This document shows positions 1-64,000 of a DNA stretch of 64,000 bases, piece by piece; positions within the stretch are counted from its first letter, which is position 1; each line of letters begins with the position of its first letter. The DNA is taken from assembly GCF_003019035.1 (NCBI RefSeq), contig NZ_CP027447.1. One strand, written 5' to 3'. The notes under the pieces are model-generated. The model worked only from the letters and a program-made list of their open reading frames with translations, was not told where the DNA came from and did not search any database. Source of the stretch: Escherichia coli (GTDB lineage: Bacteria > Pseudomonadota > Gammaproteobacteria > Enterobacterales > Enterobacteriaceae). A program made the translations under genes and the position numbers.

Positions 1-2410
<2,410 letters not shown>

Positions 2411-2462
2411 TTATCCTTAAGAGTGTAATAATTTCCTCCAGCTATCGCACTGGAGGAAAAAA

Positions 2463-2780
2463 TCAGGCATGGAGCTCTTTTCTTAATGAAATAATTTCCC
2501 TGGCTAAATCCTGGCATAATATTGCATTCATCAAATGATCCTGTGCATGAACCAGAATTAAATTAACTTCTATTTTGCCACAGCCTTCATCCTGACTAAT
2601 TAACGCGGTCTGAATCTTATGCGCCTGAAGACAGGCGGATTCAGAACTGGCCATTAGCTGAGTTGCGCCCTGCCAGTCTTTTTGCCCGGCACAACGTATG
2701 GCTTCCATCGCATCAGAACGGGCCTGTCCTGCGTTGACCAGTAACTCCATAACAAGTTCTTCATCTGCAAACATCAACAT
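2463..2780 (-). CDS. PTS lactose/cellobiose-family EIIA component
   Basis: 105 aa; resembles ChbA/CelC (helical IIA with LVHAQDHLM segment); position in IIB-IIC-IIA operon. Confidence 0.8.
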   Translation of the reverse strand: MLMFADEELVMELLVNAGQARSDAMEAIRCAGQKDWQGATQLMASSESACLQAHKIQTALISQDEGCGKIEVNLILVHAQDHLMNAILCQDLAREIISLRKELHA

Positions 2781-2801
2781 CTCCTTCCTGTGTAAATGGC
2801 A

Positions 2802-4124
2802 TTATCCGTTAGTTGTTAAGTTATTGACCTTGTTGGCGGCAATAACAAAAGGTAAATAGATCATTGTCGCCACACCTAAACATAAAAAACCCACCAGTAA
2901 CGCCAGCCAGTTTCCCCCGGTTCCGAGGAAAGCAATTAAAGGTCCGGGCGTAGTCCAGGGCACGGCATAAGCAACCGGTGGAATAATTTCCATCGAAACA
3001 AAGAAGTAACCAATGGCACAGTTAACAATAGGAACCATAATAAACGGCACCATCATGATGGGGTTAAGTACAATAGGAAGGCCGAACATTATCGGTTCAT
3101 TGATATTGAAAATACCGGGGATAAATGACATTTTTGCCAGATCACGGTATTCCGCACGCTTAGAAGCGATAAAAATAGCCAACAATAACCCCAACGTCAT
3201 ACCTGAACCGCCGCAGTTGGCGAATGCATCATTAATAGAAGTCCAGGTAATCGGATATGGCGCGCCCCAGGTAGTACCGTGTTGAGCGGCCCAGGAGAGA
3301 TTCTCCAGATTAGCCTCAGAAAAAACGGTTTCTCGAATTGCCGACGTTGTATTAGGTCCGTGGATCCCCAGCACCCAGAGGAAATTACCCACAGCCCCCA
3401 GGATAATTACCGCAAAGATATTCGTTCCCATATGTTTGAGCGGCGTCTGGATTAATGTGTAAATGAGGTCGTTTAATCCTGCCGGGGATATCAGTGTCAG
3501 GCAATAATTAAGTGCGGAAAAGAACACCATGACAAAAAATATTGGCAATAAAACTTTAAATGAACGCGCTACCGCAGGAGGTACAGCTGCCGGCATCGTG
3601 ATGGTGATTTTGGGGTTTCGAGCTAAGCGACAAAATATTTCACTGGTGATCAGTGCAACGATAACAGCAACAAATAACCCCTGCGCGCCGAGATATTTGG
3701 TCGTCAGGAATGCTTGCCCATCTATCATCTGATATGGCGTATATACAATAAAAAATGCTCCTATTGCCGTTAATCCGCATAAAAGATCATCTTGCTCATA
3801 GCTAATCGCCATATTCCTGGCGACCAGGAAAGCAATCATAATTGACATGATATTTACAGAACCATTCATTACCGGAGTAAAAATAGCTTGTGCTTTTTCA
3901 AGGTTGGGGAAAACGCTGTTCAGATGCAGCAGCCCGGCAATAAAGCCGTCGGGCGATAATATGGCAAAGTTAATTAATATAATTAATGAGCTTGCCATGA
4001 TAATTGGAAACGTAAAAACGAATCCATCTCTCACCGCTGCAACATGTTTTTGTGAGTTTAACTTGATAGCAACTGGAACAAGAAAACGTTCCATTCCACG
4101 TTCGAATGAGGCCATTAATCCCAT
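2802..4124 (-). CDS. PTS lactose/cellobiose-family EIIC permease
   Basis: 440 aa polytopic membrane protein between IIB and IIA genes. Confidence 0.8.
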   Translation of the reverse strand: MGLMASFERGMERFLVPVAIKLNSQKHVAAVRDGFVFTFPIIMASSLIILINFAILSPDGFIAGLLHLNSVFPNLEKAQAIFTPVMNGSVNIMSIMIAFLVARNMAISYEQDDLLCGLTAIGAFFIVYTPYQMIDGQAFLTTKYLGAQGLFVAVIVALITSEIFCRLARNPKITITMPAAVPPAVARSFKVLLPIFFVMVFFSALNYCLTLISPAGLNDLIYTLIQTPLKHMGTNIFAVIILGAVGNFLWVLGIHGPNTTSAIRETVFSEANLENLSWAAQHGTTWGAPYPITWTSINDAFANCGGSGMTLGLLLAIFIASKRAEYRDLAKMSFIPGIFNINEPIMFGLPIVLNPIMMVPFIMVPIVNCAIGYFFVSMEIIPPVAYAVPWTTPGPLIAFLGTGGNWLALLVGFLCLGVATMIYLPFVIAANKVNNLTTNG

Positions 4125-4237
4125 TTTTTATACCTGTTGTTTTGGATATTTATACATCCCAATAAAGCATGTATGCCATATCCATTTTATGATGTGTGAA
4201 AAGTTAGTTCAGGTAATAGTTTAATAAAATTAGATTC

Positions 4238-4549
4238 TTACTGTTGCAGTAGTTTCATCGCAAATTCAAGAACTGCCTGTCCGTTCATGGTGCCATAGTC
4301 TTTCATCTCGATAACAGCTACAGGCATTTTCCCCTGTGCAACAGCTTCAATCTCTGGTTTCTGAAAGCGAACTTGCGGGCCAAGTAAAACAACGTCAACT
4401 TCGTTATTTTTAATTTTCCCTTTAGCCTCTGCAATCGCCAATGCGGAAATATTAACTTCAAGTGAAATAGCGTTAGCATGATCAATCATACGTTTAACCA
4501 GCATACTGGTTGACATGCCCGCAGCGCAAACTAACAATATCTTTTTCAT
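4238..4549 (-). CDS. PTS lactose/cellobiose-family EIIB component
   Basis: 103 aa; MKKILLVCAAGMSTSMLV phospho-cysteine loop typical of ChbB-type IIB. Confidence 0.8.
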   Translation of the reverse strand: MKKILLVCAAGMSTSMLVKRMIDHANAISLEVNISALAIAEAKGKIKNNEVDVVLLGPQVRFQKPEIEAVAQGKMPVAVIEMKDYGTMNGQAVLEFAMKLLQQ

Positions 4550-4747
4550 ATTTTCCCTTACTGGTATATAACAGATTACATTGTGTAAATATCATATCCC
4601 GCAGTAGCTATACGTCCTGGTACATTGATCACAGTAATACAGCACTAAAGTTGTTCAACATCAGGGTGATAATTAAACGACTCGGCCATAGGATAAACCA
4701 ATCAGGACTCAACTCCTTGTTTTCAATGGCTCTTAAAAGGTGCAAAA

Positions 4748-5446
4748 GTGATTTTTCAAAAGATTGCCCGCTTACTTAAATCCGAGATCAATGGCTATTC
4801 ATGGCATGTTGGTGATTTGTTGCCGTCAGAAGCTGAACTCGCTGTTCGTTATAATGTTTCGCGTAATACCCTGCGTAAGGCATTATCCTTGCTGGAAGGC
4901 GAAGGAATTATTCATAGAAAGCATGGTTCAGGAACATACATTCAAAAAAAGAATTTTGTTGCACACATTGATCACATGAACAGTTTCAGTGAAATTGCGC
5001 ATAAAAGCGGCAAAGAGGCAGGGAGTCAGATTATGAAATTTGAAGTGCAGGATGCTTCTCCCCCTATTGCGACTGAGCTGAATTTAGTGACTGGTGAGCA
5101 GGTTTATTACATAAAGAGACTGCGATTCATTGAGGATAATGCAGCACAATTAGAAGAAACGTGGATGTCAGTGGCACGTTTTCCTGATTTAACCGTAGCA
5201 CATATGCAAAAATCCAAATTTTCGTATATTGAGAACGAATGCGGGATCAAAATCATTGGCACCTTTGAAACTTTCTCCCCGACTTTTCCTACCCCAGAAA
5301 TCGCCAGTATTTTACGGATCAGCCCACGGGATCCCATACTTAAAATTCAGACCCAGGCTGTGGACAGTAACTCTATTCCGCTGGATTATTCGTTACTTTA
5401 CAGCAATATTTTCGAGTTCCAGGTAAAGTACTTTTTCCCGCGATAA
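4748..5446 (+). CDS. GntR/HutC-family transcriptional regulator (probable regulator of the divergent PTS operon)
   Basis: 232 aa; N-terminal GntR HTH (LPSEAELAVRYNVSRNTLRKALSLLEGEGII) with UTRA-like C-terminal domain; GTG start at 4748. Confidence 0.7.
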   Translation: MIFQKIARLLKSEINGYSWHVGDLLPSEAELAVRYNVSRNTLRKALSLLEGEGIIHRKHGSGTYIQKKNFVAHIDHMNSFSEIAHKSGKEAGSQIMKFEVQDASPPIATELNLVTGEQVYYIKRLRFIEDNAAQLEETWMSVARFPDLTVAHMQKSKFSYIENECGIKIIGTFETFSPTFPTPEIASILRISPRDPILKIQTQAVDSNSIPLDYSLLYSNIFEFQVKYFFPR

Positions 5447-5452
5447 AAGCAG

Positions 5453-5485
5453 ACGCACAGAGTGCTGGCATCACATTCTGTGCGT
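5453..5485. terminator. Hairpin between convergent GntR regulator gene and eamA
   Basis: acgcacagagtg ... cacattctgtgcgt inverted repeat located between the two convergent stop codons. Confidence 0.4.
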
Positions 5486-5490
5486 ATGGT

Positions 5491-6390
5491 TTAGCCTCTA
5501 ACCTTTACCGCTTTACGCCACCGCAAGCCAAATACATTGATATACAGCCCGGTCATAATGAGCACCGCACCGAAAAATTGTAGACCCGTTAAGCGTTCAT
5601 CCAACAATAGTGCCGCACTTGCCAGTCCTACTACGGGCACCAGTAACGATAACGGTGCAACCCGCCAGGTTTCATAGCGTCCCAGTAACGTCCCCCAGAT
5701 CCCATAACCAACAATTGTCGCCACAAACGCCAGATACATCAGAGACAAGATGGTGGTCATATCGATAGTAACCAGACTGTGAATCATGGTTGCGGAACCA
5801 TCGAGAATCAGCGAGGCAACAAAGAAGGGAATGATTGGGATTAATGCACTCCAGATTACCAGCGACATCACCGCCGGACGCGTTGCGTGCGACATGATCT
5901 TTTTATTGAAGATGTTGCCACACGCCCAACTAAATGCTGCCGCCAGGGTCAACATAAAGCCGAGCATCGCCACATGCTGACCGTTCAGACTATCTTCGAT
6001 TAACACCAGTACGCCAAAAATCGCTAAGGCGATCCCCGCCAATTGTTTGCCATGCAGTCGCTCACCGAAAGTAAACGCTCCAAGCACGATAGTAAAAAAC
6101 GCCTGTGCCTGTAACACCAGCGAAGCCAGTCCAGCAGGCATACCGAAGTTAATGGCACAAAAAAGAAAAGCAAACTGCGCAAAACTGATGGTTAATCCAT
6201 ACCCCAGCAGCAAATTCAGTGGTACTTTCGGTCGTGCGACAAAAAAGATAGCCGGAAAAGCAACCAGCATAAAGCGCAAACCGGCCAACATCAGCGGTGG
6301 CATGTTATGAAGCCCCACTTTGATGACCACAAAATTTAGCCCCCATACGACCACTACCAGTAGCGCCAACACCCCATCTTTTCGCGACAT
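5491..6390 (-). CDS. eamA: Cysteine/O-acetylserine exporter EamA (YdeD)
   Basis: ORF 5491..6411; protein from MSRKDGVLALLVVVVWGLNFVVIKVG matches my recollection of E. coli EamA (299 aa, DMT superfamily) almost residue for residue; start placed at the MSRKDG methionine. Confidence 0.9.
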   Translation of the reverse strand: MSRKDGVLALLVVVVWGLNFVVIKVGLHNMPPLMLAGLRFMLVAFPAIFFVARPKVPLNLLLGYGLTISFAQFAFLFCAINFGMPAGLASLVLQAQAFFTIVLGAFTFGERLHGKQLAGIALAIFGVLVLIEDSLNGQHVAMLGFMLTLAAAFSWACGNIFNKKIMSHATRPAVMSLVIWSALIPIIPFFVASLILDGSATMIHSLVTIDMTTILSLMYLAFVATIVGYGIWGTLLGRYETWRVAPLSLLVPVVGLASAALLLDERLTGLQFFGAVLIMTGLYINVFGLRWRKAVKVRG

Positions 6391-6584
6391 TCTACCGCCT
6401 CTGAATTTCATCTTTTGTAAGCAATCAACTTAGCTGAATTTACGTTTCTTTAACAGTTGATTCGTTAGTCGCCGATTACGACGGCATTAATGCGCAAATA
6501 AGTCGCTATACTTCGGATTTTTGCCATGCTATTTCTTTACATCTCTAAAACAAAACATAACGAAACGCACTGCCGGACAGACAA

Positions 6585-7772
6585 ATGAACTTATCCCTAC
6601 GACGCTCTACCAGCGCCCTTCTTGCCTCGTCGTTGTTATTAACCATCGGACGCGGCGCTACGCTGCCGTTTATGACCATTTACTTGAGTCGCCAGTACAG
6701 CCTGAGTGTCGATCTAATCGGTTATGCGATGACAATTGCGCTCACTATTGGCGTCGTTTTTAGCCTCGGTTTTGGTATCCTGGCGGATAAGTTCGACAAG
6801 AAACGCTATATGTTACTGGCAATTACCGCCTTCGCTAGCGGTTTTATTGCCATTCCTTTAGTGAATAACGTGACGCTGGTGGTGCTCTTTTTTGCCCTTA
6901 TTAACTGCGCCTACTCCGTTTTTGCTACCGTGCTGAAAGCCTGGTTTGCCGACAATCTTTCCTCCACCAGCAAAACGAAAATCTTCTCAATCAACTACAC
7001 CATGCTCAACATTGGCTGGACCATCGGTCCGCCGCTCGGCACGCTGTTGGTGATGCAGAGCATCAATCTGCCCTTTTGGCTGGCAGCTATCTGTTCCGCG
7101 TTTCCCATGCTTTTCATTCAAATTTGGGTAAAGCGCAGCGAGAAAATCATCGCCACGGAAACAGGCAGTGCCTGGTCGCCGAAAGTTTTATTACAAGATA
7201 AAGCACTGTTGTGGTTTACCTGCTCTGGTTTTCTGGCTTCCTTTGTTAGCGGCGCATTTGCTTCATGCATTTCACAATATGTGATGGTGATTGCTGATGG
7301 GGATTTTGCCGAAAAGGTGGTCGCGGTTGTTCTTCCGGTGAATGCCGCCATGGTAGTTACGTTGCAATATTCCGTGGGCCGCCGCCTTAACCCGGCTAAC
7401 ATCCGCGCGCTGATGACAGCAGGCACCCTCTGTTTCGTCATCGGTCTGGTTGGTTTTATTTTTTCCGGCAACAGCCTGCTAATGTGGGGTATGTCAGCTG
7501 CGGTATTTACTGTCGGTGAAATCATTTATGCGCCGGGCGAGTATATGTTGATTGACCATATTGCGCCGCCAGGAATGAAAGCCAGCTATTTTTCCGCCCA
7601 GTCTTTAGGCTGGCTTGGTGCTGCGATTAACCCATTAGTGAGTGGCATAGTACTTACCAGTCTGCCGCCTTTCTCGCTGTTTATCATCTTAGCGTTGGTG
7701 ATCGTTGCTGCGTGGGTGCTGATGTTAAAAGGAATTCGTGCAAGACCGTGGGGGCAGCCCGCGCTTTGTTGA
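6585..7772 (+). CDS. ydeE: MFS transporter YdeE
   Basis: 395 aa, 12-TM MFS protein; sequence matches recalled E. coli YdeE. Confidence 0.9.
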   Translation: MNLSLRRSTSALLASSLLLTIGRGATLPFMTIYLSRQYSLSVDLIGYAMTIALTIGVVFSLGFGILADKFDKKRYMLLAITAFASGFIAIPLVNNVTLVVLFFALINCAYSVFATVLKAWFADNLSSTSKTKIFSINYTMLNIGWTIGPPLGTLLVMQSINLPFWLAAICSAFPMLFIQIWVKRSEKIIATETGSAWSPKVLLQDKALLWFTCSGFLASFVSGAFASCISQYVMVIADGDFAEKVVAVVLPVNAAMVVTLQYSVGRRLNPANIRALMTAGTLCFVIGLVGFIFSGNSLLMWGMSAAVFTVGEIIYAPGEYMLIDHIAPPGMKASYFSAQSLGWLGAAINPLVSGIVLTSLPPFSLFIILALVIVAAWVLMLKGIRARPWGQPALC

Positions 7773-7898
7773 TTTAAGTCGAACACAATAAAAATTTAAT
7801 TCAGCCTTCGTTTAGGTTACCTCTGCTAATATCTTTCTCATTGAGATGAAAATTAAGGTAAGCGAGGAAACACACCACACCATAAACGGAGGCAAATA

Positions 7899-7994
7899 AT
7901 GCTGGGTAATATGAATGTTTTTATGGCCGTACTGGGAATAATTTTATTTTCTGGGTTTCTGGCCGCGTATTTCAGCCACAAATGGGATGACTAA
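7899..7994 (+). CDS. mgtS: Small membrane protein MgtS (YneM), 31 aa
   Basis: Hand-translated ATG at 7899 after ggag SD: MLGNMNVFMAVLGIILFSGFLAAYFSHKWDD, stop TAA 7992-7994. Below the size cut-off of the ORF track. Confidence 0.75.
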   Translation: MLGNMNVFMAVLGIILFSGFLAAYFSHKWDD

Positions 7995-8024
7995 TGAACG
8001 GAGATAATCCCTCACCTAACCGGC

Positions 8025-8060
8025 CCCTTGTTACAGTTGTGTACAAGGGGCCTGATTTTT
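8025..8060 (+). terminator. Rho-independent terminator downstream of mgtS
   Basis: ccccttgt ... acaagggg stem followed by cctgattttt. Confidence 0.55.
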
Positions 8061-8065
8061 ATGAC

Positions 8066-8172
8066 GGCGAAAAAAAACCGCCAGTAAACCGGCGGTGAAT
8101 GCTTGCATGGATAGATTTGTGTTTTGCTTTTACGCTAACAGGCATTTTCCTGCACTGATAACGGATCGTTGA
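8066..8172 (-). ncRNA. mgrR: Candidate PhoP-regulated sRNA MgrR
   Basis: Minus-strand terminator hairpin ccgccggtttactggcgg plus a run of eight T (plus coords about 8066-8096) roughly 100 nt downstream of a PhoP-box-like direct repeat; location between mgtS and dgcZ agrees with where MgrR is reported. Ends are approximate. Confidence 0.5.
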
Positions 8173-8199
8173 CACAGTAGCATCAGTTTTCTCAATGAA

Positions 8200-8220
8200 T
8201 GTTAAACGGAGCTTAAACTC
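8200..8220 (-). promoter_or_regulatory. PhoP box-like direct repeat (AGTTTA-n5-CGTTTA) for mgrR
   Basis: Minus strand reads GAGTTTAAGCTCCGTTTAAC; hexamer repeats spaced 11 bp apart, overlapping the 3' end of dgcZ. Confidence 0.45.
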
Positions 8221-9103
8221 GGTGAATCACGTTTTGTTCGTCAATAAACATACAGCGATTTCTTCCGGTTTGCTTACCCTCATACATTGCCCGGTCCGCT
8301 CTTCCAATGACCACATCCAGAGGCTCTTCAGGAAATGCGCGACTCACACCAGCAGTCACGGTAATGTTGATATGCCCTTCAGAATGTGTGATGGCATGGT
8401 TATCGACTAACTGGCAAATTCTGACACCTGCACGACATGCTTCTTCATCATTAGCCGCTTTGACAATAATGATAAATTCTTCGCCACCGTAGCGATAAAC
8501 CGTTTCGTAATCGCGCGTCCAACTGGCTAAGTAAGTTGCCAGGGTGCGTAATACTACATCGCCGATAAAATGCCCGTAGGTATCATTAACCAATTTAAAT
8601 CGGTCAATATCCAACAACATTAAATAAAGATTCAGAGGATCAGCGTTGCGTAACTGATGATCAAAGGATTCATCAAGAACCCGACGCCCCGGCAATCCCG
8701 TCAGAACATCCATATTGCTACGGATCGTCAGCAAATAAATTTTGTAATCGGTTAATGCCGCAGTAAAAGAAAGCAACCCTTCCTGAAAAGCGTCGAAATG
8801 CGCGTCCTGCCAGTGATTTTCAACAATAGCCAGCATTAATTCCCGACCACAGTTATGCATATGTTGATGGGCAGAATCCATTAGCCGAACGTAAGGTAAT
8901 TCATCGTTATCGAGTGGCCCCAGATGATCAATCCACCGACCAAACTGGCACAGTCCATAAGAATGGTTATCCGTTATTTCTGGCTTACTGGCATCTCTCG
9001 CGACCACGCTGTGAAACATACTTACCAGCCACTGGTAGTGGGCATCGATAGCCTTATTGAGATTTAACAAGATGGCATCAATTTCCGTTGTCTTCTTGAT
9101 CAT
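8213..9103 (-). CDS. dgcZ: Zinc-regulated diguanylate cyclase DgcZ (YdeH), CZB sensor plus GGDEF
   Basis: Sequence from MIKKTTEIDAILLNLNKAIDAHYQW matches recalled DgcZ; RYGGEEF active-site motif present; 296 aa from the MIKKTT start. Confidence 0.9.
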   Translation of the reverse strand: MIKKTTEIDAILLNLNKAIDAHYQWLVSMFHSVVARDASKPEITDNHSYGLCQFGRWIDHLGPLDNDELPYVRLMDSAHQHMHNCGRELMLAIVENHWQDAHFDAFQEGLLSFTAALTDYKIYLLTIRSNMDVLTGLPGRRVLDESFDHQLRNADPLNLYLMLLDIDRFKLVNDTYGHFIGDVVLRTLATYLASWTRDYETVYRYGGEEFIIIVKAANDEEACRAGVRICQLVDNHAITHSEGHINITVTAGVSRAFPEEPLDVVIGRADRAMYEGKQTGRNRCMFIDEQNVIHRV

Positions 9104-9357
9104 TGCCACTCCTTTTTCACAGTTCCTTGTGCGCGCTATTCTAACGGGAGAAAAGCAAAATTACGTCAATATTTTCATAGAAATCCGAAGTTATGAGTCA
9201 TCTCTGAGATAACATTGTGATTTGAAACAAAATCAGCAGATAAAAAAGTGTTTAATTCTGTAAATTAACCCTGCATTATCGCAATTAAAAGGATGACAAA
9301 TAACATAACCCAATAACCTAATGGCCCCGTAGTTCAGGCCATCAGGCTAATTTATTT

Positions 9358-9750
9358 TTATTTCTGCAAATGAGTGACCCGAACGACGGCCGGAGCGCTT
9401 TTCTTATCCAGACTTCCGCTAATGTTGATCATCTGGTCCGGCTGAACTTCTCGTCCATCAAAGACTGCCGCAGGAATAACAACATTAATTTCACCGCTCT
9501 TATCGCGAAAAACGTAACGGTCTTCTCCTTTGTGAGAAATCAAATTACCGCGCAGTGAAACCGAAGCGCCATCATGCATGGTTTTTGCGAAATCAACGGT
9601 CATTTTTTTTGCATCATCGGTTCCGCGATAGCCATCTTCTATTGCATGAGGCGGCGGTGGCGCTGCATCCTGTTTTAATCCGCCCTGGTCATCTGCCAAC
9701 GCATAAGGCATGACAAGAAAACTTGCTAATACAATGGCCTGAAATTTCAT
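9358..9750 (-). CDS. ydeI: Periplasmic OB-fold stress protein YdeI (YgiW/BOF family)
   Basis: 130 aa with signal peptide [19 protein letters not shown]; matches recalled YdeI. Confidence 0.9.
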
Positions 9751-9980
9751 ACTGACTCCTTAATTGCGTTTGGTTTGACTTATAAAGTCTGGTTGCTATT
9801 TTTATAATTGCCAAATAAGAATACTGCCAATTGTTATAAGGCATTTAAAATCAGGCTACTAACTGTCAAATATTCAGAGAATTTAACTCACTAAGGTTAA
9901 GAAGAAGATTAAAGAGTCTTAAACATATTTCAGAACAATCAGATTTATAAATTTGAAAATTATTATAACGGAAGAGTATA

Positions 9981-10070
9981 CAAAAAAAGTAATTTTGCTG
10001 GCGACTGCGAAACGGCATTCGCATTAGCGGTGAAGTTTGCCCTCGCCCAACTGCTGCAATTACTGCTATA
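9981..10070 (+). pseudogene. Possible 3' remnant of ydeJ (CinA C-terminal-domain-like) left after deletion
   Basis: In-frame plus-strand tail ...GDCETAFALAVKFALAQLLQLLL-stop with no start or upstream body; in K-12, as I recall, ydeJ (172 aa) sits between ydeI and dcp, but only about 360 bp separate them here. Confidence 0.3.
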
Positions 10071-10115
10071 ACGAGGCTGGTCTGGCGATAAATCCAGGCC
10101 AGCCATTGGTGGTGT

Positions 10116-12161
10116 TTATACGTTCAAGCCACGATGTTGCAGCATCGGCATAATCTGAGGTGCCTTACCGCGCCATTGTCGATACAGGCGTTCCAGATCT
10201 TCGCTGTTACCTCTGGAAAGAATCGCCTCGCGAAAACGCAGCCCATTTTCACGCGTTAATCCGCCCTGCTCAACAAACCACTGATAACCATCATCGGCCA
10301 ACATTTGCGTCCACAGATAAGCGTAATAACCCGCGGCATATCCGCCACCAAAAATATGGGCGAAATAACTGCTGCGATAGCGTGGCGGTATAGCGGGAAG
10401 ATCCATATTTTCCGCCACCAGCGCCCGCAATTCGAAATCATCGACATCCTGCATTGCTTCGTTTTCTTCCAGGCAATGCCAGCGCATATCGAGAAGTGCG
10501 GCGCTAAGCAGTTCGCTCATCTCATACCCTTTATTGAACAGGCTGGCATTACGCATTTTCTGTTGCAGTTCGTCAGGCATCGCTGCCCCGCTCTGATAAT
10601 GCCGGGCGTAGCGAGCGAATACCTGCGGATGCGTTGCCCAGTGTTCGTTGATTTGCGACGGAAATTCGACAAAATCACGCGGCGTGTTGGTGCCGGAAAG
10701 CGTGGCATAACGCTGGCAGGCAAACAGGCCGTGCAGCGTATGACCAAATTCATGGAATAAGGTTATTACATCATCCCAGAGTAACAACGCAGGCTCCCCA
10801 GCAGCGGGTTTCTGATAATTGCAGACGTTATAAATTACCGGGTGCGTTTCATTCAGCGTTGATTGCTCAACAAAATTGCCCATCCATGCGCCGCCGCTTT
10901 TTGAATCACGGGCGAAGAAATCACCGTAAAATAACGCCAGCCCCACGCCATTATGATCAAAAATTTCCCACACCCGAACGTCAGGATGGTAGACAGGAAT
11001 ATCAAAACGTTCGACAAACTTAATACCGAAGAGCTGATTCGCGGTCCAGAATACACCTTCATTCAACACCGTGTTTAATTCAAAATATGGCTTGAGCTGC
11101 GACTCATCGAGATCGAATTTCTCACGTCTTACCTGCTCGGCATAAAATGCCCAGTCCCACGGCTGCGCGCTAAACCCGCCCTGCTGCTTATCGATAACCG
11201 CCTGTATGGAGGCTAATTCATCGCTTGCACGTTGACGCGCCGCTGGAACAATTTCCCGCATAAAGTTGAGTGCTGCTTCAGGTGTTTTTGCCATCTGATC
11301 GGCGATTTTCCATGCGGCATAATGAGGAAAACCAAGTAATGTTGCCTGTTGTGCACGGATCTCCACCAGACGTTGAATGATAGCGCGGGTATCATTGGCA
11401 TCATTTTTTTCCGCTCGCGTCCAGCCCGCAATAAACAGTTTTTCACGCGTCGCACGATCGCGCAGTTCAGCAAGCGCTGGTTGCTGGGTGGTATTCAGCA
11501 GCGGAATCAGCCATTTGTTATCCAGACCTTTCTCGCGAGCCGCCTCTGCCGCCAGCGCAATCTCTTGCTCACTCATTCCTGCCAGCTGCGCGATATCGTT
11601 CACAACCAGACCGCCGGATTTATTTGCTGCCAGTAACCGCTGGTTAAACTGGCTGGTCAGGGTCGCAGCTTCTGTATTCAGTACTTTTAATTTTGCTTTA
11701 TCAGCTTGCTTAAGTTTGGCTCCGGCAAGGACAAAACGTTGATGAATCACCTCCACCAGGCGGATGGATTCACTATCAAGCCCCAGGGATTCACGGCGCT
11801 GCCAGACAGCATCTACCCGCGCGAATAATTCCCCGTTCAGATAGATATCATTCGCAAGTTCCGCCAGTTCAGCGGAAAACTGTTCATCAAGACGCTGTAA
11901 TTCATCATTGGTATGCGCCGCAGTCATCGCAAAAAAGACGCTGGTAACGCGGGTAAGTAATTCTCCGCTTTGTTCCAGTGCCAGAATAGTATTGTTGAAA
12001 TCAGGCGTTTGCGGGTTAAGCGCGATGGCAGTAATTTCTGCCCGCTTTTGCAGCATTCCCTCATCGAATGCCGGGCGATAGTGATGATTGGCAATTTGAT
12101 CAAAATGGGGAGCCAGATACGGCAGTGTGCTTTGCACAAGGAAAGGATTCATTGTTGTCAT
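10116..12161 (-). CDS. dcp: Dipeptidyl carboxypeptidase II (M3 family zinc peptidase)
   Basis: ORF 10116..12227; from MTTMNPFLVQSTLPYLAPHF the protein matches recalled Dcp (681 aa); HEFGH zinc motif present. Confidence 0.9.
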   Translation of the reverse strand: MTTMNPFLVQSTLPYLAPHFDQIANHHYRPAFDEGMLQKRAEITAIALNPQTPDFNNTILALEQSGELLTRVTSVFFAMTAAHTNDELQRLDEQFSAELAELANDIYLNGELFARVDAVWQRRESLGLDSESIRLVEVIHQRFVLAGAKLKQADKAKLKVLNTEAATLTSQFNQRLLAANKSGGLVVNDIAQLAGMSEQEIALAAEAAREKGLDNKWLIPLLNTTQQPALAELRDRATREKLFIAGWTRAEKNDANDTRAIIQRLVEIRAQQATLLGFPHYAAWKIADQMAKTPEAALNFMREIVPAARQRASDELASIQAVIDKQQGGFSAQPWDWAFYAEQVRREKFDLDESQLKPYFELNTVLNEGVFWTANQLFGIKFVERFDIPVYHPDVRVWEIFDHNGVGLALFYGDFFARDSKSGGAWMGNFVEQSTLNETHPVIYNVCNYQKPAAGEPALLLWDDVITLFHEFGHTLHGLFACQRYATLSGTNTPRDFVEFPSQINEHWATHPQVFARYARHYQSGAAMPDELQQKMRNASLFNKGYEMSELLSAALLDMRWHCLEENEAMQDVDDFELRALVAENMDLPAIPPRYRSSYFAHIFGGGYAAGYYAYLWTQMLADDGYQWFVEQGGLTRENGLRFREAILSRGNSEDLERLYRQWRGKAPQIMPMLQHRGLNV

Positions 12162-12297
12162 TTTCTTCTCCTGAACGCGAGGTGTTCCATAGCGTAGGCT
12201 TACTGATAACGGAGTGCAATCTTGCAAACCAGTATTACCCGCTCTTAAGCATCACGTGCTATGTTATTGACACACAAAAGCGTTGAGGAACAGTGAG

Positions 12298-13044
12298 ATG
12301 ATCGTTTTAGTAACTGGAGCAACGGCAGGTTTTGGTGAATGCATTACTCGTCGTTTTATTCAACAAGGGCATAAAGTTATCGCCACTGGCCGTCGCCAGG
12401 AGCGGTTGCAGGAGTTAAAAGACGAACTGGGAGATAATCTGTATATCGCCCAACTGGACGTTCGCAACCGCGCCGCTATTGAAGAGATGCTGGCCTCGCT
12501 CCCTGCCGAGTGGAGTAATATTGATATCCTGGTAAACAATGCCGGCCTGGCGTTGGGCATGGAGCCTGCGCATAAAGCCAGCATTGAAGACTGGGAAACG
12601 ATGATTGATACCAACAACAAAGGCCTGGTATATATGACGCGCGCCGTCTTACCGGGTATGGTTGAACGTAATCATGGTCATATTATTAACATTGGCTCAA
12701 CGGCAGGTAGCTGGCCGTATGCCGGTGGTAACGTTTACGGTGCGACGAAAGCGTTTGTTCGTCAGTTTAGCCTGAATCTGCGTACGGACCTGCATGGTAC
12801 GGCGGTGCGCGTCACCGACATCGAACCGGGTCTGGTGGGTGGCACCGAGTTTTCCAATGTCCGCTTTAAAGGCGATGACGGTAAAGCGGAAAAAACCTAT
12901 CAAAATACCGTTGCATTGACGCCAGAAGATGTCAGCGAAGCCGTCTGGTGGGTGTCAACGCTGCCTGCTCACGTCAATATCAATACCCTGGAAATGATGC
13001 CGGTTACCCAAAGCTATGCCGGACTGAATGTCCACCGTCAGTAA
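12298..13044 (+). CDS. ydfG: NADP-dependent 3-hydroxy acid dehydrogenase YdfG (SDR family)
   Basis: From MIVLVTGATAGFGECITRRF; glycine-rich NADP site and YxxxK catalytic motif; 248 aa. Confidence 0.9.
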   Translation: MIVLVTGATAGFGECITRRFIQQGHKVIATGRRQERLQELKDELGDNLYIAQLDVRNRAAIEEMLASLPAEWSNIDILVNNAGLALGMEPAHKASIEDWETMIDTNNKGLVYMTRAVLPGMVERNHGHIINIGSTAGSWPYAGGNVYGATKAFVRQFSLNLRTDLHGTAVRVTDIEPGLVGGTEFSNVRFKGDDGKAEKTYQNTVALTPEDVSEAVWWVSTLPAHVNINTLEMMPVTQSYAGLNVHRQ

Positions 13045-13132
13045 TTTTTATACCCGGCGTAACTGCCGGGTTATTGCTTGTCACAAAAAAGTGGTAGACT
13101 CATGCAGTTAACTCACTCACAAGCAAGAACGA

Positions 13133-13819
13133 ATGACCGTCGAAACGCAACTTAATCCCACACAGCCTGTCAATCAGCAGATTTATCGTATTCTTCGTCG
13201 CGACATTGTCCATTGCCTGATTGCTCCAGGCACACCGTTGTCGGAAAAAGAAGTTTCTGTTCGTTTCAATGTGTCACGCCAGCCAGTTCGTGAAGCCTTT
13301 ATTAAACTGGCGGAAAACGGCCTGATTCAAATTCGTCCGCAGCGTGGCAGCTACGTCAACAAAATTTCCATGGCCCAGGTGCGCAACGGCAGTTTTATCC
13401 GTCAGGCCATTGAGTGTGCGGTGGCGCGTCGGGCGGCGAGCATGATTACCGAAAGCCAGTGCTACCAACTGGAACAAAATCTTCACCAGCAACGCATTGC
13501 CATTGAGCGCAAGCAACTGGATGATTTTTTTGAACTTGATGACAACTTCCATCAACTCCTGACGCAGATTGCCGACTGTCAACTGGCGTGGGATACCATT
13601 GAGAACCTGAAAGCGACCGTTGATCGCGTGCGCTATATGAGTTTCGACCACGTTTCTCCACCAGAAATGCTGTTACGCCAGCATCTTGAGATTTTCTCTG
13701 CCCTGCAAAAACGTGATGGCGATGCGGTAGAACGTGCAATGACGCAACATTTGCAGGAAATCAGCGAATCCGTGCGCCAGATCCGCCAGGAAAACAGCGA
13801 CTGGTTTAGCGAAGAGTAA
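13133..13819 (+). CDS. rspR: GntR/FadR-family regulator RspR (YdfH)
   Basis: 228 aa; N-terminal GntR HTH and FCD-like C-terminus; matches recalled YdfH. Confidence 0.85.
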
Positions 13820-13996
13820 TTCATTTCCTCTCATCCCATCCGGGGTGAGAGTCTATTCGCCCCGCCTTATGGCTCATGCATGCATCAAAAAAGATGTGAG
13901 CTTGATCAAAAACAAAAAATATTTCACTCGACAGGAGTATTTATATTGCGCCCGTTACGTGGGCTTCGACTGTAAATCAGAAAGGAGAAAACACCT

Positions 13997-14200
13997 ATGA
14001 CGACCTACGATCGTAACCGTAACGCAATCACCACTGGCAGCCGTGTTATGGTTAGCGGCACCGGTCACACTGGCAAGATCCTGTCGATTGATACTGAAGG
14101 TCTGACCGCTGAGCAAATCCGCCGCGGAAAAACCGTAGTTGTTGAAGGTTGTGAAGAGAAACTGGCACCTCTGGACCTGATTCGTCTCGGCATGAACTAA
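13997..14200 (+). CDS. ydfZ: Small protein YdfZ (putative selenium-binding)
   Basis: 67 aa [32 protein letters not shown]...; strong SD aaaggagaaa upstream. Confidence 0.85.
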
Positions 14201-14207
14201 GCGTGTG

Positions 14208-14237
14208 AATGCCGCCGATGGCGGCATTGCTTTTTTT
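14208..14237 (+). terminator. Rho-independent terminator after ydfZ
   Basis: aatgccgcc gatg gcggcatt hairpin followed by seven T. Confidence 0.6.
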
Positions 14238-15696
14238 ACTTCACGGAATATTTCGCCACGGTCGCTTTCGCACCATGCGCTAATAAAGACAAGTACGCTT
14301 CCGTCACTTTTGCAGTAAACAAGCTATTGTCTGGCAAATCATCACCAAAGATCGCCTTAATCGCCAGCAATGACTGGACGCGCGCTTTCCCTTCGGCACT
14401 ACTTTGTACAGCCTTCTGAATAACAGGTAACAGTGGGTCACTGATTTCTATCGGATTTCCCTGTTCATCAACACCACCGACATAACGCATCCAACCTGCG
14501 ACGCCCAGCGCCAGCAGATCGAACTTGCTGTCATGCGCCAGATGCCAGCGAACAGAATCCAACATCCGCTGTGGCAATTTCTGGCTGCCATCCATCGCAA
14601 TCTGCCAGGTTCGATGACGTAGCGCCGGGTTGCTATAGCGTTCAATTAATCGGTTAGCGTAATCTTGCAAATCAACGCCCTGCACTTTCAGCGTCGGCGC
14701 TTGTTCCTGCAACATCAAGGCATACGCTGCATGACGATAATGTTCATCTTCCATGCAGTCATTAATGTGCTGATATCCGGCAAGATAACCCAGATACGCC
14801 AGGAATGAATGACTGCCGTTGAGCATGCGCAACTTCATCTCTTCATAAGGCAGCACATCACTAACCAGTTCGGCTCCCGCTTTTTCCCATTCCGGACGTC
14901 CGGCAACAAAGTTATCTTCTATTACCCACTGGCGGAAAGGTTCACAGGCAACGCCAGCAGGATCGCGCACACCGGTAAGTTGTTCGATTTTCGCCAGCGT
15001 ATCCTCTGTCACTGCGGGCACAATACGGTCCACCATTGTTGATGGGAAAGTCACGTTTTCTTCGATCCATTGTGCCAGTTTTACATCAACAGCTTGCGCG
15101 TAGGAAGTGACAACGTCACGCATAACATGACCGTTTTCTGGCATGTTGTCACATGACATGACGGTAAATGCGGGAAGTCCTGCCGCTTTACGGCGAGCCA
15201 GCGCCTCAACAATCACCCCTGTTGCAGTTTTCGGCTGGTGGGGATTTTGTAAGTCGGCAACGACCATCGGGTGATCGAGCATTAACTGTCCGGTCGCCGG
15301 AGAGTGGAAATACCCTTTTTCGGTGATTGTCAGAGAGACAATCGCGATTTGCGGTTCACACATCGCAGCCAACACGGTTTCTAAGCCATCAATCTGTACG
15401 TGCAAGGCTTTTTTAACGACGCCAACGACGCGAGCCGTCCACGCATCGGCCGACATTTCCGCAACGGTATAAAGATTATCTTGCTGTTGTAAATCGGCAA
15501 TTTGCTGTTCGCCGCCGATTAAATTGACCTCATAATATCCCCAGTCACTGAAATGTTCCGTAGCAAGAATATCGGCATACACACCCTGATGCGCACGGTG
15601 AAATGCACCAAAGCCTAAATGAACAATTCTTGGGGCCAGGTTATTACGATCATAAACAGGGAGCGTCGCTTTTGCTGATAACAAATTATTTCCCAT
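14236..15696 (-). CDS. ydfI: Mannitol/mannonate dehydrogenase-family oxidoreductase YdfI
   Basis: 486 aa; Rossmann N-terminus ([12 protein letters not shown]) typical of long-chain mannitol dehydrogenases; gene order matches K-12 ydfI. Confidence 0.8.
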
Positions 15697-15784
15697 AACA
15701 ATTCCTTAAATATAAATATGGCAAGCTACATGTTTTGTTATATGAATAAAAATCCCCTCTCCGGTAAGAGAAGGGATGGAGGAT

Positions 15785-17068
15785 TTAAAGACTTCTGGAA
15801 GGTTGCGCAGCTCTGACAACATGCGGTTGATCTTCCGCAGCGTCTTCCAGCGCACTTAAATCACGGTCTTTCACTTCTGGCATTTTCAGCGCAGAAATTA
15901 AACCAATCACTGAATATGCCATGATCATAATTGCGATCGGATACCAGGATTCCGTCATGGTGCAGAAAATACCCGCCAGGATAGGACCAAAACCGGAAGC
16001 GATAAGACCACCAATTTCTTTAGAAATGGCCATCCGGGTAAAGCGGTTTTTACAGCCGAACATTTCTGCCATGGTAATGTTTTCCAGAGCAAATAATCCA
16101 AGCACCGCACAGTTATGAATCACAATCAGTGCAACCATAATGGTGCTCGGGGCATAGCTTTTATCTACGATGATAGAAAGCATTGGCCATGCCAGCACAA
16201 TCGCAGAGGTATTCATAATAATATACGGGATCCGGCGACCAATTTTATCGGATAACCAACCAAGGAACGGAATGGTCATAAAGCCGAGAATCGAACTGAT
16301 CATCAATGCATCTGTTGGAATTGCTTTGTTAAACAATAACGTCTGCACTAAATAGCCTGCAAGGAAAGTCTGAATTAAACCTGAGTTACCAGCCTGACCA
16401 AAACGCAGCCCTGTTGCCAGCCAGAAGGATTTGCTCTGGAACATGCTACCAGCAGGTGCAGGTTTTGCTGTAGGTTGGTTGCTGTCGTTAACCTTCTCAA
16501 AGACCGGGCTTTCTTTCAGATTCATACGCAACCAGATAGCAAAGACCATCACGACAACGCTCGCCAGGAACGGTATACGCCATCCCCACGCCAACAGTTC
16601 CTCTTTACTGAGAATGAAGAACATAAAGGCCCAGATTGCCGTTGCGCTCAAGGTTCCGCAGTTAGTCCCCATAGCAACAAATGAGGAGATAATTCCGCGC
16701 TTACCTTTTGGCGCATATTCCGCCAGCATCGTACCGGCACCGGAAATTTCCGCGCCTGCCCCCAGCCCCTGAATAATACGCAGCGTCACCAGCAAAATTG
16801 GCGCAAACACACCAATTTGTGCATAGGTCGGCAGCACACCAATTAAGGTGGTACAGATCCCCATCATGGTGATGGTAATAAAGAGCACTTTTTTACGCCC
16901 TATTCTGTCGCCCATTTTGCCGAAAATAAATGCTCCGACAATACGTGCCACATAACCTGCACCATAGGTTCCCATTGCCAGAATTAACGCCATTGCCGTT
17001 GACGATTCAGGAAAAAATATTTCATGAAAAACTAACGCTGCGCCGAGCGAATATAACTGGAAATCCAT
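15785..17068 (-). pseudogene. ydfJ: MFS (metabolite:H+ symporter family) transporter YdfJ, 5'-truncated at the prophage junction
   Basis: 427 aa ORF begins MDFQLYSLGAALVFHEIFFP, which aligns to the conserved (E)WFDFxxYG segment at the start of TM1 in ProP/KgtP-type transporters, so roughly 25-45 N-terminal residues are missing; an in-frame stop lies two codons upstream and prophage DNA follows. Confidence 0.75.
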
Positions 17069-17671
17069 AATTCACAGGTGTTTTTTCCCATCCTGTGGTT
17101 TCCTTGGCGTTTTCTAGGTTTTTTCAGATAGTTGCATTTTTTAAAAAGCATCCTAAGTTCGATCTCAGTGTCTATCTGGGGCCTATTTCTGTCCCATATA
17201 TGCCCCAAAAAAACTCCCCAACAGATAAGTAGTTTTTTCATGGATTTATGCGTAAAATCAAGAACGGCTGGAAATCATTCAATACTCACACTATCGAAAA
17301 ATTTACCAGCCAACCGCAGCACGTTCTTGCATAAGGCGTGTCTGCGGTTTTTCAACTATTCAGATACATCACTCCCATCACATTCATTCCTCCGCATCAA
17401 AGGCATATAGGCTATATCACCTTGATATTTTTCTTTTTCAGATAAAAACTGTTATCTATGTATACTTTTAAACCCAATCCGTGTAGAGTCTCTGCATAAG
17501 ATAGTTTGCAGTTGCCGCTTCAGCTTGCGCCATAAACCGCCTGATTTTTGCTGCCACCTGTTAGCATTCCTGTATACCTGAAACGACAATGTTTATCTAC
17601 GAACTTTAAGAACACCCAAGATAAAAATTGTCAACTATATCATATATAACACATTACTAATTCGAGGCTAT

Positions 17672-17785
17672 ATGAACAGCATACTGATAATCACTTCTCT
17701 CCTTATCATATTCAGCATTTTTAGTCATGCCCTAATAAAATTAGGGATTGGCATATCCAATAACCCAGACAAAACCGATGTATAA
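17672..17785 (+). CDS. Hypothetical 37 aa hydrophobic peptide upstream of ydfK
   Basis: cgaggctat-ATG with good SD spacing; [37 protein letters not shown]; single predicted TM helix; AT-rich context just inside the prophage end. Confidence 0.35.
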
Positions 17786-17853
17786 GTCAACATATCCTGA
17801 ATCAGACATACAATATCGCAATGAAAATCAATAATATTTTAAGGAATATCTTC

Positions 17854-18087
17854 ATGAAATCAAAAGACACCCTAAAGTGGTTCCCTGCGCAGCTTCCTGA
17901 AGTAAGAATTATCCTAGGGGATGCTGTAGTGGAAGTAGCAAAACAGGGAAGACCTATCAATACCAGAACATTGCTTGATTACATTGAAGGAAACATAAAG
18001 AAAAAATCATGGCTGGATAACAAAGAATTATTACAAACAGCGATATCAGTTCTTAAAGACAACCAAAATTTAAATGGTAAAATGTAA
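17854..18087 (+). CDS. ydfK: Cold-shock-induced prophage protein YdfK (YnaE paralogue)
   Basis: ORF 17821..18087; from MKSKDTLKWFPAQLPEVRIILGD the 77 aa protein matches recalled YdfK. Confidence 0.8.
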   Translation: MKSKDTLKWFPAQLPEVRIILGDAVVEVAKQGRPINTRTLLDYIEGNIKKKSWLDNKELLQTAISVLKDNQNLNGKM

Positions 18088-18403
18088 TATAATAAACTTA
18101 CTTTTTTATCATTTTTCCACTTTAACAACATTTTGCTCCACTTTTCCACGACCAAACAACTTGAAATCTGGTTAAAATAACACGCAACACTATTCTTCTT
18201 CCTTGAGTCCGCCCGGAACTCGAAAAACAAACCGAGTTAAAGCCATTTCTCACAAAACCGATTTTGGGTCTCACCAAAATTACGGGGTTGCATACGCATT
18301 CGTTTATTTTCGAACGTGTACATACAAATATGCACAAAAATAATCAAAATTATTTTCTGAGATGCATTATGATATGAACACCAATTTCGTATAGAGTCTC
18401 ACT

Positions 18404-18994
18404 ATGTCTCGAATTTTTGCTTACTGTCGGATATCAACGCTGGATCAGACCATCGAAAATCAACGCCGGGAAATCGAAAGTGCAGGTTTTAAAATCAAAC
18501 CTCAGCAAATAATCGAAGAACACATTAGCGGCTCAGCAGCAACCAGTGAGCGTCCTGGTTTTAACCGGTTGCTTGCTCGCCTGAAATGTGGTGATCAATT
18601 GATTGTGACAAAACTGGATCGCCTTGGTTGTAATGCAATGGATATCAGGAAAACAGTGGAACAACTGACCGAAACAGGTATCAGAGTGCATTGCTTAGCA
18701 TTGGGGGGCATTGACCTGACCAGTCCAACAGGAAAAATGATGATGCACGTAATTTCAGCAGTCGCTGAATTTGAACGAGACCTTTTACTTGAACGCACTC
18801 ATTCCGGGATAGTAAGAGCCCGCGGCGCAGGGAAACGTTTTGGTCGACCACCTGTGTTAAATGAAGAACAGAAACAGGTGGTATTCGAACGAATTAAGTC
18901 AGGTGTAAGTATAAGTGCCATTGCCCGGGAATTCAAAACCTCGCGGCAAACCATTTTAAGAGCCAAAGCAAAACTTCAGACACCTGATATATAA
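18404..18994 (+). CDS. pinQ: Serine recombinase / DNA invertase Pin (Gin/Hin/Cin family)
   Basis: 196 aa; N-terminal catalytic serine motif YCRISTLDQ and C-terminal HTH; matches recalled PinQ/PinE. Confidence 0.9.
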
Positions 18995-19094
18995 AAAATA
19001 ATCTCGGTGTGAGATGCTTTACGTCTTCCAAGCCCCCTTCCTTGCCGTAAATGGAAAGATACATCTAATTATAGAATTTATATGTTTTACCCTA

Positions 19095-19210
19095 CGGCAG
19101 TGCTGGCCATTCAATATCCTGTGCAGTTGACGTATCAACACGGTTCAGCAATACCCGATACTTTTTCCATGCTTCCAGCAACGAGGTTTCTTCCTCCGTT
19201 GCATATACAG
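19095..19210 (-). pseudogene. 3' remnant of a tail fibre assembly gene (Tfa C-terminal domain only)
   Basis: Minus-strand frame encodes ...[36 protein letters not shown]-stop, close to the conserved Tfa C-terminus (lambda Tfa ...[33 protein letters not shown]), but the upstream part of the ORF ([12 protein letters not shown]...) is unrelated and overlaps the next gene. Confidence 0.6.
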
Positions 19211-19221
19211 CCCACCTTTTT

Positions 19222-19515
19222 TCACCCACGATTAACCAACAGCCAGACCAGCAGACACGCCACCACCGGCACAGCAAAATCCATCAGGCTTGCCACATCC
19301 CACGCGCGCGGATCAAAACCGCCCCACCACGGCATATTCATTCGCTTGCCATGCCCGAACATTTCAATCCAGCGATATTCTGCCTGGGTATGTTCACGCG
19401 CAATGAAGAACGTACAACCGGCTATCGCTCCGTAAGCCCAGTTTCCGGTAAAAAGACCAACCAGTATCTGCGCAGCCACAGCACAAAGTGCATGAAGTAA
19501 GGGGCTTATATCCAT
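19222..19515 (-). CDS. Hypothetical small membrane protein (about three TM segments) downstream of the tail fibre gene
   Basis: 97 aa; [39 protein letters not shown]... and C-terminal [13 protein letters not shown] hydrophobic segments; follows stf and the 92 aa ORF on the same strand with short spacers. Confidence 0.5.
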
Positions 19516-19527
19516 TATTTCCTCCTT

Positions 19528-19806
19528 TCAGCTCCATTCCCGAAGCGGTGTTTCCAGCTCCACGACATAATCAGAGAATACAGAAACATCAAACAAGTCA
19601 TCAAGAATGCGAATGTTGACAAAATAACCGTTATTCCGGATACAGACAGGTTCTCCCTCTTCAGTTACCCCTGTTTCTGTGTAGGTGAAACCAATTTCAT
19701 CGACTAACAGTTTATTCTGGAGGTCTTCATCTTCCTCCCAGTCAAGAGATGACAGGAAGGATTTAAACTCTCTGTTACCAGGAAATTTCAAAGTTAAATC
19801 TTTCAT
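19528..19806 (-). CDS. Hypothetical acidic small protein, translationally coupled to the tail fibre gene (possible fibre chaperone)
   Basis: 92 aa; start overlaps the stf stop (ATGA overlap at 19803-19806); acidic, no Tfa-like motifs. Confidence 0.5.
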   Translation of the reverse strand: MKDLTLKFPGNREFKSFLSSLDWEEDEDLQNKLLVDEIGFTYTETGVTEEGEPVCIRNNGYFVNIRILDDLFDVSVFSDYVVELETPLREWS

Positions 19807-21833
19807 ACTGCCTCCTTGATTTGCCTGTCATTTAATTCTTTAAACCAGACTCTGAAATTTCTGATGTGTCCAAACAAATGACGCGTTCCTGCTGCGGTCT
19901 GCCCACCAAACCGGTACGATGTTGCTGTAACTCCAAATATTTTACCATTAAGGTTTGTTGTATAATTACCATTGCATATTGCATTTACTGATAAATCAGA
20001 TTTAGCTCTCACACCCACAATGAACCTTTCTCCATCTGAGGAAATTTGTGGCTGAACCATTCCTACGTTGGCGCTTATCTTTCCTGTTGAAACAAACCCC
20101 AGCGATAAATAATTATCATCAATACTGTGCCCTCCAACATCAAATATCCTTGGCGCAACATTGGGCGGTGTACTCCAGTTCCTCCTTACTTCGCACAATA
20201 CTGTAAAAGGCCGTGTTGACAGGTTATTCGCCGAGGGGATAGTAACCACATCACTTGCGCGTGTTGTTGGCATTGTAGTTACAATAAATGACGATGCCGT
20301 ATTGCCCAGTTCAATTTGCGGCGTCGTCATGGTTAATGTTGAGTCATCATAGAATGGCTCATTACTTATTTTATTTGTCATATAAAAAGCACAGTTAACG
20401 GTATCAATGTCCGTATTAGCTGTATAAGTGGCCTCATAGTAGGTCCACTCGCCCTGTTGTTCAGCTTTGGCTGTTATAAGGGATGTATTACCGCTTACTG
20501 TTGCGATCCGGGTATCCAGATCAAGATAAGAGTCAGCAGAGAATGTATCTGTTCCACCAATAATAACTGAAACTCTTAACCTGCATCGTGCTTTAGCGCC
20601 TTTAACCCGGCACGAAAAAGTGAAACATTCACCACTTGCCAGCGGGAATCTGTCTGCTGCAACCACACCATGCACAGTATAGCCACCTGTTGTTCCCACT
20701 ATACTTTCCGTGGGTGTCACCGTGGCATAATTGAACCCCTGTTTATCAGTGCCAAATGTTTTATTCAGTGCGGAATGAACAGTCCATGAGTCTGGTTTAT
20801 TTGAGTTCCTCAGATAATTTGTCCTCTGTCCTTCAATCAATAAGCCATCGCGCTCAAATCGCGGTTCGTCAACTTCAGCAAGCTTGAGTTGGCCGGACTT
20901 ATTAATATACGTTGCTGTTGAAGCACGTTTAAACTTAACAATCTTGTCGCCTGGCATTGTTATTTCATCGTCACCAATAACAATCTTTTTATAAGATGGC
21001 GAAAAACCCGTAATCATATCCAGCGAATCGTTAAACGGTATCCACACATCAGGCAGCGGCGGCACTATATTCGCATAGGGCTCTGCAGTCACTTCCGCTG
21101 CGGCTTCTGCGCGGTCTGCCGCCTTTTCAGCTCGTGTCGCTGCCGACAGAGCCTCATCCTTTTTCTGCCCGGCCTTTGTTGCGTCTGCTGCGGCCTCCCG
21201 CGCTTTTGTGGTGGCGACTCCGGCATTTTCAGCGGCTGACTCTGCATTACGGCGGGAAGCCTCTTCACTGTCTGCGGAGGCTTCTTCTGACGCACGGGCA
21301 TTTGTCTCTGAACGTTCTGCCGCTGTTGCTGCGTTTTGTGCGGCTGTTTTTGAAGAAGCTGCCGCTTTCGCGCTGTTACCTGCATTCGTCTCTGATGTTT
21401 TCGCCGCGTTCCTGGACGATGCCGCTGCTGTTTCTGATTTCTTTGCTGCCGCTGCGCTCTGAGAGGCGGCTTCAGCGTTGCGTGCTGCTTCTTCCACCAT
21501 TGCCTCAAAACGACGCAATGCCTCCGGCATGACATCATCTTCCGTCATGGCACCGAGAAAATCATTCAGCGTACCAGGTCTGGAACCTTCATAGACGGTA
21601 ATGGTTCCGGCATGTGAAGGCGGAAAACCTTCAACCAGCAGGGTGACGCTGTACTGGCCATACTCGACATCCATGCTGTAACGCCCGGCTTCATCCGGAT
21701 TTTCAGAGGCTACCGTGTTCACCAGTACCGTGGTGCTGTTACGCTTTGCCTTCAGTTGAATAGTGCAGTTCTGTATTGGTTTTCCCGCACCATCTTTCAG
21801 CACACCTGAGATTTTTACTGCTGCCATATCCAC
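19803..21833 (-). CDS. stf: Side tail fibre protein (Stf-like): lambda-type N-terminal anchor and Ala-rich shaft, divergent C-terminal receptor-binding region
   Basis: 676 aa; N-terminus M(DM)AAVKISGVLKDGAGKPIQNCTIQLKA... resembles lambda Stf; long Ala/Ser/Glu-rich repeat region (aa 120-240); C-terminal ~430 aa unlike what I recall for lambda Stf. Confidence 0.8.
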   Translation of the reverse strand: MDMAAVKISGVLKDGAGKPIQNCTIQLKAKRNSTTVLVNTVASENPDEAGRYSMDVEYGQYSVTLLVEGFPPSHAGTITVYEGSRPGTLNDFLGAMTEDDVMPEALRRFEAMVEEAARNAEAASQSAAAAKKSETAAASSRNAAKTSETNAGNSAKAAASSKTAAQNAATAAERSETNARASEEASADSEEASRRNAESAAENAGVATTKAREAAADATKAGQKKDEALSAATRAEKAADRAEAAAEVTAEPYANIVPPLPDVWIPFNDSLDMITGFSPSYKKIVIGDDEITMPGDKIVKFKRASTATYINKSGQLKLAEVDEPRFERDGLLIEGQRTNYLRNSNKPDSWTVHSALNKTFGTDKQGFNYATVTPTESIVGTTGGYTVHGVVAADRFPLASGECFTFSCRVKGAKARCRLRVSVIIGGTDTFSADSYLDLDTRIATVSGNTSLITAKAEQQGEWTYYEATYTANTDIDTVNCAFYMTNKISNEPFYDDSTLTMTTPQIELGNTASSFIVTTMPTTRASDVVTIPSANNLSTRPFTVLCEVRRNWSTPPNVAPRIFDVGGHSIDDNYLSLGFVSTGKISANVGMVQPQISSDGERFIVGVRAKSDLSVNAICNGNYTTNLNGKIFGVTATSYRFGGQTAAGTRHLFGHIRNFRVWFKELNDRQIKEAV

Positions 21834-21835
21834 TC

Positions 21836-21866
21836 CACAAAAAAGCCCGCCTGAACCGGCGGGCTG
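21836..21866 (-). terminator. Rho-independent terminator downstream of lom
   Basis: Minus strand agcccgccggttcaggcgggct hairpin followed by a T-run. Confidence 0.5.
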
Positions 21867-21891
21867 TCATAACACTGTGTTACCTGGCTAA

Positions 21892-22491
21892 TCAGAATTT
21901 ATAACCGACACCCACGATGAAACCGTCAGTGCGCCAGTCACCACTGCCGGAACCTTCATAAGCAAGGTCAATGGCCACGGATTCGGTCGGGTTAAACTGC
22001 ACGCCAGCCCCCCACGCCAGAGACGTGTTGCTGTGGCGACCGTCATCACTTCCGGTCAGCACATCGTGCGTTTTCCCCTTGTTGTCAGTTACGCGGAGAT
22101 AATCCCCGGAGAAGGTCGACACACGGCTGTAAGCCATACCCGCCATCGCATACGCGCTGAACCATTCATTCACGCGCACAGACGGCCCCGCCATCACGCT
22201 GAACCAGCGGTTACGCACGGAATCTTCATGCCAGCGGGTATCGCTGTAATGCGTTTTTTGCTCATCTTTGGCATTGGCATAACTGAATGACGTCACCAGC
22301 CCCAGCGTGTCCGTAAACTCATAACGGTATTTCACGTTAATCCCGTTCAGATCATCGCTGCCGGGAACGTTCGTCGAGGCATGAAGATACCCCGCGCTCA
22401 GCGTGGACTGATGTTCAGACGCCCATGCAGGCGCACCGGATACGGCCAGACAAATGGCTACGGACAAAATGGCGGCATAAAGTTTACGCAT
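21892..22491 (-). CDS. lom: Outer membrane protein Lom (Ail/Lom/PagC family)
   Basis: 199 aa with signal peptide; beta-barrel ending GVGYKF as in lambda Lom. Confidence 0.9.
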   Translation of the reverse strand: MRKLYAAILSVAICLAVSGAPAWASEHQSTLSAGYLHASTNVPGSDDLNGINVKYRYEFTDTLGLVTSFSYANAKDEQKTHYSDTRWHEDSVRNRWFSVMAGPSVRVNEWFSAYAMAGMAYSRVSTFSGDYLRVTDNKGKTHDVLTGSDDGRHSNTSLAWGAGVQFNPTESVAIDLAYEGSGSGDWRTDGFIVGVGYKF

Positions 22492-22557
22492 AATTACCTC
22501 TCGCTTTTCTGCAATAAAAAAGGCGTCATTTCTGACGCCCGTTATGGGTTATAAAAT

Positions 22558-25500
22558 TCAGCTGATACTGATGCCTGCGGTGGCTTTCTTCATCACCACA
22601 ACCAGCAAATCGCTGATACTTGCTGTGGGATACCAGTCATTTACCAGCCATGCTGACACCGAAAACTCCAGCGTCATGTGGCCGTGACCAGCTGGCATAT
22701 CAATAACGCCACTGTAAATCAGCGTATTATCCAGCGCGGTACGGTTATAAATTTCAGCACCGTTTTTCCGCACTATCAGACGGCATGAGGAGTAAATATC
22801 AGTATGCTCTCTCTCATGTTTAGCACCGCTGAATGCCACCGCCGGAATAACAATCTGCCGGTCAAACGGCTGATCGTCATAAATCCTGACGGTAATGGTC
22901 CCTGATGGCCACCGCTCCGGTGCCCGGGAGTCCCGCGGGAAAGCCTTACCCACTGTTTTGACAATATCGCCTTCAATCTGGTTGGCTGACAGTTTCCCTT
23001 TAATCTGACAGTTCTCATTTATCGTAACGTTGTTGAGCGTCCCGGCGTTCGCATTCACACTGCCACTGATATCCGCATTTTTCGCCGTCAGTCGCCCGTC
23101 CGGTGTCAGGGAAAATGCCGGAGGATTACCGCCGCTGGTAATGGTGGGAGCCGTCAGATATTTCAGGAACACGTCATTCATGAATATCTGATCGCCCTGA
23201 CCAACAAACATCGGCTTTGTGTTGCCATTCGCAGGATTAATCATCGCAATCCTGTCTGCCGCCAGCAGCACCTGACTCTGCATGCCGTCGGGGGTGTTCT
23301 CAATACCGGCACCGATACCCGCAATATAAAGGCGTCCGTCCTGCATCTGCTGCAGCTTCACTGCCCACATGCTGTTCAGGTTATTATTTGTATCAACCTG
23401 AACCTTCTGTATCTGCTGGATCGCTGCACTCTGGTCTTCCAGTTTCTTATTGACGGTCTGTGTTATTTCATTGCTGACATCCGTTATGGACGTCCTGATT
23501 TCAGTCAGGTCAGGCGCAAGCTGACCGTTATCAATCTGCGTCCACAGCTCCTGAGCCAGATGGGTTTTCCCTATCTCGCCTTTGAAAAAATCCAGATAGC
23601 CGGATGCATCATCACTCGGCTGACCAACAGCCTCCACGAATGCCGATTTGCCAACGGTGTTCACACTGCGAACATAAAAATAATAATCATGGCCCGGTTT
23701 GATATTGATACTGGCGGCTATCCAGTACAGCGCCGTACCAAGATAACGCGCGCTGGTTTCAACCTGCCTGATATCAGCAATCCGTTTTTCCGAGAACCAG
23801 AACTCAAACTGTACCGTCGGATCATAAACCGCAAGATGCGGCGTGGCGGTTATCTGAAAATAGCCCGGCGTCAGCTCAATCCGCGACGGCGCTGCCGGTG
23901 CGGCAATCCGGAACGATACCGACGCCGGATCGCCCTGCTGCCCCCACGCATTTACTGCCCGGACTGTCAGCCTGTAGTTCCCCAGAGCCAGTTGTGTGAA
24001 GCGGTAAGTGGTTTCCGTCGTCCGGGCCGTGCTGACCAGCCGCTCACTGCCGTCATCCGCTGCCACGGTCAGGCGAAGCAGGAAGCTCACGCCCTTCACC
24101 ACCTTCGGTGTGTCCCATCGCGCCAGCACCTGATATTCCCCGCTGTCTGCAGTGACTTCTGCGGTCAGGTGCTGCACTGCTGGCGGCGTGACACCATTCA
24201 CCGTGCCGCTCTGGTCACCGTCAAAGTGCGCCCCGTTATCCACGATGGCTTCTTTCTCCGGTACATGCTGCACGGCAGTGATGGCATACGTACCGTCATC
24301 GTTCTCACGGATACTCACACAGCGGAACAGACGCTGGCGCAGCGTCGGCAGCTTCAGCCCCCATACGCTGTATTCAGCAACACCGTCAGGAACACGGCTC
24401 ACTTTTACCTTCACGCCGTCGGTGACGGACTGAACCTCCACGCTGACCGGATTGCCACTTCCGTCAACCAGGCTTATCAGCGTGGTACCGGAGGATGGCA
24501 GCGTGATTTCACGGTCGAGCGTCAGCGTCCGGGTCTGGCTGTTCACCGCCAGCACGCGACCACCGATGCTGATACCGGCATAGTCATCATCACAGATTTC
24601 AATGACATCGCCCGGTACATGGCGAAGCCCTTCTGCGCCCACGCTGAAGTCCACGGTCTGCGTTTCCAGCAGTTCCGTTTTAATCAGCCACAGCCCGGCG
24701 CGGTGCGCCTGCCCCCGGCTGGTACAGCCAAAAGCATCCATCTTCGTGACGTTACGACCGTAACGGGCAATGGCCTGCGTGTCCTCCACAAGCTCTGTTG
24801 CCGTTTCCCAGCCGTTATCCGGGTCAATCCAGTTCACTTCAACGGCATTATGGCGGTCCTTCAGGGCGCTGAAGCTGTAGCGGAACGGCGCGCCATCATC
24901 CGGCATCACCACATTACTGCGGTTATAGGTCCACACCTTATCCGACGGTCGGTCCTGCACGAACGTCAGCGTCTGCCCGTTCCATACCGGCATACAGCGC
25001 ATCGCCGAGCAGAAATCACTGAGCACATCCCACGCCTTGCGCTGTGTGGTCAGGTACGCATTACAGGTAATGCGCGGCTCCGTGCCGCCAAAGCCGTCCG
25101 GCACCGACTGGTCGCAGTACTGGCCGATGACATACAGCGCCCATTTATCCACATCCGCCGCACCAAGACGTTTCCCCATGCCGTAGCGCGGATGGGTCAG
25201 CATATCCCACAGACACCAGGCCATGTTGTTGCTGTATGCTGGCTTAAACGTTCCGTCCCAGATACCGCTGTATTGCCGCGTCAGCGGGTTATAGTTCGAC
25301 GGCACCTGCAGAATACGCCCGCGCAGATGATAATTACGGCTCACCTGCTGGCTGCCGAACTGCTCCGAGTCCACCTGCACGCCGACCAGTGCCGTGTTCG
25401 GGTAGCACTGTTTCACATCGATGATTTCGGTGTATGACGACCAGAGCGTTTTGTTCTGCAGCTGGTCTGTAGTGCTGTCCGGCGTCATCCTGCGCATCCG

Positions 25501-26037
25501 GATACTGAACGGGCGCGGCGGCAGGTTACCCACCACCACCGAGGCCAGATACTGTGAGGTGGTTTTGCCTTTAATGGTGATGTCTTTTTCCGTCACCCAG
25601 CCACCGTTACGTTGTATCTGAACCAGCAGGCGGACTTCCGACGGATTCCGGTCACCCTTTGAGGTGGTTTCCACCAGTGCCTGCACACCAAAGGTAAAGC
25701 GCAGACGGTCGATATTTGCAGACGTGATGGTGCGGGTTATCGGCGTGTCGTATTTCACTTCCGTACCCAGCACCGTCTCGGAGCCGGAGGATTCAAAACC
25801 CTCCGGCGGTGTCTGCTCCTGCTCACCGGCCCGGAACACCACCGTGACACCGGCGATGTTGGTATTCCCTTCGCTATCCAGCACCGGCGTACTGTTCAGC
25901 AGCACGCTTTTTAATCCATCCACCGGACCTTCAATCGGCCCTTCGCTGATGGCATCGATCACACTCAGTAACTGCGTGGATTTCAGGTTGTCCTTCGCTT
26001 CGCGCGGGGTATGCCCCTTACTGCTGCCTTTACCCAT
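22558..26037 (-). CDS. J: Tail tip / host specificity protein J
   Basis: ORF 22558..26082; from [33 protein letters not shown] the N-terminal two thirds match recalled lambda J; C-terminal ~300 aa diverge from my recollection of lambda J. Confidence 0.9.
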
Positions 26038-26097
26038 TCCTAACGCTCCATAAACGACAAAACCGCCCGGAGGCGGTTTCACATAAAATATTTTGCA

Positions 26098-26769
26098 TCA
26101 GCGACCAATCACCACAACCTGACCACCATCCCCTTCGTCTGCCGTGCTGATTTCCTGAGAAACCACACGTGACCCCACGCGCATTTTCCCGTACAGAACA
26201 GGCAGAACATTGCCCTGGGCAACCATGTTATCCAGTGAGGAGAAATAGGTGTTCTGCTTACCGTTATCCGTTGTCTGTGTACGGGGAGTTCTGGCTTTCG
26301 GTGCCAGCATCTGCGCCACACCACCAAGTACCATACTGGCACCGAGAGAAAACAGGATACCGGTCATACCACCGGCCCCAATGGCTGCCCCCCATGCTGC
26401 AAGGGTGGCTCCGGCAGTAAAGAATGATCCGGCAATGGCGGCAGCCCCCAGAACAATCTGGAATACGCCCCCTGACTTAGCCCCGGCGACTCTGGGAACA
26501 ATATGAATCACAGCGCCGTCAGGCAGAGTCTCATGTAACTGCGCCGTTAACCCGGACGTGCTGACGTCCCGCCCGGCAATCCGTACCTGATACCAGCCGT
26601 TGCTCAGTTTCTGACGAAACGCCGGGAGCTGTGTGGCCAGTGCGCGGATAGCTTCAGCCCCCGTTTTCACACGAAGGTCGATGCGGCGGCCAAATCGTTG
26701 TAAATCCCCGTAAAGGCAGATGCGCGCCATGCCCGGTGACGCCAGAGGGAGTGTGTGCGTCGCTGCCAT
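26098..26769 (-). CDS. I: Tail assembly protein I
   Basis: 223 aa; matches recalled lambda I (MAATHTLPLASPGMARICLYGDLQRFG...). Confidence 0.9.
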   Translation of the reverse strand: MAATHTLPLASPGMARICLYGDLQRFGRRIDLRVKTGAEAIRALATQLPAFRQKLSNGWYQVRIAGRDVSTSGLTAQLHETLPDGAVIHIVPRVAGAKSGGVFQIVLGAAAIAGSFFTAGATLAAWGAAIGAGGMTGILFSLGASMVLGGVAQMLAPKARTPRTQTTDNGKQNTYFSSLDNMVAQGNVLPVLYGKMRVGSRVVSQEISTADEGDGGQVVVIGR

Positions 26770-27410
26770 TTGTCGGTATACCTCTCTCGTTTGCTCAGTT
26801 GTTCAGGAATATGGTGCAGCAGCTCGCCATCACCACAGTAAATGGCGGCATGATTCGGCACCGATGAACCAAAACAGCACAGCAGCACATCGCCCGGTTG
26901 TGCTGATGACAACGGCACCTGATACAGCCCTGTGGCCTCCAGATTATCCAGATAGAGATTCTGACCGTGACGCCACCAGTCATCCTCGCGATGAAAATCC
27001 GGCATCTCAATCCCCGCCAGATGATAAGCATCCCGGAACAGCGTGTAACAGTCCGTCACCCCGTGTTCAAAGCGCCGCCCGGTGAGATGCGGCACACAGC
27101 GGAACTTATGAATCGTCCCCCGGCAGACCAGCCACCACGGCAAATCACTCTGCACCTGCAGCCGCCGGTCAGCCTCACTCAGCCAGGGCAGACCACCGGG
27201 GTGGCTGTGGACCAGCGCCACAATCTCACCCTGCATTTCTGCCTGCAGCCAGTCTTCCGGCGACATACGGAAATACGCCTCCGGCTCACCGGAGATATTC
27301 ACGCAGGGGAAATATCTTTCCCCCTCCGGTGTGCTTACCACGAAGCCGCACGACTCCGCTGGCGCACATCGCCGGGCGTGCGCCAGAATCGCTGATTCTG
27401 TCTGTGTCAT
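26667..27410 (-). CDS. K: Tail assembly protein K (JAMM/MPN plus NlpC/P60 domains)
   Basis: Overlaps I as in lambda; HSHPGG JAMM motif; matches recalled lambda K. Confidence 0.9.
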   Translation of the reverse strand: MTQTESAILAHARRCAPAESCGFVVSTPEGERYFPCVNISGEPEAYFRMSPEDWLQAEMQGEIVALVHSHPGGLPWLSEADRRLQVQSDLPWWLVCRGTIHKFRCVPHLTGRRFEHGVTDCYTLFRDAYHLAGIEMPDFHREDDWWRHGQNLYLDNLEATGLYQVPLSSAQPGDVLLCCFGSSVPNHAAIYCGDGELLHHIPEQLSKRERYTDKWQRRTHSLWRHRAWRASAFTGIYNDLAAASTFV

Positions 27411-27415
27411 GGGAT

Positions 27416-28114
27416 TTACTGCGAAAGTTTGTTAATGGAAAGGAAGCCGCCAAAGTTGCCGACGTTATTGCGGAACTTACAACCGCTCAGGCATTTGCTG
27501 CATTTATCCTTCGTGATATCGGACGTTGGCTGGTCATATTCATCCGCGACAGCCGGACCGCTATAACCGCACTCGTCACCGCGATAGGTCCAGGTGCAGG
27601 TGTTGGCCAGCATGATACGTCCCGGAAAAACAGCGCCATCCGTTTCCGTCGGCGTGGACAGTACAAAGGAGGCACTCACCGCGCTCAGTTCGCTGCACTG
27701 CTCAATGCGCCAGCGGCTGATCACCTCCTGCTCCGGATCGGCGTAACTGTTTCCGTTGACGAAGTTCACCGCATCCAGAAAACGGGCGTAAACCTTACGC
27801 CGGACCACCGTTCCGCCGACCAGACTCTGCATATCTTCCGCCATCCCGGTGACCATACCGTACAGGTTAGAAACCGTCAGCGTGGGGCGCGTACTGGTGC
27901 CTTTGCCATTCAGTTCAAAACCGCTCCCCTGAATGGGATACGGCTGATACTGTCGCCCCTGCCAGGTGACCGGCTCACCTTTTTCGTTCTGCTCATTACA
28001 GAAAAAATAACGTTCTCCACCGACCTCTGTCAGGTCGATTTCCCAGAGCACCACGCTGGCCGACTGCTCCGCACGGGTGCATTCATTCAGTGTTTCCTGC
28101 CGGATATCCTGCAT
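27416..28114 (-). CDS. L: Tail tip protein L
   Basis: 232 aa; matches recalled lambda L. Confidence 0.9.
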   Translation of the reverse strand: MQDIRQETLNECTRAEQSASVVLWEIDLTEVGGERYFFCNEQNEKGEPVTWQGRQYQPYPIQGSGFELNGKGTSTRPTLTVSNLYGMVTGMAEDMQSLVGGTVVRRKVYARFLDAVNFVNGNSYADPEQEVISRWRIEQCSELSAVSASFVLSTPTETDGAVFPGRIMLANTCTWTYRGDECGYSGPAVADEYDQPTSDITKDKCSKCLSGCKFRNNVGNFGGFLSINKLSQ

Positions 28115-28443
28115 CAGTTCACCACCTGTTCAAACTCTGCGCTGAACTCAACACGCAGCATACTGACCCGCGACGACCATTTTGCGCAGGTCACCTTTAT
28201 CTGCCGCCACTCATAAGGCGGCGTCCACAGAAAGGCTTTCCAGCCCCCGTGCTCTTCCAGAAACGACTCCAGTACCGTGGCCTCCTCACGGGGGACAGAA
28301 AGCGTCACGCTGTACGTTTTCAGGTTGGCATTCAGCCCGGCAGGCGCTCGCTGGGAATAGCCATCACCAAAGCGCACCTTTCTTACAGAAGGGGCCGAAG
28401 CCACATCCATACCGGGTTTCACTTTCCAGCGGAAGGTTTTCAT
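28114..28443 (-). CDS. M: Tail tip protein M
   Basis: 109 aa; matches recalled lambda M. Confidence 0.9.
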   Translation of the reverse strand: MKTFRWKVKPGMDVASAPSVRKVRFGDGYSQRAPAGLNANLKTYSVTLSVPREEATVLESFLEEHGGWKAFLWTPPYEWRQIKVTCAKWSSRVSMLRVEFSAEFEQVVN

Positions 28444-31019
28444 CGTCCACCTCCGGAGAACAGGCCACCATCACGCATCTGTGTCTGAATTTCATCACGG
28501 GCACCCTTGCGGGCCATGTCATACACCGCCTTCAGAGCAGCCGGACCTATCTGCCCGTTCGTGCCGTCGTTGTTAATCACCACATGGTTATTCTGCTCAA
28601 ACGTCCCGGACGCCTGCGACCGGCTGTCAGCCAGACTGCCCGGTGTACCGACATAACCACCGGTGGCATAGCCGCGCATCAGCCGGTAGAGATTCCCCAC
28701 GCCAATCCGGCTGGTTGCCTCCTTCGTGAAGACAAATTCACCACGGTGAACAATCCCCGCTGGCTCATATTTGCCGCCGGTTCCCGTAAATCCTCCGGTT
28801 GCAAAATGGAATTTCGCCGCAGCGGCCTGAATGGCTGTACCGCCTGATGCGGATGCGCCGCCACCAACAGCCCCGCCAATGGCGCTGCCGATACTCCCGA
28901 CAATCCCCACCATTGCCTGCTTAAGCAGAATTTCTGTCATCATGGACAGCACGGAACGGGTGAAGCTGCGCCAGTTCTGCTCACTGCCGGTCAGCATCGC
29001 TGCCATATTCTGTGCAATACCATCAAAGGTCTGCGTGGCTGCACTTTTTACCTGCGACATACTGTCCGTGGCGCTCTCTTCCCACTCACTCCAGCCGGAC
29101 TTCAGGCCTGCCATCCAGCTCCCGCGAAGCTGGTCTTCAGCCGCCCAGGTCTTTTTCTGCTCTGACATGACGTTATTCAGCGCCAGCGGATTATCGCCAT
29201 ACTGTTCCTTCAGGCGCTGTTCCGTGGCTTCCCGTTCTGCCTGCCGGTCAGTCAGCCCCCGGCTTTTCGCATCAATGGCGGCCCGTTTTGCCCGTTGCTG
29301 CTGTGCGAATTTATCCGCCTGCTGCGCCAGCGCGTTCAGGCGCTCCTGATACGTAACCTTGTCGCCAAGTGCAGCCAGCTGGCGTTTGTACTCCAGCGTC
29401 TCATCTTTATGCGCCAGCAGGGATTTCTCCTGTGCAGACAGCTGGCGACGTTGCGCCGCCTCCTCCAGTACCGCGAACTGACTCTCCGCCTTCCACAAAT
29501 CCCGGCGCTGCTGGCTGATTTTCTCATTTGCTCCGGCATGCTTCTCCAGCGTCCGGAGTTCTGCCTGAAGCGTCAGCAGGGCAGCATGAGCACTGTCTTC
29601 CTGTCGATCGCCTGCAGACACTTTCACGCCGGACTGCTTCGGCTTTTTCAGCGTCGCTTCATAATCCTTTTTCGCTGCCGCCATCAGCGTGTTGTAATCT
29701 GCCTGCAGGATTTTCCCGTCTTTCAGTGCCTTATTCAGTTCTTCCTGACGGGCGGTATATTTCTCCAGCGGCGTCTGCAGGCGTTCGTAAGCCTTCTGCG
29801 CCTCTTCGGTATATTTCAGCCGTGATGCCTCAGACTCGGCCCAGTCCTTTGCTGCCATCTCTCTGGCCTTTTCAAGATCGGCCTGCAACGTGGCGGCTGA
29901 AAGCCCAAGTTGCGCATTCGCTCTGTCCTCCCATGCTCCCCGGAGATTGGCAAGAAATGCGGATGTTTTACCGCGCCGGTGGCTCCGGCTCTGATACCAC
30001 TGCCATTTTTTGTCCGCCTCATCAAAAGCCTTTTCTGCTTTCTCCAGCATTTCCCGGGCAGTGTCCGGGCGACCAATATCCAGCACCGAATCCCACATGG
30101 ATTTGAATGCCCGTGCTGTCCTGTCTGCCCAGGTCTCCAGCGTGCCCATGTTCTCTTTCAGGCGGCGGGTCTGGTCATCAAACCCTTTCGTTGCGGCCTC
30201 GTTCGCCGCCTGCAATGCCCCGGCTTCATCTCCGGAACGCTGCAACTGAGCAACATACGCAATCTGCTCCGCCGTCACGTTATGGAACTGACGTGCCATC
30301 GCTGTCAGTCCCGACGTCGGGTCTGTGGTCAGCTTCCCGAAGGCTTCAGCGACCTTGTCCACCTCCACGCCGGATGCAGAGGAGAAACGCGCCACACTCT
30401 GGCTGATCGCCTCAAACTGCTCACCACCACGCACACCGGCATTCACCAGCGCCGTCAGTGACTCGCTGGTCTGGTTAAACGTCAGCCCTGCCGCCTGCCC
30501 GGCTCTGGACAGGGCCAGAATACGATCTGCCGTCAGTCCCGCCTGATTGCCGGAAAGGACCAGCGTTTTGTTGAAATCGGACAGGGTTGAGTTGCCCTGA
30601 TACCAGGCATACGCCAGCGCACCGGTCGCCACCGCCAGCGAGGTGGCCCCCACCATCGGCAGGGTGATCGCACCGGCAAGCCCCCTGAACATGGGGATCA
30701 TCCCGCCGAAGGAGTCCTTAACCTGACCACCCTGTTGCAGCAGGATCAGCCACGGACTTTGCCCGCCTGCAAGCTGCGTGGCCACGTCGGTGAACTGTGC
30801 AGGCAGCATACGCATGGCGGCTTTGTACTGCCCGACGGAAATCCCCGCTTTCTGTGCAGCCAGCGCCTGTCGGCTCAGCGACTGTTCAACGACTGCCGCT
30901 GTTTTTTTCGCATCACTTTCCGTACCGGAAAAATGACGCCTGACTCTGGCCATCTGCTCGTCAAATCTGGCCGCATCCAGACTCAAATCAACGACCAGAT
31001 CGCCTACCGGTTCAGCCAT
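28440..31019 (-). CDS. H: Tail tape measure protein H
   Basis: 859 aa; matches recalled lambda H. Confidence 0.9.
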   Translation of the reverse strand: MAEPVGDLVVDLSLDAARFDEQMARVRRHFSGTESDAKKTAAVVEQSLSRQALAAQKAGISVGQYKAAMRMLPAQFTDVATQLAGGQSPWLILLQQGGQVKDSFGGMIPMFRGLAGAITLPMVGATSLAVATGALAYAWYQGNSTLSDFNKTLVLSGNQAGLTADRILALSRAGQAAGLTFNQTSESLTALVNAGVRGGEQFEAISQSVARFSSASGVEVDKVAEAFGKLTTDPTSGLTAMARQFHNVTAEQIAYVAQLQRSGDEAGALQAANEAATKGFDDQTRRLKENMGTLETWADRTARAFKSMWDSVLDIGRPDTAREMLEKAEKAFDEADKKWQWYQSRSHRRGKTSAFLANLRGAWEDRANAQLGLSAATLQADLEKAREMAAKDWAESEASRLKYTEEAQKAYERLQTPLEKYTARQEELNKALKDGKILQADYNTLMAAAKKDYEATLKKPKQSGVKVSAGDRQEDSAHAALLTLQAELRTLEKHAGANEKISQQRRDLWKAESQFAVLEEAAQRRQLSAQEKSLLAHKDETLEYKRQLAALGDKVTYQERLNALAQQADKFAQQQRAKRAAIDAKSRGLTDRQAEREATEQRLKEQYGDNPLALNNVMSEQKKTWAAEDQLRGSWMAGLKSGWSEWEESATDSMSQVKSAATQTFDGIAQNMAAMLTGSEQNWRSFTRSVLSMMTEILLKQAMVGIVGSIGSAIGGAVGGGASASGGTAIQAAAAKFHFATGGFTGTGGKYEPAGIVHRGEFVFTKEATSRIGVGNLYRLMRGYATGGYVGTPGSLADSRSQASGTFEQNNHVVINNDGTNGQIGPAALKAVYDMARKGARDEIQTQMRDGGLFSGGGR

Positions 31020-31446
31020 ACCGGACTCCTCCCGCGATCCCTTCTGATACTGTCATCAGCATTACGTCATCCTCCGTCATGTCCGCCACATCCGGGGAAG
31101 CGGGGATAACTTCATTCCCGTCCGGGCCAAAACGAACGCCTCCGGCAAGCCCTGCCGCTTTCTGCATCAGCACATCATCTTCAGGCTCTTCGTCAGCCTC
31201 GCGCCGGTTCAGCAGACTGAAATCCAGCGGATGCATATCCGGATCGCTGAAAAACAGGCTGAGCACGGTGTACGTCAGCCCGGAAAAGTGCATATCCAGC
31301 AGAACATCATGAAAATAATGGGTACTGTAAAAGCGGTGCCAGTCGGCATACTCCGTGGATGACATCCCGGCAAGCATGGCGCGCCAGTCGGGTCGCCCCA
31401 TCTCACGCGCCAGTTTCAGGGCAAAACTCAGCTCACCGTCGAACAC
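31012..31446 (-). CDS. T: T portion of the G-T tail assembly chaperone (expressed by -1 frameshift from G)
   Basis: ORF in the -1 frame begins at the slippery site at the end of G; matches recalled lambda T. Confidence 0.8.
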   Translation of the reverse strand: MFDGELSFALKLAREMGRPDWRAMLAGMSSTEYADWHRFYSTHYFHDVLLDMHFSGLTYTVLSLFFSDPDMHPLDFSLLNRREADEEPEDDVLMQKAAGLAGGVRFGPDGNEVIPASPDVADMTEDDVMLMTVSEGIAGGVRYG

Positions 31447-31850
31447 TTTCCCGCAGAAACAGGCTCTGCAGGCCCGGCGTCCTCTGCCTGTTCAGGAGCA
31501 TCATTCACCACAAACTCAGACATACCGGACAGCCGGTACACCACGTTTTCAGCATGAGAAATTGCCTCTGTGGGCCAGGTGGTAAGCACTTCCTGCTCAA
31601 TCTGTTTAACGGCTTCATTCATGGACGGCATCTGCGTCTTCTGCGGATGGTTATGCCACAGGGACATCGCCACCAGAAACGCGCCGGTTCTGATGGCGTC
31701 TTCCACAGTAAACTTCCGGTTGCTGTCTGACTCCGCCTGTTCTGCCTGCCGTTTCATCAGGGCGAGATGCTCAATGCGCTGCAGGGCTGACAGTTCAGAA
31801 AGCGTGACGGTCACACCGTTATGTTCAAATGATTCGGTTTTCAGGAACAT
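31428..31850 (-). CDS. G: Tail assembly chaperone G
   Basis: 140 aa; matches recalled lambda G. Confidence 0.9.
   Translation of the reverse strand: MFLKTESFEHNGVTVTLSELSALQRIEHLALMKRQAEQAESDSNRKFTVEDAIRTGAFLVAMSLWHNHPQKTQMPSMNEAVKQIEQEVLTTWPTEAISHAENVVYRLSGMSEFVVNDAPEQAEDAGPAEPVSAGKCSTVS
31446..31452 (-). promoter_or_regulatory. Programmed -1 ribosomal frameshift slippery heptamer G GGA AAG (G to G-T)
   Basis: Minus strand reads ...TCT GCG GGA AAG TGT TCG... in the G frame; same heptamer as the lambda G-T frameshift site. Confidence 0.75.
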
Positions 31851-31865
31851 CGCTGACTCTCCGGA

Positions 31866-32606
31866 TTAACTGGCGGTGACGGTAATTTCTGCAACCGCAG
31901 CAAACTCACCATTACCGGATACAACCGGAATGTTGACCTTGCCTGCAGCAACGCCGTTCACGGTGATGGTCATACCACTGACCGACACGGTGGCTTTTGT
32001 TTTATCCGCAGACACCGCACGAAAGCTCTTGTCGGTTACACCCTCCGGCTGGAAGGCCACGGTCAGCGTGGTGCTCTGCCCTTTCACCACCGAGGTGCTG
32101 GCAGGCGTCACGGTCATGCCGGTTGCCGCTGTTACCGTGCTGCGATCTTCTGCCATCGACGGACGTCCCACATTGGTGACTTTCACCGTGCGGGTGATCA
32201 CTTCCTTCGCCGTCACCGCCTTACCGATACTGCTGACCCAGCCACGGAACACATCGACCGTGCCGTTCGGGAAGCGGATTTTATAGGCACGGGTATCGCC
32301 TTCATTAAACCACGCCAGCAGCGCCTGCTGCCCCTGCTCTCCGGGCATCCACGCCAGCGTGAAGCTGGTATCTCCGGCAGATTTCTGCCCCTGCCCGGTC
32401 GCAGTCCAGTCTGCATCTTCATCATCGAGATAGCTGTCGTCATAGGACTCAGCGGTCAGTTCGCCGGGCGTCAGGTCTTTAACTTTTGCCAGACGCGACC
32501 AGTCAACGTCTGAAAGCGGATTCGCATAAGGGTCACCGCTCCCCTTATAAACCCACAGGGTGGTCCCGGCCCCTTTCACCGGCATTGTAGGATTTGGTAC
32601 AGGCAT
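31866..32606 (-). CDS. V: Major tail tube protein V
   Basis: ORF 31866..32636; from [22 protein letters not shown] matches recalled lambda V, including the C-terminal Ig-like domain. Confidence 0.9.
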
Positions 32607-32613
32607 AGCGTCC

Positions 32614-33009
32614 TCACATTTCATAGGTAATGACATAAGTCAGATCGGCTGAACTCCACAGGCCCGCATCATCGTCGCGCCGGTAGTCATAGCCGCTGGC
32701 CACCATACTGGTGATCAAATCTGACAGTGCCGGGATATCGCTCATCACCGGATAAATCCGGGACTCCATCCACGCATCCAGCTCTGAATCCGGCACCTGA
32801 GCAGGCAGGAAAACTTCGATATGCAGCTCCGCCTGCCAGGTATCGCTGTCCAGCTCTTCGCCCGTGTATTCAGCGCCGGTGAGATAAACGGCAACTGCCG
32901 GAAAATCCGCCTCATCAAAAACAGCGGGGCGACCATCAAAAAACGTCGCCCCGGTGTCATGCTTCTCCAGTGCATCCAGTACGGCTGCACGGAGTTCAGT
33001 ATGTTTCAT
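32614..33009 (-). CDS. U: Tail terminator protein U
   Basis: 131 aa; matches recalled lambda U. Confidence 0.9.
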
Positions 33010-33584
33010 CGCTTTATTACCATCCTCAGTTGATGCTGCAGCGCATAGCCCAGCTCTTTCGGAAGACGTTCACGCCGTATCCGCTCAATATTTTGTTTAA
33101 ACGCCGTGGTCAGCGGCACCGCCATCGGGATTTTCACCACATCAATGGGGTAACGGTTTTTCCCGGCCACACGCTGCATGACATGCCACCGGCCATTTTT
33201 CAGTTGCTGAATAAACGCGCCGGGAATACGACGGTTACCCACCACAAGCACGCTGCCGCCACCTTTCAGGGATGAACGCTGCCCCTTTTTACGACGCCTG
33301 CGGCGCGAAAGGACAACCCGCGCATTACCCAGCTTGATTACGGGCAAATCCCCCCGGTTAACTTTGATTCTGGCCTGCGGATTTTTGACCGTGGCCCTTT
33401 TCAGCCTGGCCCTTTCCTTTACCAGTTTCCGGCGTACCTTTGTCTCACGGGCAACCTGTGACGCCGACTGCGATATCGCGGATGAAGCAACGCGGTTAAT
33501 GGCCATTGCGGCGGCACCAGGCACCGCCGTTTTGCTGATACGGCTGAGGTTTTCAACGGCCTGCTCAAGACCTTTTATGGCCAT
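33006..33584 (-). CDS. Z: Tail completion protein Z
   Basis: 192 aa; matches recalled lambda Z. Confidence 0.9.
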   Translation of the reverse strand: MAIKGLEQAVENLSRISKTAVPGAAAMAINRVASSAISQSASQVARETKVRRKLVKERARLKRATVKNPQARIKVNRGDLPVIKLGNARVVLSRRRRRKKGQRSSLKGGGSVLVVGNRRIPGAFIQQLKNGRWHVMQRVAGKNRYPIDVVKIPMAVPLTTAFKQNIERIRRERLPKELGYALQHQLRMVIKR

Positions 33585-33595
33585 ACATCCCCCTT

Positions 33596-33949
33596 TCAGC
33601 GGCGACGGTTAACGGCAGGCGGTACGCCCCGTCCAAGCCAGAGATGACAACTTCCGCCATCATCCGGCGAAACCCGATCTACCCAGAAATTTTCCTCACC
33701 GATGGTCAGCGTGTCTCCACGCCGCAGCTGCCGCACCTCATCAGTCCGGACAAACAGGGACGGGCTGGAGCCTTCAACACGCACGCCCTGTCCGGCATAG
33801 CTGATATTTTCAGGATCATCAAAAACACCACGTATCACAGCACCGGACTGCTCACCGGATGTCATGGTGGCTGACGTTCCCATGTACCCGCGTATCGTTT
33901 CATCGGCGCGGGCAATGGCAGCATCGAACAGGTTATCGAAATCAGCCAC
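33596..33949 (-). CDS. FII: Head-tail connector protein FII
   Basis: 117 aa; matches recalled lambda FII. Confidence 0.9.
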   Translation of the reverse strand: MADFDNLFDAAIARADETIRGYMGTSATMTSGEQSGAVIRGVFDDPENISYAGQGVRVEGSSPSLFVRTDEVRQLRRGDTLTIGEENFWVDRVSPDDGGSCHLWLGRGVPPAVNRRR

Positions 33950-33960
33950 AGCGCCTCCCG

Positions 33961-34356
33961 TTATTGCATTCTGGCCAGGCCGCGCTCTGTCATTTCAGCT
34001 GCCACACCGGCAGAGACACGGAACGCCGTTCCCGGCAGCACAAATGCCACAGCCTCATCCCGCGTGGCGTGAAGTGCATCAGTATGCAGCGTCACCAGTG
34101 CCACAACCGTGACCAGATCAGCCGTATCAGTCACGGTATCCGGCTGCGCTGATACCACCTCATTTTCATGTCCGGTCAGCGCATTTTCCGGGCTGACAGA
34201 TGTGTCCTGACCAGCAGCGTCATCCGTGTCATCAAGCTCCTCTTCCAGCTCTGCCACACGGAGTGCCAGTTCTTCTTTCGTCCCCGTCAGGCTGACATCA
34301 CGGTTCAGTTGCTCACCCAGCACCTGAAGACGGGCAATCAGTTCATCTTTCGTCAT
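33961..34356 (-). CDS. FI: DNA packaging protein FI
   Basis: ORF 33961..34395; from MTKDELIARLQVLGEQLNRDVSLTG matches recalled lambda FI. Confidence 0.85.
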   Translation of the reverse strand: MTKDELIARLQVLGEQLNRDVSLTGTKEELALRVAELEEELDDTDDAAGQDTSVSPENALTGHENEVVSAQPDTVTDTADLVTVVALVTLHTDALHATRDEAVAFVLPGTAFRVSAGVAAEMTERGLARMQ

Positions 34357-34397
34357 GGACTCCTCCACAGAGAGAAAATGGCCCCGAAGGGCCATGA

Positions 34398-35423
34398 TTA
34401 CGCCAGTTGTACGGACACGAACGCATCAGGGTCAGCCAGCAGCATCAGCGGTGCTGACTGAATCATGGTGAACTCACGCGCCGGATCGCCGGTGGTCACC
34501 CAGTTTTTCGGGTAGCGGGCAGAGGCGTTAATACCTTCGCGCTGTGCGTCCGCATCCTGAATGCAGCCATAGGTGCGCAGACCGCGTGCCTGAGTGTTCC
34601 CCAGCACCATCGTGTTGTCCGGCAGGAAGTTCTTTTTGACGTCGTTTTCCACGTACTGTCCGGAATACACGACGATCGCCGTATCGCCATACATCCCCTT
34701 ATAGGACACCGCTTCGCCCAGGTCTTTTACCGCTGTCTCCAGCTCGGAATTAGAGCCGCGACGGGTATCCAGCTTCTCCTTGACGGCTTTGAAGGAACGG
34801 AACAGCGCCCAGCCTTTCGGATCAAACACGATGATATTCACCACACCGCTGGCGTTCAGCGCGTAGGCTTCGATATCGTCGGTCGGGTCATACGTGGACT
34901 TGTCACGCTTGCTCCACTCCGTACCGCCGGACTGCGTGATGTTGTTCGCCACACTGCGGCCCATATCCACTTCAACCGGATCGAAGGCTTCACCGGTCAT
35001 GGTATATTTGCCCTTAAGCACGGCAGAAACGGCCTGCATCTCTTCGACCTGAGCAATGGCCAGCTCTTCGTCTCGCATGTTCTGCAGGATGATGCGACGG
35101 CGGCGGTAAGCCGGGTCCGCCAGATTCTGTGGATCTTCATCCGGCAGGCGACGCAGGGTCATCTGCGGATTCACCTCATGCTTAGGCTTGACATATCCCG
35201 GTGTAAATTCAGAGGTGGAGCCGCCACGGGAGCGGATAACCTCACCGGAAACAATCGGCGAAACGTACAGCGCCATGTTTACCAGTCCCGGAATTTGTGA
35301 GAGATAGACTTTCTCCGTGGTGAAGGGATAGCTCTCACGGAAAAAGAGACGCAGAAACAGCGGATCAAACTTAAATTTCTTCTCATTTGCCGCCAGCAGC
35401 TGGGCGGTTGTGTACATCGACAT
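34398..35423 (-). CDS. E: Major capsid protein E
   Basis: ORF 34398..35450; from MSMYTTAQLLAANE matches recalled lambda E. Confidence 0.9.
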   Translation of the reverse strand: MSMYTTAQLLAANEKKFKFDPLFLRLFFRESYPFTTEKVYLSQIPGLVNMALYVSPIVSGEVIRSRGGSTSEFTPGYVKPKHEVNPQMTLRRLPDEDPQNLADPAYRRRRIILQNMRDEELAIAQVEEMQAVSAVLKGKYTMTGEAFDPVEVDMGRSVANNITQSGGTEWSKRDKSTYDPTDDIEAYALNASGVVNIIVFDPKGWALFRSFKAVKEKLDTRRGSNSELETAVKDLGEAVSYKGMYGDTAIVVYSGQYVENDVKKNFLPDNTMVLGNTQARGLRTYGCIQDADAQREGINASARYPKNWVTTGDPAREFTMIQSAPLMLLADPDAFVSVQLA

Positions 35424-35478
35424 AAAAAAATCCCGTAAAAAAAGCCGCACAGGCGGCCTTTAGTGATGAAGGGTAAGG

Positions 35479-35811
35479 TTAAACGATGCTGATTGCCGTT
35501 CCGGCAAACGCGGTCCGTTTTTTCGTCTCGTCGCTGGCAGCCTCCGGCCAGAGCACATCCTCATAACGGAACGTGCCGGACTTGTAGAACGTCAGCGTGG
35601 TGCTGGTCTGGTCAGCAGCAACCGTCAGAATGCCAACGGCAGCACCGTCGGTGGTGCCATCCCACACAACCAGCTTACGGGTGGAGGTGTCCAGCATCAG
35701 CGGGGTCATTGCAGGCGCTTTCGCACTCAATCCGCCGGGCGCGGTTGCGGTATGAGCCGGGTCACTGTTGCCCAGCGGCTGGTAATGGGTAAAGGTTTCT
35801 TTGCTCGTCAT
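35479..35811 (-). CDS. D: Head decoration protein D
   Basis: ORF 35479..35817; from [12 protein letters not shown] matches recalled lambda D. Confidence 0.9.
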
Positions 35812-35820
35812 AAACATCCC

Positions 35821-37120
35821 TTACACTGGTGTGTTCAGCAAATCGTTAACGGCATCAGATGCCGGGTTACCTGCAGCCAGCGGTGCCGGTGCCCCCTGCA
35901 TCAGACGATCCAGCGCAGTGTCACTGCGCGCCTGTGCACTCTGTGGTGCTGCGGCCAGAATGCGGCGGGCCGTTTCCACGGTCATACCGGGGGTTTCTGC
36001 CAGCACGCGGGCCTGTTCTTCGCGTCCGTGAGCTTCCTCACAGTTGAGGATCCCCATAATGCGGCTGTTTTCTGCCGCAACCGCAGCGGTGATCTGCGCG
36101 TTCACGTCCGGCTGCGCCGCGCTGGCGTTTTCGCCCTCCGTCGCTTGCACCACGTCAGTAACATCAGCCTGCGAAGCAGTGGCTGAAACAGTTGTTGATT
36201 GAGTCTCTTTGGTCATTCGCCCTCCTGAGAGACGGGATTTACGTGCATCCAGTGCATCACGCATAACGGTGATCGCATCGGTGCTGTTGACAAGTTCATC
36301 AGCCAGTCCGGCATCAATGGCCTCCTGACCGCTGTACACTGCAGCCTCGGTATCCAGCACAGCCTGCACGGACAGGCCGGTATATGCCGACACCTTCTGC
36401 GCAAACATCCGGCGGGTTGCGTCCATCCGGGACTGCAGTGTCTCCCGGACGTCATCCGGAAGATGGCTGTAGGGGTTGCCATCCACCTTATGGCTGCCGC
36501 TGTAAATCAGCGTGATTTCCACACCCTGTTTCTCCAGCGCAGCACCGTAATTACTGTGAGCCATCATGACGCCGATGGAGCCTGTCCGGGCGGTCTGCGT
36601 GACCAGACGCCGGGAGGCGGCACTGGCAAGCAACTGACCTGCACTGCAGTTCATGTCGTTGGCAAGCGCCCATACCGGTTTTATGTCACGCACACGGGCG
36701 ATGATGTCAGCGCAGTCAAATGCCCCCGCCACCATCCCGCCGGGCGTGTCCATATCGAGCAGAATGCCGTCCACCATCGGGTCGCTGGCAGCCTGTTGCA
36801 GACGGGCGATAATGCCGTTGTAACCGGTCATCCCCGAATACGGCTGCAGCGCTCGCGTCCGACTAACCAGCGTGCCGGACACCGGCAGCACGGCGATGCC
36901 GTTCATGACCTGATAACTGCGGGCCTGTCGTGGTCCGTCATCATCAACGGATAACGCCAGCGCCGCGGGTGCCTCTCCGGCAGTCAGGCTGTCGCCGGAT
37001 ACCGCATCCGTCAGGCGGCTGATCCCAAGCTGGCCTGCAAGCGCACAAAAGAAAACCCGCGCATAGGCGGGTTCAAGCATCAGCGGCTCATTAAAGGCCA
37101 TACTGGCAATATGCGGGAGA

Positions 37121-37140
<20 letters not shown>
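35821..37140 (-). CDS. C: Head maturation protease C (ClpP/S49-like) with nested in-frame scaffold protein Nu3
   Basis: ORF track extends to 37275, but GTG at 37140 preceded by aggagaag gives VTAELRNLPHIASMAFNEP, matching the recalled lambda C start. Confidence 0.85.
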
Positions 37141-40821
<3,681 letters not shown>

Positions 40822-40847
<26 letters not shown>

Positions 40848-41367
40848 TCAGCAACCCCGGTATCAGTTCATCCAGCGCGGCTGCTTTGTTCATGGCTTTG
40901 ATGATATCCCGTTTCAGGAAATCAACATGTCGGTTTTCCAGTTCCGGAAAACGCCGCTGCACCGACAGGGGAATCCCGTCGAGAATACTGGCAATTTCAC
41001 CTGCGATCCGCGACAACACGAAAGTACAGAATGCGGTTTCCACCACTTCAGCGGAGTCTCTGGCATTCTTCAGTTCCTGTGCGTCGGCCTGCGCACGCGT
41101 AAGTCGATGGCGTTCGTACTCAATAGTCCCTGGCTGGAGATCTGCCTCGCTGGCCTGCCGCAGTTCTTCAACCTCCCGGCGCAGCTTTTCGTTCTCAATT
41201 TCAGCATCCCTTTCGGCATACCATTTTATAACGGCGGCAGAGTCATAAAGCACCTCATTACCCTTGCCACCGCCTCGCAGAACGGGCATTCCCTGTTCCT
41301 GCCAGTTCTGAATGGTACGGATACTCGCACCGAAAATGTCAGCCAGCTGCTTTTTGTTGACTTCCAT
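40822..41367 (-). CDS. Nu1: Terminase small subunit Nu1
   Basis: 181 aa; matches recalled lambda Nu1. Confidence 0.9.
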
Positions 41368-41369
41368 TG

Positions 41370-41600
41370 CTCATTCCACGGACAAAAACAGAGAAAGGAA
41401 ACGACAGAGGCCAAAAAGCTCGCTTTCAGCACCTGTCGTTTCCTTTCTTTTCAGGGGGTATTTTAAATAAAAACATTAAGTTACGACGAAGAAGAACGGA
41501 AACACCTTAAACCGGAAAATTTTCATAAATAGCGAAAACCCGCGAGGTCGCCGCCCCGTAACCTGTCGGATCACCGGAAAGGACCCGTAAAGTGATAATG
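41370..41600. other. Lambda-type cos region (cosB, cosN at 41545-41556, cosQ)
   Basis: Plus strand carries aggtcgccgccc (reverse complement of the lambda 12-nt cohesive end GGGCGGCGACCT) flanked by sequence I recognise as the joined lambda left and right ends. Confidence 0.85.
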
Positions 41601-41755
41601 ATTATCATCTACATATCACAACGTGCGTGGAGGCCATCAAACCACGTCAAATAATCAATTATGACGCAGGTATCGTATTAATTGATCTGCATCAACTTAA
41701 CGTAAAAACAACTTCAGACAATACAAATCAGCGACACTGAATACGGGGCAACCTC

Positions 41756-41989
41756 ATGTCAACGAAGAACAGAACCCGCAGAACAACAACCCGCAACATC
41801 CGCTTTCCTAACCAAATGATTGAACAAATTAACATCGCTCTTGAGCAAAAAGGGTCCGGGAATTTCTCAGCCTGGGTCATTGAAGCCTGCCGCCGGAGAC
41901 TGTGCTCAGAAAAAAGAGTTTCTTCTGAAGCAAACAAAGAAAAGAGTGACATTACTGAATTGCTCAGAAAACAGGTCAGACCAGATTGA
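41756..41989 (+). CDS. Hypothetical ribbon-helix-helix (Arc/CopG-like) protein in the lambda right-end region
   Basis: 77 aa; TRNIRFPNQMIEQINIALEQKGSGNFSAWVIEACRRRL fits the RHH beta-strand/helix pattern. Confidence 0.5.
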   Translation: MSTKNRTRRTTTRNIRFPNQMIEQINIALEQKGSGNFSAWVIEACRRRLCSEKRVSSEANKEKSDITELLRKQVRPD

Positions 41990-42046
41990 AGCAATTTAGA
42001 TAATCGTGCAGACTACGCCCCCTCATATCACATGGAAGGTTTATCT

Positions 42047-42457
42047 ATGGATCAGGTAGTCATTTTTAAACAAATATTTGATAAAGTTCGAAACGATTTA
42101 AACTATCAATGGTTTTATTCTGAGCTAAAACGTCACAATGTCTCACATTACATTTACTATTTAGCCACAGAGAATGTTCATATTGTATTAAAAAATGATA
42201 ATACAGTGTTATTAAAGGGCCTAAAAAACATTGTGTCTGTCAAATTTTCAAAGGATAGGCATCTTATAGAAACGACCTCTAATAAGCTGAAATCCAGAGA
42301 GATCACATTTCAGGAATACAGAAGAAACCTTGCTAAAGCAGGAGTTTTTCGGTGGGTTACAAATATCCACGAACAAAAAAGATATTACTATACCTTTGAT
42401 AATTCATTACTATTTACTGAAAGCATCCAGAAAACTACACAGATCTTACCACGCTAA
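42047..42457 (+). CDS. ydfO: Prophage protein YdfO (DUF1398 family)
   Basis: ORF 42032..42457; from [27 protein letters not shown] matches recalled YdfO (136 aa). Confidence 0.7.
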
Positions 42458-42608
42458 ACCATAACGTCCGGCTTCTCTCACTCCTGAGCCGGACTGCATT
42501 GGTTTAATAAAAACCATCAACAATTGTGATTTAGATATTCGGAACCATTCAAATATAACAAAACCCCGTAAAAACGAGGTTTATGGATAAATTTTATTAT
42601 TGAATACA

Positions 42609-42782
42609 TCAGATTAAATTAATCTTGACATCATAGCTTTCAAGACCCGTCATTTTTTCCCGTGCGGTAAACTGAATACTGGTAACTTCTTTCCCGGTCT
42701 TTTTCTTAAGTTCAATAATTTTTTTTGTTATATATTCAGAAATATCTGCTTCTGCTTTTGTTTTTAAGTTTTCAATATTCAT
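42609..42782 (-). CDS. gnsB: GnsB-like small protein (Gns family)
   Basis: Hand-translated 57 aa: MNIENLKTKAEADISEYITKKIIELKKKTGKEVTSIQFTAREKMTGLESYDVKINLI; below the ORF-track cut-off. Confidence 0.7.
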   Translation of the reverse strand: MNIENLKTKAEADISEYITKKIIELKKKTGKEVTSIQFTAREKMTGLESYDVKINLI

Positions 42783-42953
42783 CATTTCCTCTTTTAGTCT
42801 GTTATGACTTTCCAGTTACACAGTAAGTCGATTATATGGTGCAAACGTGTAAAAGATAAGATGAAACATCGCAATAATCAACATACGATAGTCTAAATTT
42901 TACACAAACAGACAAAGAGAATTTTCCTGAATTATCAATGCAATAGCATCAAA

Positions 42954-43184
42954 TCAACTCAAGAGACTTATTGCTGCTTCCAGAATTTCTTCTGAAGTAA
43001 CATGTCGATCCGCGGCTACATAAATGACTTTATGATCTCCGGTCAGAGATGGAAACCCTGCGGCCATTACAGTAAGGTGTGTTTTTTCGCCATTTGGATA
43101 TTCACGCATGATGGTGTTAACTCCAGTCATCGCTGGCACTACCACTGCTGGTTCAGAGTTAAAAAAAACTATGATTTTTTTCAT
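42954..43184 (-). CDS. Hypothetical protein (ynfN-like position between gnsB and cspI)
   Basis: ORF 42954..43226; probable start MKKIIVFFNSEPAVVVPAMTG...; 76 aa; no recognisable motif. Confidence 0.4.
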   Translation of the reverse strand: MKKIIVFFNSEPAVVVPAMTGVNTIMREYPNGEKTHLTVMAAGFPSLTGDHKVIYVAADRHVTSEEILEAAISLLS

Positions 43185-43455
43185 GATGTTACCGTAGTAT
43201 GTGAGTATCCATCGAATAGACACCAAGCAAAAAAGCTCCCGAAGGAGCCTTCATTTTCACTTTTTTAAATCCAACGACAGACGGCTGGCATTTAAGTATT
43301 GTGAAATATTATCAAATGTAATCATCATTGATTTACAAAAGATACATTTTGCCCCGAAAGGATTCATGTCAGAAACATCAAAAGATGATGTTCTATACTG
43401 GGAACCATGACAACACGGGCATCTAAAGTGAATATGGTTTGTAATATTGTCTACC

Positions 43456-43668
43456 TCAAAGCGCCACTACATGAACAGCGGCAGGACCTTTAGGTCCGTT
43501 CTCAATACCAAATTCAACTTCCTGATTCTCAGTTAATGTTTTGAAATCGTTGCTCTGAATTGCTGAGAAATGGACAAACACATCTTTGCTGCCATCTTTC
43601 GGCGTGATGAAACCAAAACCTTTTTCAGGGTTAAACCATTTCACTAAACCAGTCATTTTGTTAGACAT
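43456..43668 (-). CDS. cspI: Cold shock protein CspI
   Basis: 70 aa CspA-family protein with RNP motifs KGFGFI and VFVHF; matches recalled CspI. Confidence 0.85.
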
Positions 43669-44030
43669 AATTATTACCTTTTGAAGAAATTAGCCCTTGG
43701 GCAGAATGGTCCGAAAAAAAATATCAGAGAGAAAAACCAACAAGGAAATCTCAAGAGGTACAAATAATAAAATTATAACAATGACTGCTTCAGATAAATT
43801 TGTAACAAACCAGAACACCATTAACGCATGATTAACCACCCATAGCAAGGATTACTTTTGTAAAGAAAAACACAGCAATGAAAGAATAGCTTTATTTATT
43901 AATAAAACGTGTCATTCTGATTAAGACCTTTTATCTTACCCTTAAGATTTCAGGAATTTTGGCTCATGGAAGAGTCCTTTTTATTTAAATTTTACATTCC
44001 GCGATGTAAATGTTCCGATTTAATATTACC

Positions 44031-45054
<1,024 letters not shown>

Positions 45055-45058
<4 letters not shown>

Positions 45059-45366
45059 AGATATTTATGATGAGGACGCTCGTGCTTATTGGCAGGATTT
45101 TCAATCTTAAAGGAGTACTGATGCTGCAGATAAGACTCAACTTTTTCTGACAATTTTTCTGCTACTTCCAGGAAGACTTGCCGGACGCTCCTTCTGGCTG
45201 CTGCCTCATAAAACTCCAGCGCAGCTCCTTCAACACGGTCCATGGCGACATCCAGGTCAAAAATTTCACCGTCAAAGCGTTCTTTGTCCTGTAAGGCTAC
45301 AGTTACCGTAACTTTATTCTCAAAATTACGGACTCCTTTCACAACCAGTTCATAGTCTTGAGTCAT
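45055..45366 (-). CDS. ydfR: Prophage protein YdfR (DUF1327)
   Basis: 103 aa; matches recalled YdfR; sits between holin and endolysin genes. Confidence 0.8.
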
Positions 45367-45370
45367 TGGA

Positions 45371-45586
45371 TTACTCTCCTCTCGCAGCCTTACGCCTGTC
45401 TTCTTTAATCTTGAAATAAAGATTTGTCAGATACGTCAGCAGGCCAAAAACCAGGCTACCCAGCACACCGATTGCAGCCCACTGTGACGGAGTTACTTTA
45501 TCGAGTAACTGCAATGCCCAGAAACCAGCATTACCCGCCGATGTGCCATAGGCAACACCTGTTGTTAACTTATCCATTGATTTCAT
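45371..45586 (-). CDS. essQ: Pinholin (S21-like class II holin) EssQ
   Basis: ORF 45371..45661; from [28 protein letters not shown] the 71 aa protein resembles the phage 21 pinholin. Confidence 0.8.
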
Positions 45587-45805
45587 ATCCTCACCCCGAT
45601 GTACACGGATGGTGCAATATGTTTGAAAAGATCGGAGTCTACGGGGTAGTTTTGACAGCACACGTTGTTCTCAACGGCGCTAAAAAAACATACACATTAA
45701 AAATGCGGGTAATTATTTTGAAAGAAAGTCATATATAAAATAATAATACGAGAAATGTTTTCATATTTAGTGTACTGTATACGGCCATTTATACAGGAAA
45801 AGCCT

Positions 45806-45976
45806 ATGTCAGAACGTAAAAACTCAAAATCACGCCGTAATTATCTCGTTAAATGTTCCTGCCCAAACTGCACCCAAGAGTCAGAACACAGTTTTTCAAG
45901 AGTACAAAAAGGTGCCCTTTTGATCTGCCCTCATTGCAACAAAGTATTCCAGACAAATCTTAAAGCTGTAGCCTGA
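45806..45976 (+). CDS. Hypothetical zinc-ribbon small protein
   Basis: ORF 45755..45976; probable start MSERKNSKSRRNYLVKCSCPNCTQESEHSFSRVQKGALLICPHCNKVF; CxCxxC...CxxC motif. Confidence 0.45.
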   Translation: MSERKNSKSRRNYLVKCSCPNCTQESEHSFSRVQKGALLICPHCNKVFQTNLKAVA

Positions 45977-46025
45977 TTGATTTTATTAGTAACAAGTATT
46001 TTTTATATTTTAATAATATATTTAA

Positions 46026-46052
46026 AGCAGATAATAAAAAACCCGCCTGAGC
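46026..46052 (-). terminator. Rho-independent terminator downstream of cspB
   Basis: Minus strand aacccgctcaggcgggtt hairpin followed by a T-run. Confidence 0.5.
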
Positions 46053-46339
46053 GGGTTTGAGATTGTGGTGCTTTTTGTGGGAGTCATCCACTTACGCACT
46101 TTGTTTTGCCATGCCAGCAGTTAGCTTCTGCTGTAAAACTATTCATGCAGCAAACCTGCACTTCACCACAATGGTTAGCATACTTTTCCTGATTAAGATT
46201 TTGCCAAATATGCTAGCCATTGTTTCATGTATTGGACCTCCTTACTTTTTATTAAAGAGATCCAATATTCACTACTCTGTCCGTATCTCTACTCAGGCAT
46301 CAGCCTTCTTCGTTATCGTATACAGACGAGCGATGAATT

Positions 46340-46555
46340 TTAATCAGTAATGATGACATTTGCTGCTGCAGGACCTTTAGCACCACTCTCTATAGAGAAG
46401 GTAACCTTTTGACCTTCAAATAAGGTTCGATAATTATCATTCTGAATCGCAGAAAAATGCACAAACACATCTTTACTACCATCAACAGGAGAAATAAAGC
46501 CGAAACCTTTATCAGCGTTAAACCATTTTACTAAACCAGTCATTTTATTTGACAT
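46340..46555 (-). CDS. cspB: Cold shock protein CspB
   Basis: 71 aa CspA-family protein; matches recalled CspB. Confidence 0.85.
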
Positions 46556-46855
46556 TCTACATTCCTTAACTTGAGCCTTTCGGCATAAATGGTTTGCATA
46601 ACAGAAACGACTTCGTACTTAATTGGAGAGACTCAAAGAAGGAATAAGTGAATAACACCTGAAATGAGAACTGCTTTAGTAAACTACTTCGTATATCGTC
46701 TGTTCTTCAAACCGACGCAATCATTAACGCATAGTTGAACATATGAAGCAATGTTTATTTTAGACATCCAGCCATCTTCAACCCCATCAAAAAACTATAG
46801 CTTTCTTCAGGAACGTGTGTATAGTGCGCCAAGTTATCAGTATTAAGGAATTTTT

Positions 46856-47068
46856 TTGTCCCGTAAAATGACAGGAATTGTCAAAACCTTTGACGGCAAA
46901 AGCGGCAAGGGTCTTATCACCCCATCCGATGGTCGTATCGATGTCCAGCTTCATGTTTCAGCGCTCAATCTCCGCGATGCAGAAGAAATTACCACCGGAT
47001 TACGCGTGGAATTTTGCCGGATAAATGGTCTGCGTGGCCCTTCAGCTGCCAATGTTTACCTTTCATGA
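46856..47068 (+). CDS. cspF: Cold shock-like protein CspF
   Basis: 70 aa; [27 protein letters not shown]...; the CspF/CspH type lacking the canonical RNP1 motif. Confidence 0.85.
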
Positions 47069-47362
47069 GCTATATTAAAGCTTTAATTTCAGGCCCCATC
47101 GGATCACACATGGAGAGTTTTTATGAATAACCCCGTCTGTCTTGATGACTGGTTGATTGGCTTTAAAAGCTTATGCTGTACTTTGGCCGTAATAGCTCTG
47201 CTAATAATATAATAAGCAGACTCATTGTGTTTAGGGACATTGTACTGGAAGAAAACATTTTAAACATCAGGCAAATAACCAAGTCACCAGCTAAATAATA
47301 AGTTAACAGACATGAGTCCCGGGATGAGATTCAACATTACCATTGCCCCATTTAAAGCACAA

Positions 47363-47489
47363 AACCCGCTCATCAGCGGGTTTTCTACTTTTTCTTAACG
47401 TCGGGTATACAAAGCCCATCGTTGAAAAAATTTTATCCATATTTTTTGAAAAATGCAAACATCATGTCGCCATCTTCAGCAAAAATCAT
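47363..47489 (-). promoter_or_regulatory. Candidate late promoter / qut / tR' terminator region downstream of Q
   Basis: Position analogous to lambda PR'-qut-tR'; minus-strand hairpin aaacccgctgatgagcggg with a T-run at about 47363-47392. Confidence 0.3.
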
Positions 47490-48242
47490 TTATCTCGTCA
47501 CCTTCCTCAATTGCGCTTCCGCGTATGCTTCTTCCTGCCAGCACTTTGTTACCAGTTTACCAATGACGTCCGCATACCCCTTATACCACTGATAATCGGT
47601 CAGGTCTGGTACCAGCTTCTGGACATGACGTCGTGCCAGCGTGGTCGGTAAACGACTAAACCGGTTTCCATTACAACGCCCACAAATCTTATATACCGGT
47701 ACGCCATGAAACCGGGTTCTTTTTTCATCCAGAACAATCCCTTTACCCTTACACCCTCTGCACGCTGTGCTGGCTTCGCCCTTACCATGGCAATGCTGAC
47801 ATAGTTCCTTCACCCATTCTTCCTTGATTACAGATTCCCCGCGTCTGTAGTGTTTCACCACTTCGCGCAATACATTATAAAATCCCGTACCTGAACAATG
47901 CTCACAGCGAGCCTTACTTGCCGCAGACCTGGAGTAATCAGCAAAGGCAAAACTCACGAGGTAAGGAATAATCTGTAACCGGATTTCTTCACTCAATTTG
48001 TTCAATGTCGGGTTATCCAGTGCCATCGCGTAATTTAGCAGGCCTTCAATCGCAAACTGAGGGTCCTGAACACCAACTTTTGCCAGAAATAAGGCCAACC
48101 CAAGTGGTGCTTTCGACTGCACCATCCCCTGCGCTGCCATTACATCCGTAATTGTTAAACAACCGGTGCCTGTCGCTGGAGCGTCATCGCTCAATTTTGG
48201 AGATTTTGGGGAGTAATATTTTGGTAAGGCTTCAAGGTTCAT
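47490..48242 (-). CDS. quuQ: Late gene antiterminator Q (QuuQ)
   Basis: ORF 47490..48272; from MNLEALPKYYSPKSPKLS the 250 aa protein matches recalled QuuQ; multiple CxxC zinc motifs. Confidence 0.85.
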   Translation of the reverse strand: MNLEALPKYYSPKSPKLSDDAPATGTGCLTITDVMAAQGMVQSKAPLGLALFLAKVGVQDPQFAIEGLLNYAMALDNPTLNKLSEEIRLQIIPYLVSFAFADYSRSAASKARCEHCSGTGFYNVLREVVKHYRRGESVIKEEWVKELCQHCHGKGEASTACRGCKGKGIVLDEKRTRFHGVPVYKICGRCNGNRFSRLPTTLARRHVQKLVPDLTDYQWYKGYADVIGKLVTKCWQEEAYAEAQLRKVTR

Positions 48243-48255
48243 GCTCGTTCTCCAC

Positions 48256-49344
48256 TTACGCCAGTACGCCAATTGTCAGCGCGCGATCGATAAAACGAAA
48301 TATCAGCTCCAGTTGGGAGCCATACTTATCTTCAAATGCCACTGTATCCGTATGCAGCTCGTTGTGATGCTTTCTGCACAAAGGCAACACAAAGAGATCA
48401 TGTGCTTTTGTTCCCATTCCGCCCTGCCCGTGACCAATCAGATGATGCGGATCGTCGGCTGGCATACCGCAGCAAGCACACGGCTGTGTCTTAACCCAAC
48501 GTGTGTATTTCTCCTTAACCCAGCGGCGACGTTTAGGCAGCTTCATGAAAGATTCCGGAGACTCTGGATCAACGGTGATGCTTACCACCGTCTTTTCCTG
48601 TGGTGATTTTTGTTGCTGGTGGGCGTAAGGCAACGGTGCAAGATTTTTTGTGCGTTGTTTCAATATGCTGGTGGCGGTCTGCTCTCCCGGTACGATGTCG
48701 CTTTCGCGGTACACCGAGCAGATTTTTTCCGCTGGTAATCCCAGCGAACGACGCGATACAGCCTCAGGTAGTGCATCCACCACCTGATTGCAGACCGCCC
48801 ACCAGGATAATTCAGCCAAAGATAATTCCCGCTCCTGCGTACCGCTTATTGCGTGACGGATGACGTCAATCACCCATGCTGTCAGATTTTGTTGAGCAAG
48901 CAGCTCCAGTGATTCCGATGTCTGGTCACGCAGTTGGTTGTCGCAGTGCCAGCACAACACCATTGCGCCGGTACCATAACGGTGAATGACTGTTTCAGTG
49001 TGATGGTAATCGCCATTAGGCCACTGGCAGGATGTAACATGACGTAATAGCCAGTCAGACAATGCGCCAACGCCGCCAGCAGCACGAATCACCCGTTCGT
49101 TACTAAAAAACGGCAGCAATGTTTTGTCTTCCGCCAGCGGCTGGCGAACGGCAGGAACGACTCCGGATGGCAGATTACGCATGCTTTTTGGTTCCGGTTC
49201 CACCAGCACTCGAGGATTATGAAATATCTGTATGGATTCACGGCCCGGCTTAAGGACCACCAGCCCAAGCTCAGGCACCAGAACAGGTCTAAGTAATACC
49301 CGCACGTTACCTCCAGATCCGTTGCTGGAAAGTGCGGGACGCAC
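48256..49344 (-). CDS. ydfU: Prophage protein YdfU (DUF968)
   Basis: 362 aa ORF; C-terminal CACCGMPADDPHHLIGHGQGGMGTKAHD cysteine/histidine cluster; start uncertain (overlaps the upstream 92 aa ORF). Confidence 0.7.
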   Translation of the reverse strand: MRPALSSNGSGGNVRVLLRPVLVPELGLVVLKPGRESIQIFHNPRVLVEPEPKSMRNLPSGVVPAVRQPLAEDKTLLPFFSNERVIRAAGGVGALSDWLLRHVTSCQWPNGDYHHTETVIHRYGTGAMVLCWHCDNQLRDQTSESLELLAQQNLTAWVIDVIRHAISGTQERELSLAELSWWAVCNQVVDALPEAVSRRSLGLPAEKICSVYRESDIVPGEQTATSILKQRTKNLAPLPYAHQQQKSPQEKTVVSITVDPESPESFMKLPKRRRWVKEKYTRWVKTQPCACCGMPADDPHHLIGHGQGGMGTKAHDLFVLPLCRKHHNELHTDTVAFEDKYGSQLELIFRFIDRALTIGVLA

Positions 49345-49585
49345 GTGGTGGGCGTTCGGAATAAGGCAGCCTGACAGAGATTATCCAGTGCCGATAGTCG
49401 AGACTGAGAGCTTTCTTAACCTCGAACCCGCGCCTGCGGTAAGAATGAATCAGCCATTCGGCCTGTTCTGCAGTGCATGGAGGGTGCTGGAACCATTCAG
49501 ACTTGAATGCGTGAGAATACCGCCCGTGCGTGCAGGCAAGAACGGGCGAATTATCAGAATTGTAATATTTTGCGTTGCGTGCCAT
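49307..49585 (-). CDS. Hypothetical protein overlapping the 5' end of ydfU
   Basis: 92 aa ORF in a different frame overlapping the first 13 codons of the ydfU ORF; could be a genuine small gene or the out-of-frame N-terminus of a longer DUF968 protein. Confidence 0.3.
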   Translation of the reverse strand: MARNAKYYNSDNSPVLACTHGRYSHAFKSEWFQHPPCTAEQAEWLIHSYRRRGFEVKKALSLDYRHWIISVRLPYSERPPRASRTFQQRIWR

Positions 49586-49651
49586 CGGTTTTCTCCGGTG
49601 GCACGGTGTTACTCAGCGGGAGTTCAGCCCCGCGCAAGATTGTAGATGAGT

Positions 49652-49903
49652 TTATTCTCCTGAAAAAGCAGAAAAGCCAGCTTTTATTCCGATCTCTTTC
49701 AATGCCTGTAATGAAGTGACAAACTCACCTTCGCGCAAGATAAATCCGTCCGTGACCCGAGCATCCACAAAATTAATTAACGCAGCCCCATTCTTTCGCA
49801 AACACATAATGCGGTAATGACTAACAAGATTTCCATTTTCAACGCACACAGCATAGAGGCCATCTTCACAAAAAATTTTACGCAGTTCTTCGATGTTCAT
49901 CAT
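49652..49903 (-). CDS. rem: Rem-like prophage protein (83 aa)
   Basis: 83 aa ORF located between ydfU and hokD, the position and length I recall for K-12 rem; assignment by position and length only. Confidence 0.45.
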   Translation of the reverse strand: MMNIEELRKIFCEDGLYAVCVENGNLVSHYRIMCLRKNGAALINFVDARVTDGFILREGEFVTSLQALKEIGIKAGFSAFSGE

Positions 49904-50019
49904 CAGAATCCTTCCGGATAATTAGCTCTCCCCTTTAAGGGACCATCCCTCTTATCCCTGCGCGCTACTTAAGTATTTTTGATTCTATTCCGGCACCGTC
50001 CAGAACTTCAAACGCGTTG

Positions 50020-50050
50020 AAAATAAAAACAAAAACCCGCCGAAGCGGGT
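50020..50050 (-). terminator. Rho-independent terminator after the relB-relE-hokD operon
   Basis: Minus strand acccgcttcggcgggt hairpin followed by tttttgtttttatttt. Confidence 0.5.
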
Positions 50051-50119
50051 TAAGTGCGGGTGCGTTGAGGATGCCTGCCACATCAGAGGTGGCGAGGGAT
50101 TTCTCCCCCGCCGGGTCTC

Positions 50120-50275
50120 TTACTCCTCAGGTTCGTAAGCTGTGAAGACAGCGACCTCCGTCTGGCCGGTTCGGATTCGTACCTCGCAGAGGTCTTTCCT
50201 CGTTACCAGTGCCGTCACTATGACGGTTAAACAGATGACGATCAGGGCGATTAACATCGCCTTTTGCTGCTTCAT
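50120..50275 (-). CDS. hokD: Hok-family type I toxin HokD (RelF)
   Basis: Hand-translated 51 aa: MKQQKAMLIALIVICLTVIVTALVTRKDLCEVRIRTGQTEVAVFTAYEPEE; absent from the ORF track because it is shorter than 60 aa. Confidence 0.85.
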   Translation of the reverse strand: MKQQKAMLIALIVICLTVIVTALVTRKDLCEVRIRTGQTEVAVFTAYEPEE

Positions 50276-50346
50276 AGCCTGCTTCTCCTGTCAACGCAAA
50301 GCAGAAGTGTCACCTTCGGTGCGAAACAGAGATGTCATGCTTTGGT

Positions 50347-50634
50347 TCAGAGAATGCGTTTGACCGCCTCGCTATATACTTCCGAGCGTTCTCTTTTCCC
50401 AACAGAAATCACGAAAACGACAACTTTCTCGTCTATAACCTGGTATACAAGGCGATAGCCTGAAGACCGGAGCTTAATCTTGTAACAATCAGGCATACCA
50501 CGGAGCTTGTTTGCTTCAATCCGGGGTGACTCAAGTACTTCAACCAGCTTCTTTTTCAACTGTTCACGTACCGTCGAGCCCAGCTTTCGCCATTCCTTTA
50601 GTGCCCGCTCGTCAAAATCCAGAAAATACGCCAT
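50347..50634 (-). CDS. relE: Type II toxin RelE (mRNA interferase)
   Basis: 95 aa; matches recalled RelE. Confidence 0.9.
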   Translation of the reverse strand: MAYFLDFDERALKEWRKLGSTVREQLKKKLVEVLESPRIEANKLRGMPDCYKIKLRSSGYRLVYQVIDEKVVVFVISVGKRERSEVYSEAVKRIL

Positions 50635-50873
50635 CAGAGTTCATCCAGCGTCACACGTACTGGCTTAGGATTACGAAGCCGTTCTTTCACTATCTCCACA
50701 AGTTCAGCATCTTCATCACTCAGGAGTGTCTGTTTGAACGGCAAGCGTTCATTGTCAGCGATATACTCGAGCATGAGACGAAGCGCTTCAGAAGGAGTTA
50801 CACCCATTTTTTCAAGCGCGGCGTAAGAACGCGCTTTAAGTTCATCGTCAATACGCAGGTTAATGCTACCCAT
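50634..50873 (-). CDS. relB: Type II antitoxin RelB
   Basis: 79 aa; matches recalled RelB; stop overlaps the relE start. Confidence 0.9.
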   Translation of the reverse strand: MGSINLRIDDELKARSYAALEKMGVTPSEALRLMLEYIADNERLPFKQTLLSDEDAELVEIVKERLRNPKPVRVTLDEL

Positions 50874-50879
50874 GTCTTA

Positions 50880-50915
50880 CACCTCTTGTAATTACAAATG
50901 TCATTACAAGTATCG
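50880..50915 (-). promoter_or_regulatory. relBE promoter/operator (relO-like inverted repeats)
   Basis: cttgtaattacaaatgtcattacaag immediately upstream of relB contains the palindromic TTGTAAT/ATTACAA half-sites. Confidence 0.55.
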
Positions 50916-51203
50916 CACTACAACATGCTTAGGGCAAGTCACGAAGGAAGTCAGAAAGTAGTCGTAAGAACGGTGATCACTGTCCGCTTTGTGCCAGGAG
51001 CAGCCATTGCTAAGTCCATCCTGTATTGTGCAGGTCAGCTCGTTTTTAAAGAGTCCGGCCATCATCTTACTGGTACAGACACCATATACTTTGTGACGGT
51101 CAGGCTACATATGCACAACTCAACTTATTCATCTATTTTTTGCTTTAGCATGTCAGTGTTGCTTTCTCGTCGGCGGGTGAGCGGTGACCTGACCTGTCGA
51201 TAA
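50898..51203 (+). CDS. ydfV: Hypothetical protein (ydfV-like position)
   Basis: 101 aa ORF divergent from relB; assignment by position and length only; start overlaps the relO region, so the real start may be internal. Confidence 0.35.
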   Translation: MSLQVSHYNMLRASHEGSQKVVVRTVITVRFVPGAAIAKSILYCAGQLVFKESGHHLTGTDTIYFVTVRLHMHNSTYSSIFCFSMSVLLSRRRVSGDLTCR

Positions 51204-51405
51204 AGGAACGTAACACGTTTTATGCAACACCCGCATGCGGCAGAAAATTATTGCCGAACGTTTACCCCTGTCAACAAGCTTTACTTTCTGAGGCGCGCCA
51301 GCCCGCGAGGAAAACAATCTGAACATCAAACAATTAATGACACAAGAAATACGATTAAAGATTTTTTTGTGCATGCCGATAGTGCTTTTTTAAAAGGAGA
51401 AATCT

Positions 51406-51738
51406 ATGTCTGTCACAATTCAGGGAAATACCTCAACCGTTATTTCAAACAACTCCGCCCCGGAAGGAACATCAGAAATAGCCAAAATCACAAGACAAAT
51501 TCAGGTGCTGACTGAAAAGCTTGGGAAAATCTCATCGGAAGAGGGGATGACGACACAGCAGAAAAAAGAAATGGCTGCATTGGTACAGAAGCAAATTGAA
51601 AGCCTCTGGGCTCAACTGGAGCAGTTGTTAAGGCAGCAGGCAGAGAAAAAGAATGAAGACGCGACAGTTCAGCCTGATAAAAAAGAAGAGAAAAAAGACG
51701 ATACAAATACCGCTGGCACCATTGATATTTACGTCTAA
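51406..51738 (+). CDS. flxA: FlxA (FliA-regulated prophage protein)
   Basis: 110 aa; MSVTIQGNTSTVISNNSAPEGTSEIAKITRQIQVLTEKLGK... matches recalled FlxA. Confidence 0.85.
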   Translation: MSVTIQGNTSTVISNNSAPEGTSEIAKITRQIQVLTEKLGKISSEEGMTTQQKKEMAALVQKQIESLWAQLEQLLRQQAEKKNEDATVQPDKKEEKKDDTNTAGTIDIYV

Positions 51739-51752
51739 GTGACAGCCGTATT

Positions 51753-51776
51753 GTGGCCCTCATCGGGCCACTTTTC
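51753..51776 (+). terminator. Rho-independent terminator after flxA
   Basis: gtggccc tcatc gggccac hairpin followed by ttttcg. Confidence 0.5.
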
Positions 51777-51825
51777 GCCATCAGCCTTTTCTTTAAAGAC
51801 ATATTATCTTTGTATCATTTCTGAT

Positions 51826-53674
51826 AGTTAACATTACAAGATATAAGTAATGGACGCACTCCCAATTAGTCTATTTAAATCGCCACGAGTTTAACTGACA
51901 ACCCATGATCAATTATGAATTGCAACTATTTCTGTAGTCACTTTTGTGGGGACAGTCCACAAAACTGCCAACTTCCGCTTCTTGCTCTTAGCGGACATTA
52001 GCATAGGCTATTTACCATAACGCCTCATTACGCGCACCGCCCAGACTGACTCAGCGCGTTTCTGGCATATCCCCGGTAAAACAAGTAACAAACCACCCGA
52101 AAATGAACACCAGAAACGCGACTTAAGAATCTACCCTATGAATGGATATGCACTCAACCGAATCGATCTTGGTTTCAATCTTTTTTATCGGGATCAGGCT
52201 TCTTTTTAGGTAACTTCGGGGGCTTAACTTGCTGATGACTTTGCGTTCGGCGCGTAAGCCAGGGATGGTCAGCTTTAGGTTTAACATAGTATTTTGAGCG
52301 TAAATCAATACGGGCATTATCCACTCGTTCATGGACACTCTTTTCATCATCCAGTGGTATAGGCTCCGGGCCATCAACATACTTTTCCCAGCCCAGCGCT
52401 TTCCCGTCATACAGAACGTTAATTTCACCGTCAAAGTTCTCGCATACAGTAACAACCGAATGCCTAAGTCGATATCCCCGGCCCTCACTGCGTACCTGAA
52501 ACGCACTGCTTTTGTACTGGAAAGTGAGATTTTTAGACAGAACGCGCTTCGCCTGTAGGCTGAAGATATAACCCAGTTCCTCTTCAGAATGGTGCACATC
52601 AAGATGAGCATTATCAGTAGTACGAGGCGACGTAGCGAACCGGTTGTTATAGGCTTCAATAAAGGTCGGCAACCATGCATTTGCTGTTTCAATATCACTG
52701 ATATTCTGAAGCCGCATTTCTTTGACCAGCCTGTCCTGTAGTGTCTGATTGGCGCGCTCTACCCGCCCTTTTGCCTGCGGGCTGTTGGCATGGATTGGCT
52801 CGATGCCCAGTGTCTTTATCGCACGAGTGAACTGGGTCAGCTCACCTTCCCGCTCTGGGTTATTTACCCTGAATATACTGTGTCTATCAGAGTAGAGAGC
52901 GAGCGGTACGCCATGATCATTAAGGTAACCCCGGAGGGTTTCCATGTAAGCCCGGGTTGTTTCAGCAGGCACAAAACGCAACGCCATCAACGCACTGGTG
53001 GCATCATCAATGAAAACGATCAGTGTACATCTGGGGCCTCGATTTTCAAACCAGTCATGAGGTGAGCCATCAATCTGGATCAGTTCACCGTAAGATGGTC
53101 GTCGCATGCGGCGTTGATATATACGGGCAATTTTACGACGGCGTTCACGCCATAACCCCTCTTCTATCATCCACTTTCTGAGAGTTTCAACGGATAAAGA
53201 TAAACCGTGTATCTCGCGCAATTTTTCGCACGCAAACGTAGGTCCAAAATCAGCGTAACGGCCTTTGAGGAGTGAAATTACTGTTGCTCTGAATTCAGTA
53301 GAAAAGGAATTATTAGGACGCTTTCCACGTCGGTGGGAAACCAGACCAGAAGGCCCTTCATTTCTATACCGTTGCACCAGACGTTTAACCTGCCGAATAG
53401 AAATGCCAATGCGTGCCGCAGCTTGTTCCTGAATAATCTGAAGTCGGTGGAGTTCCTTATGACTCATCGTAACAGTCTCTTTGATCATGAAAAATCCCCC
53501 AGAGAATTGTCTGGGGACATTTTAGAATGGTTCAAAGGGGACATTACAGCTTGGTGTTAACAATAGCCTGCTTCTCCGTGCCTTTCGGCACGTAAGAGGC
53601 TAACCTACATGTGTCTAGCATGAAATTGGCCTCAGATTAATGTTAAGCGTCTTGCAGGACGCGTAATGTTAACT
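51826..53674. mobile_element. Insertion sequence (family uncertain, IS481/ISNCY-like); boundaries tentative
   Basis: Single 437 aa DDE transposase ORF flanked by a 12-bp perfect inverted repeat agttaacattac (51826-51837) / gtaatgttaact (53663-53674); no clear target-site duplication seen. Confidence 0.35.
52175..53488 (-). CDS. DDE transposase with N-terminal HTH and rve-type integrase core
   Basis: 437 aa; HTH near N-terminus (IGISIRQVKRLVQRY); catalytic-triad candidates in IQIDGS, YSDRHSIF and KGRVERANQTL. Confidence 0.8.
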   Translation of the reverse strand: MIKETVTMSHKELHRLQIIQEQAAARIGISIRQVKRLVQRYRNEGPSGLVSHRRGKRPNNSFSTEFRATVISLLKGRYADFGPTFACEKLREIHGLSLSVETLRKWMIEEGLWRERRRKIARIYQRRMRRPSYGELIQIDGSPHDWFENRGPRCTLIVFIDDATSALMALRFVPAETTRAYMETLRGYLNDHGVPLALYSDRHSIFRVNNPEREGELTQFTRAIKTLGIEPIHANSPQAKGRVERANQTLQDRLVKEMRLQNISDIETANAWLPTFIEAYNNRFATSPRTTDNAHLDVHHSEEELGYIFSLQAKRVLSKNLTFQYKSSAFQVRSEGRGYRLRHSVVTVCENFDGEINVLYDGKALGWEKYVDGPEPIPLDDEKSVHERVDNARIDLRSKYYVKPKADHPWLTRRTQSHQQVKPPKLPKKKPDPDKKD

Positions 53675-53822
53675 GGGGCTTTTCTCTATCTGCCGTTGGT
53701 GTCCATGCCCGAGGCAGATAGCCTCAAGCACCCGCAGTCATTCTACTTAACTAAGATTTCCCCGCAAACCGTTTTTGTCCAGCACAGTAAATATCCAACT
53801 AAACCAATGGAGTTCGCTGTAT

Positions 53823-54041
53823 TTACCGCCAGTATTCAATGCACATGACCGCCATGAACACCCCTAAAAAAAGGGCATTTATATATCCAAATATTAATAT
53901 CAAAACATCAACTTTTTCCATATACCTTGCTGTGAAGATGATGGGCATACATGATGCGAACAACCAGAACGCAACAAACAAAAACTGCAATGCGTTTTTC
54001 ATTATTCCTCCTACAATCAATGTGCAATTACATTTAAACAC
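53823..54041 (-). CDS. Hypothetical small membrane protein (two predicted TM helices)
   Basis: 72 aa ORF (likely start MKNALQFLFVAFWLFASCMPIIF...); AT-rich codon usage unlike the flanking phage genes. Confidence 0.4.
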   Translation of the reverse strand: MFKCNCTLIVGGIMKNALQFLFVAFWLFASCMPIIFTARYMEKVDVLILIFGYINALFLGVFMAVMCIEYWR

Positions 54042-54433
54042 ACCTCAATTTGGCCGGACATATAAATATCTAAACCAGAAAAAATCACTTACATAGCGTT
54101 ACAAACTCTTTAGTCTAAAGGTTCATCGTAAAACATTCCCCATACTTATCAGTCCGTTCCGCGCCAGGTAGCTCATTGCCTTATCTGGCAACCTGTAATC
54201 AGGTTTCCGCTTTTTCAGTTGGCTGGTCGTTTAACCGACATAGTTAATCCATTAATCTAGTTGCCGGATGTTGGTGGATTTTCGCGTTTTAGTTGTTCAT
54301 AAAAGTGCACAGCTTTAACCAGTTCTTCTGATGTAACTGGGACTGGTGAGGCAGTGAATAAGGCCTGAATTTGATAGTTCGGCCTGTCGTTACAATCCTC
54401 TTTTTTCGGTACATATTTCCAGTCACCAGACCA

Positions 54434-54892
54434 CTACTTCCCCTGAAAGTCCGTAACGCCTTTTTTCACGTAGCGATATCGCCATGCCACTGGTTTTGCT
54501 TGCCCCGCCGTTTCATGCCCTTCCTGATAATTAATCTCGCTCATTCATCGCCCCACTCATCACAATATGCTTCGACCGGAGTTTTTCCCGCTTCATAGTC
54601 ATCACGCTAGGATTCGACATCAGCAGCACTTCCACCGCGTAACTCACCATAGTCCATTAATAGTTCATCCCGCTCTTCAAAACTGATGTTATATTTAGCT
54701 GAACAAAAATCAGCCACTTTGTTCTTCCTCATCGTCTTTTATTTCGTGGTATGAGTAATTGCAGTAGTTAAAGAAAATTTCTTATGCTCCGTCATGAATT
54801 TCCTCAGGTGTTGCGTCATCGTCCACTTCGAATACATCCTCAAAATCTCCACCAGCTATTCCCGTTTCAATAATAATTTTGAACTTTCGCAT
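54434..54892 (-). other. Cluster of tiny overlapping ORFs (23-41 aa) in shifting frames; probably decayed gene(s)
   Basis: Hand translation gives 36, 41, 23 and 36 aa ORFs at 54782-54892, 54607-54732, 54531-54602 and 54434-54544; an alternative frame across the second gap reads protein-like DDYEAGKTPVEAYCDEWGDE; SD sequences are weak. Confidence 0.3.
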
Positions 54893-55154
54893 TTCACTAC
54901 CGCCCTTTCGGGCGGCCTCCTGATGTTCTGAGGGTGCAGAAATCCATCCGGTTAAGGATTAAATTTTATTTACAGAACTGAATTTAATTATTCAGATATA
55001 CGTATCTGTAGCCTTACGAATCTACTCACTGGATGCCTCTTTCATAAAAATAATCCAGTGGGTTTTATCGTTTTTTCCCTGTTCGTTGACAGATAACAGG
55101 TTTTCTGTCTGTCAGTGCCAGAATCTGGCTTACCGGTATTTGCGTTTCATTCCA

Positions 55155-55511
55155 TTAAAAAATCAGAACGCCGTGCGGCCTCAACACCCGAAAGGCTTCT
55201 TTAAATCTCTGTCGCGAATCATCACGCCAGGCATCTTTATTCAGCCGTCCATATTTCTTTCCCATCCAGGCGTTATCACCAACACTCTCAAGATGCGGAG
55301 GGTCTAATACAACCATCGAAAAAGATGCGTCTGCAAATGATAATGCACGAAAATCTGCGATAATGTCAGGGCTGATAATCAAGCGTCTCCCATTGCGTAA
55401 TGTGTATCCTTCTTTTCTGATATCGCTGAATATCGCCCGTTCGTCAGACTTATCGAACCAGAACATGCGGCTGCCACAGCACATATCAAGAATGGTTGCC
55501 GGTGCACTCAC
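55155..55511 (-). CDS. SAM-dependent methyltransferase-like protein (motif I and DPPH motif IV), possibly truncated
   Basis: 118 aa; ILDMCCGSR resembles SAM-binding motif I and VVLDPPH resembles the D/N-PP-Y/F/H motif IV of amino-methyltransferases; too short for a complete DNA MTase. Confidence 0.45.
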   Translation of the reverse strand: MSAPATILDMCCGSRMFWFDKSDERAIFSDIRKEGYTLRNGRRLIISPDIIADFRALSFADASFSMVVLDPPHLESVGDNAWMGKKYGRLNKDAWRDDSRQRFKEAFRVLRPHGVLIF

Positions 55512-55930
55512 TGCGCCACGTCCTGAAAATTACCCTGATAGAAAGCCAGTATGCGCTGCATAACTTCGCTCTTCCGGCACTCGCGACAGATTATGTTTAG
55601 GCGACTGTCGTAGCGACGTATTTCTCCGTCAGGTGATGACCAGATAAGGTCCGGATCAACCACAGCAGGTTTCTTCACCTTTGCCCTCGAGAGTTTTTTG
55701 CGGGCGTTTTGCCAGTCCTTACGCGCCTGTTCAGAGGGGAATAACCCGTAGCCGGAGTTGTATACATCGCCACTGGCTACCAGCTCTCTGGCAAGAACGC
55801 TCATCAGATATCTAGTCGCACCTGTTTTAGCTTCCAGTTGCCGTAACGTCTCACGGCCGCTCTGGCGCACGAGTTCCACCACCTGCCATTTAATTTTTTC
55901 CCGCTCTTCTTGTGTAAAAACTTTTGCCAC
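55508..55930 (-). CDS. Hypothetical protein (early-region, possible DNA-binding)
   Basis: 140 aa; basic; CRECR near C-terminus; stop overlaps the start of the methyltransferase-like ORF. Confidence 0.5.
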   Translation of the reverse strand: MAKVFTQEEREKIKWQVVELVRQSGRETLRQLEAKTGATRYLMSVLARELVASGDVYNSGYGLFPSEQARKDWQNARKKLSRAKVKKPAVVDPDLIWSSPDGEIRRYDSRLNIICRECRKSEVMQRILAFYQGNFQDVAQ

Positions 55931-55970
55931 AAGTCCCCCTTAAAATTACCTCATGACCTGAAATCAACAC

Positions 55971-56990
55971 TTATCCTCTGAAACCAGGCGGAATTTCTGT
56001 ATCCGGTTCAGAAATATGATTAACACAACGCTGTACAGGTGAACGTCCCAGGCGGATGACCAGTTCGTCCCATTTTTCGCGGAGCTTTGACGGGCTCATG
56101 ATGTTTTTTACCCAGAATGGATCTCGCTGAACCCGACCAAACATTTCGCAAATTTGTCTGTGGCTTCTGCCATCCAGCATCCGCATTGTGCGCACGTCAT
56201 TGGCCCAGGCAGTCCAGTTAGGCTCTTTTGGTCGCATGATCTCGCCATCATCACTGGCTGCCTGTTCGTAGAGACCCACGATCCGCCCCCAGATCCACTG
56301 CGCACACGCCAAATCCTCCCTGCTACCCCACTGGCGTTTTTTCGCACTAAACACAACCGCGTCGGAGTTCCGGGTTAAAAAATCCTGTTCAGTCGTCTGC
56401 GGGTCCGGTTGCGAAGCTTCCGGACGAAAAGTGTTTTTATTCTCTGTAGTAATCTCTGTTGTATTCTCTGTAAGATCATCAGGCCATTTTGACCCGATGA
56501 CATTGGGTCGTTTTGAACCAATGGAGCGTTTCATTTTGACCTCTTCCATCGTGTCATTTTGACCTGATGGAGCGGCGCATTTTGAACCGATGGATTCGCT
56601 CAATTTGCCACCATCTAAAAGCTCGCTCCCATAGTTGATCGTGTAGAAATTGGTCATATCGCGCTTTGATTTATTGAGCTTTTCACAACGCAAAAGCCCC
56701 AGCGTTTTCAGACTTGCAAACGCGCGCTTTAACGTTGACTCTGACCAGAATGGGAACTGTTCCAGCCATTGTTCCGTTGTGTTATAAATCCAGCGAACAC
56801 CATCACATTCCATGCCGGAGTTGGTATCTCTCAACCAGTAGTGCAGTTGTTGCAAAACAATGGCTTCGTTTAAGCCAATTTTCATTGCCAGCTGCGTGTT
56901 TATAACCAGTGGGCGTTCAGCAAAAAGAAGGCTCATAATTCCATCCAGCTTTTTGTTGGTATTGCTGTCGATACGCAAGTTTGAAAGCAA
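55971..56990 (-). CDS. Putative replication initiation protein (replisome-organiser-like)
   Basis: 339 aa ORF in the position of lambda O, downstream of the cro-like dicC; N-terminal winged-helix-like segment; start may be the internal MSLLFAERPLV. Confidence 0.45.
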   Translation of the reverse strand: MLSNLRIDSNTNKKLDGIMSLLFAERPLVINTQLAMKIGLNEAIVLQQLHYWLRDTNSGMECDGVRWIYNTTEQWLEQFPFWSESTLKRAFASLKTLGLLRCEKLNKSKRDMTNFYTINYGSELLDGGKLSESIGSKCAAPSGQNDTMEEVKMKRSIGSKRPNVIGSKWPDDLTENTTEITTENKNTFRPEASQPDPQTTEQDFLTRNSDAVVFSAKKRQWGSREDLACAQWIWGRIVGLYEQAASDDGEIMRPKEPNWTAWANDVRTMRMLDGRSHRQICEMFGRVQRDPFWVKNIMSPSKLREKWDELVIRLGRSPVQRCVNHISEPDTEIPPGFRG

Positions 56991-57438
56991 TTGCTTTTTC
57001 TATAAGTTCGTCAGTTTCACGATCCACTACGGCAGGATCAGCAAAAAGCAGTCCGGACTCCACCACATCGCCATATTCTTTGTTTAACCCGGCGATCATG
57101 CACGTGATGCTTTTTCCGTCAGTAATTTCACGATACAACCTGAAATCATTAATCCGGATAGCCTCCATAATTGCAGGCACTAGCGCCGTGAACTTTTCAC
57201 GCTTATCCCTGGTGTCGATAGCCTTCCAGCGTTCAAATATCTTCACTCGATTAACGCCAAGCGCTCGCTGATCAATCGCGCCACCTTCATATGTGACACG
57301 CTGAACATCGATGTTCGGGCGCTCTTTCAAAGCCCAGAATGCTTCAGTGATTAATATCGTCGCCTGCTCCTGTGTCATTCCTGGTCGACATATCCAGGCA
57401 TCCAGAGCCTCACGAGCCTGTTCAGGAGTGATTTTCAT
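56917..57438 (-). CDS. Hypothetical protein directly downstream of dicC
   Basis: 173 aa ORF overlapping the dicC stop and the next ORF; no motif recognised. Confidence 0.45.
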   Translation of the reverse strand: MKITPEQAREALDAWICRPGMTQEQATILITEAFWALKERPNIDVQRVTYEGGAIDQRALGVNRVKIFERWKAIDTRDKREKFTALVPAIMEAIRINDFRLYREITDGKSITCMIAGLNKEYGDVVESGLLFADPAVVDRETDELIEKAIAFKLAYRQQYQQKAGWNYEPSFC

Positions 57439-57652
57439 TGTTCAACCGCCCCGCCCGCTTCGTCTTACGATATTCATCATAAACTTTGGGATCATACTGA
57501 AGCTCCCCGCCAGATGCCTCCTGTAGACGCATCGCGCGACCTTCGGGAACTAAATCCCCTTTCCAGCTATAAAGCGAAGCCAAACGAATACCTGCTGCTT
57601 GTGCAAGTTTTGTTTTTGAACCGAAATACAAAAGAGCGTCAGTTTTAAGCAT
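57422..57652 (-). CDS. dicC: Cro-like regulator DicC
   Basis: 76 aa; matches recalled DicC. Confidence 0.85.
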   Translation of the reverse strand: MLKTDALLYFGSKTKLAQAAGIRLASLYSWKGDLVPEGRAMRLQEASGGELQYDPKVYDEYRKTKRAGRLNNENHS

Positions 57653-57735
57653 TTAAAACACCTTTATTGTTAGTCATAACTAACAAGATAGATGTTAACA
57701 AAAACATAGTCAATACGATTTAGCATTAGCTAACT
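57653..57735. promoter_or_regulatory. Divergent dicA/dicC promoter-operator region
   Basis: Palindromes tgttagtcataactaaca and ttagcattagctaa in the 83-bp intergenic region. Confidence 0.5.
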
Positions 57736-58143
57736 ATGGAAACAAAAAATTTAACTATCGGCGAACGCATCAGGTATCGTCGGAAAAACCTCAAACACAC
57801 CCAAAGGTCTCTTGCTAAAGCCCTGAAAATCTCCCATGTGTCTGTATCACAATGGGAACGGGGTGATAGTGAACCTACAGGGAAGAACCTTTTTGCCCTC
57901 AGCAAAGTATTGCAATGCTCACCAACATGGATTCTATTTGGCGATGAAGACAAGCAACCAACACCACCTGTTGAGAAGCCAGTTGCCTTATCCCCCAAAG
58001 AACTAGAGCTCCTTGAGCTGTTTAATGCACTGCCAGAATCAGAACAGGATACCCAGCTCGCCGAAATGCGAGCTCGAGTAAAAAACTTCAATAAACTCTT
58101 TGAAGAATTACTAAAAGCCCGTCAGCGGACAAATAAAAGATAA
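57736..58143 (+). CDS. dicA: HTH-XRE repressor DicA
   Basis: 135 aa; matches recalled DicA. Confidence 0.9.
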   Translation: METKNLTIGERIRYRRKNLKHTQRSLAKALKISHVSVSQWERGDSEPTGKNLFALSKVLQCSPTWILFGDEDKQPTPPVEKPVALSPKELELLELFNALPESEQDTQLAEMRARVKNFNKLFEELLKARQRTNKR

Positions 58144-58309
58144 CATCATCAATGAGTTATCTTTTACCACATCAATTATGTTAGCTATAGCATACAAAAT
58201 CACTTGACCGATATGTTAGTCATGGCTAATCTTGTTTGCATCAACACACCGCACGGTGTTCTCAGCAAACAGTTCCGCTACCCCAGCGTTAAGGGGAAAT
58301 GAGGTCAGC

Positions 58310-58465
58310 ATGGATACTATCGATCTTGGCAACAACGAATCTCTGGTGTACGGCGTGTTTCCAAACCAGGACGGCACGTTCACCGCAATGACGTATACCA
58401 AAAGCAAAACGTTTAAAACCGAAAATGGTGCCCGTCGCTGGCTGGAAAGAAACTCAGGTGAGTGA
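58310..58465 (+). CDS. ydfA: Small protein YdfA
   Basis: ORF 58232..58465; from MDTIDLGNNESLVYGVFPNQDG the 51 aa protein matches recalled YdfA. Confidence 0.75.
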   Translation: MDTIDLGNNESLVYGVFPNQDGTFTAMTYTKSKTFKTENGARRWLERNSGE

Positions 58466-58466
58466 T

Positions 58467-58595
58467 ATGGATTTCGACACAATCATGGAAAAGGCTTACG
58501 AAGAATACTTCGAAGGCCTTGCCGAAGGCGAAGAAGCTCTCAGCTTCAGTGAGTTTAAACAGGCGCTTTCCAGTTCGGCAAAATCTAACGGCTGA
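58467..58595 (+). CDS. ydfB: Small protein YdfB
   Basis: Hand-translated 42 aa: MDFDTIMEKAYEEYFEGLAEGEEALSFSEFKQALSSSAKSNG. Confidence 0.7.
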   Translation: MDFDTIMEKAYEEYFEGLAEGEEALSFSEFKQALSSSAKSNG

Positions 58596-58624
58596 TAAGC
58601 GAAACAGCACCGCGAGGAATCAGT

Positions 58625-58843
58625 ATGCAGAAACGAGAACCCGTCATCATCGCGCCAGACTATACCGATGATGAACTTTATGAGTGGATGCGCCAGAAAA
58701 TTAATGCAGCGCAGGATCTGAAATGGGCTAATGAAGCCAGGGCTAAGCAGGCTGAAAATCTGTCCGCTCTGGAGCAGGATATCACCAATCTGGAAAAAGC
58801 AGCGGCATTAAGCATTGCCAGAATGATTACATACCCGCGTTAG
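58625..58843 (+). CDS. ydfC: Small protein YdfC
   Basis: 72 aa; matches recalled YdfC. Confidence 0.8.
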   Translation: MQKREPVIIAPDYTDDELYEWMRQKINAAQDLKWANEARAKQAENLSALEQDITNLEKAAALSIARMITYPR

Positions 58844-59183
58844 TAGCTAATCAACAAAGCTAAGGTTAGTAATTAAGGAGTTCTCCACGGGTGAGGTGGA
58901 GTGCGTGCGCCGGACACGGGTGCGCATCCGGAACTGACAGTTTACTGAAAGGATATTTCCCTGAAAAGTCAGACCATAACGCGAAAGCGCACGGCGAGGT
59001 AGCTGGTTCATAGATAGCCTGTCGTTAAATTTTCGTCGACCGTGCGCTTCCGGTTGTGGCAACCCGCGAAATGGCGCGGCGGTAAGTATGGCGGGGTTAT
59101 TCCTTCCCCGTTGAGGACACCGGGTTGTCAGGTTGACCATACGCTTAAGTGACAACCCCGCTGCAACGCCCTCTGTTATCAAT

Positions 59184-59236
59184 TTTCTGGTGACGTTTGG
59201 CGGTATCAGTTTTACTCCGTGACTGCTCTGCCGCCC
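59184..59236 (+). ncRNA. dicF: DicF small RNA (ftsZ-targeting antisense sRNA)
   Basis: tttctggtgacgtttggcggtatcagttttactccgtgactgctctgccgccc followed by ttttt matches the 53-nt DicF sequence I recall. Confidence 0.85.
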
Positions 59237-59410
59237 TTTTTAAAGTGAATTTTGTGATGTGGTGAATGCGGCTGAGCGCACGCGGAACAGTTAAAACCAA
59301 AAACAGTGTTATGGGTGGATTCTCTGTATCCGGCGTTAATTGTTAACTGGTTAACGTCACCTGGAGGCACCAGGCACTGCATCACAAAATTCATTGTTGA
59401 GGACGCGATA

Positions 59411-59599
59411 ATGAAAACGTTATTACCAAACGTTAATACGTCTGAAGGTTGTTTTGAAATTGGTGTCACTATCAGTAACCCAGTATTTACTGAAGATGCC
59501 ATTAACAAGAGAAAACAAGAACGGGAGCTATTAAATAAAATATGCATTGTTTCAATGCTGGCTCGTTTACGTCTGATGCCAAAAGGATGTGCACAATGA
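59411..59599 (+). CDS. dicB: Cell division inhibitor DicB
   Basis: ORF 59306..59599; from MKTLLPNVNTSEGCFEIGVTISNP the 62 aa protein matches recalled DicB. Confidence 0.9.
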   Translation: MKTLLPNVNTSEGCFEIGVTISNPVFTEDAINKRKQERELLNKICIVSMLARLRLMPKGCAQ

Positions 59600-59787
59600 A
59601 TTCAGCATTTGTGCTTGTTCTGACAGTTTTTCTTGTTTCCGGAGAGCCAGTTGATATTGCAGTCAGTGTTCACAGGACAATGCAGGAGTGTATGACTGCA
59701 GCAACCGAACAGAAAATTCCCGGTAACTGTTACCCGGTCGATAAAGTTATTCACCAGGATAATATCGAAATCCCGGCAGGTCTTTAA
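59596..59787 (+). CDS. ydfD: YdfD (small membrane protein of the dicB operon)
   Basis: ORF 59542..59787; start MNSAFVLVLTVFLVSGEP overlaps the dicB stop (ATGA); 63 aa. Confidence 0.8.
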   Translation: MNSAFVLVLTVFLVSGEPVDIAVSVHRTMQECMTAATEQKIPGNCYPVDKVIHQDNIEIPAGL

Positions 59788-59879
59788 AACAGTTCCGTAA
59801 TAAATATCCGGTTTCATTCTTATATGCCAGCAATGGCAGGGATTTGTTCATCCTTAAATCTGTCATGAGGTTAAAACAA

Positions 59880-62351
59880 ATGAGTAAAGTCTTTATTTGC
59901 GCCGCTATTCCTGACGAACTGGCAACAAGGGAAGAAGGCGCTGTGGCTGTAGCCACAGCCATTGAAGCTGGCGACGAACGCCGTGCTCGAGCAAAATTTC
60001 ACTGGCAATTCCTGGAACATTATCCGGCTGCTCAGGACTGCGCTTATAAATTTATTGTCTGCGAGGATAAACCTGGCATACCCCGCCCTGCCCTCGATTC
60101 ATGGGATGCTGAATATATGCAGGAAAACCGCTGGGATGAGGAGTCTGCTTCTTTTGTCCCGGTTGAGACTGAATCCGATCCGATGAACGTCACTTTTGAC
60201 AAGCTGGCCCCTGAAGTACAGAACGCTGTCATGGTTAAGTTCGACACATGTGAAAACATCACCGTTGATATGGTTATTAGCGCACAGGAATTGTTGCAGG
60301 AAGACATGGCAACATTCGACGGACATATCGTTGAAGCGTTGATGAAAATGCCAGAAGTTAACGCCATGTATCCGGAGCTTAAGTTGCACGCCATTGGGTG
60401 GGTTAAGCATAAATGTATTCCTGGTGCTAAATGGCCCGAAATTCAGGCAGAGATGCGCATCTGGAAAAAACGTCGCGAAGGTGAACGCAAGGAAACCGGA
60501 AAATACACGTCTGTTGTTGATCTCGCCCGCGCCAGAGCCAATCAACAGTACACTGAAAATTCAACAGGAAAAATCAGCCCGGTCATTGCTGCCATTCATC
60601 GCGAATACAAGCAGACATGGAAAACACTGGATGACGAACTGGCCTACGCTCTCTGGCCTAGTGATGTGGATGCCGGAAACATTGACGGCAGCATCCATCG
60701 CTGGGCAAAAAAAGAAGTTATCGACAACGACCGCGAAGACTGGAAGCGTATCTCGGCATCAATGCGCAAACAGCCTGATGCCCTTCGCTACGACCGCCAA
60801 ACTATTTTTGGCCTTGTCCGTGAGCGTCCGATCGACATTCACAAAGATCCCGTAGCACTGAACAAATATATCTGCGAATACCTGACGACAAAGGGCGTGT
60901 TTGAGAATGAAGAAACAGACCTGGGCACTGTTGATGTTCTCCAGTCATCAGAAACACAAACTGATGCAGTGGAAACTGAGGTATCTGATATCCCAAAAAA
61001 TGAAACCGCGCCGGAAGCTGAACCATCTGTAGAGCGTGAGGGGCCGTTCTATTTCCTCTTCGCAGATAAGGACGGAGAAAAATACGGTCGCGCAAACAAA
61101 CTCTCTGGTCTGGATAAGGCACTGGCTGCTGGCGCCACTGAAATCACAAAAGAAGAATATTTTGCCCGAAAAAATGGCACATACACGGGCTTACCGCAAA
61201 ATGTAGATACCGCTGAAGATTCAGAACAACCAGAGCCGATAAAAGTTACCGCTGACGAAGTAAACAAAATTATGCAGGCAGCCAATATCAGCCAGCCTGA
61301 CGCCGATAAGTTGCTTGCTGCATCACGTGGTGAATTTGTTGAAGGGATTAGTGACCCGAATGATCCGAAATGGGTTAAGGGGCTCCAGACCCGCGATTCT
61401 GTGAACCAGAACCAGCATGAATCGGAACGGAACTACCAAAAAGCGGAACAAAACAGTCCAAATGCGTTACAAAACGAGCCAGAAACGAAACAGCCTGAAC
61501 CAGTAGCGCAACAGGAAGTGGAAAAAGTCTGCACCGCCTGCGGTCAGACCGGCGGCGGCAACTGCCCTGATTGTGGCGCGGTGATGGGCGACGCAACATA
61601 CCAAGAAACATTCGATGAAGAGTATCAGGTTGAAGTTCAGGAAGATGATCCGGAGGAAATGGAAGGCGCTGAACATCCACACAAGGAGAACACTGGCGGC
61701 AATCAGCATCACAATAGCGATAATGAAACTGGCGAGACGGCAGATCACCCAATTAAGGTGAACGGTCATCACGAAATCACATCCACCAGCAGGACGTGTG
61801 ACCATCTAATGATCGACCTTGAAACCATGGGAAAAAATCCTGATGCCCCGATCATCTCAATAGGTGCAATATTTTTCGATCCGCAAACCGGAGATATGGG
61901 ACCGGAATTTAGTAAGACTATCGATCTGGAAACTGCTGGCGGAGTCATTGATCGGGACACCATTAAATGGTGGCTTAAGCAATCACGCGAAGCGCAATCT
62001 GCCATTATGACCGATGAAATCCCGTTAGATGATGCACTGTTACAATTGCGAGAATTTATCGACGAAAACTCCGGTGAATTTTTTGTTCAGGTTTGGGGAA
62101 ATGGAGCCAACTTCGACAACACGATTTTGCGCCGTTCATACGAACGGCAGGGGATCCCCTGCCCGTGGCGTTACTACAACGATCGCGATGTACGCACAAT
62201 CGTTGAGCTGGGGAAAGCCATAGACTTCGATGCCAGAACGGCTATTCCATTCGAAGGTGAGCGCCATAATGCACTTGATGACGCCCGTTACCAGGCAAAA
62301 TACGTTTCAGTTATCTGGCAAAAACTGATCCCGAGTCAGGCTGATTCTTAA
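59880..62351 (+). CDS. ydfE: YdfE-like large early protein with central zinc ribbon and C-terminal DEDDh 3'-5' exonuclease domain
   Basis: ORF 59844..62351; N-terminus MSKVFICAAIPDELATREEG as recalled for K-12 YdfE; CTACGQTGGGNCPDCG zinc ribbon; C-terminal MIDLETMG / WGNGANFDNTIL / HNALDDARY fit DnaQ-like Exo I, II and III motifs. Confidence 0.7.
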   Translation: MSKVFICAAIPDELATREEGAVAVATAIEAGDERRARAKFHWQFLEHYPAAQDCAYKFIVCEDKPGIPRPALDSWDAEYMQENRWDEESASFVPVETESDPMNVTFDKLAPEVQNAVMVKFDTCENITVDMVISAQELLQEDMATFDGHIVEALMKMPEVNAMYPELKLHAIGWVKHKCIPGAKWPEIQAEMRIWKKRREGERKETGKYTSVVDLARARANQQYTENSTGKISPVIAAIHREYKQTWKTLDDELAYALWPSDVDAGNIDGSIHRWAKKEVIDNDREDWKRISASMRKQPDALRYDRQTIFGLVRERPIDIHKDPVALNKYICEYLTTKGVFENEETDLGTVDVLQSSETQTDAVETEVSDIPKNETAPEAEPSVEREGPFYFLFADKDGEKYGRANKLSGLDKALAAGATEITKEEYFARKNGTYTGLPQNVDTAEDSEQPEPIKVTADEVNKIMQAANISQPDADKLLAASRGEFVEGISDPNDPKWVKGLQTRDSVNQNQHESERNYQKAEQNSPNALQNEPETKQPEPVAQQEVEKVCTACGQTGGGNCPDCGAVMGDATYQETFDEEYQVEVQEDDPEEMEGAEHPHKENTGGNQHHNSDNETGETADHPIKVNGHHEITSTSRTCDHLMIDLETMGKNPDAPIISIGAIFFDPQTGDMGPEFSKTIDLETAGGVIDRDTIKWWLKQSREAQSAIMTDEIPLDDALLQLREFIDENSGEFFVQVWGNGANFDNTILRRSYERQGIPCPWRYYNDRDVRTIVELGKAIDFDARTAIPFEGERHNALDDARYQAKYVSVIWQKLIPSQADS

Positions 62352-62423
62352 TGTTCAACTGTCGCCGGTTGTGACTGGTATTCTGCAACCGGCGCTCGTC
62401 TGATGTAAGAGATAAAGAAATCG

Positions 62424-62675
62424 ATGAGCGAAGTAATCATGATTGTCTCTCCCGGCAAATGGGTATCCGAAGAGCAGTTAATTGCGCTGAAAGGAATAAA
62501 AAAAGGTACGTTAAAAAAGGCCCGGGAAAAATCGTTTATGGAAGGAAGGGAATATAAGCATGTCGCTCATGACGGTATGCCATGGGATAACAGTCCATGC
62601 TTTTACAACCTGGAAGAAATTGATCGCTGGATTGAGCGCCAGGCATCAGCGAGACCAAGACGTCATCTTACTTGA
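62424..62675 (+). CDS. Putative excisionase / small DNA-binding protein
   Basis: 83 aa basic protein immediately upstream of the integrase gene; no strong motif. Confidence 0.4.
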   Translation: MSEVIMIVSPGKWVSEEQLIALKGIKKGTLKKAREKSFMEGREYKHVAHDGMPWDNSPCFYNLEEIDRWIERQASARPRRHLT

Positions 62676-62694
62676 CTAAAAGCCACACTAACTA

Positions 62695-63990
62695 ATGAGA
62701 GAAGTTGAAATGAAATATCCGACAGGCGTGGAAAACCATGGAGGGAAATTACGTATCTGGTTTGTTTATAAAGACGTAAGAGTCAGGGAAAATCTGGGGG
62801 TTCCTGACACAGCAAAAAACAGGCGCGTTGCAGGTGAACTACGCTCCTCTGTTTGTTACGCAATAAAAACTGGTGTTTTCGACTATGCAAAACAGTTTCC
62901 CTCCTCACGCTATCTGGAAAAATTTGGTGAGGCCCGACAAGATTTAACCATAAAAGAACTGGCTGAAAAATTTCTGGCACTGAAAGAAACTGAAGTCGCC
63001 AAAACATCACTCAACACATACCGTGCCGTCATCAAAAATATCCTGAGCATAATCGGTGAAAAAAATCTTGCCTCATCGATTAATAAAGAAAAATTACTGG
63101 AGGTTCGTAAAGAGTTACTGACTGGATACCAGATCCCCAAAAGTAACTATATTGTTACACAACCAGGGAGATCGGCTGTAACTGTAAATAATTACATGAC
63201 AAATCTTAACGCCGTGTTCCAGTTTGGTGTTGATAACGGTTACCTGGCAGATAATCCGTTTAAGGGGATCTCGCCATTAAAGGAATCAAGAACCATTCCG
63301 GATCCTCTTTCGCGGGAAGAATTTATCCGTCTTATCGATGCGTGCAGAAATCAGCAAGCAAAAAATTTATGGTGTGTTTCTGTTTATACTGGAGTTCGCC
63401 CTGGTGAGCTGTGTGCACTTGGATGGGAGGACATAGATCTGAAAAATGGAACAATGATGATCAGGAGAAATTTAGCAAAAGACCGTTTCACGGTACCAAA
63501 AACACAGGCGGGAACCAATCGGGTCATTCATCTTATTAAGCCAGCAATCGACGCTCTCCGGAGTCAGATGACATTAACGAGACTGAGCAAAGAGCATATC
63601 ATTGATGTTCACCTCAGAGAGTATGGCAGAACAGAAAAACAAAAATGCACCTTTGTTTTTCAACCTGAAGTGTCAGCGAGAGTAAAAAATTATGGTGACC
63701 ATTTTACCGTTGACTCAATAAGGCAGATGTGGGACGCAGCGATAAAACGTGCCGGACTCCGCCATCGAAAATCATATCAGTCGAGACATACTTATGCCTG
63801 CTGGTCGCTGACAGCTGGTGCTAACCCGGCATTTATAGCAAACCAGATGGGCCATGCAGATGCGCAAATGGTATTTCAGGTATACGGAAAATGGATGTCT
63901 GAAAACAATAATGCACAGGTAGCTTTGTTAAATACACAGTTAAGCGAGTTTGCCCCAACCATGCCCCATAACGAAGCAATGAAAAATTAA
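62695..63990 (+). CDS. Tyrosine site-specific integrase (lambda Int family)
   Basis: 431 aa; C-terminal catalytic region with the conserved arginine, the HxxR box and the tyrosine nucleophile (RHTYACWSLTAGANPAFIANQMGHADAQMVFQVYGKWM); true start may be the internal MKYPTGVENHGG. Confidence 0.85.
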   Translation: MREVEMKYPTGVENHGGKLRIWFVYKDVRVRENLGVPDTAKNRRVAGELRSSVCYAIKTGVFDYAKQFPSSRYLEKFGEARQDLTIKELAEKFLALKETEVAKTSLNTYRAVIKNILSIIGEKNLASSINKEKLLEVRKELLTGYQIPKSNYIVTQPGRSAVTVNNYMTNLNAVFQFGVDNGYLADNPFKGISPLKESRTIPDPLSREEFIRLIDACRNQQAKNLWCVSVYTGVRPGELCALGWEDIDLKNGTMMIRRNLAKDRFTVPKTQAGTNRVIHLIKPAIDALRSQMTLTRLSKEHIIDVHLREYGRTEKQKCTFVFQPEVSARVKNYGDHFTVDSIRQMWDAAIKRAGLRHRKSYQSRHTYACWSLTAGANPAFIANQMGHADAQMVFQVYGKWMSENNNAQVALLNTQLSEFAPTMPHNEAMKN

Positions 63991-64000
63991 TTTAATATTT

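Follow-up and report, generated by a model that had tools for sequence, protein, structure and literature searches.

The dicBF operon of the cryptic Qin prophage in Escherichia coli K-12 is a textbook locus, among the best-studied of all cryptic-prophage operons. Its promoter, dicBp, was described as PL-like and repressed by DicA; DicA and DicC resemble the C2 and Cro regulators of phage P22, while Rem is an antirepressor. According to Ragunathan et al. (2023), the small RNA DicF is cut from a polycistronic transcript that starts at dicBp, upstream of ydfA, with the 5' end of a 190-nt species being generated by RNase III and that of the 53-nt form by RNase E. The 190-nt species is stable, accumulates in stationary phase, and rises upon inactivation of RNase E. 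That study found neither an internal promoter nor a long read-through species, whereas a preprint reiterates claims from databases that dicF and dicB have additional promoters upstream. The 3' end of the 53-nt form was assigned to Rho-independent termination, and a 72-nt form to RNase III processing of the full-length mRNA (Balasubramanian et al. 2016). The same work showed that DicF acts through its 3' region on ftsZ and pykA, and through its 5' end on xylR. As for the proteins, DicB acts via MinC on FtsZ and blocks ManYZ-dependent phage entry, and YdfD binds IspG and lyses dividing cells, an effect offset by DicB.

A related arrangement is found in the PL operon of lambda and P22, where a repressor gene is followed by a co-directional, repressor-controlled promoter, small genes and a division inhibitor, with recombination or exonuclease genes, xis and int located downstream. 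All of these features recur at the locus described here. The division inhibitor, however, is kil in lambda and P22, whereas DicF RNA and DicB take this role here; in addition, no N gene or nut site was recognised at our locus, and DicA has no RecA-cleavage site according to the literature. Neither Pfam nor PHROGs recognised an N-type antiterminator among the neighbouring open reading frames (ORFs), which is a weak negative. Another phage without a recognised N is HK022, in which put, a sense-strand RNA of two stem-loops and ~70 nt, lies soon after the promoter of both early operons, with terminators downstream.

We show herein that a 64-kb stretch of E. coli DNA (the window) carries a complete dicBF cassette. 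The cassette itself is already known; the new element is a conserved folded RNA domain, matched by no Rfam family, that makes up the last third of its leader. This domain (the module) is presented as a lead, with no claim of novelty. Ragunathan et al. (2023) mention neither the terminator nor read-through, secondary structure or antitermination, and an earlier description may exist in the older literature.

An intact dicBF operon in a Qin-type prophage

The DicF sRNA (53 nt) lies at 59184-59236 on the plus strand, with its terminator hairpin at 59199-59235 and a U-tail, TTTTT, at 59237-59241. The sequence-only reading had described DicF, dicB and ydfD as intact and had named mismatches in the DicF seed region as the finding that would speak against it. 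Such mismatches are absent: base-by-base comparison with K-12 MG1655 (NC_000913) gave 53/53 identical nucleotides for DicF (b1574). Accordingly, the regions that pair with xylR (5' end) and with ftsZ and pykA (3' region) are the same as in the characterised K-12 RNA, for which Hfq-dependent repression of ftsZ has been published. The Rfam DicF family (RF00039) matched 59185-59236 over the full model (positions 1-52 of 52) with 76.7 bits, above the gathering score of 48 (E = 3.6e-15). The predicted fold consists of a single-stranded 5' region and the terminator hairpin, followed by UUUUU (-15.9 kcal/mol).

Both protein genes are likewise 100% identical to their MG1655 copies, and the alignment with the K-12 operon is exact for dicF, dicB and ydfD alike. 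The start of dicB (59411-59599, plus strand; 62 aa) is internal to, and in phase with, a longer ORF at 59306-59599; the title of Cam et al. (1988), as given in a paper that cites it, mentions an internal start. DicB belongs to Pfam PF05358 (E = 1.9e-40; 136.8 bits, gathering score 27; residues 1-62 of 62), and the 63-aa lysis protein YdfD (59596-59787, plus strand) to DUF1482 (PF07358; E = 3.9e-26; 91.1 bits, gathering score 25; full length). Because the ATG of ydfD overlaps the TGA of dicB in a shared ATGA at 59596-59599, the earlier description of the two genes as coupled is accurate.

The identity extends well beyond the cassette. Exact base-by-base matches to K-12 were obtained for dicC, ydfA, ydfB, ydfC, dicF, the dicF-dicB spacer, dicB and ydfD, as well as for the first 765 nt of ydfE. 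Only two single-nucleotide differences (SNPs) separate the strains across 57159-60646: one at 57903, synonymous and within dicA, so that the DicA protein is identical to that of K-12, and the other in the leader, at 58992. Hundreds of complete E. coli genomes contain this 2.6-kb segment at 100% identity, and RefSeq labels the copies dicA, dicC, ydfC, dicB and "lysis protein YdfD". Upstream of dicF are the small plus-strand genes ydfA (58310-58465), ydfB (58467-58595) and ydfC (58625-58843); ydfA is a DUF1391 member in Pfam, and all three fall into PHROG families of unknown function. The next gene after ydfD in the operon is a full-length ydfE (59880-62351, plus strand; 823 aa), which matches a Pfam Rv2179c-like domain at residues 642-813 (E = 2.4e-67) and is annotated "exonuclease" in E. 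coli W; in K-12, ydfE is a pseudogene cut by IS2E.

The immunity region has a lambdoid layout, with divergent genes for a CI-like repressor (HTH_3 / Phage_CI_repr) and a Cro-like regulator (P22_Cro), and a second operator-like promoter past the repressor gene. On the minus strand, dicC (57422-57652; 76 aa) is an exact match to K-12 b1569 and scores against Pfam P22_Cro (E = 1.7e-11); on the plus strand, dicA (57736-58143; 135 aa) encodes a CI/C2-like repressor with an HTH_3 domain (E = 1.3e-16). An operator-like palindrome, TGTTAGTCATAACTAACA, lies between them at 57668-57685 (repeat D1, inverted repeats I1/I2). It is repeated as TGTTAGTCATGGCTAA at 58214-58229 (repeats D1/D4), where it overlaps dicBp, and the shared motif TGTTAG-N6-CTAA occurs at 57668, 58179 and 58214, and hence at both promoters. 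These sites are putative, and we infer from the literature that DicA and DicC would bind them. We likewise read dicBp (58204-58232, plus strand) from the letters as -35 TTGACC (58204-58209) and -10 TAATCT (58227-58232), in a region identical to K-12; a consensus promoter scan did not pick up these hexamers. The overall order is dicC (leftward), dicA (rightward), dicBp, ydfABC, dicF, dicB, ydfD, exo, xis and int. Together with the published status of dicBp, this order and the operator-like motifs at both promoters bear out the proposal of an early-left operon under DicA repression.

The host prophage had also been described as nearly complete, a fair description. Host genes occupy ~1-17 kb of the window, and the prophage runs from ~17 kb to the integrase at the window end, collinear and 97-99% identical with the Qin-like prophage of E. 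coli W. Its genes encode tail fibre, J, tape measure, capsid, portal and terminase; also present are a lysis cassette, the Q-type antiterminator ydfT, rem, hokD/relBE and a replication region, within which the E. coli W annotation marks an ISNCY fragment and two pseudogenes. After dicC/dicA and the dicB operon come the full-length exonuclease gene, xis and int. In the K-12 Qin prophage, the dicBF operon (b1569-b1577) has the same order, the same ATGA coupling and the same 340-nt gap ahead of dicF, with spacers identical save for the one leader SNP. Unlike K-12, however, the present prophage, as that of E. coli W, has intact int and xis, full-length ydfE, a replication region, and complete sets of genes for head, tail and lysis; window positions 52360-57158 and 60647-62830 are absent from K-12, the latter being replaced by an IS2 remnant. 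The surrounding prophage is therefore far more complete than Qin of K-12. The value of this strain is that the cassette sits within a near-complete Qin-type prophage, which would make the natural role of the operon during induction accessible, in place of a decayed remnant.

Taken together, the region is almost certainly the dicBF operon of a Qin-type lambdoid prophage, working as it does in K-12. This assignment builds on the identity, integrity, gene order and RNA structures found in the window, and on repression, processing and product activities published for the identical sequence. Because the sequence is identical, the activities published for K-12 transfer directly, and the interpretation given in the sequence-only reading is established biology of this exact sequence. 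We found nothing in the sequence that speaks against this explanation.

On this basis, DicA would hold the PL-like dicBp off in a lysogen, as a CI/C2-like repressor. Upon derepression, a single transcript would cover ydfA-ydfB-ydfC, the 340-nt leader, dicF, dicB, ydfD, the exonuclease gene, xis and int. RNase III would cleave a duplex of ~22 bp in the leader to give the 5' end of the 190-nt RNA, and RNase E would then cut an AU-rich linker at 59183/59184 and free the 53-nt DicF. The 3' end of DicF would come from its own intrinsic terminator or, for the 72-nt form, from RNase III acting on read-through transcripts. With Hfq, DicF would pair with the ftsZ, xylR, pykA and manX mRNAs; DicB would redirect MinC against the FtsZ ring and also block ManYZ-dependent entry of phage DNA; and YdfD, being translationally coupled to dicB, would bind IspG and lyse dividing cells unless DicB had halted division.

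The leader had been called long and processed, with a start at 58847; its length and processing stand, and the gap between ydfC and dicF in fact runs from 58844 to 59183 (340 nt), a trivial difference. The RNase III and RNase E cuts are published (Ragunathan et al. 2023; Balasubramanian et al. 2016). A long duplex at 58974-59059 (plus strand), seen both as inverted repeat I2 and in the minimum free energy (MFE) fold of the leader, pairs 58974-58997 with 59037-59059. The leader SNP falls within it, C here and T in K-12 at 58992, and its partner G59042 is paired either way (C:G vs U.G). From the predicted fold, this duplex is a likely RNase III substrate, cut at ~59051/59052. For a 190-nt RNA with its 3' end at the terminator, the 5' end must lie at 59047-59052; the interval 59052-59241 measures exactly 190 nt, and its first position is the foot of the ~22-bp duplex. 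The published cut "813/814" coincides with ~59051/59052 if counted from a start near 58239, but its numbering may have an origin other than the transcription start, so that our placement relies mainly on the 190-nt length. Downstream, a single-stranded linker of 16 nt (59168-59183, plus strand) leads to the RNase E cut, which separates AAU from UUU between 59183 and 59184. RNase E prefers to cut between RN and WUU, and the linker sequence fits this preference. Genome-wide RNase III mapping papers give no coordinates for the dicF locus, and the cut coordinates proposed here combine the sequence with published RNA lengths.

A conserved folded module in the dicF leader

The 3' third of the leader contains a structured RNA module of 115 nt (59053-59167, plus strand), defined by covariation and by a covariance model, R1, which scores 157 bits (E = 7e-51). 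The module comprises helices P1 (59053-59060 with 59160-59167), P2 (59064-59068 with 59075-59079), P2b (59080-59083 with 59119-59122), P3 (59092-59096 with 59106-59110) and P4 (59123-59130 with 59150-59157), and a pseudoknot between 59086-59091 and the P4 loop (59137-59142). The 137 nt ahead of DicF in the 190-nt species correspond to a 115-nt pseudoknotted domain and the 16-nt linker. In the unprocessed transcript, the 5' strand of P1 sits in the RNase III duplex; cleavage by RNase III may be what lets the module close. At permissive E-values, in this region of the window and in five other contexts, no Rfam family covers the module.

A BLAST search with the leader revealed that a sub-segment of ~100-120 nt recurs without dicF in lambdoid phages (Ayreon, cdtI, 2H10, Stx2c phages, Salmonella phage F1055 and pPE4), in P1 and P7, and on tRNA-carrying plasmids. 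A pattern scan of viral contigs, in which two invariant blocks were fixed as the search pattern, found at least 120 module loci; among the matches listed, these gave 72 distinct sequences, 30 of them <97% identical. Species-representative genomes with the module belong to Escherichia, Citrobacter, Trabulsiella, Serratia and Izhakiella. In the cases examined, the module invariably had the sense orientation and headed a repressor-controlled operon: it followed cI or DicA in lambdoid phages and, in P1 and P7, came directly past the C1-controlled promoter Pban, ~24-45 nt after it. Each of 52 loci contained one copy.

In the alignments of these sequences, ~40 positions are invariant, and the helices that they surround vary in a compensatory manner. 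In an unfitted MAFFT alignment, 93% of cells pair, compared with 31-58% when the partners are slid, and the number of pairs with changes on both sides is 9, compared with 3.9 +/- 1.4 after shuffling (0/500). In the model-fitted alignment of 46 distinct sequences, which leans towards the structure, 95.5% pair, and both partners change in 18 of 36 pairs; shuffles gave 5.5 +/- 1.5 double-changed pairs, and none of 500 reached 18. By this covariation, P1 and P4 are well supported. P2b and the pseudoknot each have one column pair changed on both sides, in sequences of the P7 and P1 types, and the remaining sequences show no exceptions. For P2, covariation is absent, and one plasmid is without this helix. 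Each of the 30 distinct P3 segments forms a hairpin when folded alone, with CU-rich loops. An energy-only fold of the 190-nt RNA recovered P4 alone among the covariation-supported helices, and the MFE fold by itself is therefore an unreliable guide here.

The same region is spanned on the minus strand by an ORF of 111 aa (58847-59182), which fills the ydfC-dicF gap and could in principle encode a protein. The frame is open across the whole gap, and in some phage records a "hypothetical protein" is placed on the minus strand across the module. However, it is broken in 16 of the 46 distinct variants, including those of P1, P7 and the Ayreon type; variants differ in module length (127-141 nt) by non-multiples of three; and the substitutions follow compensatory base-pairing and are not codon-like. 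The ORF starts with TTG, family searches lend it no support, and the PGAP annotation places no coding sequence over the module in either E. coli W or K-12. A protein-coding role is thus extremely improbable.

Other identities were tried and rejected. ARAGORN was negative over 58800-59450 for a tRNA/tmRNA-like element, and a short-word likeness to 5S rRNA, noted by eye, found no match to the Rfam 5S model. As to HK022 put, the module likewise resides on the sense strand soon after an early promoter and shares with put the short words GCGCGGCGG and CAGGNUGA. Nonetheless, put has two stem-loops whereas the module has five helices and a pseudoknot, and R1 matched neither putL nor putR at E <= 10 with filters off. 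While put occurs once in each early operon (L and R), an R1 search found the module as a single copy in the 64-kb window, with no second copy in the early-right operon or elsewhere. The likeness between the module and put would thus be a functional analogy at most.

In 89 of 94 distinct downstream sequences, an intrinsic terminator lies no more than a few tens of nucleotides behind the module, and 4 more were recognised by eye. DicF represents one version of such a spacer-plus-terminator unit. The tRNA, tci and ban genes of P1 are separated from Pban by a strong 8-bp terminator that ends in a T6 tail; no promoter is annotated or was detected in the interval from Pban to the tRNA and ban genes, by a scan that is insensitive and misses Pban itself. 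The P1 "dicF-like region" (NC_005856, 68791-68892) corresponds to the P1 copy of the module 3' half and the next terminator. This label shows that the sequence similarity had been noticed previously; it gives no structure, boundary or function, and the P1 copy is without the DicF seed and escapes detection by the Rfam DicF model.

Possible roles of the leader module

One explanation, which we hold only tentatively, is that the module controls in cis the read-through at the next intrinsic terminator, and thereby sets the ratio of short RNA (DicF) to downstream mRNA (dicB, ydfD, exo, xis and int). It could do so in two ways, either as an RNA that makes the polymerase terminator-resistant, as do HK022 put and Bacillus EAR, or as a two-state switch. 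The position of the module on the sense strand at the head of repressor-controlled early operons, in lambdoid phages as well as in P1 and P7, is consistent with such a role, as are the terminators that follow it in nearly all loci, the strong P1 terminator with no intervening promoter annotated or found, and the failure to recognise an N-type antiterminator nearby. Moreover, the conservation of unpaired invariant nucleotides across very different phages points to recognition by a conserved host component. The energy-minimum fold of the 190-nt RNA, in which the invariant 5' strand of the module pairs with the 3' arm of the terminator, may represent an anti-terminator conformer, and hints at a two-state switch.

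Several observations weigh against read-through control. The put sites of HK022 go unscored by R1, and the module occurs once per phage, with none in the early-right operon. The terminator works in vivo, since the 3' end of the 53-nt DicF is a termination product, and no long read-through species was seen by Ragunathan et al. (2023). The alternative pairing of module and terminator is not conserved in P1-type terminators and has no covariation support, and the promoter scan that bears on the P1 interval is too insensitive to find Pban.

A second explanation, also rather doubtful, is that a family of sRNAs of ~190 nt has the module as its 5' structural domain, which would serve stability, processing or factor binding with no effect on transcription. 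For example, it might present the AU-rich linker to RNase E once RNase III has left a 5'-monophosphate end, or it might act as a free RNA of ~137 nt. The behaviour of the 190-nt species, stable in stationary phase and increased upon RNase E inactivation, is in line with this, and so are the cuts themselves, with RNase III acting at the 5' edge of the module and RNase E 16 nt past its 3' edge. In P1, promoter, module and terminator together resemble a self-contained sRNA gene of ~165 nt. The spacer-plus-terminator part varies among variants in a seed-like manner, and the P3 loops are consistently CU-rich, as are some seed or anti-Shine-Dalgarno loops. On the contrary, ~40 invariant nucleotides and a pseudoknot, kept from lambdoid phages to P1, would be needless for a stabiliser or a spacer. 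Neither a target or binding partner nor, in the literature examined, a separate 137-nt species has been reported.

A third explanation, which we consider improbable, is a riboswitch-like aptamer that couples host physiology to early-left expression. In its size (115 nt), its pseudoknot and multi-helix junction, and the invariant nucleotides of its junction and loops, the module is typical of aptamers, and it is directly followed by an intrinsic terminator with which an alternative conformer might form. The increase of DicF species in stationary phase would also suit a sensor, but can be explained by promoter derepression. The module matches no Rfam riboswitch class, no conserved and mutually exclusive pairing between aptamer and terminator emerged, and the Qin copy is preceded in the transcript by 814 nt and three ORFs, which is not the setting of a 5' untranslated region.

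We rank read-through control and the sRNA domain about equally, and ligand sensing as less likely. The broader proposition, that the module belongs to an uncatalogued class of phage cis-regulatory RNAs, spread from lambdoid phages to P1 and tRNA-carrying phage-plasmids, which together with a terminator decides between stopping and continuing, is likewise possible but not probable. If it is true, the module would either join HK022 put as a second such RNA, of unrelated structure, or be a phage riboswitch. Control of read-through would also explain how early-left genes are expressed past a strong terminator in phages without N, and how the cell balances DicF against DicB and YdfD. Such control would add a layer to the dicBF-operon explanation without replacing it.

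The dicF-dicB spacer

The spacer between dicF and dicB (59237-59410, plus strand) is itself structured. A 19-nt core at 59246-59264 pairs with 59375-59393 and encloses three hairpins; this inverted repeat (I1) forms the core of a stem of ~28 bp that reaches the Shine-Dalgarno sequence of dicB, with a fold z-score of -4.71. The 72-nt form of DicF is expected to end at ~59255, within the 19-nt long-range stem at 59246-59264, and the predicted stem is thus the probable RNase III site that yields it. The Rfam family STnc100 (RF02076) aligned over its full model with 59234-59443, with the outer long-range stem and inner hairpins in common, and its score of 34.4 bits is below the gathering score of 47, which leaves the spacer outside the family. 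Sub-threshold STnc100 matches (33-39 bits vs 47) also occur upstream of kil in pPE4 and upstream of tciA in P1.

A conserved RNA domain in the leader ahead of DicF

An RNA domain of 115 nt (59053-59167), conserved, covarying and pseudoknotted, makes up the 5' portion of the 190-nt form of DicF, the longer DicF RNA whose 5' end is made by RNase III; Rfam has no family for this domain. Copies of this module without DicF occur in many phages, among them P1, where it corresponds to the "dicF-like region", and a terminator almost always lies 3' of the module across its carriers. An invariant element of the module, GGCGGUA (within 59073-59096), recurs in the terminator of DicF (59199-59236), where it forms the 5' arm. 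In the predicted energy-minimum fold of the 190-nt RNA, the 3' arm of the terminator pairs with the 5' strand of the module, and the terminator itself is left unformed.

Several contigs carry variants of this arrangement. In two IMG/VR contigs (L033 and L067), the loop of the terminator hairpin, ~75-150 nt 3' of the module's invariant CCAT, is enlarged and includes GGAGG-N7-ATG and a very short open reading frame. A third IMG/VR contig (L024), compared with window positions 58978-59068, has lost the segment between two near-repeats, AACGCGAAA and CCGCGAAA; this deletion takes out the 3' strand of the RNase III duplex and the 5' strand of P1 in the module. The module was also found on four short metagenome-assembled contigs (L146, L148, L150 and L151, from genome_contigs) that bear the labels Bacillota, Collinsella and Lachnospiraceae; mis-binning of phage DNA from enterobacteria is the most likely origin of these copies.

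The spacer between dicF and dicB

The spacer between dicF and dicB (59234-59443) is strongly structured (fold z = -4.7), with a long-range stem of ~28 bp that extends to the Shine-Dalgarno sequence of dicB. It matches the Rfam family STnc100 over the full length, at a score below the threshold. Similar STnc100-like matches were found 5' of kil in pPE4 (L010) and 5' of tciA in P1 (L007, 3842-3961), both of which are annotated as division inhibitors.

In E. coli WP9-S17-ESBL-11 (L012, 2353-3390), 3' of a variant DicF (61 bits), a dicB fragment is separated from an intact dicB by the insertion of a Rha-family gene that has matches to isrK and to C4 antisense RNA.

Operator-like motifs, ydfE and other features

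The operator-like motif TGTTAG-N6-CTAACA occurs three times (57668-57685, 58179-58196 and 58214-58229), in the promoter region of dicC/dicA and across dicBp. Downstream, ydfE (59880-62351) is full-length and encodes 823 amino acids, with a C-terminal Rv2179c-like 3'-5' exoribonuclease domain and a long N-terminal region lacking annotation. The K-12 copy is cut short by IS2E at the equivalent of 60646. The window also has a replication-region block (52360-57158; YdaT-like, DUF977, methyltransferase and others) that is deleted from K-12; within this block, the annotation of E. coli W marks two pseudogenes and a fragment of an ISNCY transposase.

Other Rfam matches at the gathering score, all on the minus strand, were the sok antitoxin of hokD (53562-53733), two cspA-type thermoregulator leaders in the cspI/cspB region (43429-43814 and 46324-46716), and STnc560 in flanking host DNA (7988-8201).

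Follow-up and report, generated by a model that had tools for sequence, protein, structure and literature searches.

The xis-int recombination module of a probably complete Qin/mEp460-type prophage of Escherichia coli and the reconstruction of its attachment site

We report an analysis of the integrase end of a prophage from Escherichia coli, as it appears in a stretch of 64,000 nucleotides from contig NZ_CP027447.1 (assembly GCF_003019035.1), which we refer to as the window. Two co-oriented genes on the plus strand occupy the right-hand edge of the window: xis (62424-62675), coding for an 83-aa excisionase, or recombination directionality factor, of the PF06806/DUF1233 family and, with xis lying directly to its 5' side, int (62710-63990), coding for a tyrosine integrase of 426 aa whose N-terminus forms an arm-binding domain. 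Host DNA makes up the left part of the window and includes, on the minus strand, ydfI and the 427-codon 3' part of ydfJ (15785-17068), the host target gene truncated by the prophage, which is an open reading frame here and is annotated as ydfJ in relatives and in K-12. Intact ydfJ has 455 codons in prophage-free genomes, and the integration of Qin at the 5' end of this gene is reported to remove 28 codons and the promoter (PMC6379469). Exactly at the boundary between ydfJ and phage DNA is an 11-bp att core, GAAATCCATAA (17060-17070), which marks the integrase-distal junction and, read as its reverse complement, gives the truncated ydfJ its ATG; beyond it runs the integrase-distal arm of attP (17071-17300), the equivalent of the lambda P arm, which in free phages is contiguous with the arm on the int side. 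From core to core, with the right end extrapolated, the prophage measures approximately 46,968 bp (~47 kb).

The int stop codon, TAA, lies at 63988-63990 and leaves 10 nt to the end of the window at 64000, as an earlier reading made from the sequence alone had noted. The first ATG of the frame, at 62695, would give a protein of 431 aa, though this start is less likely than the one at 62710: RefSeq relatives begin the gene 15 nt past 62695, at the MKYPTG codon that corresponds to 62710 in the window, this start aligns with that of IntR from prophage Rac, and a purine-rich GAGAAG precedes 62710 and nothing similar precedes 62695. The protein matches PF12167 (Arm-DNA-bind_2; E 3.8e-22; 78.5 bits, cut-off 22; residues 9-72 in the numbering of the 431-aa protein), PF00589 (E 3.9e-18; 66.2 bits, cut-off 27.1) and PHROG 1, 'integrase' (E 3e-75). 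Judged by these profile matches, int is a real gene and its product a tyrosine integrase with an N-terminal arm-binding domain, probably of the heterobivalent lambda type. It shares 43% identity with Rac IntR over its full length and aligns to the structures of Tn1549 Int (6emy), an alignment that places the catalytic residues at R230, K264, R359, H382 and Y392, all of which are present. The slot of the first catalytic histidine is taken by Y356 and, since tyrosine is also found there in IntR and in free-phage integrases, the comparison identifies this substitution as a trait of the subfamily.

The closest relatives of the module are found in phage genome records. The xis-int region of mEp460_ev081, HannyBb, Tritos and PhiR42_1, all of which have an uninterrupted attP, is 99.1-99.9% identical to that of the window, and the integrase differs from those of free phages by 1-5 amino acids (one residue from PhiR42_1 and five from mEp460_ev081). 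PhiR42_1 is furthermore 99% identical to positions 30045-64000 of the window, while its tail-fibre region (approximately 19200-23000 in the window) is divergent. Such elements are abundant in E. coli chromosomes also: a megablast search with positions 62300-64000 found at least 80% of the module in 2301 of 5426 complete E. coli genomes, in many of them at 99.9% identity. The element is a very common and already described type of prophage, and its recombination module is already known.

K-12 carries a decayed version of it. The Qin prophage of K-12 has the same integration site, core and right-junction sequence, its intQ pseudogene matches positions 62831-64000 of the window at 99.8% identity, and its ydfE remnant, the 5' part of an exonuclease gene, is 100% identical to positions 59001-60646. 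The equivalent of 60647-62830 (2.2 kb), comprising the 3' part of the exonuclease gene, the whole of xis and ~120 nt from the start of int, has been lost from K-12, where IS2E takes its place, and Qin is annotated there at 20.5 kb, compared with the prophage of ~47 kb with an intact module in the window. We hold with high confidence that the region under study is the recombination module of a complete lambdoid prophage of the Qin/mEp460 type, inserted in ydfJ. By comparison with these genomes, the prophage is a complete and probably active relative of the decayed Qin of K-12; mEp460_ev081, for its part, comes from infant faeces and is reported to be a functional temperate phage (PMC10448788).

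The strongest competing reading is that the module is present but dead, grounded like the Qin of K-12 by a change in Int or by defects elsewhere, such that xis and int are relics. The integrase gene is damaged in K-12 Qin and in many Qin-like prophages (PMC6379469), residue 68 of the integrase is tyrosine here and asparagine in all five of the relatives examined (the free-phage records included), and the matching prophage region of relatives has an annotated ISNCY transposase. Residue 68, however, is not conserved between Int and IntR, and for this reason no effect is expected of the N68Y change; moreover PhiR42_1, deposited as a complete phage genome, also has a transposase and a 'mobile element protein' in its annotation. 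Both frames are full length, every catalytic residue of the integrase is in place, Xis does not differ from that of free phages, the integrase is a single residue away from that of PhiR42_1, and the length and gene order of the prophage match those of complete phages. We therefore regard a dead module as unlikely and retain the reading of an intact, probably active one.

The sequence-only reading had assigned the 83-aa frame upstream of int as an excisionase by position and nothing else; the assignment stands, but its basis is broader than this. The protein matches Pfam PF06806 ('putative excisionase') with an E value of 1.6e-31 (108.1 bits against a cut-off of 22) over positions 1-69 of the 70 in the profile, PHROG 539 ('excisionase') with 1.4e-35 and, more distantly, the solved structure of a 'putative excisionase', PDB 2KVV, with 0.0039. 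No other Pfam family was met at E <= 0.01, lambda Xis and the other named excisionase families included, and a search of the NCBIfam profiles gave no match. The Xis proteins of the free phages mEp460_ev081, HannyBb and PhiR42_1 are 100% identical to that of the window. XisR of K-12 (YdaQ, from prophage Rac) belongs to PF06806 too (74.2 bits) and shares 26% identity with the protein of the window. Deletion of XisR lowers the excision of Rac approximately 10-fold and its overexpression raises excision approximately 10-fold, whilst the purified protein shifted an att-junction fragment in an EMSA and bound the integrase-distal junction of Rac (PMC4632033). On the strength of this family membership, xis is a real gene and not a chance open reading frame and, because PF06806 also holds the experimentally tested XisR, homology as well as position identifies its product as an excisionase.

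A different function for the 83-aa protein has to be weighed here, namely that it acts mainly as a transcriptional regulator, in the manner of the dual-function Xis/Cox proteins, rather than as a dedicated directionality factor. Small DNA-binding excisionases of other phages do also regulate, the excisionase of Pf4 being an example (PMC7379572), and an AlphaFold model of Xis built from the single sequence is uninformative (mean pLDDT 46.5). The strong membership of PF06806 nevertheless argues for a directionality factor, as do the roughly 10-fold shifts in excision and the junction binding seen with XisR, and the position of the gene immediately 5' of int, an order that is kept in Rac and in every relative examined. 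A regulatory side role is in any case compatible with that of an excisionase, and we consider it very unlikely that regulation is the main function of the protein; we refer to it as Xis throughout.

The left junction of the prophage can be read within the window. It is a clean 3' end of ydfJ, identical to the boundary of K-12 Qin. Around the core there is an imperfect repeat of 18/19 bp (17057-17074), whose shared form, CT(G/T)GAAATCCATAA(A)TTCA, agrees with the att sequence of 18 or 19 bp that has been reported for prophages in ydfJ (PMC8112680). A direct repeat proposed earlier at 17069-17120 was rejected, as the DNA that starts at 17071 is unique and belongs to the phage arm; a repeat shared with the left junction does occur in near-identical genomes, as had been anticipated, with its true extent at 17060-17070 (17057-17074 in the imperfect form). 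There is no second copy of GAAATCCATAA in the 64-kb window and, for this reason, the integrase-side attachment site is placed beyond 64000, in agreement with the earlier suggestion that it lies outside the window.

We infer the right junction from other genomes, since the window stops 28 nt before the predicted second core. The closest of the 5426 complete E. coli genomes are 99.8-99.9% identical, and the junction was read directly in two of them, cq9 (99.9% over 62300-64000) and MEC2025-PR (99.9% over the left junction). After int, both continue with ...TATCAAATAGTTAACACGCATGACTCTT-GAAATCCATAA-ATTCAAGCGC..., followed by the start of ydfJ and by rspB, which lies 187 nt past the integrase. In the relatives, the spacer that follows the last bases of the window reads ...ATCAAATAGTTAACACGCATGACTCTT GAAATCCATAA ATTCAAGCGCAGTGCC... 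and leads into the start of ydfJ on the reverse strand. The second copy of the core in near-identical genomes is found 38 nt past the int stop codon, and the 5' fragment of ydfJ in the relatives consists of 28 codons (MTIEKHERSTKDLVKAAVSGWLGTALEF) plus 3 codons in the core (MDF), with rspB beyond. Both of the elements that had been expected downstream of the integrase, the 5' fragment of ydfJ and a shared core, are thus present in near-identical genomes, the former as 28 codons next to rspB. By extrapolation, the second core is predicted at 64028-64038, the ATG of ydfJ at 64118-64120 and the stop codon of rspB at 64178, and the sequence past 64000 is predicted to be ATCAAATAGTT(A/G)ACACG(C/T)ATGACTCTT-GAAATCCATAA-ATTCAAGCGCAGTGCC...; a simple ydfJ 5' junction would read TATCAAATAGTTAACACGCATGACTCTTGAAATCCATAAATTCAAGCGCAG... 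and on through the ydfJ ATG.

This junction is widespread. A 601-nt query spanning the 3' end of int, the junction, the 5' end of ydfJ and the 3' end of rspB is covered to at least 80% in 2702 of the 5426 complete E. coli genomes; all of the full-length matches sampled are annotated with an integrase and with rspB and, in prophage-free genomes, the match to the right-junction query begins within ~3 nt of the core. That something other than a simple ydfJ 5' fragment follows 64000, whether a tandem second prophage or the result of inversion between prophages, is a prospect raised by the tandem prophage clusters and inversions known at ydfJ in O157:H7 and other STEC (PMC8112680) and by the H103 integrase (~91% identical over the 3' end), which has different DNA past the core, but with a clean ydfJ 3' end at the left junction, a single phage-sized unit of ~47 kb between the ends, the ydfJ 5' end and rspB in cq9, MEC2025-PR and K-12 alike, and the same junction common to 2702 genomes, we give it hardly any credence.

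The substrates and products of recombination at the simple ydfJ junction were assembled from the two ends. An artificial empty site, made of the left flank, one core and the right flank, was matched to at least 80% in 2008 E. coli genomes; among the matches listed, 12 of 12 cover this query in one piece at 100%, and there ydfJ (455 codons) adjoins rspB. TCM3e1, which was compared base by base, has the exact join of left flank, core and right flank. The attP reconstruction, in which the int-side arm and the core are followed by the window sequence starting at 17071, matches continuous DNA of mEp460_ev081 and HannyBb over 811 nt at 99.1-99.5% identity, and PhiR42_1 has the same attP. The predicted products of excision are accordingly worded as attB = GCGAATATAACTGGAAATCCATAAATTCAAGCGC and a circular attP = GACTCTTGAAATCCATAATTCACAGG, and near-identical genomes and free phages together allow the attachment site missing from the window to be reconstructed with confidence.

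The arms of the reconstructed attP share a short motif. The 64-kb window contains four copies of TGCCCCA, three of which lie in the attP arms, at 63951, 63962 and 17201. Two of them form a tandem pair on the plus strand with an 11-bp period (63951-63957 and 63962-63968), in the last codons of int, and are candidate integrase-proximal arm-type sites, while TGTCCCA (17190-17196) and TGCCCCA (17201-17207), 11 nt apart, are candidate arm-type sites on the distal arm. Relative to the core the motifs lie at -77 and -66 on the one side and at +120 and +131 on the other. The attP of Rac, reconstructed from K-12 with its 26-bp core, has TGCCCC at -65, -54, +108, +119 and +138, in DNA that, from the core to +240, does not otherwise align with that of the window; the Poisson P for the layout is ~1e-5 in the window and ~2e-9 in Rac. 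Generic searches of attP for k-mers and repeats did not by themselves rise above shuffled sequence, and the arm motif is convincing only through Rac and the distant phages described below.

The same arrangement extends to more remote integrases. We examined five distant free phages whose Int proteins are 57-61% identical to that of the window, namely CharmingMan, Klebsiella RCIP0098, SaltyDalty, the 933W-like phi367 and Yersinia YP3. In all five, a tandem TGCCCCA pair lies within the final 20-65 nt of int, and four of them have a second pair or a triplet 150-200 nt past the int stop codon. Because the pair of Rac lies past the stop codon of its integrase gene, this comparison indicates that the tandem pair is conserved at the level of the DNA and not only as a consequence of the protein tail. 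The consensus for IHF, WATCAANNNNTTR, has one perfect match per attP in both the window and Rac, in each case on the stretch that separates the core from the integrase-proximal pair; here the match is TATCAAATAGTTA at -28 (extrapolated 64000-64012), that of Rac is at -15, and in the whole 64-kb window the consensus has one match. The tandem TGCCCCA repeats are candidate arm-type sites in a lambda-like attP layout. Extended to the whole PF12167 group, IntQ, IntR and the 933W-type and wrbA-type integrases included, the claim that TGCCCCA repeats with an 11-bp period serve as arm-type sites, with the proximal pair lying in most members in the last codons of int and encoding a tail of the form ...AP-x-(M/L/V)-P-Q/H, seems to us somewhat better than an even proposition.

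Other elements were sought around the module. A sib-like retroregulatory hairpin beyond attP is unsupported, the 221-nt RNA folding with a z of -1.33 and 24 of 200 shuffles folding as well, and the terminator-like matches just beyond attP are at chance level. The inverted repeat CACAGG...CCTGTG at 17074-17098 was considered as a structured element and found to be unsupported. For a promoter of the lambda PI type, the CII motif TTGC-N6-TTGC is absent from xis and its count across the window is below chance, and a scan for sigma-70-like promoters around xis, int and attP gave matches at or below shuffle expectation.

Rac, which integrates in ttcA, can be compared with the module in its organisation. 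Its Xis and Int belong to the two Pfam families found here and their genes keep this order, with Int 43% and Xis only 26% identical, and its attP is laid out like that of the window, with tandem TGCCCC near the int stop codon, the IHF consensus by the core and two to three TGCCCC 108-138 nt into the other arm; beyond +240 its distal arm is 98% identical to that of the window. Its core, in contrast, is one of 26 bp, TTGTTCAGGTTGTATTGTTCTTTCTT, in a different target gene, and its integrase-proximal arm sites lie past the stop codon where those of the window lie inside the int coding sequence.

Lambda provides the wider framework. It has a heterobivalent tyrosine integrase, an int-adjacent arm bearing H' and P'1-3, more arm sites on the far arm, and a small xis gene that, within the leftward early operon, follows exo and precedes int; there Int spans the core and the arm sites, the arms are bent by IHF, and Xis turns the reaction towards excision. 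The module described here resembles it in its probably heterobivalent integrase, in the tandem candidate arm sites and IHF consensus of the int-adjacent arm, in its candidate far-arm sites and in the place of xis, which likewise follows an exonuclease gene and precedes int, but differs in the family of its arm-binding domain (PF12167), in that of its Xis (PF06806) and in its arm motif and core.

On this model, Int would act as a heterobivalent recombinase whose C-terminal domain would cut and rejoin DNA within the core GAAATCCATAA, whilst its N-terminal domain would bind arm-type sites on both arms of attP, probably the TGCCCCA repeats, with IHF bending the integrase-proximal arm at the predicted TATCAAATAGTTA site by analogy with lambda. 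Integration into codons 28-31 of ydfJ gave the integrase-distal junction at 17060-17070 and, as predicted, an integrase-proximal junction 28-38 nt past the end of the window. Since XisR bound the integrase-distal junction of Rac, Xis would be expected, by analogy, to bind that part of the integrase-distal arm which runs from the core to the candidate arm sites (17071-17190) and to steer Int towards excision.

The analysis fixes the limits of the prophage, with one core at 17060-17070 and the predicted second at 64028-64038, and replaces a position-based annotation of xis with one founded on homology; beyond correct annotation, this has little significance. What the strain carries is the intact ancestor, probably still competent for excision, of the module that has decayed in the Qin of K-12. 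The family-wide attP architecture of TGCCCCA repeats and an IHF consensus is the only item that is, mildly, new: no prior description of the motif or of this architecture was found in the searchable literature, outside which most subscription journals lie. If it is true, one stretch of DNA serves both as coding sequence of int and as a binding site of the integrase itself. This layout, which is common to Rac and to the integrases of Shiga-toxin phages, could help to predict att arms and also the cross-reactivity among the many prophages with integrases of this family that pathogenic E. coli harbours.

Both arms of the attP of this prophage, a Qin-type element of about 47 kb lying in ydfJ, carry TGCCCCA in tandem, repeated every 11 bp, at window 63951-63968 on the integrase-proximal arm and at 17190-17207 on the integrase-distal arm. 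These repeats are likely arm-type Int sites, and they are also kept in Rac of K-12 and in five free phages, 933W-type and others, whose integrases are 57-61% identical to this one. The pair on the integrase-proximal arm lies, in most of these elements, partly within the final codons of int, giving an Int tail that reads ...AP-x-(M/L/V)-P-Q/H. Between the core and the integrase-proximal arm sites lies a single, perfect IHF consensus (TATCAAATAGTTA), which straddles the window end (window 64000 and the next 12 nt) and was read in the sequence of a near-identical relative (L001, 5701-5713). Rac attP likewise has one IHF consensus in the equivalent place, at -15, and elsewhere in the 64-kb window there is just one match to this consensus.

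At window 17058-17068, on the minus strand, the truncated, 427-codon ydfJ takes its ATG from the core, read there as its reverse complement (TTATGGATTTC). At the other junction (L001, 5691-5821) integration has made a 36-codon hybrid ORF, MTIEK...EFMDFKSHAC, which is ynfP in the K-12 annotation.

Codon 68 of int (window 62911-62913) encodes Tyr, where all five sequences compared, those of the near-identical E. coli genomes cq9 and MEC2025-PR and of the free phages mEp460_ev081, HannyBb and PhiR42_1, have Asn; it is the sole difference between this Int and the integrases of PhiR42_1 and cq9. The K-12 Qin region (L003, 3845-4550) lacks exactly window 60647-62830, beside IS2E, a segment that contains the 3' part of the exonuclease gene, the whole of xis and int up to about its nt 120, and it is because of this loss that K-12 has ydfE and intQ as pseudogenes and no Qin xis. 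The large ORF upstream of xis (window 59844-62351) matches the family model of RecE (exonuclease VIII) over the middle of that model, and at its C-terminus it has an Rv2179c-like 3'-5' exoribonuclease domain (PF16473, E 2.5e-67); in RefSeq relatives the gene is annotated at 2472 nt (823 codons), shorter than from the TTG start given by the ORF finder. The 72-nt gap between this gene and xis holds a GC-rich 8-bp inverted repeat (GCCGGTTG...CAACCGGC; 14-nt loop; window 62364-62393), after which there is no T-run.

PhiR42_1 is 99% identical over window 30045-64000, whereas the tail-fibre region (19202-22996) is unaligned or ~91% identical, a divergence typical of host-range mosaicism. A Pin-type serine invertase gene (18404-18994) adjoins this region. 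On the integrase-distal arm the right end of Rac (L010) is 98% identical over window ~17310-17770, starting ~240 nt past the core and running toward the ynfT/ynaM and ydfK/ynaE genes. The two differ in their cores and in the 240 nt nearest the core. This stretch of the arm from ~240 nt onward is a mosaic module common to both prophages, adjoining different att specificities.
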